Below are positions 1-32,000 of a DNA stretch of 32,000 nucleotides, piece after piece. Both the position numbers and the translations under genes were made by a program. The stretch is taken from positions 420,001 to 452,000 of the forward strand of contig AE017199.1 in the NCBI GenBank assembly GCA_000008085.1, written 5' to 3'. The notes beneath the pieces are model-generated. The model searched no databases. It was given only the letters and a program-made list of their open reading frames with translations, and was not told the DNA's origin. This stretch comes from Nanoarchaeum equitans Kin4-M. Lineage in GTDB: Archaea > Nanobdellota > Nanobdellia > Nanobdellales > Nanoarchaeaceae. Each line of letters begins with the position of its first letter. Position 1 is the first letter of the stretch.

Positions 1-414
1 GGGGCCGCAGATATAAATAGAGATTTAGCAGACATAAAAGCTATTATGGAAGAAGGACATGTCGCTGCTATTGGTATTGGAGAATCCTCTAGTGAGAATA
101 GACTAATAGAAGCAGTAACTAGGGCCATAAAACATCCATTGTTAGATGTAGATGTTAAGGGCGCCAAAGGTGCTTTAATCTATATAACAGCAGGGCCAGA
201 TTTTAAAATAGATGAACTAAAATCGTTGGAAACATTTGTTAAAAATAATTTAGACAGTAACGCCTATGTTAGCTGGGGTTTAAAAATAAGAGAAGACTTC
301 GGCGAAAAAGTAAGAGTAATAGCAATAGTTACTGGAGTAAAAAGCCCCTATATAATTGGTAAAGACTTTATATCAAGAAAAAAAGATGAGTATGGAATAG
401 ATAAAATTTTGTAA
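1..414 (+). CDS. ftsZ: Cell division GTPase FtsZ, C-terminal part (5' end lies outside the window)
   Basis: Frame 1 is open from base 1 (GAADINRDLADIKAIMEEGHVAAIGIGESSSENRLIEAVTRAIKHPLLDVDVKGAKGALIYITAGPDF...VRVIAIVTGV). This matches the FtsZ C-terminal domain pattern (G.G...G..RA..A...A..SPLL......GA.G.L.NITGG.D..L.E). Confidence 0.85.
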   Translation, partial: GAADINRDLADIKAIMEEGHVAAIGIGESSSENRLIEAVTRAIKHPLLDVDVKGAKGALIYITAGPDFKIDELKSLETFVKNNLDSNAYVSWGLKIREDFGEKVRVIAIVTGVKSPYIIGKDFISRKKDEYGIDKIL

Positions 415-502
415 AACCAGTTTAGCATAATTTTCGAGAATTTTGTTTGATTAAAACAAAACATTGTTGAAATATATTTAAAGAAAAGCTCTATTGTTGT
501 GT

Positions 503-2974
503 ATGTCCGAAGAAGGAATTAAACTAAAAGTAGCAGAAGCGTACCAAGAAGATGTATATTTAGGAAAAGTAAGAGTAGACTACGATGTTCTAGATAGATT
601 AGGATTGTCCCCCGGCGATATAATAGAAATAGAAGGAACCAGAAAAACCTATGCTATTGCTGATGTTTTATATCCAGAAGACCAAGGATTAGGTATAATA
701 AGGATGGATGGTGTAATAAGAAAAAATGCTGGTGTAGGTGTAGGAGAATATGTAATAGTTAGAAAACCACCAAAACCCCAAATAGCGAAAAAAGTAGTAT
801 TAGCCCCAGTAAAAAAGGAAGAACAAATAATCATTGACGAATACTATTTAAGGAATTTACTAAATGGCTTCGTAGTAACTAAAGGAGACTATGTAGTAGT
901 TAGGTTTGATAATTTAGGCTTCTTCATCGATTTTCTACCATTAAAAGAGATGTGGTTCAAAGTAGTTTCTACTAACCCACCAAAAGGCCCAGTAATAATA
1001 GGAAGAGATACAATAATTGAAATTAAACCAGGAGGAGTACAAGAAATACCAGAAGTAACTTACGAAGATATTGGGGGAATGAAAGATGTTATACAAAAGG
1101 TTAGGGAATTAGTTGAATTACCCTTAAGACATCCAGAGATATTTGAAAGGTTAGGCATAGAACCTCCAAAGGGAGTTCTATTATACGGGCCTCCAGGTAC
1201 AGGTAAAACATTATTAGCTAAAGCAGTAGCTAACGAGAGTGGAGCATATTTCATTAGCATAAATGGGCCTGAAATAGTAAGTAAATATGTTGGAGAGAGC
1301 GAAGCAAAATTAAGAGAAATATTCGAGGAAGCACAAAAGAATGCCCCTGCCATTATATTTATAGATGAAATAGACGCTATTGCTCCAAAAAGAGATGAAG
1401 CTGTTGGTGAAGTAGAAAGAAGGCTAGTAGCGCAATTGTTAACTCTAATGGACGGTCTTAAATCTAGAGGGAAAGTAATTGTTATCGCTGCTACAAATAG
1501 ACCTAATGCTTTAGACCCCGCTTTAAGAAGGCCCGGTAGATTCGATAGAGAAATAGAAGTACCTGTCCCAAATGAAGAAGCTAGGTATGAAATATTGAAA
1601 GTACATACTAGAAGAGTCCCATTGGGTAAAAGAGTAGTAGAAAAAGTAGATGGCAAAACAGTTGAAAAGTATGTGCCATTAACTAAAGAGGAGAAAGAAC
1701 AATTGTTAAGAAAATTAGCAGCAATGACGCATGGTTTCGTTGGGGCTGATTTGGCAGCCCTAGTTAAAGAAGCAGCTATGAACGCTATTAGAAGAGTAAT
1801 ACCAGACATATTAGCTTTAAAAGAAGAGAAATTGCCTAAAGAATTATTAGAAAAATTAATGGTTACTGAAGAAGACTTCAAAGAAGCATTAAAGATGGTT
1901 ACCCCTTCTGCGATGAGAGAATTCTATATAGAAATACCAAAGGTTAAATGGGAAGATATTGGTGGTTTAGAAGAAGTTAAACAAGAACTAAGAGAAACTG
2001 TCGAATGGCCCTTGAAATATAGAATAGAAGAATTGGGTATCAAACCTCCAAAAGGTGTTCTATTATATGGTCCTCCTGGAACTGGTAAAACATTGTTAGC
2101 TAAAGCTGCTGCTAGTGAAAGTGGGGCTAACTTTATTGCAGTCAAAGGACCAGAGATATTGAATAAATGGGTTGGTGAAAGCGAAAGAGCCATAAGAGAG
2201 ATATTTAGAAAGGCTAAACAAGCTGCTCCCGCTATTATATTTATAGATGAAATTGATGCCATTGCCCCAGCAAGGGGTAGCGATGTTAATAGAGTAACCG
2301 ATAGGATAGTAAACCAATTATTAACAGAAATGGATGGCATTACCGATAGGGGAGATGTTATTGTAATTGGCGCAACTAATAGACCAGATATATTAGATCC
2401 AGCATTGCTAAGACCTGGTAGGTTTGATAGGGTTATATATGTACCACCACCAGACAAAAAAGCTAGAGTAGAGATATTCAAAATACATGCTAGGAAAATA
2501 CCTAAAGACCCTGAGCTAAAAGAAAGATTTGAAGAGTTCAAGAAAAACTTAGAGAAACTAAAGGAAATAAAACCCGATATAGATATAGAAAAATACAAGA
2601 ACTTGTCATTAGAGGAAGCGTTAGAATTATATAAGAAATCCAAGGAATTTAGAGATATAGTAGATACAGTATTGTTCTATATACCATTGGCAGAAAAAAC
2701 TGAAGGATATACTGGAGCAGACATAGAAGCAGTAGTAAGAGAGGCTGTAATGTTAGCATTAAGAGAATTGTTCGAACAAGCTAAAAAAGAAAAATGGGAT
2801 GACAAGAAAATAAATGAAATGATTGGAAAACTAAAAGTTAAAATGAAACATTTCGAAAAAGCCTTAGAAAAAGTTGGACCAAGCGTAGATAAAGAAACTA
2901 TAAGAGCATACGAAGAGTTTGCCAAAAACTTTAGGAAAAGAATAAACAAAAAGAACAACCCCTACTTAGGATAA
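503..2974 (+). CDS. cdc48: Cdc48/VCP/VAT-type double AAA+ ATPase
   Basis: It has a Cdc48 N-domain ([16 protein letters not shown]...[19 protein letters not shown]). There are two AAA modules, each with Walker A GPPGTGKT, Walker [10 protein letters not shown] and [18 protein letters not shown]. The ORF opens at TTG 494, but ATG 503 lies exactly 20 nt after the TTTAAAG box ending at 483, so I prefer it. Confidence 0.95.
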
Positions 2975-3477
2975 ATTTTTTCTTTTAGTTTATTGTATAT
3001 TTCTACTAACACGGCTTTTTCATTGTCCTTTAACATTTTGTATTCATCTTCTACTTGCTTCTCGTAGTATTTTTTATAAAATTCATTTAATACTGGAATT
3101 TTTATTTCAGGGTCTTTCTTTTTAGTATAATTTTTTATTGTAACAGAAATATCGCCCTTAGTATCATAACCATCAACTCTAATTTGTATATAGAAAGCAC
3201 TATATAGTTTGGCATTTCCTACGCTATCTCTATTGCCTTTTGTTAGAATACTAATTCTATAATATCTTTTGCCTTGAAAGACCATTTCTTTATATTCAAC
3301 AAATGGGATAGCCAATATAGGTTTTTGTTCTACCATTGATTTGCCCAAAGCGTTTTTCACTATATCTATCAAATCTTTTATCTCTATTGCGCCAGAAAAA
3401 TTCAAAGTATACTCATAATTCTTTTCCCAGCTCTCTAATTTGTTTAATATCTCTTCTATTAATTTAGAGGGAGACAA
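2962..3477 (-). CDS. Hypothetical protein (171 aa), no recognisable motif
   Basis: Long ORF with Lys/Glu/Ile-rich composition like its neighbours. It overlaps the upstream gene by 14 nt (operon-like) and converges on the cdc48 stop with a 13-nt overlap. Confidence 0.55.
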
Positions 3478-4315
3478 TTTGTTTTGCTATTTCTTTTAGC
3501 TCGTGCAACTTAGATTCATATTCGGCAAACTTTTTATAAAATACTTCTATATACTTTTTAAGTTTTGTTATTTTTTCATTGGCGTTGCTTAGGGAATATA
3601 ATATAGCATCTATTTCGCTTAAGGATTGGACAACAAATATGCCTTTAGTTTTTAGTATGTTTGGCTCTGCTTTAACCTCTTTGGCATGGAATATCTTTAT
3701 ATTTGGGCTTATTCCTAATAATTCTAATTTTCCTAAAAAGGTTGCAATTTTTTCATTATCCAATATATCGCTATATAATACTACATATACTGGTACACCC
3801 ATCACTATTTTCTTACCTATAGTTAAGCCATCTTTCTTTATTATTGTATATCCATGCTTTGTTAATATACCTTCGATATCGTTTTTAGGTTCTACTTTTG
3901 GTTCTTCTTTCTTTTGTTCCAAATCTATGTTAAAATTAATCTTTTTCCTTACCCCAATAGGAATTATTTCATTTAACCTATCTAATTCAAATTCCTTATC
4001 TAATGCCCTTAGTTTAATGGGTATAACCAAAAAATAGTCTCCTTCAGGCATCTTATTTAAGTATATGTCAGAAATTGTATTCTCTATTATAGTTACATGC
4101 CCTTCATATTTGTTGCTCTTTTCATCAAATACATATACTGCTATATCCGCTACCAATGGTTCGTCATTAAATAACTCTTTTAGCAAATCTCCAAGTTTTT
4201 TACCTTTTACTTTTACATTATCTAGTATTGCTTGCAATAGTTGGTCTTTGTTTGATGGGGTTATATAAAAGGAATCCTCAACTTGGCCTTTCTCTTTGGC
4301 CCTAATTAAGAACAT
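3464..4315 (-). CDS. Hypothetical protein (283 aa)
   Basis: Long ORF with an ATG start. A TTATTAAAT box on the minus strand ends 19 nt before the ATG. I recognise no family motif. Confidence 0.6.
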   Translation of the reverse strand: MFLIRAKEKGQVEDSFYITPSNKDQLLQAILDNVKVKGKKLGDLLKELFNDEPLVADIAVYVFDEKSNKYEGHVTIIENTISDIYLNKMPEGDYFLVIPIKLRALDKEFELDRLNEIIPIGVRKKINFNIDLEQKKEEPKVEPKNDIEGILTKHGYTIIKKDGLTIGKKIVMGVPVYVVLYSDILDNEKIATFLGKLELLGISPNIKIFHAKEVKAEPNILKTKGIFVVQSLSEIDAILYSLSNANEKITKLKKYIEVFYKKFAEYESKLHELKEIAKQIVSL

Positions 4316-4349
4316 GATAGAAATTGCTTAAACATTTAATAAGTGTTTT

Positions 4350-4703
4350 TTATTTACTAATCAATAGATAATCTTCTTTTGGTATTATTTTTATATGGCC
4401 TTTTCCTATCCCTACTATTTTTATTGGGGTTTTCCCTTGGTAATAGAAATTTCCACAATATACTAACAAACTATTAGTTTTACCATGTATGGTGCAATCT
4501 CCTAAATCAGTTTCTATAGCTTTACCAGTTTTATTAACATATAAAGCCAAAGCGTTTATTCGATAAAAATTAGCAATAGCCAAATTTTTTTGAACATCAT
4601 TAGATATAGTTTTTAGCACATTAATTAGATGGTAAACAACATTGATAGCAGTAGCCCCAACTAGGGCGTAAAAGACTAATGTAAATATACTGCTACGCCT
4701 CAA
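4350..4703 (-). CDS. Hypothetical small protein with an N-terminal hydrophobic anchor (117 aa)
   Basis: MRRSSIFTLVFYALVGATAINVVYHLINVL is basic residues followed by a roughly 22-aa hydrophobic helix. The ORF overlaps the rps4e stop by 11 nt. Confidence 0.5.
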   Translation of the reverse strand: MRRSSIFTLVFYALVGATAINVVYHLINVLKTISNDVQKNLAIANFYRINALALYVNKTGKAIETDLGDCTIHGKTNSLLVYCGNFYYQGKTPIKIVGIGKGHIKIIPKEDYLLISK

Positions 4704-5397
4704 AATTTTCTGGGACTGGAATTATATTGTCTAACCATGTCTCTCCTACTTCGCCTGCAACTTCTAATCGTACTATGTTTGGCCAGGGCATGTCTGTTTT
4801 TATTACTTCTTTTATTACTCCAATCCTACCAGTGTGCTTTCCTCTTATTATATAAGCTTTTCTGTCCTTTTCCAATGGAATTACTTCTCTAATTTTGAAA
4901 TTCGGAATTTCATATACTACACCATAGTGAGTTTTATATGAATTATCTCCTAAAAATGTTCTACCATCTGTTAAAGTGTATTGTATTTTTCCTCCCCTAA
5001 CACTAACTTTTCTTATTATTTTGCCATATTTTATGTTTGCTTCCTCTTTATCTATTTTTTTCAAATAAAGTTTTCCCCTTTCATCTAGCAAAACTCTATA
5101 ATACTCGTTAATTTCAGGGATAGCTAGTACATCAAACAATCCTACTGGGAATTTATAATCCTTTATTGGTCTCCCATCTACTAATACTTTGCCATTGTTT
5201 AACAAATATCTAACTTCTCTCATGTTTTCTGCCAATCCTAAATAATCTCTAAGCCAAACAGCGATAGGCATTGCAAACTCTTTAGAATGGGGACCAGGAG
5301 ATGGTTTAACGATCCAATAACCCCTACTCTTTCTAGGGACTGGCCAAGTTCTTGGTACAGCTAAGCTTCTTAGATGTCTCTTAATATAGGTGGGCAT
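4693..5397 (-). CDS. rps4e: 30S ribosomal protein S4e (eS4)
   Basis: MPTYIKRHLRSLAVPRTWPVPRKSRGYWIVKPSPGPHS...VLVDGRPIKDYKFPVGLFDVLAI is the typical eS4 N-terminus, S4 and KOW pattern. Confidence 0.95.
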   Translation of the reverse strand: MPTYIKRHLRSLAVPRTWPVPRKSRGYWIVKPSPGPHSKEFAMPIAVWLRDYLGLAENMREVRYLLNNGKVLVDGRPIKDYKFPVGLFDVLAIPEINEYYRVLLDERGKLYLKKIDKEEANIKYGKIIRKVSVRGGKIQYTLTDGRTFLGDNSYKTHYGVVYEIPNFKIREVIPLEKDRKAYIIRGKHTGRIGVIKEVIKTDMPWPNIVRLEVAGEVGETWLDNIIPVPENFEA

Positions 5398-5419
5398 TTA
5401 GGAAAATTTGTTATCCTAT

Positions 5420-6943
5420 TTATAAATTTAGGTTTTCCATAATAATCTCGAACCCGCTTACGGGGAAAACGATACCATATTTTTCTAACACATTGGGGTC
5501 TATTTCTCCAGCATAGGCCTTAAATTTATCATTAACAAATTCTGCTGTTCTACCTTCTAAAAAGTATTTATGTTTCCCTTCTTTTATTTCGTAATTAATA
5601 CCTAACTCTTTTAATAGGAAAGCTAATTTTGATGCTGCTTTATTGTAATCACTATCCTCTGAAAGAGACAAATATACTATACTCCAATATGGTTTTTCTC
5701 TATATATTCTACCAAATTCAAATATTTCTATAGGGGCTTTATATTGATTGTTTGCCAAAAACTTTAATAATGGGTGTATTAAGCTGTCTCTTAGATAGGA
5801 ATAATTAGAACTAACTGGATTCTTTATTGGGATTATTCCTTTGTCTGTTAAAGCAATGGTATAAACTTCTGTGGCTCCTAAGCCCAACAATAATTTTCTT
5901 ATATCATTATATAATTGTATTGTTTTATTGAATTGCCCATGTGATTTGTATTCTTGGTAAGGCAAATAATCGTATCCTTTAATTATCATATAATCCTCAG
6001 CTATGTCTGTGAAATCATATATATCAAACCTATAGGTTAACCAACTAACTTTATTACCGTCTATGTCATATCTTGCTTTTCTTAATAGTTCGGGTTCAAC
6101 TTTTATACCTAACCAATCTTCAATGTCTTTCCAATTTACTTCCATTGTTCTTTTTTCTATTTTATATACTTTCTCTTCGTTGTTTTTTATTATTTTAACT
6201 GTTTCAGCATACTCAGCTATTTCTAATAGGTTAGCAACTATTGCGTTTAACGTTCTATGAACTCTTCTTTCATCTATACCTGTCACATCTATAAACAAAT
6301 CGGTTGTATCTTCTCTAATTCTACCAACTGTATTAGAATTTATTATTGGGGGGAAACTCAATATTTTCCCTTCGCTATCCATTAATACTTCATAATATTT
6401 AACTAAATGTTTATATTTTTTGCCTTTTTCCGTTTCAAGTATTTCCTTTAAAGTTAGCTCTTTGTTATAGCCTAATGGAACAAACTTTGTATTGGGATCT
6501 ACTTCTTTATAATACAAGGGGAATTTTATCATTTTGAAATTATGTATCCCAATCGCAACATATTTTCTATCTCTCCCATAGTTTTTTGCTAAGGTTTCTT
6601 GCATTTGTATTATGTATTTCAATGTTTCTTTATCCATTGATACATTTCTTACTACTGCGGCTGCGACATATGGTCTATTCCTAGAATAATTGTATAAAAC
6701 ATAATTTCCTTCTTTTATCTTATAGTCTGGCAAGCCCTCTTCTATTCCTTTTATTCCTTTTAGCTCTCTTGCTATCCCAAAAACGCTCCATAAGTCTATT
6801 CTTTCTGTGTCTTTGACTTCGATTTTCCAGATATTTCCATCAATGCTGTCTAATTCTGCTTTGATTTTTGGCAAATCCTCTATTTCTAAATCTAAATCAA
6901 ATTTGTCCTTAAGATATTTGGTGTCTATAGAAATAATGGGCAT
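5420..6943 (-). CDS. pheT: Phenylalanyl-tRNA synthetase beta subunit (archaeal type)
   Basis: The N-terminus ([15 protein letters not shown]...) matches the archaeal PheT N-terminal pattern, and size (507 aa) and layout fit. The TTATAAAT box on the minus strand ends at 6963, exactly 20 nt from the ATG at 6943. Confidence 0.88.
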
Positions 6944-6993
6944 ATATTTCGGTATCGATATTATTTATAAACACACTATTGATATTTTCAACA

Positions 6994-7401
6994 ATGGCTA
7001 AGGAATTCAGATACAAGGGATATACTTTACAAGAATTAGAGCAAATGTCTTTAGAGGAATTAGCTAAAATAATGCCTGCAAGGCAAAGGAGAACCTTATT
7101 GAGAAGGCTAAAGTTTGGATGGAGTGACCAACAAAAGAAGCTATTCAAGAAAATATTGTTAGCAAAAGAAGGTAAATACAAAAAACCAATAAAAACCCAC
7201 GCTAGAAACACAATAATATTGCCATTTATGGTTGGTGTTACAGTACATGTCTACAATGGAAAAGAATATGTCCCAGTTCAAATAAAACCAGAGATGATAG
7301 GCCATTATTTAGGGGAATTCAGCTTTACTACTAAGAGACCCAAGCACAGCGCCCCAGGTATAGGTGCAACAAGGTCTAGCGCGCACGTATCTAAGAAGTA
7401 A
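6994..7401 (+). CDS. rps19: 30S ribosomal protein S19 (uS19)
   Basis: [67 protein letters not shown] is the canonical uS19 core. The ORF opens at TTG 6979; ATG 6994 (MAKEFRYKG) is the more likely start. Confidence 0.95.
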
Positions 7402-7404
7402 AAT

Positions 7405-7413
7405 TTTTTAAAT
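7405..7413 (+). promoter_or_regulatory. TATA/box-A element of tRNA-Arg (TTTTTAAAT), ending 20 nt before G1
   Basis: TTTTTAAAT, then 19 nt, then G7433, which is mature tRNA position 1. The same box and spacing occur at the tRNA-Val, tRNA-Glu 5' half and sRNA genes. Confidence 0.7.
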
Positions 7414-7432
7414 AATATTTTTATCCAACTCT

Positions 7433-7506
7433 GGGCCCGTAGCTCAGCTTGGTAGAGCGGCGGCCTCCTAAGCCGTAGGTCGCGGGTTCGAATCCCGCCG
7501 GGCCCG
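7433..7506 (+). tRNA. tRNA-Arg (anticodon CCU), no encoded CCA
   Basis: Manual cloverleaf: GGGCCCG UA GCUC AGCUUGGUA GAGC G GCGGC CUCCUAA GCCGU AGGUC GCGGG UUCGAAU CCCGC CGGGCCC G. The next bases are GAA, so no CCA is encoded. Confidence 0.95.
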
Positions 7507-7511
7507 GAATA

Positions 7512-7520
7512 TTTTTAAAC
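7512..7520 (+). promoter_or_regulatory. TATA/box-A element (TTTTTAAAC) of the H/ACA-like sRNA
   Basis: TTTTTAAAC, then 19 nt, then G7540, the first base of the lower stem. The spacing is identical to that of the tRNA genes. Confidence 0.55.
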
Positions 7521-7539
7521 TCTTATATAAATATACGCT

Positions 7540-7599
7540 GCCCCGCTTGCCATGGTCGGCATGACAAAAAATGAATGCCGATCCTCCGGCGGGGCTACA
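7540..7599 (+). ncRNA. Candidate single-hairpin H/ACA box guide sRNA
   Basis: This is a GC-rich island in AT-rich DNA. The lower stem pairs 7540-7547 with 7588-7595 (GCCCCGCU/GGCGGGGC). The internal loop is 7548-7554 / 7583-7587. The upper stem pairs 7555-7562 with 7575-7582. The apical loop GACAAAAAAUGA can form tandem G.A pairs. An ACA box lies at 7597-7599, 14 nt from the top of the 3' pocket strand, followed by UUUGUUU. The pocket is complementary to 16S positions 13338-13350 of this window. Confidence 0.6.
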
Positions 7600-8287
7600 T
7601 TTGTTTCGCTAATAAATAAGTTTCCAAATATTTTTTCATCTTTTCCGCGATCTCTTTATCGATTTTTTCTATTTCTTCTATAGAGATTTCTTCAGGGGAT
7701 TTAAACTCTATTATATCTGGTATCTCGGCATCTGGTTTTAGTATTGTAACATGTATGCCTGCTACACCAGGTTTCAAATATGCTATGTTAAATGCCCTAT
7801 CCAATTCGAATTGGCCTATTGTTCCGGTTTTTCTTAGATTGCCGGCTTTGAAACGCCATGTTTTCCCTCTTTGTCCGGATAGCCTACCAGCAATTACTAT
7901 CTCTGCTCCTATAGCACCAGCATTCATTATTGTTTCTAAATATCTTTGTGCTAACCTTCTATAGGCTCTTATGTTTCTTTCTATACCCATGGCTAACCTT
8001 TCAGCAATGACATGTGCATCTAAATTGGGATTTTCTATGGGTAATACTTCTATTACTGGTTTTTCTAACCCGAATTTCAATTCTAATAGTTTAGCCAAAT
8101 GGGCTTTTCTCTCTTCACTAATCATCTTTGGTCTGGCAGAATAAATTATTACTCTATTAACTATAGGGGTTTGTCTTATTATTACTTTAGATACATTAGC
8201 GCCCCTTAAGTATAGCCTAATAAATTCCTGGCTAAATACTGTAAGTTTTGCATTTTGGATGAATTTCCTAATAACTTTGGATGCCAT
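7595..8287 (-). CDS. rps3: 30S ribosomal protein S3 (uS3)
   Basis: KH and S3-C pattern: ...VIIRQTPIVNRVIIYSARPKMI...AIGAEIVIAGRLSGQRGKTWRFKAGNLRKTG...AGIHVTILKPD. The ORF opens at TTG 8305. ATG 8287 (MASKVIRKF) lies 20 nt from the TATAAAAT box ending at 8307, so I prefer it. Confidence 0.93.
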   Translation of the reverse strand: MASKVIRKFIQNAKLTVFSQEFIRLYLRGANVSKVIIRQTPIVNRVIIYSARPKMISEERKAHLAKLLELKFGLEKPVIEVLPIENPNLDAHVIAERLAMGIERNIRAYRRLAQRYLETIMNAGAIGAEIVIAGRLSGQRGKTWRFKAGNLRKTGTIGQFELDRAFNIAYLKPGVAGIHVTILKPDAEIPDIIEFKSPEEISIEEIEKIDKEIAEKMKKYLETYLLAKQM

Positions 8288-8381
8288 TTGTAAAGCTTTT
8301 TGCAATATTTTATAAATTCACACCTGTTATTACCACTATCTCTTAATAAACATTTTTAAATAATAGATATATTTTTTACCT

Positions 8382-8801
8382 GTGCCAACTTCTAAACAGA
8401 TTATAAATAAAAAGCAAGATGAGGTTAGTGACATTTATGGAAAGGAAATGATTAGAGTAATTAGATCCCTGTTAAAGCATAAGATTATTGATACAGAAAG
8501 TCTATCCAAAAAAACAGGTTATAGCATAAACACAGTAAGGAGAGCATTGTATACATTACAAAAAATGGGTATAGTTCGTTACATAAATAAAGAAGACAAA
8601 ACCCTATGGCAATTGTTAGAAACCGATTATGAGAAAATACTAGATACTCTGTTAGAGCCATACAAAAAAGAAGAAAAAGCCGAAACAGGAGAATTATTAT
8701 TTATATGTCCAAAGTGCGGTAGGAAATATACATTAGACGAAGCAGAGATGTACGAATTTAGATGTCCTGAAGACGGAACTCTTTTGGTTGCGAACCAATG
8801 A
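8382..8801 (+). CDS. tfe: Transcription factor E (TFE/TFIIE-alpha-like): winged helix plus Zn ribbon
   Basis: The N-terminal winged-helix-like segment is LSKKTGYSINTVRRALYTLQKMGIVRY. The C-terminal ribbon is FICPKCGRKYTLDEAEMYEFRCPEDGTLL. The start is GTG; the TTTTTAAAT box ends at 8361, placing +1 at 8381. Confidence 0.72.
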   Translation: MPTSKQIINKKQDEVSDIYGKEMIRVIRSLLKHKIIDTESLSKKTGYSINTVRRALYTLQKMGIVRYINKEDKTLWQLLETDYEKILDTLLEPYKKEEKAETGELLFICPKCGRKYTLDEAEMYEFRCPEDGTLLVANQ

Positions 8802-9103
8802 ACAAAATTCTTGCTGCTTTAAGCTATTTAAATATTTTTCTTTGGATAATTATTTATTCTTTGTTTAAGGACGACCCTTATATTAATAGCCATTTAAAAT
8901 ACGCATTAATAGTAAACCTGATAGGAATAATACAATTTCTATTAGGAATAAGCGGTTTATATTTTGTTTCTTACCCCTTATTGATATTTTATCTAATTAT
9001 TTTAATTTATGGAATAGTTAATGCTTTGTTAGGAAATGATAGCCCGGAATATTTGCAAAAATTGTATGAGCCATTTTCTAATTATTTGGATCAATATTTT
9101 TAA
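8798..9103 (+). CDS. Small integral membrane protein (101 aa, about 3 TM helices; DUF4870/Tic20-like impression)
   Basis: Hydrophobic helices (LAALSYLNIFLWIIIYSLF, ALIVNLIGIIQFLLGISGLYFV, LLIFYLIILIYGIVNALLG). Its ATG overlaps the tfe stop (ATGA). Confidence 0.6.
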   Translation: MNKILAALSYLNIFLWIIIYSLFKDDPYINSHLKYALIVNLIGIIQFLLGISGLYFVSYPLLIFYLIILIYGIVNALLGNDSPEYLQKLYEPFSNYLDQYF

Positions 9104-9154
9104 CTAAAAGGTTGTTAATAAATAAATATAAATAAAAAGGGAGAAACGAATTAA

Positions 9155-9667
9155 ATGAGCTTCAACCTAAATATTCCATTTGGTAAAAAAAGAAAAGAAG
9201 AAGAAAATTTAATGTCAATGAAAGATGATATATTTGCAGAGCACAATATGCCAGTGCAACCACCACAACCCCCACAGCAGCCAATGCCAATGCAACAATT
9301 GCCCCAACCACAAATGGAAGAAAATTTAGATGAAAAAATTAATGAATTAATAGAGAAATACTTAGAAGAAAAGTGGGAAGTTGTTTCGCAATTCTTACAA
9401 GATTTAAAGGCATGGAAATTAAGTGTGGACAAAGAAATTAAATCTCTAAAAGAAGAAGTAGAAAAATTAAAAGCCAGGGTTGATGAAATAGAGAATGGTT
9501 CTCAACAAAAGTTAAATGAAGTAGCAAGAAGTATAATGGATCTAAGCGCAGATATAAAGGCGATGGAAAGAGTATTACAACAAATGTTGCCAGACTTGGT
9601 TAGCTCTGTTAGAGAGTTAAGCAAAATAGTTTCAGAACTAAAAAGTATAAAAAATAGCCAACTATAG
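9155..9667 (+). CDS. Hypothetical coiled-coil protein with a Pro/Gln-rich N-terminal tract (170 aa)
   Basis: A PVQPPQPPQQPMPMQQLPQPQ tract is followed by heptad-like Glu/Lys/Leu sequence (KEIKSLKEEVEKLKARVDEIENG...). Confidence 0.6.
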   Translation: MSFNLNIPFGKKRKEEENLMSMKDDIFAEHNMPVQPPQPPQQPMPMQQLPQPQMEENLDEKINELIEKYLEEKWEVVSQFLQDLKAWKLSVDKEIKSLKEEVEKLKARVDEIENGSQQKLNEVARSIMDLSADIKAMERVLQQMLPDLVSSVRELSKIVSELKSIKNSQL

Positions 9668-10123
9668 AAAATATCTAAAATCGTATTGGCTTTTGTTTAT
9701 TGGTTCTTTCCATATATCTCTTTTCCTAGCAAATAGCTCTCTTAATTGGGGTTCTTTCTCTTTATAGAATTCTAGCAATTCATTGATTGTTTGTTTTAAA
9801 TAATCTATATCTTTAAAATATAAGCCATACTTTATTGCTCTTGAATAATAGGAAGCAAGCCTGTATAGTTCTAATAACCATTCAATGTCTTTATTGCTAA
9901 AAGCCCTTAGCTCATGTATTACCGATATCTCTTCTGAAGGCAATAAAATTGTTTCTATTTCATCTATTATTATGTCTATTTTGCTATTGGCCCTCCTAGC
10001 TAATGTTAAAACCAAAATTTTTTCGTCTTCTTTTGCTAATTCTATTTCGTCCGCATCCAAATAGCGAACTGCTATTTCCCAGTTTTTTAAATATTTTTCA
10101 TAAATCTCTTTCGTTAGCTTCAT
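9662..10123 (-). CDS. Hypothetical protein (153 aa), predicted all-helical
   Basis: Long ORF whose stop converges on and overlaps the 9155-9667 gene. It lies immediately downstream of the CaCA gene, whose stop ends at 10123. No motif recognised. Confidence 0.5.
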   Translation of the reverse strand: MKLTKEIYEKYLKNWEIAVRYLDADEIELAKEDEKILVLTLARRANSKIDIIIDEIETILLPSEEISVIHELRAFSNKDIEWLLELYRLASYYSRAIKYGLYFKDIDYLKQTINELLEFYKEKEPQLRELFARKRDIWKEPINKSQYDFRYFL

Positions 10124-11049
10124 TAGGCTTTAGAAATAAATAAGGTTAAAAATAATATGTACCCTATTAATAGAATTAATCCATCTATCTTAGTTAGTTT
10201 TCTTTTAACATATGCTGAGAGAGTCAAATAAGTAGTGAGCAACAATAGCAAAAATAGATGGTTTATAACTATTATGTTAGCATGTATGGGATTAATTATT
10301 GTGGCGATCGGTAAAATTACTCCCATATTAAATATATTACTTCCTAACACATCGCCCAAGGCAATATTTATTTTTCTTTTTAGAGAAGATATTATACTTA
10401 CAGTTATTTCAGGCAAAGATGTGCCTATAGCAATTACCAGAGAGCTTACTAAATAAGGCATTAGATTTAGATTTTTTGCCAATACTATTGTGCTATTTAT
10501 TAAAATTTTAGCGCTTATTATTACTAATGCTAAAGAGCCAACAAAATAAGCCAAATCTTTCCAATGTAATTTTTGCTTTTCTTTTGATTTTATTCCATCT
10601 TTGTATATGTTTAACAACATAAGAGCAAAGAAAATCAATATTGTTAATGCTTCATATTTGTCCAAAACACTATCATTTAGTATTAGTAATAATGTAGCTA
10701 AGGTTATTGCTCCATGTATGGGGACTTCGTTAAATAGAGTTTCCTTTTTTATAACTAATGGACTAATTATTAAACCGATCCCTAAACCTAATCCTAGGTT
10801 AGCAAAATTACTTCCAATAATGTCTCCTAAAACTATTTCAGATTTGTTATCTAAAGCTGCTAATATTGCTACAGCCAATTCTGGTAATGATGTGGATATA
10901 CTAACTAAAATTAACCCCAATAATCTATCATCTATGCCTAGAGATTTACTTATTCTCTCTCCGCTTTCTAAAAATTTGTCTGCTCCAAATAAGAGAAAAA
11001 ATAAAGAAACTAAAATTAAAAAACTATTGAACAGCGTAGAGACGAGCAA
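10123..11049 (-). CDS. Ca2+/cation antiporter (CaCA / YrbG-type Na+/Ca2+ exchanger)
   Basis: About 10 TM helices with two alpha-repeat motifs, GDIIGSNFANLGLGLG and GDVLGSNIFNMGVILP. The start is uncertain: TTG 11049, with no nearby ATG, and it overlaps the rps15 3' end by 26 nt. Confidence 0.85.
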   Translation of the reverse strand: MLVSTLFNSFLILVSLFFLLFGADKFLESGERISKSLGIDDRLLGLILVSISTSLPELAVAILAALDNKSEIVLGDIIGSNFANLGLGLGIGLIISPLVIKKETLFNEVPIHGAITLATLLLILNDSVLDKYEALTILIFFALMLLNIYKDGIKSKEKQKLHWKDLAYFVGSLALVIISAKILINSTIVLAKNLNLMPYLVSSLVIAIGTSLPEITVSIISSLKRKINIALGDVLGSNIFNMGVILPIATIINPIHANIIVINHLFLLLLLTTYLTLSAYVKRKLTKIDGLILLIGYILFLTLFISKA

Positions 11050-11488
11050 TTTCTATTGAATATTTCCAATCTTTTGGCAAAACCCCTTTTCTTTTATAGT
11101 ATTTGGCCAATCTATGTATTTTGGAAATAATTAATTGGTAATTTCTTTTCGCTTGTGTGTCTCTGGGGTTTAACTCTATATGTTTATACACTCTATAAGC
11201 CCTTTTTAATAAATAAATCAAATCCCATGGTATATCTGGCAATAAACCTTTTTCCTCTAAAAAGTCTTGTAAGCTTTTTCCTATATAAAGCCTAACATCT
11301 GGGATACCATATTGGTCTCTTAATATTAACCCTATCATTGCTGGAGAATACCCTTGTTTTGCCAACTCTATTATTTTGTTTTCAACGAATTCTTTATCAT
11401 ATGGGGCCCATTCGGGCTTTGTAGTTCTTAATGGCCTCTTACTACCGGATTGCCCATGATATCTTTTATGGGCATGCAATCTCGACAT
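11024..11488 (-). CDS. rps15: 30S ribosomal protein S15 (uS15 / S13e type)
   Basis: MSRLHAHKRYHGQSGSKRP...YSPAMIGLILRDQYGIPDV...NPRDTQAKRNYQLIISKIHRLAKYYKRKGVLPKDWKY is the canonical archaeal uS15. Confidence 0.95.
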   Translation of the reverse strand: MSRLHAHKRYHGQSGSKRPLRTTKPEWAPYDKEFVENKIIELAKQGYSPAMIGLILRDQYGIPDVRLYIGKSLQDFLEEKGLLPDIPWDLIYLLKRAYRVYKHIELNPRDTQAKRNYQLIISKIHRLAKYYKRKGVLPKDWKYSIEIARLYAVQ

Positions 11489-11519
11489 TGCTGAGAGAAA
11501 AGAGATAGGCTTTATAAAT

Positions 11520-11876
11520 CTATATTAGAATTTTAGTATTGGGCAATTTTTTGTCCTTAGCTTGTTCAACAAAATTTTCTAAATATATAGCTTTGTCTTT
11601 TAATTTTTCTAATGCAGTTTGGCTAAAGGATAATGCTACGACTTTTACATCTTTTGTTAACTCTCCAGAGCCTAAAACCTTGCCTGGCACTATTATAGTA
11701 TCTCCATCATTAGAATGTTTCTCTATTTTCCATAAATTAACAACAAAATGTTTTTTCCTTCTTTTTGGTTTTGATAACAATTCCGCTATATATTTAAATA
11801 TGGGTCTTTTTGTTTTTTCTAATTGCCTAATTAGTTTTCTTACATTAACATCGGTAGGGCCTGTTGGTTTAACCAT
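11520..11876 (-). CDS. rpl18e: 50S ribosomal protein L18e (eL18)
   Basis: MVKPTGPTDVNVRKLIRQLEKT...VVNLWKIEKHSNDGDTIIVPGKVLGSGEL...VKVVALSFSQTALEKL is the eL18 pattern. Confidence 0.9.
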   Translation of the reverse strand: MVKPTGPTDVNVRKLIRQLEKTKRPIFKYIAELLSKPKRRKKHFVVNLWKIEKHSNDGDTIIVPGKVLGSGELTKDVKVVALSFSQTALEKLKDKAIYLENFVEQAKDKKLPNTKILI

Positions 11877-11896
11877 GGGAGAAACAATGATAATAT

Positions 11897-11906
11897 ATTT
11901 AAAAAA
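11897..11906. promoter_or_regulatory. Shared A/T box (ATTTAAAAAA) for the divergent rpl18e and Zn-ribbon genes
   Basis: On the plus strand, TTTAAAA ends at 11904, 20 nt before ATG 11924. On the minus strand, TTTTTTAAAT ends at 11897, putting +1 at 11877, 1 nt before ATG 11876. Confidence 0.5.
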
Positions 11907-11923
11907 TATGGTTGCAATCTCTA

Positions 11924-12085
11924 ATGGCTCTCGTATGTGTAAGTTGTAAAACTAGAATATCCAATATGGTAGGCGTAGCAATATTCAAATGCCCAAAATG
12001 TGGGGCTACAATTGTTAGATGCCCATCTTGTAGGGCCAAGGGTAACAAATGGGTTTGTCCCAAATGTGGTTTTGAAGGGCCATAA
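11924..12085 (+). CDS. Small zinc-ribbon protein with four CxxC motifs (53 aa; COG2888/DUF1610-like)
   Basis: Not in the ORF track. My hand translation is MALVCVSCKTRISNMVGVAIFKCPKCGATIVRCPSCRAKGNKWVCPKCGFEGP*. The ending KCPKCGFEGP and the CPxCG spacing are typical of this small archaeal Zn-finger family. The ATG is exactly 20 nt after the TTTAAAA box. Confidence 0.75.
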   Translation: MALVCVSCKTRISNMVGVAIFKCPKCGATIVRCPSCRAKGNKWVCPKCGFEGP

Positions 12086-12098
12086 AATTGTGTAAACA

Positions 12099-12107
12099 TT
12101 TTTAAAG
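12099..12107 (+). promoter_or_regulatory. Candidate 16S rRNA promoter box (TTTTTAAAG)
   Basis: The same box type as elsewhere in the window. The +20 rule predicts a start near A12127, at the onset of the GC-rich leader. A second box, TATAAAAT (12110-12117), would predict about 12137. Confidence 0.4.
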
Positions 12108-12226
12108 GGTATAAAATATTACTCGCAAGGCACCCGCGGTAAGCTCGCCGGGATGATTAATGATTCCCGGTATCCAACCGCGGGTACAGGAGTGCGGCAG
12201 AGACCTTCGGGTCTCTGCCAAGGGAA

Positions 12227-12248
12227 GAGCCCGGCACAGGGAGACCGC
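12227..12248 (+). other. 5' strand of the 16S rRNA processing stem
   Basis: GAGCCCGGCACAGGGAGACCGC is the perfect reverse complement of 13832-13853 (22/22 bp). The two strands bracket the mature 16S. Confidence 0.85.
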
Positions 12249-12324
12249 ATTTTTCTTTGCGGCCGTGCTCCCTGGGTCCCCGAGTGGGATAAGGGCCCAG
12301 GGAGGCGGGGTTTTATTCCCCCGC

Positions 12325-13826
<1,502 letters not shown>

Positions 13827-13831
13827 GTAAA

Positions 13832-13853
13832 GCGGTCTCCCTGTGCCGGGCTC
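13832..13853 (+). other. 3' strand of the 16S rRNA processing stem
   Basis: GCGGUCUCCCUGUGCCGGGCUC pairs perfectly with 12227-12248. Confidence 0.85.
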
Positions 13854-13859
13854 CCAAAT

Positions 13860-14228
13860 GTGATACTAAACAAATTCGTTTATGACATACTCTCTTTATT
13901 TCTATTCTCGTTAGGATTAGCCCTAATTGGCACAATTATTTCTTCTATAAAAACCCAAACTAAGCAATATTTAGATCAATATTTATCCCTATGGTGTGCG
14001 AGTGGCAAAATCTATAAAAGCCAATACAAAACTTTCTCCCAATATTTGCCAAAAGATCATTATTTGTATTGTAAAAAAGAGGGAACAATAAAACTCTATA
14101 TCGCAAAAGGTAGTAATACTTTTCTATCAAAGAAATGTGATTTGTTAAAAATAGAGATTATAAAGGATAAAAGTAGAAGCGAAGTTACATGCGATAGTGA
14201 GATCAATATTAGCAAGTATTTCCAATAA
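13860..14228 (+). CDS. Questionable hypothetical protein (122 aa) with an N-terminal hydrophobic segment
   Basis: The ORF has a GTG start 7 nt after the rRNA processing stem. No A/T promoter box lies 20 nt upstream, because that position is inside the GC-rich trailer. The N-terminus is ILSLFLFSLGLALIGTIISSI. Coding status is uncertain. Confidence 0.35.
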   Translation: MILNKFVYDILSLFLFSLGLALIGTIISSIKTQTKQYLDQYLSLWCASGKIYKSQYKTFSQYLPKDHYLYCKKEGTIKLYIAKGSNTFLSKKCDLLKIEIIKDKSRSEVTCDSEINISKYFQ

Positions 14229-14259
14229 ATTATTAATTTTTTAGGAAAAATAAGTTTTA

Positions 14260-15666
14260 ATGGTAGAAAGGATAGTCCTAACATTCATAGCTATAATTGG
14301 GAGCATACAGATTTTGAAAGAACATTTAAATTTAATCTATACCTCTGCAATCGCTTATTCTCTAATTCCTATTCTAATTGTATCCTATACATTATCAAAA
14401 GAAGTATATTCTTTGCATGAAGCACTTTATAAGAAGCACAAATTATTGGGATTTTTGGCCCAGTGGTTCTCTATTCTATTGCTTAGCTCTTTGGCCGCAG
14501 CAGCGATTAAAGATCATCATGCATGGATAATAATATTGCTATTCTCACTAATCTATTTGATAGATGAAAGTATCTTTTTAGAATTCTTAGCATTGCTAGG
14601 CATAATATCTTTTTTAATTCCAGGTTTAGAACAAACTCCCTTTATAGTTATAACAGAGCCAACAATCATTATTTTTAGTATATATGTAACATTGAAAACT
14701 CTACTTAACTGGGATGTTTCTTATATTATGAGGACAACAAAATTTTTACCAATACTATTGGTTTTAGGTATAATAGTTGGATCTATAACCAAAGGCATAT
14801 CGTATTTAACATTAATTGTGTCTGCTTTGATTTGGCTATACACAAGCGCAAAAATTTTTTATAATAACAAAATCGCCTTTCTCGCAATTATTGGTTTAGC
14901 TTTTTTCTTATCTCTGTTAGATACGCATACCATATTAGTAACAACTAGCATAGCAATATATGTAATGCTAATAATATATTTCTTATTCAAAAGCAAACTT
15001 CAAAAATTGGTTGGCCTATTTTTAGCATTAATAATTGGGTATGTTGCCCTTCGATATAATATAATACAACAAGCGTTTTTACCTTTGGTAACCTACACTT
15101 TATTGGGTTTAATAGTCTATGCAATATTAAACATAAAAGATAAAGCAATTGTAAGCTTTTTACATAACGCGTTTTTCTTTTTAATTGCCCTTAGCGAACC
15201 ATTATGGAAAGATCCTTCGTATCTATACTATATAAGAGATAAAAGAAGAGTATTAGAAGTAGGTTTTGGTACAGGCTATATTACCAAACATTTAAACAAA
15301 AACCATGAAGTCGATGGTAGTGAGATAAGTATTATAGAATTGTTTTTCGCTAAACTTAGATTTTTATTTTCAAAGAAAAAACCTTATCTATTCTTAGATG
15401 AAAAAGATAGGATTAGTATTAACAAAAAATACGATGCTATTGTGGGGTATGGAGTAATAGGATATATAAAAGATATAAAAACTTTTGCTAGAGATATTGT
15501 TAATCATTTAAATGAAAATGGCAAAATTTTATTTGTTGATTTCTCAAAAGAAGATTTGGATAGACTATCAAAAGAGCTAGAAAAGCTTGGCGTAAAAACT
15601 CAAATAGAAATAAAAAACAAAAAACTATGGCGAGAATATATCTTAAAGGGTATAAAGGTGTTATAA
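14260..15666 (+). CDS. Polytopic membrane domain fused to a C-terminal class I SAM-dependent methyltransferase (468 aa)
   Basis: About 310 aa of consecutive hydrophobic helices come first. They are followed by Rossmann methyltransferase motifs: VLEVGFGTGYITKHL (motif I), VDGSEIS (post-I), YDAIVGYGVIGYI and NENGKILFVDF. Confidence 0.8.
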   Translation: MVERIVLTFIAIIGSIQILKEHLNLIYTSAIAYSLIPILIVSYTLSKEVYSLHEALYKKHKLLGFLAQWFSILLLSSLAAAAIKDHHAWIIILLFSLIYLIDESIFLEFLALLGIISFLIPGLEQTPFIVITEPTIIIFSIYVTLKTLLNWDVSYIMRTTKFLPILLVLGIIVGSITKGISYLTLIVSALIWLYTSAKIFYNNKIAFLAIIGLAFFLSLLDTHTILVTTSIAIYVMLIIYFLFKSKLQKLVGLFLALIIGYVALRYNIIQQAFLPLVTYTLLGLIVYAILNIKDKAIVSFLHNAFFFLIALSEPLWKDPSYLYYIRDKRRVLEVGFGTGYITKHLNKNHEVDGSEISIIELFFAKLRFLFSKKKPYLFLDEKDRISINKKYDAIVGYGVIGYIKDIKTFARDIVNHLNENGKILFVDFSKEDLDRLSKELEKLGVKTQIEIKNKKLWREYILKGIKVL

Positions 15667-15676
15667 ATTATTACAA

Positions 15677-16618
15677 ATGTTCCGTATAAGTAGGACAAGC
15701 TTTAAGCCATTAGACAAACAATGGGACGTTATAATAATTGGAGGGGGGCCAGCAGGGGTTGTGGCTGGTTTATATAGCGCTAGGTATGGACTTAAAACAT
15801 TACTAATATCGCCAGATAAAGGAGGAATGTTAACAGAAGCATCTTTTATAGAGAATTACCCCGGGTTCATATCGATTTCTGGTCCAGATTTAGCGGAAAG
15901 GCTATTCGAGCAATATGAAAAAAATGGGGGACATTATTTAAAAGACAAAGTAAGTGATATTAAAAAGGATAAAAACTTTATTGTAATTACCGAAGGTGGT
16001 TACGAATTGGAAGCGAAAGCAATTATATTAGCAACAGGCTCCAGGAGAAGGAAATTAAATGTGAAAGGGGAAAACCTACCAGGGGTATCCTATTGCGCTG
16101 AATGTGATGCTCCATTATTTAAAGGGAAAACTGTTGCCGTCGTTGGGGGTGGTAACACAGCTTTCCATGACGCTTTAGTTTTATCTAATTATGCAAATAA
16201 AGTTTATCTAATTCATAGAAGAGACCAATTTAGGGCAGAAAGTTACTTAGTTGAAAATGCAAAGAAAAAAGATAACATAGAGTTTATATTAAATAGTGTA
16301 GTAAAAGAAATAAGAGGACAAAACAAAGTTGAATCCATTATAGTGCAAGATAAAGAAGGCAATACAAAAGAGCTAAAAGTAGATGGGGTTTTTGTTGCTA
16401 TTGGTATGGAAACAAACATAGAATTAGCTAAAAAATTAGGAGTACAACTAGACGAGAGAGGAAAAATAATAGTCGATAGATGTCAAAGAACTAATATACA
16501 ATATGTATATGCTGCAGGTAACATTACTAACAATTGTTGCGATTTAGATCAAATAGTTACATCTATGGCACAAGGCGCAATTGCTGCTAAATCCGCTTAT
16601 GAAGATTTGCTAAAATAG
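15677..16618 (+). CDS. trxB: Thioredoxin reductase (FAD/NAD(P)-dependent pyridine nucleotide-disulfide oxidoreductase)
   Basis: It has DVIIIGGGPAGVVAGLYSARYG (FAD site), the redox-active CAECD (CxxC), VAVVGGGNTAFHDAL (NAD(P)H site) and YAAGNIT. The TATAAAG box ends at 15657, 20 nt before the ATG. Confidence 0.93.
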   Translation: MFRISRTSFKPLDKQWDVIIIGGGPAGVVAGLYSARYGLKTLLISPDKGGMLTEASFIENYPGFISISGPDLAERLFEQYEKNGGHYLKDKVSDIKKDKNFIVITEGGYELEAKAIILATGSRRRKLNVKGENLPGVSYCAECDAPLFKGKTVAVVGGGNTAFHDALVLSNYANKVYLIHRRDQFRAESYLVENAKKKDNIEFILNSVVKEIRGQNKVESIIVQDKEGNTKELKVDGVFVAIGMETNIELAKKLGVQLDERGKIIVDRCQRTNIQYVYAAGNITNNCCDLDQIVTSMAQGAIAAKSAYEDLLK

Positions 16619-16673
16619 CCGGGGCAGTGGGATCGAAAACCCCGTATGCTAGACCTGGCTACACCACGGGGGC
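16617..16673 (-). tRNA. Split tRNA gene: tRNA-Glu(UUC) 5' half (positions 1-37, 16673->16634) plus a GC-rich 3' pairing tail (16633->16617)
   Basis: The minus strand reads GCCCCCG UG GUGU AGCCAGGUCUA GCAU A CGGGG UUUUCG, then AUCCCACUGCCCCGGCU AUUUU. There is no 3' anticodon-stem strand, variable loop or T arm. The TTTTTAAAT box lies 20 nt upstream of G1. Confidence 0.85.
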
Positions 16674-16692
16674 TAGAGTAAAATTAGAGAGC

Positions 16693-16701
16693 ATTTAAAA
16701 A
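16693..16701 (-). promoter_or_regulatory. TATA/box-A element (TTTTTAAAT) of the tRNA-Glu 5' half
   Basis: On the minus strand: TTTTTAAAT, then 19 nt (GCTCTCTAATTTTACTCTA), then G16673, which is position 1. Confidence 0.7.
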
Positions 16702-16703
16702 TT

Positions 16704-17393
16704 TTATTGGTTAACAATAGTTACATTATTTCCGTCGTAGTATATATAAGCGCATGAACTGCCATAACATAGTTTTATTGCTGGATATGTATTAGTTCCA
16801 TCGGTGTATTCTGTTACATATATATAACCATTCCCATCAGAAGTGGCTTTGACTGTTATTTCTTTATTGAAAGTTGTTTTTTCATTGAATACAGCATTAC
16901 CATTTACAGTAACACTATTTAGAGTTGCACTATTAGATACAGACAAATCTTTTGTTGTTACTGTATTATTAACCGCCAAATTATTAGCTGTAACATCCCC
17001 ATTTATTTGAGCATTGCCGTTTACATTTAAACTATTGGCAGTTAGAGAGTTATAAACATACATTGGGACATAGAATGCTGCATTAGTACTGGATAGGCTC
17101 CAATAATCGCTAGAGCTAGAAAGCTTTATATAATTATATGTTATATATAAATTATAAGTCCCATCGTACAATTTTATACCTTGGGTAGCACTTATTAGTA
17201 TTTGTTTTGTTCCGTCAATCCATTTTGCTAAAGCAGTTTTGAAATTAGCTTCATTATTTACAAACCAAAGTTCTGTCCATTTTGTATAAGGACAATAAAC
17301 GGACGGTTGTGAAGTATATGGCCCATTGCATGTTGCTGCCAACGCTGGCACTATTGGTAAGGCAAACAAAATTAATCCTACTTTTGTTCTCAT
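16704..17393 (-). CDS. Secreted or surface protein with Asn/Thr/Val-rich beta-strand repeats (229 aa)
   Basis: Signal-peptide-like N-terminus (MRTKVGLILFALPIVPALAATC). The central repeats are LTANSLNVNGNAQINGDVTANNLAVNNTVTTKDLSVSNSATLNSVTVNGNAVFN. Cys residues lie near both ends. Confidence 0.7.
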   Translation of the reverse strand: MRTKVGLILFALPIVPALAATCNGPYTSQPSVYCPYTKWTELWFVNNEANFKTALAKWIDGTKQILISATQGIKLYDGTYNLYITYNYIKLSSSSDYWSLSSTNAAFYVPMYVYNSLTANSLNVNGNAQINGDVTANNLAVNNTVTTKDLSVSNSATLNSVTVNGNAVFNEKTTFNKEITVKATSDGNGYIYVTEYTDGTNTYPAIKLCYGSSCAYIYYDGNNVTIVNQ

Positions 17394-17442
17394 ACAACTT
17401 ATTGTTTGTCATAATTTAATTATTTGTGTAACTATCAAAAAG

Positions 17443-18387
17443 TTAAATCCAAATCCTCCAATAAGGTCTGGGTTTTGGTTCATAATATATTCCTTGGCTA
17501 TACCAATAATACCCTAAATAAGCAATCATTGCTCCGTTGTCTGTTAAATATTGGCAAGGCAATCTATAGAATTTAAAATTATTTTCTTTAGCCATTTGTT
17601 CTGCCATATCGTTTAGTCTATTGTTGCATGCAACCCCTCCAGTTAGTATTAATTCTTTTTTATCTAACATATGCATGGCTCTTTCTGCTATTTCTAATAT
17701 TAAAGCAAATACCCACTCTTGTAAAGAGTATGCTATGTCCTCTTTGCTATATTGATCTTTAATTCTTTTTATGTATGTATAAATTCCTCCCAATTGTAAG
17801 TTCAAACCTTTTATTGTATAAGGCAATTCGATTAAATTTTTACCTTTTTTTGCCAATTCCTCTATTTTTGGTCCTCCTGGGAATTCTAATCCTAGATCTC
17901 TAGCGACTTTGTCTATTAAATTGCCTACCCCCATATCTAAAGTTTCTCCAACCAAAAACCAACTGTTATTTACTATTGCTAAAAATTGGGTATTCGCTCC
18001 TGATACATATACAAACAATGGGTCTTTCGCTTTAGCTAAATATCTAGCAAATTCATTATGTGCTACTATATGGTTTACCCCAATTACTGGTTTATTTAAT
18101 TTTTTTCCTAAATATACTGCTATGTAATTGCCTAATTTTAATGTAGGTAATAAACCAGGCCCAGAGGAAACAGCTATTAAGTCTATGTCTTTTAAACTAA
18201 TGTTGGCTTTTTCTAATGCTTTTAATAATACTTTGTCAAACTCTTTTAAATGTAATTCTGCTGCTTCTCTAGGATGTATACCATAGCCCTTGTAAGTTAC
18301 CTTTTCATTGGCTAAAACACCTTTTTCACTATCAAATATCCCAACCCCAAATGTGTGGGCAGTACATTCTATTCCCAATACTTTCAT
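17443..18387 (-). CDS. kae1: Kae1 (tRNA N6-adenosine threonylcarbamoyltransferase, KEOPS catalytic subunit)
   Basis: MKVLGIECTAHTFGVGIF...YGIHPREAAELH...DLIAVSSGPGLLPTLKLG...KPVIGVNHIVAHNE...TGGVACNNRL is the Kae1/Gcp family pattern. It overlaps the upstream radical SAM gene by 4 nt. Confidence 0.92.
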   Translation of the reverse strand: MKVLGIECTAHTFGVGIFDSEKGVLANEKVTYKGYGIHPREAAELHLKEFDKVLLKALEKANISLKDIDLIAVSSGPGLLPTLKLGNYIAVYLGKKLNKPVIGVNHIVAHNEFARYLAKAKDPLFVYVSGANTQFLAIVNNSWFLVGETLDMGVGNLIDKVARDLGLEFPGGPKIEELAKKGKNLIELPYTIKGLNLQLGGIYTYIKRIKDQYSKEDIAYSLQEWVFALILEIAERAMHMLDKKELILTGGVACNNRLNDMAEQMAKENNFKFYRLPCQYLTDNGAMIAYLGYYWYSQGIYYEPKPRPYWRIWI

Positions 18388-19433
18388 AGTAATGGTATAG
18401 GGTAATCTATAATGCTTTTTCTAGCATTCCCCTTTATTGGCAATTTGTAACCACAATATTCACATCTATTATCTTTAGTTAAATGTATTTCATATACTTT
18501 GAAACCGAACCTTTTTATTACTGGTTTACCGCATTTGGGGCAATAGGTATTCTCTAGCTTATGCCCTGGGACATTTCCAATATAAACATATTTTATCCCT
18601 TCCTCTTTTGCCACTTCTGCATGTTTCTCTAAAATTTTAACATCTGTGGGGGGTAAGTCCTTCATTTTATACATCGGGTGGAATCGGAGGAAATGTATGT
18701 TGGAATCTTCTCCCATAACATCGTAAATAAATTTTGCTAGCTTTCTAGCATCGTCAATATTATCACCAACTTTTGGCACTATCAAATCGGTTATTTCTAA
18801 GTGTATTCCTTTTTTATAGAATTCCTCTATAGCATGCAATACTGGTTCATAATCTGGGATTAATATGTATTTTCTGGCAAAATCGTTATTGGCATTTCCT
18901 TTAATGTCTATTGTTATCGCATCTAAAAATTTTGCTGCGTACTCTATTGCTTCGTCTGTTAAATAACCATTAGATACCCATGTTATTTTTACTCCATGTT
19001 TTTTGGCTATTTTTGCAAAATCATAAGCATACTCTGCATATATTGATGGTTCATTGTAAGTAAAAGTAACTATAGGTTCTGCATTCAATTTTTGAGAATA
19101 GTTTAGCACAATATCTAATAACTCTTCTGGTGATATGTAAGTGCCAACTATTTGTCTTCTTTGAGAAATGTCATAGTTTATACAATATTTACATGCCCAA
19201 GAACAGCCTGTTGTGCCCAAAGAAAAAGCAACATTTCCAGGGTAAAAATGATATAGGGGTTTTTTCTCTATAGGGTCTATATTGAATGCAACAAACCGTC
19301 CATAGTTTAATACATATATAGTGTTGTTGATGTTTTTTCTTACCCCACAAAAACCTACTGCTCCTTCGAATAGTTTACATTTTCTAGCGCAAGCCAAACA
19401 TGTATTGCCTTTCGCTAAATCTGCTTTCCTCAT
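18384..19433 (-). CDS. Radical SAM enzyme, AmmeMemoRadiSam/PflA-like family
   Basis: N-terminal Cys cluster (CLACARKCKLFEGAVGFCGVRKN), DPIEKKPLYHFYPG, the radical SAM motif GCSWACKYCINYDIS (CxxxCxxC), a C-terminal YVYIGNVPG...TYCPKCG...CEYCG ribbon, and HFLRFHPMYKM. Confidence 0.88.
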   Translation of the reverse strand: MRKADLAKGNTCLACARKCKLFEGAVGFCGVRKNINNTIYVLNYGRFVAFNIDPIEKKPLYHFYPGNVAFSLGTTGCSWACKYCINYDISQRRQIVGTYISPEELLDIVLNYSQKLNAEPIVTFTYNEPSIYAEYAYDFAKIAKKHGVKITWVSNGYLTDEAIEYAAKFLDAITIDIKGNANNDFARKYILIPDYEPVLHAIEEFYKKGIHLEITDLIVPKVGDNIDDARKLAKFIYDVMGEDSNIHFLRFHPMYKMKDLPPTDVKILEKHAEVAKEEGIKYVYIGNVPGHKLENTYCPKCGKPVIKRFGFKVYEIHLTKDNRCEYCGYKLPIKGNARKSIIDYPIPLL

Positions 19434-19438
19434 ATGAA

Positions 19439-20923
19439 TTATTGATCTTCGTCTTTATTATCTTCAACCTCTAAATAATATAAATCATGGTGGGGTGCAT
19501 CCGCTAACATTGCTATATCGTTGGGCCTATTCTTATAATGGGCCATAATATATATTCCAACAAATTGCCTTAACTTCTCTTCTTGGTTTAGAATGAAATC
19601 TCTTTTGTCCGGTTTAACTAATTTTGGATTTGTGGGGTTTTCTATTTTGGCCGGCTCAGCATCTAATAACAATACATCATACATAAACCTTTCTACAGGG
19701 TCGTCTATGGCATATCTTATAGGCTCTTTCATTTTATGCTCTATAACCATTAGATTGGGGTTTTCCTTTAGCGCTTTCAAAAATCTAACATTAAATGTTC
19801 TACCCGCCCCTTCATAACCATGTATGGTTGTAGAGAATACCAATCTATCGTATTTGTTCATTATTTTATACAAATATGTTACATATACTCCTGCAGCTTC
19901 ATCGACAGCAACTAAATCATATTTTCTTTTAACCAAATCTTGCGGTTGCTTATACTCTATAATTACTTTCCCAGCTTTTATTTTGTTCTTTTTTTCTTCA
20001 TATTTTAGCTCTAACTTTTCCAAAGCTTTTTTCAAAAATTCCCATAGCGATTCTATGTTACCTCTATTCGGTGCAGTTATCCCAATATAGAACGGTTTTT
20101 TATAAAAAACATATGTAATTCCCGCTATCCCCAAACCAACTGCTACGGATTTTCCCCTACCTCTATCGGCAGTTAAAACATAAGCTATCTCTTTATTAAC
20201 AAGGTTTTCGAATTTTTTTAATGCCTCTGCTTGGTCTTTTGTTACGCACATCCCATATAGCTTTTTGGGAAAAACCTCTCCATAAACTCTATGGAATTCT
20301 GCTTTTGGAGGAGCAACATCTTTTTCGTTCTCTATATATTTTATCGCTTTTTCTTTGTCTGTATCATATATATAAACTTCGTGTTCAAACAATTTTTTAA
20401 CCCACCTTTCTTCGAAATAATGCTTTACATCCTTTATAGTATAGGGAGGTGTAACCAAATGTTCATGGAATGTTGTTATTATTTTATCCCATTTATCAAT
20501 AGAGGGAGCTAAAGCGATTATTAATCCAGTGCCTCTAACTAAACCGAATAGCCTTCCCAAATCATCTGGGGTTAGAGAGTTGGTTAAATCCATAATAAGA
20601 ATATCATAAGTTTTACCTAATACCTTTTGAGTTTCTTTAAAATATATTCTATCGAGTTTTGCTCCCTTTAAATTAGTATTTTCTATAAAATATTGATATC
20701 TTCTAATGTTTTGTTCTCTGTCTTCGCTTACATATAATACTTGGGGTTTTACTCTAAGCTCTTTTTGATATCTAATAGCATTTTCTATTATTCCTGGCAA
20801 TGGTTTTTCAGGGTTTTTTCCCGATAATATGATAAATGATCTCCAATAATGTTCTATAGCCCTAGCTTGAGCATTATCGAATACTATTTTTAGATCGCCT
20901 TTTAAGTTAGAGTCGATGCGCAT
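19439..20923 (-). CDS. tmcA: TmcA/NAT10-type tRNA cytidine acetyltransferase, DUF1726 plus helicase/ATPase portion only; the GNAT domain is missing
   Basis: It has LTADRGRGKSVAVG (Walker A of TmcA/Kre33), LVAVDEAA, STTIHGYEGAGRTF and HYKNRPNDIAMLADAPHH. The ORF stops about 15 aa after this last motif, where the acetyltransferase domain normally begins. Confidence 0.85.
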   Translation of the reverse strand: MRIDSNLKGDLKIVFDNAQARAIEHYWRSFIILSGKNPEKPLPGIIENAIRYQKELRVKPQVLYVSEDREQNIRRYQYFIENTNLKGAKLDRIYFKETQKVLGKTYDILIMDLTNSLTPDDLGRLFGLVRGTGLIIALAPSIDKWDKIITTFHEHLVTPPYTIKDVKHYFEERWVKKLFEHEVYIYDTDKEKAIKYIENEKDVAPPKAEFHRVYGEVFPKKLYGMCVTKDQAEALKKFENLVNKEIAYVLTADRGRGKSVAVGLGIAGITYVFYKKPFYIGITAPNRGNIESLWEFLKKALEKLELKYEEKKNKIKAGKVIIEYKQPQDLVKRKYDLVAVDEAAGVYVTYLYKIMNKYDRLVFSTTIHGYEGAGRTFNVRFLKALKENPNLMVIEHKMKEPIRYAIDDPVERFMYDVLLLDAEPAKIENPTNPKLVKPDKRDFILNQEEKLRQFVGIYIMAHYKNRPNDIAMLADAPHHDLYYLEVEDNKDEDQ

Positions 20924-20954
20924 TTGGTTATAAATAAATAGTATTTATGAATGA

Positions 20955-22679
20955 ATGAAGATTAGGCAACCTATAATTACTATATTGGGACATGTAGACC
21001 ATGGTAAAACCACACTGTTAGACAAAATTAGAAAAACAGCAGTGGCACAAAAAGAAGCTGGGGGCATTACCCAACATATTGGAGCAACAGAAGTCCCTAT
21101 AGAGGTTATAGAAAAGATAGCAGAGCCAATAAGAGATATTTTAAAGTTCGAACTAAAAATACCGGGTTTGTTATTTATAGACACCCCTGGCCACGAAGCT
21201 TTTAGCAATTTAAGAAAGAGAGGCGGTTCTATTGCAGATTTAGCTATTGTTGTTATAGACATAAACGAAGGGATTATGCCCCAAACTAAAGAAGCAATTG
21301 AAATATGTAAACAATTTAGAGTTCCATTTATTATTGCTGCTAATAAAATAGACAAAATCCCTGGATGGGAATCAAGAGAAGGATCTTTCATAAAAAATTA
21401 CCAAAGGCAAAGTGATAGGGCGAAACAAGAATTAGAAAATAGAGTATACAATTTAGTTTCCCAATTATATGAATTGGGTTTCGAATCGGATATATTTTTT
21501 AGAATAGAAGATTTTAGGAAAACAGTTGCAATTGTTCCAGTATCAGCAAAAACTGGCGAAGGAATTCCAGAATTATTATTACTAACAGCAGGTTTAGCTC
21601 AAAGATTTCTAACAAAGAAATTAGAGATTGATGAAAACTCTCCTGGAAAAGGGGTTATATTAGAGAAGAAAAAAGATAAAGGTATATATTATTTGGATGT
21701 CATTTTATATGATGGTGTTATAAGGAAAGGAGATACTATCGCTTTTTATGGTATTGAAGGGCCAATAATAACAAAAGTAAGGGGTTTATTTAAAGCGAAG
21801 CCTTTGACAGAGATTAGGGAAAAATCCAATTTTATTCCAGTAAACGAAGCACATGCCGCAGCGGGTATTAGAATATTAACTCCAGAAAACGATAAAGCTT
21901 TGGCAGGTTCCCCATTATATGTTATTAGAAATAACCAATCTAAAATATTGGAACAAATTAAAGAAGAGATAAGCTCTATAGTATTTGAAGAAAAAGAGGG
22001 TTTAGTAGTGAAAGCCGATACATTAGGAACTTTGGAAGCAATAGTTAATATACTAAAATCTAAAGGAATAAAGGTTTCAAAAGCAGGTATTGGAGAGATA
22101 ACAAAAGAAGATATAATTAAAGCACAATCGCAAAAAGATGAAAAGTATAGAGTTATATTGGCTTTTAATGTTAGCCCTATTGAAAGCCCAGTTCCAATAA
22201 TTTATGACAATGTTATCTATAGGTTATTAGAGAAATACGAAGAGTTTTTGAAGCAATTAGAAGAACAAAAGAAGCTTTCTATATTAGATAGATTAACTCC
22301 TGTAGCAAAAATAGAGATAATTCCTGGTTTAGTATTTAGAAGGAAAGACCCAGCAATAGTTGGAGTTAAAGTTATTGGCAAAATAAAGCCCAATGTTTTA
22401 TTAATGAACGAAGAAGGAAAAATAATCGGAAGAGTAAAATCAATACAAAAAGAAGGAGTATCCTTAAAAGAAGCAGAAAATGATGAAGTAGCTATAGCCA
22501 TAGAAGGAGTTACTGTTGGTAGGCAAATAAAAGAAGGAGATACATTATATACTTACATTAGAGAAGAAGAATTTAAAGAATATAAAAAGCATAAAGATTT
22601 GTTAAATGAAACTCAAAAAACCATTTTAAAAGAAATAGCACAAATAATGAGAAAACAAAACCCCACTTGGGGGCTCTAA
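20955..22679 (+). CDS. infB: Translation initiation factor aIF5B (IF-2 family GTPase)
   Basis: QPIITILGHVDHGKTTLLDKIR...GGITQHIGA...FIDTPGHEAF...ANKIDK gives G1-G4, followed by the beta-barrel domains. The TTATAAAT box ends at 20935, 20 nt before the ATG. Confidence 0.95.
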   Translation: MKIRQPIITILGHVDHGKTTLLDKIRKTAVAQKEAGGITQHIGATEVPIEVIEKIAEPIRDILKFELKIPGLLFIDTPGHEAFSNLRKRGGSIADLAIVVIDINEGIMPQTKEAIEICKQFRVPFIIAANKIDKIPGWESREGSFIKNYQRQSDRAKQELENRVYNLVSQLYELGFESDIFFRIEDFRKTVAIVPVSAKTGEGIPELLLLTAGLAQRFLTKKLEIDENSPGKGVILEKKKDKGIYYLDVILYDGVIRKGDTIAFYGIEGPIITKVRGLFKAKPLTEIREKSNFIPVNEAHAAAGIRILTPENDKALAGSPLYVIRNNQSKILEQIKEEISSIVFEEKEGLVVKADTLGTLEAIVNILKSKGIKVSKAGIGEITKEDIIKAQSQKDEKYRVILAFNVSPIESPVPIIYDNVIYRLLEKYEEFLKQLEEQKKLSILDRLTPVAKIEIIPGLVFRRKDPAIVGVKVIGKIKPNVLLMNEEGKIIGRVKSIQKEGVSLKEAENDEVAIAIEGVTVGRQIKEGDTLYTYIREEEFKEYKKHKDLLNETQKTILKEIAQIMRKQNPTWGL

Positions 22680-23179
22680 ATTAGGTCTATAATTGTTTTA
22701 TTTTCGAAATCATTTTCCTTTAGAATTTGCAAGGCTATCTTATTTATTGGCAACCAAGGGTATTTTTTCTTTATTTCACTTAAATCTGCTTCATTTAAAA
22801 TTATTTTTTCTAACAAATTAGGATCATTGTTTTTTAGAAACAAATACACAAAATAAGCTATAAGCTTATTGGCTATTGATTGCTTATCAATAGTCTGGTT
22901 TTCGCAATTTTTTAATCTTTTCAAACAATCTATGTTGCTTTTTAAACTCTCTATGGATTCTAACTTTTTCTCTAAAATAGCTTTTTTCCTTTGCAATATC
23001 TCTATTTTATAATTAATTTCTTCTATTTTTTCTTTAGTTCTAAGGATTTCCAATTTTTTTATAAAATCGTCGAATTCTAAAATGTATTCTAATGTTTCTC
23101 CCATTGATTTGAAACCTAATTCTTGTGTTAGCAATTGTAGTTTCTCTTTTACTCTAGGTGGAACTCTAATGTGTGTCAC
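22676..23179 (-). CDS. Hypothetical protein with an N-terminal ribbon-helix-helix-like segment and a coiled coil (167 aa)
   Basis: IRVPPRVKEKLQLLTQELGFKSMGETLEYILE resembles a CopG/Arc RHH (beta-alpha-alpha). It is followed by a coiled coil (KIEEINYKIEILQRKKAILEKKLESIE). GTG start. Its stop overlaps the infB stop convergently. Confidence 0.5.
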   Translation of the reverse strand: MTHIRVPPRVKEKLQLLTQELGFKSMGETLEYILEFDDFIKKLEILRTKEKIEEINYKIEILQRKKAILEKKLESIESLKSNIDCLKRLKNCENQTIDKQSIANKLIAYFVYLFLKNNDPNLLEKIILNEADLSEIKKKYPWLPINKIALQILKENDFENKTIIDLI

Positions 23180-23206
23180 TTTTATATTAATATAAAGTAC
23201 ATTTAA

Positions 23207-23608
23207 ATGCGCTATGAATTGAGATTATATAAAGAGTTGTCTTTTAAAGAAATAGAAAAAATAGGCGAATTTCTTTTTGGGGTTAATAGAGAATATGATT
23301 TGCTAAAAAAATACAACATAAAACCTTTGTATATCGATACCCCATTGGAATATAAAGAGTATCCCACAATCACAGCTTTGTTTTTATTAAAGGATTTGGC
23401 CAAAGACAAAGTTTATTTAGACGAAGTAGGAGCTAGAGATTTTATCTATGGAAAGGATGTACATCAAAAGAATTTTCTCAAAATAGAAGGCTACAAATAC
23501 GCTAATTTATTAGTTTTAAATGGCCAGGGATTACCTTTAGGTATTGGAAAAATTAAAGGCAAAATATTGAAAAACCTATTTAATATAAGTTTTTATAGGA
23601 GATACTAA
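23207..23608 (+). CDS. Small putative RNA-binding protein with a C-terminal PUA-like domain (Nip7/UPF0113-like impression, 133 aa)
   Basis: The C-terminus (GARDFIYGKDVHQKNF...LLVLNGQGLPLGIGKIKGKILKNLFNISFYRR) resembles the PUA modules of Nip7-type proteins. This assignment is tentative. Confidence 0.45.
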   Translation: MRYELRLYKELSFKEIEKIGEFLFGVNREYDLLKKYNIKPLYIDTPLEYKEYPTITALFLLKDLAKDKVYLDEVGARDFIYGKDVHQKNFLKIEGYKYANLLVLNGQGLPLGIGKIKGKILKNLFNISFYRRY

Positions 23609-23676
23609 CTAATTAGTAAATAATTTTCTAACTATAGAACCACAAGCATTTATTAAAATCTTAGACCATACATTAT

Positions 23677-24747
23677 ATGAGAAGTATAACTCCGATTATT
23701 GCAATAGTAATACTTTTATTAGTCACGATAAGCGCCGTTACTCCTTTATATTTATGGGTACAGAAAGGTGTGCAAAAATATTCTCAAAAAGCTACAAAAA
23801 CTGCAGATACAACATTTAAGTCTATAACTAATCTAGAAATAGCTGATATAAAGATATATAAAAAATATGATGGAGCATTGGCTTTATGGTATTTAGATGA
23901 GGGTTTTGGTAATATTGTTGATGATTATAGTAACAATAATTACAAGCTTAAATTTGAGGGATCTCCGAGATGGGTTAAAGGAGTACTTAGCAACGCTTTA
24001 GAATTTAATGGAAATAGCTCATTAAAAGGAAATTACCAATTGCTTGTTGGTAAAACAAAATGGAGTATAACTTTGATAACAAAACCATATAGTCTTGCCA
24101 ATTACACATATGCAGAGGGCACAACAGATGGTGACAAAATCGTTTTAGAAATTGCTAACAATAAATTTAGAATTGCTATATCTAATAACTCTGTAGGTTG
24201 GCAAAGATTGTCCTCTAGTTTACCTCTTAGTAAAAACGAATGGTATTTTGTTGCTGTAACTTATGATGGAGATAATCTAAAAATATGTGTTAATAATGTT
24301 TGTAATAGTACTAGTGGTATAAAATCAGCAACCACTGGAGGGGGTACAGTAAAAATAGCAAATGGCGTTTATGCTAACTACCCCTATAAAGGAGTTATCG
24401 ACGAAATATATCTATATAATGAACCATTGGACAATAAAACTATTGAAAATCTATACTATAGGCTAACCGTTAGAGTAGTAAACCCTAACGATAGACCAAT
24501 AAAAATAGAGGGTTATTACCAAATAGAAGATCCAGAAACTGGTAATATAATATGTGAGATCCCATTAAAGTATAAAGAAACTTTTATAACAGATTCGGGA
24601 TCAGATTTAATAAAACCATCAAAAGAAGAAACTATAAGAATGGTATTGTTTTACAAAGATAAGCATTGCTCTCTTAATAAATGGAAAACATATAATTTTT
24701 GTTTAACAAACGGTATCAATAGGGTTTGTAAATTGTTCCATCCATAA
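23677..24747 (+). CDS. Surface protein: archaeal type IV pilin-like (class III) signal peptide plus a LamG/concanavalin-A-like lectin domain (356 aa)
   Basis: The N-terminus (MRSITPIIAIVILLLVTISAV) is archaeal prepilin-like. LamG_3 hallmarks are NALEFNGNSSL, NEWYFVAVTYDGDNLKICVNN and YKGVIDEIYLYNEPLDNKTIENLY. Confidence 0.75.
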   Translation: MRSITPIIAIVILLLVTISAVTPLYLWVQKGVQKYSQKATKTADTTFKSITNLEIADIKIYKKYDGALALWYLDEGFGNIVDDYSNNNYKLKFEGSPRWVKGVLSNALEFNGNSSLKGNYQLLVGKTKWSITLITKPYSLANYTYAEGTTDGDKIVLEIANNKFRIAISNNSVGWQRLSSSLPLSKNEWYFVAVTYDGDNLKICVNNVCNSTSGIKSATTGGGTVKIANGVYANYPYKGVIDEIYLYNEPLDNKTIENLYYRLTVRVVNPNDRPIKIEGYYQIEDPETGNIICEIPLKYKETFITDSGSDLIKPSKEETIRMVLFYKDKHCSLNKWKTYNFCLTNGINRVCKLFHP

Positions 24748-24819
24748 TGGGCCCGCGGGGATTCGAACCCCGGACCTCCGCCTCGTGAGGGCGGCGTCAT
24801 ACCCCTAGACTACGGGCCC
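24748..24819 (-). tRNA. tRNA-Val (anticodon CAC), no encoded CCA
   Basis: The minus strand reads GGGCCCG UA GUCU AGGGGUA UGAC G CCGCC CUCACGA GGCGG AGGUC CGGGG UUCGAAU CCCCG CGGGCCC A. Its 3' end directly abuts the stop codon of the convergent LamG gene. Confidence 0.95.
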
Positions 24820-24838
24820 AGTAAATAGGATTAATAAA

Positions 24839-24846
24839 ATTTAAAA
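24839..24846. promoter_or_regulatory. Single palindromic TATA box (ATTTAAAA / TTTTAAAT) shared by tRNA-Val (left) and thpR (right)
   Basis: On the minus strand, TTTTAAAT ends at 24839, 20 nt from tRNA-Val G1 (24819). On the plus strand, TTTAAAA ends at 24846, 20 nt from the thpR ATG (24866). Confidence 0.6.
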
Positions 24847-24865
24847 GCTTAGATATTTTAATTAG

Positions 24866-25384
24866 ATGCGTGTATTTTTGGCTATAGATTTGCCTGAAGA
24901 ACTAAAAAACCAAATATACTCTTATTACAAAAAAGTTTCTAAAGCGGTTTATGGCAAGTTTGTCGAAAAGGAAAACTTACACATTACTTTAAAATTTATT
25001 GGAGAAGTATTAGACATAAATCCATTGATAGAAAGGTTAAATTATGTGAAATTCAAACCCTTTGAAGTAAAGGTAAAAGGATTGTCTGCTTTTCCTTCAA
25101 TAGAGAACCCAAGAGTTGTATGGGTTGGGGCACATTCTGTTTATTTAAACGATTTGGCAAACCAAATTAATAGGGTTTTAAAAAGCTATGAAAATTTTGT
25201 CGGCCATATAACTATAGTAAGAGTTAAAAGAGTATTAGACAAAAAATACCTTTTAGAGTTGGCTAAAAAATTTGATTTGGAATATAAATTTGTGGTCGAT
25301 AGATTTTATTTGTATAAATCAACCCTAACCCCAAATGGTCCAATATATGAAAAATTATACGAATTCAAATCGATTCAAGATTAA
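24866..25384 (+). CDS. thpR: RNA 2',3'-cyclic phosphodiesterase / 2'-5' RNA ligase family (ThpR/LigT, 2H phosphoesterase)
   Basis: MRVFLAIDLP, with two HxT/S motifs: LHITLKFIGE and GHITIVRVK. Confidence 0.85.
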   Translation: MRVFLAIDLPEELKNQIYSYYKKVSKAVYGKFVEKENLHITLKFIGEVLDINPLIERLNYVKFKPFEVKVKGLSAFPSIENPRVVWVGAHSVYLNDLANQINRVLKSYENFVGHITIVRVKRVLDKKYLLELAKKFDLEYKFVVDRFYLYKSTLTPNGPIYEKLYEFKSIQD

Positions 25385-25850
25385 TTTTCTTCACTATAAG
25401 GAAAGAGAATATTGTAGAAATAATAGCAATTATTATGGCTAAAATAAAGCCATGCTTTGTTTCCCATGGAGGGATAGCATTGACGAAGTTCATCCCATAG
25501 AGGCTTGTAACAAAAGTGGCGGGGGCAAAAGCTATAGAGATAAATGCCAACTTATTTAGATTTTCATTTATTCTTTTATTGATTACACTATCGTTTATAT
25601 CTAATATATAAAATAAATCTGACTTAAGTGTTAAAAGATAGCTTTTTAGTTTTTCCAACTCTTTTGTGTTTTCTCCAAACTCTATTAGTTTATTTATTTT
25701 TCTTAATAGAACATTGATCTCTTTTTTGGTTTCTAAAATTTCGTCTATATTTAATATACCATTTAATGCTTTGTCCTCTAACAAATCGATTTTTCTTTCT
25801 ATTTCAGCAATTTTTTCTCTAATTTCTATAAGTTCTCTTTTTCCAACCAT
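25365..25850 (-). CDS. CorA-like metal ion channel fragment: stalk helix plus GMN pore and two TM helices only (161 aa)
   Basis: The C-terminus (LAFISIAFAPATFVTSLYGMNFVNAIPPWETKHGFILAIIIAIISTIFSFLIV) contains the YGMN signature between two TM helices. The N-terminal about 100 aa is a coiled coil. The alpha/beta cytoplasmic domain is absent. Confidence 0.7.
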   Translation of the reverse strand: MVGKRELIEIREKIAEIERKIDLLEDKALNGILNIDEILETKKEINVLLRKINKLIEFGENTKELEKLKSYLLTLKSDLFYILDINDSVINKRINENLNKLAFISIAFAPATFVTSLYGMNFVNAIPPWETKHGFILAIIIAIISTIFSFLIVKKINLESI

Positions 25851-26086
25851 TCTTTTAGAGCTTTTTCTAATTTTTTGTCCTCCAAGCTAACCCATATAAA
25901 TAAAATACCTAAAGGTAAAACTGTTAAAAAGAACAATACTAAAAATGGATAAAGCATTATAGTAATTACATCCATTCCTATTTTATCCGCTATAGTCAAA
26001 GATATTTGATAATAATAATACAAAGCCACATAAGCTATTATTAATAAGGAGAGCCCAATTAAGAACTCTTTTTGATAGTCCTTCAC
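25826..26086 (-). CDS. Small membrane protein (86 aa, 2-3 TM helices)
   Basis: Hydrophobic helices (FLIGLSLLIIAYVALYYYY, ITIMLYPFLVLFFLTVLPLGILFIWV). GTG start; the TTTTTAAAT box ends at 26107 on the minus strand, putting +1 at 26087. It overlaps the CorA-like gene by 25 nt. Confidence 0.45.
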   Translation of the reverse strand: MKDYQKEFLIGLSLLIIAYVALYYYYQISLTIADKIGMDVITIMLYPFLVLFFLTVLPLGILFIWVSLEDKKLEKALKEWLEKENL

Positions 26087-26122
26087 AACAAATTCTTTTA
26101 AAAAATATTTAAAAATTTTGTA

Positions 26123-27190
26123 ATGATAACCCTAGTTGGGTATGAATTAATCGATGGCATTACTGGTAAAAACGATCCCATATTATTGAAAATCTATGTT
26201 TATTCGAATGAAAACAAATACATAGTTATTGACACCGATAGAACCAAATGGTTTGGGAACCTTCCAATTATAATAGAGCCCAAAGGTTTAAGAAACATAA
26301 CTATAAAAGCTGTTCCAAGGAAATGCTATAGCTTTTTTCCATTGTATATAAACGACCAAAAATATCTAATCCCAGTATATTGTAAAGAAGTAAAAAAAGA
26401 AGAAGAGAAAAAAGAGTATTACGATGTAAATGTTTCTATCAATGATACTATAAAGGTTTGTGTAAATGGCCAATTTAATAACCTAAAATATTTAGTTAGG
26501 ATTGATGATAGAAAGTATTCTGGTTTAATTCCTTTTCCAACTTGTTTGGAGTTTCCTAAAAATGAAAGCCCTGGGAAGCATAATGTTTATGTATCAATAC
26601 AAAATAGTAAAACAATAGAGAAAGAATTAACATACTATGTTAAACCCATATTCTTTTATACCATAAACTATAAACCAAAAATCGGGTTATTAAAAGAGGA
26701 AATAGAAATAATACTAAAAACCTATGGCAATACCAAAGGGAAAGTTGAATTTTGTGCAAAAGATTTGTGCATAAAAGGAGAATTCCCTCCAAATATAGAG
26801 AGAGTTTATAGAGTAAAATACGACTATAGCTTGTATTTTGCTATAGGCTTAATAGCAGGTTTGTCTTTGTTGGGATTGTATTATTATTTAAACAAAAAAA
26901 GAATAAAAGTTAACAAAAATTATACTTTGGAAGGCAATATAGTAAAAGTAACCTTAGAGATAACAAACAAATCCTTGTTTAGGGTTAAAGGCTATATTTT
27001 AGATCCTATTCCTAAGGATGCAGAAGTAGAGATATTAACTAACAACGCCAAAATAAAAGACATCGCCGGAAACAAATTTGTTTATGCGATATATGATTTA
27101 ATGCCTGGAGAAACATTAGTTATAGCTTATAAATTAAAAATGCCTTTCGAAATAACAGAAATCGATTTGCCAAAACCTATTGTTCTTTGA
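26123..27190 (+). CDS. Hypothetical single-pass membrane protein (355 aa)
   Basis: Long ORF whose ATG is exactly 20 nt after a TTTAAAA box ending at 26103. One central TM helix (LYFAIGLIAGLSLLGLYYYL) is flanked by beta-rich domains. No family recognised. Confidence 0.6.
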   Translation: MITLVGYELIDGITGKNDPILLKIYVYSNENKYIVIDTDRTKWFGNLPIIIEPKGLRNITIKAVPRKCYSFFPLYINDQKYLIPVYCKEVKKEEEKKEYYDVNVSINDTIKVCVNGQFNNLKYLVRIDDRKYSGLIPFPTCLEFPKNESPGKHNVYVSIQNSKTIEKELTYYVKPIFFYTINYKPKIGLLKEEIEIILKTYGNTKGKVEFCAKDLCIKGEFPPNIERVYRVKYDYSLYFAIGLIAGLSLLGLYYYLNKKRIKVNKNYTLEGNIVKVTLEITNKSLFRVKGYILDPIPKDAEVEILTNNAKIKDIAGNKFVYAIYDLMPGETLVIAYKLKMPFEITEIDLPKPIVL

Positions 27191-29789
27191 AAATTTTTTC
27201 CACATTTAATTTTCCTCCTTCAGATTTTTGTACAGCTATTCCATCTTCTCCCCAAATAAATTGGTATATGTTACCAAAAGTGTCTCTAACGGTTCTATCA
27301 TTTTCTACATATAGATCTCTTAATACTGAGACCAACCTTCTATATAGATAACCGCTCTTTGGTGTTCTTAAAGTTGTATCCATTAGTGCATCTTTACCAG
27401 ATGCAGCATGGAAGAAGAACTCTATTGGGTCTAACCCATCTGCAAAACCATGTTCTACAAAACCCCTAGCTTTTGCGCTTTTGTCCCCTTTCTTAAAGTG
27501 GGGCAATACCCTATCTTTATAACCTTCTTCCATTCTTCTTCCAGAAATTGATTGTTGGCCAACCAATCCTACAACTTGTATTAAGTTTAATAGCTTACCT
27601 CTTGCTCCAGATTTAGCTAAAATCATTGTACCTTTAGTTGGGTCTACATGTTTCTCTATTACCTCTCCAACTTCGTCTCTAGCTTTGTTTAGAACTTTCA
27701 ATATTTCTATTTCTAATGTTTCCTCTATAGTTCTACCAGGCAATGGTTTTATTTCTCCTTTTTTGTATCTCTCAATCAAATTATCTACTTCTTTTTTGGC
27801 TTTTTCAATAATTTTTCTTATTTGTTCTTTAACTTCTTTTGGAATATCGATATCGGAAAAACTAATAGTTAATTGCTCTCTAGTCAAATAATTAACAGAC
27901 AACCTGGTTACATCGCTAAGCCATTTGAATGTAAATTCAGGGCCATATCTTTCAAATAATTCTCTAATTAGTTTTCCCTTTTCTACACCAACTATTTCTT
28001 TGTCTATTACTCCTTTTAATAGTATGCCATTTTTTATAACAAATTCTCCATTTTTTGTTTTTATTTCGAAATCTAAATCATCTGGCAACAAAGCAGAAAA
28101 TACTTCTTTGCCAGTCAAATAATCTCTTCCCTCCTTTTTGGCTTTTTCTACTAGTTTTAATATTTTGTCTTTTCCAAAATATTTGCAATTGTATTCAATT
28201 AATTGTATTGCATCTTTGAAAGGAATTTTATCTTTTAAGGATAACAAATATAGCCCTGTAATTATGTCTTCTGTGGCTCCAATAATGGCTAACCCATACC
28301 TTGGAGTAACTATATGTTCTCTAACATTTGCTAAAAATTCTATTTCTGTTTTACCTTCGTAGTTTTGTACTAAATGGTAATTCATTTCATCTCCATCAAA
28401 ATCAGCATTGTATGGGGTAGTAGTTGCAGGGTTTAGCCTAAATGTTTTGCCTGGCAATATAACAGATCTATGCCCCATCATAGACATTTTATGCAAAGAT
28501 GGTTGTCTATTGAACAAAGCGTAATCGCCATTAATAATATGTCTCTCAACAACCCAACCTGGCTCTAATCTTTCGGCTAATTCTTCTTTATTTTCTTCCA
28601 TTATTTTGAATCTCCTACCATTGGGGTCTATAACATAGTTTGCCCCATCTAAAGATTCGGGTCCATTCAATACTTTTTGTTTTAGCCAATCCAAATTCCA
28701 TTCTGTTACTATTTCAGGGAATGTTAACTCTTTCGCTACTTGTTCTGGTACACCAACTTCGTCTATATCTATTCTTGGGTCTACACTAATTACTCCCCTC
28801 GCAGAAAAGTTAACTCTCTTTCCAGCTAAGTTTCTCCTTAGCCTACCTTCCTTTCCTTTTATTCTTTGTAACAAACCTTTTAATGGTCTCCCACTTCTAT
28901 GCCTAGCTTTTGGTACATTAGGTAATTCGTTATCGAAATAGGTAGCAACATGGTATTGAAGCATTTCCCAGTTTTCTTCTAAAATTGGCTCTGGTGCTCC
29001 ATAGGATAATAATTCTTCAATCCTATTATTAATCCTAACTATATCTGCTATTTTATGAGTTAAATCGTCTTCACTTCTTTCTCCGGTTTCTAATATTATA
29101 GATGGCCTAGCCGTAACTGGGGGCACTAATATAACAGTTAAAACTAGCCATTCTGGCCTTCCATTTATTATGCCAAACAATTTAGCATCTTCGTCTGGTA
29201 TTTTTTCTAACCATTGCCTTACATCTAAAGGAGTTAGTTTAACCCATTCTTCTTTATCGCCTATCTTTTCTTTTATATAGAAATACCATGGTTTTTCGAA
29301 TTTTATTTCTTTTAGTTCTGCATTACAGTATGGGCATTTCTTATGCTTTTTCCTGTATTCATTTATTTTCGGAATTACTGTGGATTGGATGAAATTGCTT
29401 AACTCATCATATTTGCCTTCATTAATATATTCGTTTATCTTTTTTAGGAATTGTTCTTTAAGCTTTTGAGGTATTATTGCTCTTCCACATTTTGGGCATG
29501 TGTATTGTAATAATCTTTTTATTTCGTTTAGGAATTTTACATGGTATACAGGGCGAGCCAATTCTATCCTACCAAAATGTCCTAAGCATTCACCATATTT
29601 GCCCCCACAGGTTTTACATCTTAAACCAGGGTCAATGACACCCATCCTAGGATCCATGGGGCCATTTTCTATTGGGAGACCATCCCTATCGTATGGCTCT
29701 GGTATTTTAACTTCAACAACAGACAGTTTCCTTATAACTTCTGGATCCAAAGGTCTAAGATCTATTAAACCTAACTTTTTTATTTCCAC
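27177..29789 (-). CDS. rpoA1: DNA-directed RNA polymerase subunit A' (Rpo1N)
   Basis: Zn site CKTCGGKYGECLGHFGRIELARPVYHV, plus RRNLAGKRVNFSARGVISVDP and the catalytic NADFDGDEMN. GTG start, 20 nt from the TTTAATT box ending at 29809. Confidence 0.97.
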   Translation of the reverse strand: MEIKKLGLIDLRPLDPEVIRKLSVVEVKIPEPYDRDGLPIENGPMDPRMGVIDPGLRCKTCGGKYGECLGHFGRIELARPVYHVKFLNEIKRLLQYTCPKCGRAIIPQKLKEQFLKKINEYINEGKYDELSNFIQSTVIPKINEYRKKHKKCPYCNAELKEIKFEKPWYFYIKEKIGDKEEWVKLTPLDVRQWLEKIPDEDAKLFGIINGRPEWLVLTVILVPPVTARPSIILETGERSEDDLTHKIADIVRINNRIEELLSYGAPEPILEENWEMLQYHVATYFDNELPNVPKARHRSGRPLKGLLQRIKGKEGRLRRNLAGKRVNFSARGVISVDPRIDIDEVGVPEQVAKELTFPEIVTEWNLDWLKQKVLNGPESLDGANYVIDPNGRRFKIMEENKEELAERLEPGWVVERHIINGDYALFNRQPSLHKMSMMGHRSVILPGKTFRLNPATTTPYNADFDGDEMNYHLVQNYEGKTEIEFLANVREHIVTPRYGLAIIGATEDIITGLYLLSLKDKIPFKDAIQLIEYNCKYFGKDKILKLVEKAKKEGRDYLTGKEVFSALLPDDLDFEIKTKNGEFVIKNGILLKGVIDKEIVGVEKGKLIRELFERYGPEFTFKWLSDVTRLSVNYLTREQLTISFSDIDIPKEVKEQIRKIIEKAKKEVDNLIERYKKGEIKPLPGRTIEETLEIEILKVLNKARDEVGEVIEKHVDPTKGTMILAKSGARGKLLNLIQVVGLVGQQSISGRRMEEGYKDRVLPHFKKGDKSAKARGFVEHGFADGLDPIEFFFHAASGKDALMDTTLRTPKSGYLYRRLVSVLRDLYVENDRTVRDTFGNIYQFIWGEDGIAVQKSEGGKLNVEKIFKEQ

Positions 29790-29824
29790 TCGAAAGTATT
29801 TATTAGGGAATTAAAGCCTTTCAT

Positions 29825-30592
29825 ATGAGAATTAGGTTGCCTTTGTATAAACCTATTAAAGAAGTGGCAGAAGATTATTATAACAAAGCCAAAAAAATTA
29901 AAGAAAAAATTGAAAGAGCCAAAGCTTTGTTAAATGAAGAACTAAAAAAAGAAGAAAGAAAAAAGAAAGAAATAAAAAAGGAATGGTTTATGAAGTATAG
30001 ATTTACTTTTACTGAAAGCGGTTTTTTAGTTATTGGAGGAAAGGATGCTAACCAAAATGAAAGAATAATGAAAGTTTATAGAAAGGATGGCGATTTGGTA
30101 TTCCATGCCGATATACATGGGGCACCATTCGCTTTAATGTTATTGAATAACCCCAATGCAGATAGCGTTGAAGAAGTTATAGAAAAATATAAAATAACGG
30201 AAACCGATTTAATGCAAGCAGCAGGTTTAAGTGCTGTATATTCTAAAGCATGGCAAGAAGGCTTAGCTTCGATAGATGTTTTCTATGTTTTGGGCAAGCA
30301 AATCTCTAAAAAAGCTCCTTCTGGAGAATATCTAAAGCATGGTTCCTTTATGGTTTATGGCAAAAAACATTATATTAGGGTGCCTTTGAGATTATACATA
30401 GTAGAAAAAGAAAAGGTCTATGCTGTGCCTTCCATTTATAATGGGGACAAATACATAGAATTAATTCCTGGCGATATTAAGAAAGAAAAGATAGCGAAAA
30501 AAATTGCAGAATTATTAAATGTTAGCGAAGATTACATAAAATCGCTTTTGCCTTCAGGTTATTTCAGAATTACCAAGATTAAAAATATTTGA
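29825..30592 (+). CDS. NFACT-R (DUF814) domain protein: C-terminal half of an Rqc2/FbpA/NEMF-type protein (255 aa)
   Basis: A coiled-coil N-terminus is followed by FLVIGGKDANQNERIMKVYRKDGDLVFHADIHGAPFALM, the DUF814/NFACT-R signature. The NFACT-N domain is not present in the ORF. Confidence 0.72.
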   Translation: MRIRLPLYKPIKEVAEDYYNKAKKIKEKIERAKALLNEELKKEERKKKEIKKEWFMKYRFTFTESGFLVIGGKDANQNERIMKVYRKDGDLVFHADIHGAPFALMLLNNPNADSVEEVIEKYKITETDLMQAAGLSAVYSKAWQEGLASIDVFYVLGKQISKKAPSGEYLKHGSFMVYGKKHYIRVPLRLYIVEKEKVYAVPSIYNGDKYIELIPGDIKKEKIAKKIAELLNVSEDYIKSLLPSGYFRITKIKNI

Positions 30593-32000
30593 TAGGCCAT
30601 TCTCTAATTTTATCTATGTCTTGGCCATACAAATCTCTTATATCATCTATTCCTAAAGCGATCATCGCTAATCTATTTATCCCAATACCGAAAGCTCCTA
30701 TTTTATGTTTTATACCAAAACTGTCTAATATTTGTTTTCTTAACATCCCTGCTCCAGCAACTTCTACCCAGCCCAATTTACTATGGTATGCATATACTTC
30801 TACGGATGGCTCCGTAAATGGGAAAAACGCAGGGAATAGTTTTATTTTCTCAAACCCTAATGCTTTTAGGATTTTTTCTATTTCTGTTTTTAATTGGGCC
30901 ATGTTTGAGCCAATAATTATTCCCTCTAATTGTTGAAACTCTATATGGTGGGTTTTGTCTATTGTATCTGGTCTCCAAACAGAGCCGATGTAAAAGTATT
31001 TGCCTTTCTCGTTATTTAGAATATCTCTTAAATTATATAAATTCCAAGCTGTAATTGCAGTATTTTGGCTTCTTAATATTGTTAGATGTGCTTCCTTTTC
31101 TAAATAGTTGCCAAAATATTGTAAATGTTTTTCTTTTACTTTTTCTTCTATGTCTTTTGGTACATCCAATTCGGGTTTTCCTTCTATTATAAAGGATTCT
31201 GCCAATTCTCTCGATGGATGGTCATAAGGAGTAAATAAAGCCTCGAAACACCAGAACATTGGGATTAATTCATATTCCATAGCATTTAGCTCTTTCCATC
31301 CGAGGTTTACCATTTTTTTCCTAACCCAATTTAAGTATTCTCTATAATAATGGGGCTTCCCTCCATAGTATTTTGGAAATTCCTTTATATTATAGGGAGC
31401 AATTGGCTTTTCTTTATATAATTTTTTCTGTAATACCTCTGTATCGATTTTATCTATTCCTTCTACAACATCTTTTGGAATTACTTCTATATAAAATCTT
31501 GTTTTGGTTTCTTCCTTTACTAAACCTCTTTTCTTTAAATAATCTAAATATTTGGTATCGATCTTTTTACCTAATTTTGCTTCTATTTCCTTTAAATTCG
31601 AAAGGTCTTTCTTTAACCCTTCGTTTATTGCTAATAATAAGGGTTCCCATGGGAATTCCTTTATCTCTCTCTTTAGTTTTATTTTCCCATCTTTTATTTC
31701 TATTAGATCTAAATTCTTTAATGCCCCAATTGCAATGGCTTTTTCTTCTTTGGTTAATGGTATTTGATCTAAAGGCAATTCCCCATGTAATTCTAATAAA
31801 GAATATAATTTTCTTTCAGGCAAATTCTTATAACTTTTTTTACCTTTTTCCGTTAAAACATAGTATGTATCTTTTTCTTCTTTAATTTTAACTAGGCCTT
31901 TTTGTTGCAAATTATATGCTATTTTTAGCAATTCTTCTTCATCCATCCCTAAAAGGTTCGCCAATTCATTAGAATACCCATTAATCAATTTTTTGTATAC
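30579..32000 (-). CDS. pheS: Phenylalanyl-tRNA synthetase alpha subunit (the 5' end may extend past the window edge)
   Basis: Class II catalytic core: FTPYDHPSRELAESF (motif 1 region), YFYIGSVWRPD, FFPFTEPSVEV (motif 2 region) and GAFGIGINRLAM (motif 3). The frame stays open from TTG 31988 to base 32000. Confidence 0.92.
   Translation of the reverse strand, partial: VYKKLINGYSNELANLLGMDEEELLKIAYNLQQKGLVKIKEEKDTYYVLTEKGKKSYKNLPERKLYSLLELHGELPLDQIPLTKEEKAIAIGALKNLDLIEIKDGKIKLKREIKEFPWEPLLLAINEGLKKDLSNLKEIEAKLGKKIDTKYLDYLKKRGLVKEETKTRFYIEVIPKDVVEGIDKIDTEVLQKKLYKEKPIAPYNIKEFPKYYGGKPHYYREYLNWVRKKMVNLGWKELNAMEYELIPMFWCFEALFTPYDHPSRELAESFIIEGKPELDVPKDIEEKVKEKHLQYFGNYLEKEAHLTILRSQNTAITAWNLYNLRDILNNEKGKYFYIGSVWRPDTIDKTHHIEFQQLEGIIIGSNMAQLKTEIEKILKALGFEKIKLFPAFFPFTEPSVEVYAYHSKLGWVEVAGAGMLRKQILDSFGIKHKIGAFGIGINRLAMIALGIDDIRDLYGQDIDKIREWPIKYF

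Follow-up and report, generated by a model that had tools for sequence, protein, structure and literature searches.

TATA-like boxes at a fixed distance before RNA genes and most first genes of transcription units in a 32-kb stretch of the Nanoarchaeum equitans genome

The window, that is the whole stretch of 32,000 nucleotides analysed here, corresponds approximately to NC_005213 420001-452000 of Nanoarchaeum equitans Kin4-M and has a G+C content of 31%. It contains two tRNA genes, one half of a split tRNA gene and a lone 16S rRNA gene (12326-13825), the latter with 63% G+C. The identification as N. equitans is confirmed by a 36-nt poly-purine string, assigned by Randau 2012 to NC_005213 449944-449989, which occurs without mismatch at 29944-29979 of the window. 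Metagenome contigs that are 99.95-100% identical to the window exist. Before the RNA genes, and before most of the protein genes that come first in their transcription units, a TATA-like box is found at a fixed distance; this arrangement is real and far above chance. The spacing pattern is already known, being the published account of how N. equitans lives without RNase P, and its reading from the bare sequence is a correct rediscovery.

RNA genes and their promoters

The RNA genes of the window and the boxes assigned to them are as follows.

7400-7413, plus strand: promoter of tRNA-Arg, with a BRE-like A-rich stretch (7400-7404) followed by TTTTAAAT (7406-7413); the hexamer (7407-7412) lies at -26 from G7433
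7433-7506, plus strand: tRNA-Arg(CCT) (Rfam 74 bits, ARAGORN), with the predicted start at G7433, its first mature position; no CCA is encoded
7512-7520, plus strand: TTTTTAAAC, at once the T-run right after tRNA-Arg (likely terminator) and box A of the sRNA (hexamer 7514-7519)
7540-7599, plus strand: sRNA with single-hairpin H/ACA guide architecture, assigned on fold and guide pairing; ACA at 7597-7599, then TTTGTTT at 7600-7606
12101-12106, plus strand: box A of the 16S rRNA unit; predicted start A12127, ~200 nt before mature 16S (12326)
16694-16699, minus strand: box A (TTTAAA) of the tRNA-Glu(UUC) 5' half
16621-16673, minus strand: tRNA-Glu(UUC) 5' half, with positions 1-37 at 16673-16637, then a 16-nt GC-rich trailer and a T-run
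24748-24819, minus strand: tRNA-Val(CAC) (Rfam); G24819 is mature position 1

In all four small RNA genes TTTAAA starts at -26 from mature position 1, which is always a G. The sequence-only reading had described an octamer, TTTTAAAT or TTTTAAAC, that ends 20 nt before G7433 of tRNA-Arg, G7540 of the sRNA, G16673 of the tRNA-Glu 5' half and G24819 of tRNA-Val (the last two on the minus strand). This is confirmed, and each of its 18 pairs of box and target coordinates is present in the sequence as given. Counting both strands, the window has only 18 copies of TTTTAAA followed by T or C, and the naive chance that four of four RNA genes carry the box at one fixed offset is ~6e-15. At all three tRNA loci of the window the distance is such that the predicted start coincides with mature position 1. 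By comparison, 9 of 18 control tRNA genes from other archaea have a recognisable exact TATA-like hexamer, located at -29 to -69 and in no case at -26.

[quoted passage not shown] The leaderless reading of the tRNAs, with box A at this distance and transcription starting at mature +1, is identical to this model. The system studied by Randau in 2008 and 2012 concerns the same organism and the same genes, with box A at -26, a purine at +1 and no leader (PMC3491384), and the three tRNA loci do not differ from it in any respect. The published sRNA tables do not include the sRNA at 7540, which nevertheless obeys the rule stated there for the known H/ACA sRNA. The hexamer lies at -26 in five of the six sRNAs of Randau 2012 (Additional file 2) that have promoters of their own and 5' ends determined by RNA-seq. 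Altogether, the 26-nt spacing was calibrated on ten RNA 5' ends of the N. equitans genome, taken from genes of the window and from the sRNAs of Randau 2012. A search for RNase P RNA gave no match within the 32-kb window. Split tRNA-Glu genes and RNase P loss are features of N. equitans that do not occur in its Yellowstone relative Nst1 (PMC3655853).

The tRNA-Glu 5' half is matched at 16673-16644, over 30 of 30 nt, by a published forward primer for RT-PCR of N. equitans tRNA (PMC2761253); its 3' half was searched for within the window and is absent from it. The 16S rRNA is the sole RNA gene of the window with a leader, which is structured and ~200 nt long, and a processing stem is formed between 12230-12249 and 13832-13851.

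Stretches of T have been described as terminators in N. equitans (PMC3491384). The T5 run at 7512-7516, where termination of tRNA-Arg is expected, is part of the sRNA box, and it is probably both terminator and part of a promoter. The possibility that the boxes are mere terminators was rejected, since the other boxes have no co-directional gene end upstream. A scan for bacterial sigma-70 promoters was empty, and is irrelevant here.

Boxes in front of protein genes

TTTAAA with at most one mismatch starts at -28 to -25 in 21 of 32 protein starts (66%), compared with 6.5% of 2478 other start-type codons (ATG, GTG or TTG) (binomial P ~7e-18). The 11 boxless starts comprise seven operon-internal genes, which overlap or abut an upstream co-directional gene, three first genes (MTase at 14260, tmcA at 20923 and NFACT-R at 29825) with degenerate A/T hexamers that have two mismatches at the right place, and one wrong start. 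The latter belongs to a 140-aa ORF that is rps19; its real start is ATG 6994 (MAKEF...), with TATAAA at -28, and the TTG 6979 of the longest ORF is rejected. Once this start is corrected, the box is found in 22 of the 25 first genes and in none of the seven operon-internal genes. In an unconstrained PWM scan, 20 of the 25 first genes had their best box at -25 to -28; the boxes of the rpoA1/NFACT-R pair obtained higher scores when read in the opposite orientation.

By best alignment, the hexamer of the 25 first genes lies at -26 in ~11 genes, at -27 in seven, at -28 in five and at -25 in two. The box end is accordingly exactly 20 nt from the start codon in ~11 genes, 21-22 nt in 12 and 19 nt in two, a spread of ~1.5 nt. 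The initial statement that the box ends exactly 20 nt ahead holds for the RNA genes and for these ~11 protein genes and has to be relaxed by 1-2 nt for the others; likewise, its extension to most start codons stands for first genes and fails for operon-internal ones. The individual boxes named for protein genes are all there, with their ends and the targets 20 nt away at 483 and 503 (cdc48), 6963 and 6943 (pheT), 8307 and 8287 (rps3), 8361 and 8381 (tfe), 11904 and 11924 (Zn ribbon), 11897 and 11877 (rpl18e), 15657 and 15677 (trxB), 20935 and 20955 (infB), 23657 and 23677 (LamG protein), 24846 and 24866 (thpR), 26103 and 26123, 26107 and 26087, 29805 and 29825 (NFACT-R), and 29809 and 29789 (rpoA1). 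Conversely, the 12 intergenic sites with an exact TTTAAA are all located 26 nt (+0 to 2) before the start of a feature or are the 16S promoter (12101-12106).

Examples of boxes with one or two targets are listed below.

477-482, plus strand: box A of cdc48, 26 nt before ATG 503
8355-8360, plus strand: box A of tfe, 27 nt before GTG 8382
6964-6971: palindromic TTTATAAA common to pheT (ATG 6943, minus) and rps19 (ATG 6994, plus)
11898-11903: palindromic TTTAAA common to rpl18e (ATG 11876, minus, at -27) and the Zn-ribbon ORF (ATG 11924, plus, at -26)
24840-24845: palindromic TTTAAA common to tRNA-Val (G24819, minus) and thpR (ATG 24866, plus), at -26 from both
26097-26113: two interdigitated TTTAAA, 26097-26102 for orf355 (ATG 26123) and 26108-26113 for an 86-aa ORF (GTG 26086, minus)

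The logo of 30 aligned promoters consists of an A-rich stretch, then TT, TWTAAA and T. The BRE-like element, in which A occupies hexamer positions -7 to -3 in 14-19 of the 30 promoters, provides a weak orientation signal at the shared palindromic boxes. TTTAAA itself is palindromic, and the direction of transcription is unreadable from the box alone. The features expected of promoters are thus found together: a box ~26 nt upstream, a purine-rich BRE and a purine at the start, with G at +1 of all four small RNAs.

Three divergent pairs (tRNA-Val/thpR, rpl18e/Zn-ribbon and pheT/rps19) have one palindromic box each, and in four further divergent pairs the starts are merely 27-36 nt apart and the boxes interdigitated. 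A symmetric TATA box that drives both strands, with starts 49 bp apart, has been described in Pyrococcus furiosus (Grunberger 2019, PMC6640164). The N. equitans pairs are alike in that one palindromic TTTAAA or TTTATAAA would serve both strands, with starts 47, 48 and 51 bp apart. In P. furiosus, bidirectional transcription yields mostly non-functional antisense RNA, whereas in N. equitans both products appear to be functional genes and both are predicted to be leaderless.

Several readings compete with that of promoters placed for leaderless transcription. The boxes might be chance A/T octamers of an AT-rich genome, aligned through 1-2 nt of freedom and through the choice of start codons, and the 31% G+C of the genome, the degeneracy of the protein-gene boxes and the fact that ATG 503 and ATG 8287 had been chosen partly by the box rule itself all speak in this direction. 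This explanation has been refuted by the controls, and its probability is close to nil: besides the low background at other start-type codons and the absence of boxes at operon-internal genes, after shuffling of the upstream regions a box is found at 3.1 starts on average and at 10 at most, never at the observed 21, a mechanical ORF caller that is blind to the box produces the peak again (20, 17, 23 and 11% of ORFs at -28 to -25, and 0-6% at offsets from -60 to -29), and independent gene calls agree on the starts. The comparison of box-to-start distances with background, proposed in the sequence-only reading, thereby reveals an enrichment of the spacing in the window. AT-richness as the source of an artefact was rejected on the same kind of control, as the peak at protein starts is weaker and shifted in 31 AT-rich loci from other archaea, DPANN for the most part (10, 16, 16 and 11% at -30 to -27, against a background of 3-5%). 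Since that peak is weaker and ~2 nt further upstream, AT-richness does not create the one seen here; it is also clear that leaderless mRNAs are common in archaea.

A different objection accepts the promoters as real and holds that most mRNAs have leaders of 3-8 nt, the start on protein genes being nearer to the box than on RNA genes. The spread of offsets from -25 to -28, the A at -1 of many start codons, which would allow initiation 1 nt upstream, and the ORF at 46, where a box at -34 implies a leader of ~8 nt, are compatible with it. It is nevertheless very unlikely, given the calibration of the spacing (26 nt) against ten RNA 5' ends in the same genome, predicted leaders of 0-2 nt that are too short for a Shine-Dalgarno site, and the lack of TTG starts among the box-associated genes. 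Somewhat less improbable, but still unlikely, is the view that the sRNA at 7540 is released by RNase Z from a tRNA-Arg-sRNA dicistron and is not an independent leaderless transcript. The sRNA begins just 33 nt after the tRNA, and tRNA-sRNA dicistrons exist in N. equitans, for example tRNA-Val/sRNA8 and also sRNA3 (PMC3491384). However, it has an exact TTTAAA of its own at -26 and a G at +1, as do the published H/ACA sRNA and sRNA12, 13, 16 and 21; a T5 run of the N. equitans terminator type separates it from the tRNA; and cleavage by RNase Z at the tRNA 3' end would leave a 5' extension of 33 nt.

Predicted transcription starts and leaderless mRNAs

The reading retained is that ordinary TBP/TFB promoters are very probably placed so that transcription begins at the first functional nucleotide, namely +1 of tRNAs and sRNA, and the start codon or 1-2 nt before it in protein genes. 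The core promoter would be of the ordinary archaeal type, with an A-rich BRE-like stretch followed by TT-TWTAAA-T, and RNA polymerase would start 26 nt downstream of the hexamer's first T. This start would be mature position 1, always G, in tRNAs, tRNA halves and the H/ACA sRNA, which would have no 5' leader, and tRNAs made in this way do not need RNase P. Most transcription units would start at the first base (A or G) of their first gene's start codon, or 1-2 nt ahead of it, and their mRNA would be leaderless. Operon-internal genes have no box, and the 16S rRNA would use the same box but keep a processed leader of ~200 nt. The distance from box to transcription start is the universal archaeal TATA-TSS distance; what is special is the zero length of the leader.

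The geometry of the boxes, its statistics, the lack of boxes at internal genes and in the controls, and the conservation of the geometry in the nearest relatives are direct observations, and the mRNA start sites are derived from box spacing. The mRNAs of most first genes are probably leaderless, with predicted leaders of 0-2 nt when the box-to-start distance of 20-22 nt is measured against the 26 nt calibrated on RNA 5' ends. The suggestion of leaderless mRNAs made from the sequence has statistical support and agrees with the published prediction that 71.8% of N. equitans genes are leaderless, the highest proportion among the archaea surveyed (Zheng 2011, PMC3160421). Box-associated starts are only ATG or GTG, and never TTG, in keeping with the need for a purine as the codon's first base if transcription is initiated there. 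In archaea with leaderless mRNAs, the box is similarly located ~26 nt before first genes, is missing at internal genes and is usable for calling starts (PMC6028130, PMC3160421). The peak at protein starts is at -26 to -27 in N. equitans, versus -28 to -30 in the 31 AT-rich loci of other archaea and in the more distant relatives described below.

Box position had also been put forward as a means of choosing between start codons, and it works: for rps3, an independent gene caller also selects ATG 8287. The criterion is already known, as GeneMarkS-2 (group D) recognises leaderless genes by a box at ~26 nt from their start (PMC6028130). What is added for N. equitans is that mRNAs would follow the same logic as tRNAs, together with a practical means of fixing start codons in this organism, such as ATG 6994 of rps19.

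The rule that every tRNA is transcribed from its first mature base would explain the loss of RNase P, an enzyme that is, to our knowledge, otherwise universal. The leaderless tRNA genes of N. equitans were reportedly described by Randau, Schroder & Soll in 2008 ('Life without RNase P'), which is said to be a landmark result; RNA-seq confirmed them in 2012 (Randau 2012, PMC3491384). Deriving it again from raw sequence adds little to it.

H/ACA-like RNAs and uncultured relatives

Beside the sRNA at 7540-7599, two positions matter for the H/ACA-like RNAs of the window.

13343, plus strand: 16S U1018, predicted pseudouridylation target of the sRNA
12132-12188, plus strand: H/ACA-like hairpin at the 5' end of the 16S leader; ACA at 12186-12188

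The sRNA at 7540-7599 would fold into a lower stem of 8 bp, a pocket, an upper stem of 8-9 bp and a GA/GA K-loop, with -30.4 kcal/mol and z = -4.45 for the MFE structure. The K-loop reads GGCAU-GA-CAAAAAAU-GA-AUGCC and may be a site for L7Ae. From the top of the pocket to ACA there are 14 nt (5 of guide, 8 of stem and 1), and the canonical distance is 15 nt (PMC2377435). The guide pairs at 11 of 11 positions around 16S U1018 (GGAGG-UG-CAUGGCC), a match attained by 0.9% of guides after shuffling and by 0.24% of random ones. This uridine is the homologue of U1017 in the 16S rRNA of P. abyssi, the target of Pab19, and lies in the same UGC context.

Pab19/Pfu19 is an H/ACA sRNA of Pyrococcus (Muller 2008, PMC2377435). 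The N. equitans sRNA shares with it the design of a single-hairpin H/ACA guide and a predicted target, the homologous 16S uridine within GGAGG-UGC-AUGG (U1017 in P. abyssi, U1018 in N. equitans), whereas homology between the two sequences is undetectable. In Pab19 the 5' guide is 15 nt long, the UGC bulge is non-canonical and there is an additional 5' stem-loop; in the N. equitans sRNA, canonical pairing is possible, with UN unpaired and 5 + 6 bp. The published table for N. equitans contains a single H/ACA sRNA, at 339411-339574 (Randau 2012, PMC3491384), and 7540-7599 is absent from the sRNA list in its Additional file 2. Searching Rfam with a permissive threshold at 7400-7700 gave snoR2 as the best match, at 21.3 bits and under the gathering score of 44. 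No homologue of the sRNA for covariation was found in ~110 kb of relatives' loci, no exact match in genome contigs (which seemingly do not include the source genome), and no paper tying N. equitans to a Pab19-like guide in a literature search. The window thus offers a pointer to an uncatalogued H/ACA guide RNA.

The hairpin of the 16S leader starts 5 nt after the predicted 16S start. It comprises a 9-bp lower stem, a pocket, a 7-bp upper stem and a UGA..UGA K-loop, and within the 16S rRNA, the only RNA searched, it has no target at n-1 pairs or better.

Relatives of N. equitans were approached in several ways. A search of genome contigs with infB gave relatives of at most 53% identity, which were used as controls, and one of metagenome contigs with rps3 gave only relatives of 32-35% identity; closer ones were found through homologues of rps3 and trxB. 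In the nearest (trxB 67% identical), GCA_054016815.1 and a hydrothermal-vent metagenome, three of three distinct tRNAs, tRNA-Ala(GGC), tRNA-Phe and tRNA-Leu(CAA), are preceded by TTTTAAA followed by C or G, 19 nt and the G. In more distant relatives (61-62% identity), 23-24 nt separate the box from +1 in four of four tRNAs, which implies predicted tRNA leaders of 4-5 nt. The RNase P protein p29 is encoded in one of the two more distant lineages (L097/L098).

A tentative joint reading, given slightly less than an even chance, is that N. equitans has at least one, perhaps two, H/ACA guides beyond the single catalogued one, namely the leaderless 60-nt sRNA at NC_005213 427540-427599, directed to 16S U1018 in helix 34, and the 16S-leader hairpin at 12132-12188, and that its leaderless-tRNA geometry is shared by an uncultured marine clade. 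As for the latter part, the tRNA spacing of the nearest relatives suggests that the exact geometry is not confined to strain Kin4-M and extends to uncultured marine relatives, and it could help to date the loss of RNase P within Nanoarchaeota. If this is true, sister lineages with tRNA leaders of 4-5 nt, one of them with RNase P p29, would bracket the time at which RNase P became dispensable. Protein starts also show a peak in both groups, at -26 to -30 in the nearest relatives and at -27 to -30 in the more distant ones.

Promoters of divergent genes

By sequence, three pairs of divergent leaderless genes appear to be driven by a single palindromic TATA box each:

6964-6971, common palindromic TATA box of pheT/rps19, predicted starts 51 bp apart
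11898-11903, common palindromic TATA box of rpl18e/Zn-ribbon, predicted starts 48 bp apart
24840-24845, common palindromic TATA box of tRNA-Val/thpR, predicted starts 47 bp apart

This arrangement is similar to that of P. furiosus bidirectional promoters, in which starts are separated by 49 bp, the predicted distance in the N. equitans pairs being 47-51 bp. In the window, the start codons of four divergent pairs are just 27-36 nt apart, so that the box of each gene lies beyond that of its partner and the promoters are interdigitated:

20923-20955, interdigitated-promoter pair
23179-23207, interdigitated-promoter pair
26086-26123, interdigitated-promoter pair
29789-29825, interdigitated-promoter pair

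The box of a 167-aa ORF (23202-23207) overlaps the ATG of the adjoining UPF0113 gene. Compaction of another kind is seen at the end of tRNA-Arg, where the T5 run directly 3' of the gene (within 7512-7520) probably serves as a terminator and also belongs to box A of the gene that follows; this 9-nt element may thus unite the end of one transcript and the start of the next.

Start codons and exceptions to the promoter rule

The longest ORF at 6979-7401 (140 aa) corresponds to ribosomal protein S19 (rps19), and its start, judged from the promoter rule as well as from MAKEF as N-terminus, is ATG 6994 rather than TTG 6979. Two ORFs are exceptions. For ORF 46-414 the box is at -34, which implies a leader of ~8 nt. 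The 122-aa ORF at 13860-14228, immediately past the 16S processing stem, is devoid of a box and is not called as a gene on the longest metagenome contig; accordingly, it is possibly no gene at all, or else may be co-transcribed with 16S rRNA.

Candidate H/ACA RNAs

7540-7599 (NC_005213, about 427540-427599), plus strand, sRNA with single hairpin, K-loop and 3' ACA
12132-12188, H/ACA-like hairpin with a pocket between stems of 9 bp and 7 bp, a UGA..UGA K-loop and ACA

From its predicted fold, the sRNA is a putative single-hairpin H/ACA guide, the pocket of which forms 11/11 pairs around its predicted target, 16S U1018 (window 13343), the same site as that guided by Pyrococcus Pab19. The sRNA table published for N. 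equitans (Randau 2012) does not include it; the sole H/ACA sRNA there is another one. The second hairpin begins 5 nt past the predicted 16S leader start, and a target sought in 16S rRNA was not found. A snoRNA has likewise been reported inside the 16S leader of T. kodakarensis.

Uncultured relatives and public metagenomes

Loci of uncultured relatives reached through rps3 or trxB homologues were compared:

L093, 13033-13105
L094, 7335-7408 and 13954-14038
L096
L097, 10963-11038

Relatives with 67% trxB identity have the exact box + 19 nt + G at 3/3 tRNAs, as in N. equitans. At 61-62% identity the spacing is 23-24 nt in 4/4 tRNAs, and one of the two lineages (L097/L098) encodes RNase P protein p29. 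Metagenome contigs L001-L006, from several public assemblies (ENA ERZ926314; Logan ERR1254320 and ERR9765743; JGI 3300014779 and 3300004930), are 99.95-100% identical to the window; these data sets thus contain DNA of N. equitans.

Follow-up and report, generated by a model that had tools for sequence, protein, structure and literature searches.

Results

Features of the Locus and of the Hairpin

The element under study occupies positions 7540–7599 on the plus strand of a 32,000-nt stretch of Nanoarchaeum equitans DNA, which was analyzed as a whole and is referred to as the window (all positions are those of the window unless stated otherwise); the element corresponds to about NC_005213 427,540–427,599. 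It comprises 60 bases with the sequence GCCCCGCUUGCCAUGGUCGGCAUGACAAAAAAUGAAUGCCGAUCCUCCGGCGGGGCUACA and is embedded between the gene for tRNA-Arg and the convergent gene for uS3. The features of the locus, together with the predicted substrate in 16S rRNA, are as follows:

7433–7507, plus strand: tRNA-Arg(CCU), context only, 32 nt upstream of 7540
7514–7519, plus strand: box A (TATA-like) TTTAAA, overlapping the T-run 7510–7516 that follows tRNA-Arg
7540–7547, plus strand: lower stem, 5’-strand, GCCCCGCU, pairing with 7588–7595
7548–7554, plus strand: putative pseudouridylation pocket, 5’-guide strand U GCCAUG, with G7549–G7554 predicted to form six Watson–Crick pairs with 16S CAUGGC (13345–13350)
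7555–7562, plus strand: upper (‘GA’) stem, 5’-strand, eight pairs with 7575–7582
7563–7574, plus strand: K-loop GA-CAAAAAAU-GA, putative L7Ae site, with the GA...AUGA arrangement seen in the sequence
7575–7582, plus strand: upper (‘GA’) stem, 3’-strand, pairing with 7555–7562
7583–7587, plus strand: putative pocket, 3’-guide strand CCUCC, predicted to form five Watson–Crick pairs with 16S GGAGG (13338–13342)
7588–7595, plus strand: lower stem, 3’-strand, GGCGGGGC, pairing with 7540–7547
7597–7599, plus strand: ACA box, preceded by U7596, 14 nt (7583–7596) below the pocket-closing pair
7600–7606, plus strand: T-stretch TTTGTTT, likely terminator, inside the last uS3 codons of the opposite strand
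7595–8305, minus strand: uS3 gene NEQ481, convergent, context only; stop codon 7595–7597
13338–13350, plus strand: predicted substrate in 16S rRNA, GGAGG-U13343-G-CAUGGC, a bipartite match; the target U is 16S U1018

With a GC content of 60% versus 34% for the window, the element is indeed GC-rich, as stated in the original prediction, but its description as one of four such islands was too loose, since a high GC content is also found in the 16S gene and in a small number of coding stretches. The minimum free energy (MFE) structure obtained with RNAfold consists of the lower stem 7540–7547/7588–7595, an upper stem 7554–7562/7575–7583 and a 12-nt loop, reproducing the stems, internal loop and 12-nt apical loop that had been proposed; its energy of −30.4 kcal/mol (z = −3.5) was equalled by 2 of 200 shuffled sequences. 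The lower stem measures 8 bp and the upper stem 8 bp (9 in the MFE structure), and the pocket between them has 7 nt on its 5’-side and 5 nt on its 3’-side. The MFE fold closes G7554–C7583, a pair that must open for the proposed guide pairing; the ACA spacing of 14 nt that had been claimed holds with this pair open, but becomes 13 nt with the 9-bp stem.

In the apical loop, G7563·A7574 and A7564·G7573 are predicted to form tandem sheared pairs which, together with the 8-bp upper stem, would amount to 10 stacked layers from the pocket-closing pair to the second G·A. The loop had been described as K-loop-like, though not a canonical K-turn. It is a K-loop, but the supposed deviation does not stand: this is a proper K-loop, canonical for archaeal H/ACA RNAs, where K-loops are a recognized alternative to K-turns (PMC2377435, PMC7991803). 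Counted from the 3’ GA, the ACA follows at a spacing of 22 nt; its position at 7597–7599, after a single U and before TTTGTTT, can be read directly in the sequence, as noted originally. Folding alone is uninformative on the strand, because the minus strand of 7540–7599 forms a hairpin that folds equally well; confined to the plus strand are the GA/GA pairs, the ACA, the box A and the guide complementarity. A C/D box reading of the element was rejected, as its sequence contains neither RUGAUGA nor CUGA boxes.

Promoter, Terminator and Neighboring Genes

The sequence TTTTTAAAC at 7512–7520 includes a TTTAAA that begins exactly 26 nt upstream of G7540. The distance from TTTAAA to the start is likewise 26 nt at tRNA-Arg (7407 to 7433) and tRNA-Val (24819, minus strand), the two tRNA genes of the window, which confirms the tRNA-like promoter geometry postulated before; the frequency of TTTAAA is 0.0015 per position. 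A box A TTTAAA located 26 nt upstream of the start is the rule described for N. equitans (Randau 2012). The organism lacks RNase P, and the first base of its tRNAs, at which transcription initiates, is a purine. Because the box A spacing matches that of the tRNA genes, transcription of the element probably starts at G7540.

T-stretch terminators have been described for the tRNA genes of N. equitans and for its published H/ACA sRNA (Randau 2012). With a promoter geometry matching that of the tRNA genes and a T-run following the ACA, the element has the appearance of an independent transcription unit, in line with the original prediction, and its RNA would be about 60–67 nt long, extending from G7540 to the ACA or into the following U-run. 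On the minus strand, the uS3 stop codon reaches from the last base of the lower stem into the ACA, of which it covers the first A, so that the claimed overlap of the 3’-end with the convergent rps3 stop was borne out as well.

Descriptor Search Based on Published H/ACA Rules

From published rules, we derived a target-independent descriptor that combines a K-loop, an 8-bp stem plus two G·A pairs (10 layers), a pocket, a 3’-guide of 5–6 nt, a lower stem of 7–9 bp and an ANA at 14–15 nt. The 10 layers are counted from the pocket-closing pair to the second G·A (PMC4652768), and the ANA/ACA box lies 14–15 nt 3’ of the pocket-closing pair (PMC2377435, PMC4652768). Applied to both strands of 295 kb, the descriptor matched only 7540–7599 (plus strand), at a chance rate of about 1 per Mb of window-like random sequence, corresponding to ~0.06 matches expected in the window. 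‘Productive’ Pyrococcus guides have a GA stem of 10 and an ACA distance of 14 or 15 nt (PMC4652768, PMC2377435); the values of 7540–7599 equal these, and its guide layers, 5 (3’) + 6 (5’), are those of Af190 and Af46. At the sequence level, the features that characterize archaeal H/ACA RNAs (a hairpin with pocket, a 10-layer K-loop, an ACA at 14 nt and a bipartite rRNA match) were all found, and their presence at the correct spacing supports the designation as a putative H/ACA-like guide RNA gene.

Predicted Pairing with 16S rRNA

With the fold fixed beforehand, 5 + 6 base pairs (11 bp), all of them Watson–Crick, flank U1018-G1019 of 16S rRNA. U1018, whose counterpart in the alignment with E. 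coli is U1052 of helix 34, represents the only bipartite match of at least 9 bp on either strand of the window, which holds the 16S, not the 23S rRNA. Its context, GAGAGGAGG-U-GC-AUGGCC, is that of the site modified in vitro by Pab19 (psi1017, 5’-UGC-3’; PMC2377435). Matches of at least 11 bp were obtained with 3.3% of shuffled guides and with 1.8% of shuffled 16S sequences; taken alone, the target statistic (~2–3% chance) is modest. A second, weaker match in 16S rRNA, at U266, comprises 10 bp including one G·U and uses another pocket boundary. We rejected U266 as a target because pairing in this register would require 11 layers in the GA stem and place the ACA at 13 nt, both described as non-functional (PMC4652768, PMC2377435).

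Comparison with Known Guide RNAs

The published H/ACA sRNA of N. equitans (Randau 2012) is a 159-nt RNA with two hairpins at NC_005213 339,411–339,574, between NEQ389 and NEQ392a. The guess that our element might be this single reported H/ACA sRNA was wrong: the two differ in locus (~427,540 for 7540–7599) and sequence. Because the published RNA occupies 339,411–339,574, 7540–7599 is a second H/ACA candidate of N. equitans that is absent from the published list. The two share, besides the organism, a box A, a T-stretch terminator, ACA boxes and a ‘GAUGA’-type L7Ae motif, and the 22 nt between the 3’ GA and the ACA of the candidate compare with 22 and 23 nt in the validated hairpins of the published RNA. 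The latter, encoded ~88 kb away, has K-turns in its two hairpins, in contrast to the single hairpin with a K-loop considered here, and its predicted targets are 16S U234, 23S U614 and 16S U796 rather than 16S U1018. It was detected by RNA-seq with a coverage of 10,900, whereas the candidate is not among the sRNAs of that survey, which lists one H/ACA RNA and has no table entry beyond 403,522. The survey relied on deep small-RNA sequencing with 12 million mapped reads and, by its own account, included a check of every intergenic region; it also points out that libraries of this kind under-represent highly structured RNAs (Randau 2012).

As regards function, the closest counterpart is Pab19/Pfu19/Pho19 of Pyrococcus (Muller et al. 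2008, PMC2377435), which like the candidate is made up of a single H/ACA motif. The substrate of Pab19 is the same helix 34 uridine of 16S rRNA (P. abyssi psi1017) as that predicted for the candidate; both RNAs have a CCUCC core in the 3’-guide and, at the L7Ae site, an ‘AUGA’ in the bulged strand. The 3’ stem strand is preceded by this ‘AUGA’ in Pab19 and the candidate, and likewise in each hairpin of the sRNA already published for N. equitans. The 5’-guide of Pab19, however, is unusually long (15 nt) and pairs further downstream, leaving UGC unpaired, whereas the candidate has the canonical UN geometry with a 6-bp 5’-duplex. Moreover, Pab19 carries a K-turn with an extra helix, an additional 5’-stem-loop and an AUA box, as opposed to the K-loop and ACA of the candidate. 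In a MAFFT alignment of the two, the functional elements did not align. We thus rejected the candidate as a Pab19 orthologue (Thermococcales) on account of the different architecture and the lack of a meaningful alignment; the two are predicted to be isofunctional, with common descent not demonstrable from their sequences.

According to its published description, Af190 of Archaeoglobus fulgidus (Tang et al. 2002, via PMC4652768) resembles the candidate in being a single-hairpin K-loop H/ACA sRNA, and the same description gives it the guide layers 5 (3’) + 6 (5’). Its target is 16S position 1004 (PMC4652768), which may correspond to the predicted U1018. Of the 16S pseudouridines of A. fulgidus, one is also present in P. 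abyssi (Muller 2008; PMC2377435).

Rfam and Homology Searches

An Rfam or descriptor search had been suggested along with the original prediction; the descriptor gave the sole match reported above, but no family of Rfam release 15 matched the locus at gathering thresholds. Among 4227 families, the best sub-threshold match was snoR2/U65 (RF01292), with 21.3 bits, E = 0.046 and a gathering score of 44. The 5’-half of this model aligns with 7540–7599 in a hairpin-pocket-hairpin-ACA layout, and its second hairpin is placed on sequence antisense to the uS3 coding region. Unlike the candidate with its one hairpin and K-loop, snoRNAs of eukaryotes are two-hairpin RNAs that lack a K-loop. Membership in the snoR2/U65 family was rejected in view of the low score and the position of the second hairpin.

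In 53 kb of sequence from relatives, identified by uS3 (64–65% identical) or uS19 (72–87% identical), the locus was not syntenic: the neighborhood is rearranged, and neither tRNA-Arg nor such a hairpin was found there. Application of a relaxed descriptor to the same 53 kb returned AT-rich false positives only. A search of two large public collections, neither of which apparently includes N. equitans, with the guide/K-loop/ACA pattern gave 73 primary-sequence matches (27 in genome contigs, all of them bacterial records, and 46 in metagenome contigs). All lacked the helices, the best of the 73 having 6/8 and 5/8 pairs in the two, and we regard these matches as chance hits. Over the sRNA, all public N. 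equitans assemblies and cluster members differ by indel errors only and so provide no natural variation for comparison, although they apparently represent one strain.

Discussion

We demonstrated here the fold of a compact element of N. equitans, the spacing of its motifs, the geometry of its promoter, and that its complementarity to 16S rRNA is unique in the window and where it lies. Judged by its sequence features, 7540–7599 is probably an independently transcribed gene for a single-hairpin H/ACA guide sRNA with 16S U1018 as its predicted target. In the mechanism we propose, the K-loop (GA...AUGA) would bind L7Ae, and the lower stem and the ACA would dock on the PUA domain of Cbf5, itself in complex with Nop10 and Gar1. 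Upon opening of G7554–C7583, CCUCC would pair with GGAGG and GCCAUG with CAUGGC of 16S rRNA, such that U1018 and G1019 would stay unpaired at the Cbf5 active site, and U1018, the equivalent of E. coli U1052 in the A-site segment of helix 34, would be isomerized to pseudouridine. Transcription, protein binding and catalysis are steps that we infer for the candidate RNA. Of the machinery, N. equitans has one published H/ACA sRNA and the COG0130 pseudouridine synthase gene NEQ454, COG0130 being a group that we take to be that of TruB/Cbf5.

We regard it as unlikely that the RNA is a genuine H/ACA sRNA whose match to U1018 is coincidental, its real or additional target residing in 23S rRNA or a tRNA, or the RNA being an orphan guide. 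In favor of such a coincidence, one may point to the 2–3% of controls that yield an 11-bp match by chance, to the weaker match at U266, and to Pyrococcus guides, which often have several predicted sites, some of which are used (PMC2377435). Yet the U1018 match is entirely Watson–Crick, falls into the ‘productive’ register that had been chosen beforehand and concerns a site that belongs to the small number of H/ACA targets documented in archaeal 16S rRNA, while U266 would demand a stem and an ACA distance reported as non-functional.

We consider it highly improbable that 7540–7599 is only a GC-rich hairpin at a convergent junction, acting as the 3’-end or terminator of the uS3 mRNA or of tRNA-Arg read-through and having no guide role. 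The hairpin is equally stable on both strands, and its minus-strand loop gives rise to a T6 run 25–30 nt after the uS3 stop, where a terminator-like site was flagged; in archaea, however, oligo-T is enough for termination and a hairpin is not needed. Such a function would also be in line with RNA-seq reporting no RNA at the locus (Randau 2012), but it leaves unexplained the plus-strand features, namely a GA/AUGA K-loop at exactly 10 layers, an ACA at 14 nt, a box A at −26 and an 11-bp complementarity to a known pseudouridylation site; furthermore, no such hairpin follows uS3 in the sequences obtained from relatives. Finally, we give hardly any credence to a silent or barely expressed H/ACA gene remnant, intact in sequence but out of use: its absence from the published list despite 12 million mapped reads and the failure to recover a homologue would fit, but the helices are perfect, a strongly reduced genome of 0.49 Mb still carries promoter, K-loop, ACA and both guide strands in intact form, the element is unchanged in public N. 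equitans assemblies apart from indel errors (though apparently from the same strain), and libraries like those of the RNA-seq survey under-sample highly structured RNAs (Randau 2012).

A broader reading, which we put forward tentatively and with considerable doubt, would add to the guide RNA gene three ideas at once: compact dual use of a single 90-bp stretch, an ancient helix 34 trait and a blind spot of RNA-seq surveys. As to dual use, the T-run terminating tRNA-Arg may also serve as the box A of the sRNA, the sRNA terminator may sit within the last uS3 codons, and the A6 of the K-loop may be, on the other strand, the T6 terminator of the uS3 mRNA. As to the trait, the helix 34 pseudouridine would have been kept by non-homologous guides in Thermococcales, Nanoarchaeota and possibly Archaeoglobus. 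If this broader reading were true, the helix 34 pseudouridine would be among the modifications that a minimal ribosome cannot give up, and RNA-seq surveys would systematically miss short, very stable H/ACA hairpins.

The finding of a probable guide RNA gene is incremental, and no new kind of system is involved. The Pyrococcus-derived rules (a 10-layer GA stem and 14–15 nt to the ACA) appear to carry over to Nanoarchaeota, and structural rules can recover a candidate gene that annotation based on RNA-seq does not list. N. equitans is a reference case for the limits of genome and RNA-processing shrinkage, with a published inventory of one H/ACA sRNA that a second guide, if confirmed, would extend. 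The target would then constitute the first pseudouridine prediction for the decoding-centre region of N. equitans 16S rRNA that is specific and easy to test, and the helix 34 site that Pab19 guides in Pyrococcus would have been retained in a genome of 0.49 Mb.

Fold and structural signature of the candidate sRNA

The hairpin at 7540–7599 was confirmed: the two stems followed by a U and an ACA, originally read from the sequence alone, were reproduced in sequence and fold with a folding energy of −30.4 kcal/mol (z = −3.5; 2 of 200 shuffles were equally stable). The lower stem (7540–7547/7588–7595) comprises seven G-C pairs and one U·G pair, the upper stem of the MFE structure (7554–7562/7575–7583) carries the loop GACAAAAAAUGA, and the ACA directly follows U7596. 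The reverse strand folds equally well, so that strand assignment rests on motifs confined to the plus strand. Window coordinates equal NC_005213 coordinates minus 420,000, anchored at the poly-A/G stretch at 449,944 (Randau 2012; window 29,944), which places the candidate at ~427,540–427,599; this purine-rich A/G low-complexity stretch (window 29944–29979) is described there as a source of poly-A mapping artefacts.

Features of the locus (window coordinates)
6979–7401, uS19 (NEQ480) ORF
7433–7507, plus strand, tRNA-Arg(CCU), upstream of the candidate sRNA
7540–7599, plus strand, candidate sRNA
7595–7597, minus strand, uS3 stop codon, on the 3' side of the candidate sRNA
7595–8305, minus strand, uS3 (NEQ481) ORF, 100% identity to uS3
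12326–13825, 16S rRNA gene

As predicted, the 3' end of the candidate RNA overlaps the stop codon of the convergent rps3 (uS3) gene. Annotation of the uS3 start codon is inconsistent, the longest ORF having 236 aa from a TTG (GenBank NEQ481) versus 230 aa in the UniProt and metagenome versions.

The proposed descriptor search was built from published archaeal H/ACA rules (PMC4652768, PMC2377435), blind to any target. It demanded an 8-bp upper stem with a GA...GA cap (10 layers from the pocket-closing to the second sheared pair), a 3' guide of 5–6 nt, a 5' guide of 5–12 nt, a lower stem of 7–9 bp and an ANA 14–15 nt past the closing pair. In 295 kb searched on both strands, made up of the window, contigs of relatives and 27 unrelated loci from bacteria, 7540–7599 (+) was the sole match. 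Taken alone, this match is suggestive but not decisive, since random sequence with the dinucleotide statistics of the window yields about one match per Mb, i.e. ~0.06 per window and roughly one per whole genome. In the selected fold, G7555·U7582 closes the pocket while G7554-C7583 of the MFE structure is open; the GA stem then has 10 layers, the 3' guide 5 nt, and the ACA lies at the anticipated archaeal spacing of 14 nt, all of them values of productive Pyrococcus guides (PMC4652768).

Predicted target in 16S rRNA

With the target register preset by structure (3' guide from 7583, 5' guide up to 7554), a single bipartite match of at least 9 bp was found in the whole window on both strands, at 13338–13350 inside the 16S rRNA gene. 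Here, GGAGG pairs with C7583–C7587 and CAUGGC with G7549–G7554, leaving U13343 and G13344 unpaired (11 Watson-Crick pairs); matches of at least 11 bp, G·U allowed, arose with 3.3% of shuffled guides and in 1.8% of shuffled 16S sequences. The predicted target uridine is 16S U1018, aligned to E. coli U1052 in helix 34. Independently of our calculation, Pab19, an H/ACA sRNA of Pyrococcus abyssi, was reported to modify 16S U1017 in vitro (Muller et al. 2008); the published alignment gives its substrate as ...GAGAGGAGGUGCAUGGCCGCCGUC and has CCUCC within its 3' guide, such that the predicted site and the core of the 3' guide coincide in both RNAs. H/ACA guides have been assigned to no more than four sites in P. 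abyssi 16S rRNA, three via CMCT mapping and U1017 in vitro only. That the best match under a preset register falls on one of these four is the strongest single argument for the guide reading. Alternatively or in addition, the guide may act on 23S rRNA.

Transcription signals

N. equitans tRNA promoters have a box A TTTAAA 26 nt upstream of the start, and T-stretches serve as terminators; the published H/ACA sRNA of this organism carries the same elements (Randau 2012). The expected correspondence to tRNA genes was recovered: TTTAAA (frequency 0.0015 per position) starts exactly 26 nt upstream of G7540, the distance also seen at tRNA-Arg and tRNA-Val, and TTTGTTT directly follows the ACA. In N. 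equitans, which has no RNase P, tRNAs start where transcription does; by analogy, the promoter geometry would fit an RNA whose 5' end is the first nucleotide of the lower stem. The sRNA table of the 2012 survey has no entry past 403,522, and absence of the candidate from this survey counts against expression.

The T-run after tRNA-Arg (TATTTTT) overlaps the box A of the candidate, and this 10-nt stretch (window 7510–7519) appears to combine the terminator of the one gene with the putative promoter of the other. Elsewhere, a GC-rich island at 16618–16674 (minus) resembles the 5' half of a split tRNA (GCCCCCGUGGUGUAGCCAGG...) and continues into a GC-rich tail, with TTTAAA at 16695–16700, ~26–27 nt upstream; neither ARAGORN nor Rfam made a call for this island.

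On the minus strand, the K-loop A6 (7565–7570) reads as T6, 25–30 nt past the uS3 stop, and a small hairpin (7577–7590) followed by a T-run was flagged as terminator-like. The locus could be conceived as a pure terminator hairpin devoid of any guide role, but this would leave the K-loop, ACA, box A and guide complementarity, all restricted to the plus strand, unexplained. The T6 may still aid termination of uS3 mRNA, and the sRNA gene may thus double as the uS3 terminator. A silent relic of an H/ACA gene is possible but unlikely, as its signals are intact in a strongly reduced genome.

Relatives and other assemblies

The element is identical in other public N. equitans assemblies. L085, a public contig (JGI 3300014713), contains the same uS3-sRNA-tRNA-Arg block, with a different coding sequence abutting the tRNA 5' end and no box A there; several other assemblies end within the tRNA-Arg T-arm. 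The L085 junction is probably a repeat-induced chimera or an assembly break, though it may represent a rearranged variant.

Among the nearest relatives available (a single MAG plus several contigs from vent metagenomes; uS3 64–65% and uS19 72–87% identical), the surroundings of both genes differ, with neither tRNA-Arg nor the hairpin close by. The two genes lie on separate contigs with unlike neighbours (L001 and L031 of GCA_054016815.1, L002, L003, L032–L034), for example L19e beside uS19, or a 3,934-aa ORF overlapping the uS3 end; L034 keeps the classical L22-uS3 pair beside uS19, the latter being encoded on the other strand. A convergent order of uS19 and uS3 is specific to N. equitans. Two collection-wide scans with a pattern of GCCAUG, GA, (A)UGA, CCUCC and ACA at fixed spacing hit 27 and 46 loci, none with the helices, and returned no homologue, N. 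equitans itself evidently being absent from both collections; these helix-less matches serve as a negative control.

Relation to known H/ACA guides

Rfam assigned no family at threshold to the locus; the best sub-threshold match, an H/ACA snoRNA, echoes the general layout only. In layout, the candidate corresponds to canonical archaeal single-hairpin H/ACA guides with a K-loop, such as Archaeoglobus Af190 and Af46. Pab19, although predicted to be isofunctional, is not alignable in sequence and differs by its long 5' guide, unpaired UGC, K-turn with an extra helix, 5' stem-loop and AUA.

The original prediction also considered that the candidate might be the single published N. equitans H/ACA sRNA. 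This is ruled out by locus, form and targets: the published RNA (159 nt, 339,411–339,574, between NEQ389 and NEQ392a) has two hairpins and other predicted targets. Between the 3' GA and the ACA, the candidate has 22 nt, versus 22 and 23 nt in the two hairpins of this validated RNA. With maximal Watson-Crick pairing, these two hairpins have GA stems of 8 and 9 layers and the ACA at 16 nt, outside the 'productive' 10/14–15 rule unless one or two non-canonical layers are added, whereas the candidate conforms to it unadjusted. Full-text literature searches turned up no further description of H/ACA RNAs from N. equitans.

Taken together, these sequence-based data support the interpretation of 7540–7599 as an H/ACA guide. 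We consider it likely to be functional, and are somewhat less confident that U1018 would be its sole target. New in this analysis are the prediction of 16S U1018 as a specific substrate and the recognition of a second, hitherto unlisted H/ACA candidate of an already known RNA kind in N. equitans.

Follow-up and report, generated by a model that had tools for sequence, protein, structure and literature searches.

The 5′ half gene of split tRNA-Glu(UUC) in Nanoarchaeum equitans Kin4-M: sequence features at genome position 436673(-) and their agreement with the published record

We analysed a 32-kb stretch of genomic DNA (hereafter the window; positions refer to it unless called genomic), and we are all but certain that a short minus-strand locus within it, genome positions 436673..436634(-), encodes the 5′ half of tRNA-Glu(UUC) in Nanoarchaeum equitans Kin4-M. 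The feature is already known and not new: it is a textbook split tRNA gene that has been experimentally verified. Of the tRNA, a single contiguous 5′ part is encoded, and it stops at the recognised splice position 37/38.

Results and Discussion

Genomic context of the half gene

Three open reading frames around the site match N. equitans Kin4-M genes exactly: 15677-16618(+) is NEQ491, 16704-17393(-) is NEQ492 and 17443-18387(-) is NEQ493 (Kae1/TsaD). Pfam identifies NEQ491 as a pyridine nucleotide-disulphide oxidoreductase, in agreement with the first-pass annotation, and its size is that of a thioredoxin reductase. The tRNA-Glu(UUC) half is flanked by NEQ492, whose stop codon lies 31 nt upstream, and by NEQ491, whose coding end lies directly downstream, and the promoter, half and tail together occupy the entire 85-bp gap between the two stop codons. 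Since 16673 in the window plus 420000 equals the published coordinate 436673, the window corresponds to genome positions 420001-452000 and the gene is the same as the published one. A JGI contig (L001) also spans the site and is identical over 16610-16705. The features of the locus are as follows.

16694..16699, minus strand: box A (TATA-like) TTTAAA, from sequence and its spacing of -26..-21 from G+1
16634..16673, minus strand: tRNA-Glu(UUC) 5′ half, 40 nt, positions 1-37, from sequence, homology and the published start 436673(-)
16618..16633, minus strand: 3′ extension, 16 nt, AU followed by CCCACUGCCCCGGC, from sequence; the published sizes of ~56/40 nt imply 16 nt
16612..16615, minus strand: T-run, TTTT within TATTTTAG, a candidate archaeal oligo-T terminator, from sequence and position

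The 40-nt half and its break point

The minus strand from 16673 to 16634 reads GCCCCCGTGGTGTAGCCAGGTCTAGCATACGGGGTTTTCG, 40 nt that correspond to tRNA positions 1-37. The acceptor arm is represented by its 5′ strand GCCCCCG, followed by U8 and G9; the D arm has the stem GUGU/GCAU and an 11-nt D loop and is followed by A26; and the anticodon arm has the stem strand CGGGG and the loop UU-UUC-G, which gives the anticodon UUC. The first-pass annotation, made from the letters of the DNA, had read the same 40 nt as positions 1-37 with anticodon UUC, and our parse of the sequence agrees. Half and tail together (56 nt) contain 66% G+C, as against 34% in the window.

The remainder of the tRNA is absent from the window. 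ARAGORN calls only two tRNA genes there, tRNA-Arg(CCT) at 7432-7507 and tRNA-Val(CAC) at 24747-24820, with no call at the site of the half and no intact tRNA-Glu gene anywhere in the 32 kb. Rfam finds tRNA-Arg, tRNA-Val and 16S rRNA over the window and nothing at the half; no tRNA was found at this site at the gathering threshold, at E<=10 on 16300-17000, or with the stretch cut at the break. Such silence of ARAGORN and Rfam is expected because the gene is only half a tRNA. The sole Rfam match at the half, rdlD (13.7 bits, E = 2-9), is at chance level and was discarded. Exact matches to GTTCRAATC in the window fall only within the two complete tRNA genes, at 7486 and 24760, and no T arm combined with the acceptor strand CGGGGGCA exists in the 32 kb besides these two intact tRNAs; the single CGGGGGCA match, at 25520, has no tRNA context. 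The earlier claims that the gene breaks after position 37 and that no T arm follows downstream are borne out. A permuted tRNA arrangement is excluded by the NEQ492 stop codon 31 nt upstream. The sequence analysed here itself shows the identity of the organism, the half and where it breaks off, the tail, the spacing of the promoter, and that the window lacks a 3′ half.

Promoter and transcription start

The sequence TTTAAA at 16699..16694 occupies -26..-21 relative to G+1, and the identical spacing between TTTAAA and +1 is found in the tRNA-Arg (G+1 = 7433) and tRNA-Val (G+1 = 24819) genes of the same window. The half begins with a purine (G) at the transcription start and has no 5′ leader. The published promoter of tRNA and tRNA-half genes in N. 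equitans has its box A, TTTAAA, 26 nt before the start (PMC3491384). The spacing found here matches it and is in keeping with transcripts that carry no leader, the organism having no RNase P. All 11 tRNA-half precursors were detected by RNA-seq (Randau 2012, PMC3491384).

3′ extension, T-run and overlap with NEQ491

The bases that follow the half, 16633..16610, are AT, CCCACTGCCCCGGC and TATTTTAG, and they are unable to complete the anticodon stem. The AU of the extension is predicted to lie in the splice-site bulge. It is followed by the GC-rich stretch CCCACUGCCCCGGC (14 nt, 16631..16618), which is the predicted trans-pairing sequence for the leader of the 3′ half, based on the literature description of GC-rich stretches of the halves as complementary only to the matching half (PMC3491384); the exact register between tail and leader is one that we infer, while the complementarity itself rests on that description. 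Scanning the window for the reverse complement of the tail, with up to 2 mismatches allowed, gave no further match. If the leader is assumed to be fully complementary to the tail, the 14-bp duplex has a predicted energy of -33.4 kcal/mol at 37 C and -11.7 at 90 C, and the isolated half precursor is predicted to be nearly unfolded at 90 C (-1.7 kcal/mol). These modelled energies would fit a role of the GC stretch in driving pairing at growth temperature.

NEQ491 ends on the plus strand with ...D L L K TAG, the TAG being at 16616-16618. The final C of the GC-rich tail overlaps this stop codon and the T-run at 16615..16612 lies inside the NEQ491 coding end. The first-pass annotation had placed the tail and the terminator over the stop codon of trxB on the opposite strand; this is the NEQ491 stop codon, and the overlap also appears in the literature. 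The terminator of N. equitans tRNA genes is a T-stretch, and by RNA-seq the 3′ end of the Glu half is ill-defined and extends into the oppositely oriented adjacent gene (PMC3491384).

Agreement with the published record

The split tRNA-Glu(UUC) 5′ half of N. equitans was reportedly described by Randau et al. in 2005 (Nature 433:537). Table 1 of Chan, Cozen & Lowe 2011 lists two Glu 5′ halves, UUC at 436673(-) and CUC at 331758(-), each of ~56/40 nt (precursor/mature), and a 3′ half common to both at 487064(-) with sizes of ~56/35 nt and a leader of ~21 nt, the Glu halves being ligated at 37/38 (PMC3218864). The difference between precursor and mature 5′ half is 16 nt, which agrees with AU plus the 14-nt GC stretch. 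Locus, coordinate, 40-nt part, 16-nt extension and 37/38 junction are the same in the published 5′ half and in ours, with no difference. The split-tRNA architecture of N. equitans, which the first-pass annotation had proposed for this DNA, is thus in accord with the published position 436673(-), the ~56/40 nt sizes and the 37/38 junction; its statement that two 5′ halves share one 3′ half also proved correct, with Glu(UUC) and Glu(CUC) both paired with 487064(-) (PMC3218864).

The mature tRNA was amplified by RT-PCR with the forward primer GCCCCCGTGGTGTAGCCaGGTctAGCATAC (Mitchell et al. 2009, PMC2761253), which is identical to the minus strand of the window at 16673..16644, the first 30 nt of the half; the reverse primer gives the tRNA-Glu 3′ end as GGTTCAAATCCCGGCGGGGGCA (PMC2761253). 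The NEQ205-NEQ261 endonuclease cleaves pre-tRNA-Glu at a relaxed bulge-helix-bulge (BHB) motif whose two bulges measure 3 nt and 4 nt, and sequencing after ligation showed the correct 78-nt tRNA (PMC2761253). No redundant tRNA with the same anticodon is reported from the N. equitans genome (PMC2237900). Podar et al. 2013 count Glu (2) among the tRNAs that N. equitans joins in trans and list none for Nst1 (PMC3655853). The transcripts, the endonuclease cleavage, the mature joined tRNA and the position of the partner all come from such published experiments. In the literature searched, the sequences of the tail, the leader and the 3′ half were not found in print, and the supplements of PMC3491384 do not list the halves.

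Comparison with relatives and with other split tRNAs

The contiguous tRNA-Glu(UUC) genes of relatives, which we obtained from loci matching the published 3′ end and called with ARAGORN, matched the 32-kb window by blastn only at 16673..16634, and the match comprised exactly query bases 1-40. Identity to the half ranges from 33 to 37 of 40 (Nst1, Nanoclepta, Nanopusillaceae MAG), the best relative being the Nanopusillaceae MAG (37/40, E = 3e-11), with Nanoclepta at 36/40. Over the 35 nt past the break, identity falls to the chance level of 11/35: the homology ends exactly there, and the half is more than a chance resemblance. The D-stem pair 12:23 is G:C in the window half and C:G in the relatives, a two-sided change that keeps the pairing.

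Nst1, Nanopusillus and Nanoclepta have a contiguous tRNA-Glu that ARAGORN calls, with the same 3′ end GGTTCAAATCCCGGCGGGGGCA as N. equitans tRNA-Glu. Unlike N. equitans, Nst1 has no split tRNAs and retains RNase P (PMC3655853). One nanoarchaeal metagenome-assembled genome (L010) carries a contiguous but interrupted tRNA-Glu(CUC), missed by ARAGORN, with an insertion of ~150 nt straight after the anticodon loop, where N. equitans splits. In every other nanoarchaeal locus fetched, tRNA-Glu is contiguous, which agrees with the published view of a late origin of the split in the N. equitans lineage.

Within N. equitans itself, the tRNA-Glu(CUC) 5′ half has the same architecture and uses the same 3′ half at 487064(-), but its first anticodon base is C instead of U and its locus, 331758(-), lies outside the window. 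Among other archaea, the Asp halves of the split tRNA-Asp(GUC) of Aeropyrum pernix and Thermosphaera aggregans also join at 37/38 (PMC3218864). This tRNA-Asp(GUC), the tRNA-Lys(CUU) of Staphylothermus and the tri-split tRNAs of Caldivirga maquilingensis have in common separate transcripts, complementary flanks, a BHB motif and a heterotetrameric endonuclease, and the halves in Desulfurococcales lie close together, whereas those of N. equitans tRNA-Glu are ~50 kb apart (PMC3218864).

The partner 3′ half and the CUC twin

The published 3′ half at 487064(-) lies outside the window (genome 420001-452000), as the first-pass annotation had expected for the partner. AlaRS-alpha (NEQ547), presumably, sits near 487 kb of the N. 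equitans genome; no AlaRS was present in any locus fetched, and no mention of NEQ548-553 was found in the literature searched. Our scans for the 3′ half had no positive control and covered collections from which the N. equitans genome is probably absent, so they are not counted against the split-tRNA reading. A search of genome contigs, probably without the N. equitans genome, for GCCGGGGCAGTGGG followed at tRNA spacing by CCCCG and CGGGGGC (pattern GCCGGGGCAGTGGGN{1,10}CCCCGN{20,24}CGGGGGC) gave 0 matches. The published 3′ end GGTTCAAATCCCGGCGGGGGCA occurs in genome contigs at 119 loci at least, with none from N. equitans among the matches listed. For metagenome contigs, GGGGCAGTGN{12,40}GGTTCAAATCCCGGCGGGGGCA had 0 matches (again with no positive control), and GCCGGGGCAGTGGGN{5,10}CCCCG had at least 120 chance matches, none with tRNA context among those listed. 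The 40-mer half had 0 matches in viral contigs.

NEQ491 is carried by four independent Logan assemblies, every one of which stops at window position 16667, where the last 31-mer to include the first anticodon base (16637) ends. An assembly with k = 31 would break off there if positions 1-33 recurred in the genome with a different base 34. With k = 31 assumed, the Logan breaks are an indirect sign of the Glu(CUC) twin with identical positions 1-33. The window half combined with an inferred 3′ half, composed of positions 38-51 from relatives and 52-73 from the published reverse primer and so not the real partner, is called by ARAGORN as a canonical 75-nt tRNA-Glu(ttc) cloverleaf.

Alternative explanations

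A truncated tRNA-Glu pseudogene or recombination remnant, functionless and left by genome erosion in a reduced symbiont, would also consist of half a tRNA only and be ignored by tRNA finders, and the N. equitans genome is indeed strongly eroded and rearranged (PMC3655853). Against this stand a break that falls precisely on the canonical splice position, 37/38, a box A of the tRNA type with the exact -26 spacing, the 14-nt GC-rich tail within a genome rich in AT, and a D stem whose pairing is kept by a two-sided change relative to relatives. Moreover, mature tRNA-Glu was amplified with the identical primer (PMC2761253), the half transcript was seen in RNA-seq (PMC3491384), and no redundant tRNA with the same anticodon is reported from the genome (PMC2237900). 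The published mature tRNA and half transcripts have already refuted a functionless remnant in practice, and we give it virtually no credence. Just as little credence goes to the reading that the half is the 5′ exon of a cis-spliced tRNA gene with a very long intron, its 3′ exon lying downstream on the same strand within one precursor. The ~150-nt insertion in the L010 tRNA-Glu(CUC) does show that long introns at the canonical position occur in this gene family. Against it, a T-run follows the tail, what comes next on the minus strand is the entire NEQ491 coding region in antisense, the 32-kb window has no T arm with CGGGGGCA outside the two intact tRNAs, and the 3′ half known from the literature lies ~50 kb off and is transcribed on its own (PMC3218864, PMC3491384).

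A different proposal leaves the tRNA function in place and adds a second role, in which transcripts running on into the 3′ end of NEQ491 would restrain this thioredoxin-reductase-like gene, either as antisense RNA or through convergent transcription. There is physical overlap of the tail and T-run with the stop and last codons of NEQ491, which is a pyridine nucleotide-disulphide oxidoreductase, and the RNA-seq 3′ end extends into this adjacent gene (PMC3491384). If true, expression of the tRNA-Glu half would be coupled to that of NEQ491. We nevertheless regard such a role as very improbable: physical overlap is what speaks for it, with regulation itself unsupported; overlap is expected in so compact a genome, where the intergenic space is 85 bp; the defined part of the transcript overlaps the coding sequence by a few nucleotides only; and the author of the RNA-seq study reads the overlap as imprecise termination (PMC3491384).

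Proposed assembly of tRNA-Glu(UUC)

Taking the locus as the gene for the 5′ half of a tRNA joined in trans, transcription would start at G+1 from the box A 26 nt upstream, without a 5′ leader because the organism lacks RNase P, and would yield a transcript of ~56 nt made of tRNA positions 1-37 and the 16-nt extension. The 14-nt GC-rich part would then anneal to the complementary leader of a separate 3′-half transcript (positions 38-73), a leader that is expected to contain GCCGGGGCAGUGGG. This 3′ half, encoded ~50 kb away at 487064(-), would also serve the Glu(CUC) 5′ half from 331758(-). The annealed halves would probably fold into the tRNA body with a relaxed bulge-helix-bulge motif at 37/38, from which the heteromeric splicing endonuclease NEQ205/NEQ261 would remove extension and leader. 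An RNA ligase would then join the halves, and CCA would be added.

Significance

Raw sequence can be enough to recognise a half tRNA gene that escapes both ARAGORN and Rfam. The locus is among the founding examples of split tRNAs: it was described in 2005, its precursor was seen by RNA-seq in 2012, and pre-tRNA-Glu is a substrate of the endonuclease. Split tRNA genes show that the intron-splicing machinery can build a functional tRNA in trans out of two transcripts, and such tRNAs feed the debate on whether tRNAs originated from two half-sized minigenes or whether the split genes arose by late fragmentation during genome reduction.

Logan contig ends and a sub-threshold Rfam match at the tRNA-Glu(UUC) 5' half

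The minus-strand tRNA-Glu(UUC) 5' half (16673 to 16634) adjoins NEQ491, and four independent Logan assemblies with NEQ491 (L002, L003, L004 and L006) yield contigs whose ends coincide at window position 16667, within the half. This is the end of the final 31-mer that includes the first anticodon base (16637). If k is 31 for these assemblies, as was assumed in our analysis, the shared break is a hallmark of tRNA positions 1-33 occurring twice in the genome, the other copy being the Glu(CUC) 5' half. An Rfam search also returned a sub-threshold match to rdlD at 16634-16689 on the minus strand, scoring 13.7 bits where the gathering threshold is 50. Its sole source is potential base pairing, within the half, between the acceptor strand GCCCCCG and the anticodon-stem strand CGGGG. 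We rejected an antitoxin RNA at this location, the weak match being a chance resemblance.

Other features of the window

12266-12325, plus strand: GC-rich inverted repeat CTCCCTGGG...CCCAGGGAG, then GGCGGGG...CCCCCGC, just upstream of the 16S rRNA gene
12326-13825: 16S rRNA gene
19439-20923, minus strand: NEQ495, TmcA_N and NAT10/TmcA helicase domains
7401-7433, plus strand: tRNA-Arg(CCT) promoter region
24819-24851, minus strand: tRNA-Val(CAC) promoter region

The 16S rRNA gene is solitary, with no 23S or 5S gene within the window, and the inverted repeat preceding it may be an rRNA processing structure. NEQ495 ends about 38 residues inside a GNAT acetyltransferase domain. NEQ096/NEQ495 is a known split gene for a P-loop ATPase-acetyltransferase, and NEQ495 is one of its parts. 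In both tRNA promoter regions TTTAAA occupies exactly -26 to -21, counted from the G that begins the mature tRNA, a distance that leaves no space for a 5' leader. This layout is that of the leaderless tRNA transcription already known for N. equitans, an organism without RNase P (PMC3491384).

tRNA-Glu genes of related nanoarchaea

Among the matches listed, contiguous tRNA-Glu(UUC) and tRNA-Glu(CUC) genes are present in Nanoclepta, Nanobsidianus Nst1, Nanopusillus and Nanopusillaceae genomes. Contiguous tRNA-Glu genes lie on these fetched contig loci:

L081, 130-204
L017, 3914-3988
L055, 3896-3970
L035, 27-103
further loci: L008, L067, L096, L110 and L115

The relatives' genes share 33-37 of the first 40 nt with the half in the window, and their final 22 nt are identical to those of N. 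equitans tRNA-Glu. Within the matches listed for the fetched nanoarchaeal loci, a split tRNA-Glu gene is confined to N. equitans. One further locus, from a Nanoarchaeota MAG (L010), carries an interrupted gene:

L010 (contig JAHJSW010000018.1), about 3700-3903, plus strand: tRNA-Glu(CUC), interrupted

ARAGORN made no call for this gene, whose 5' exon (GCCCCTGTAGTCTAGAGGCCAAGGACGCCACCCTCTCA) and 3' exon (...CGGTGGTGACCCGGGTTCAAATCCCGGCGGGGGCA) are separated by an AT-rich insertion of about 150 nt immediately 3' of the anticodon loop. The insertion point is the same as the point at which tRNA-Glu is split in N. equitans.
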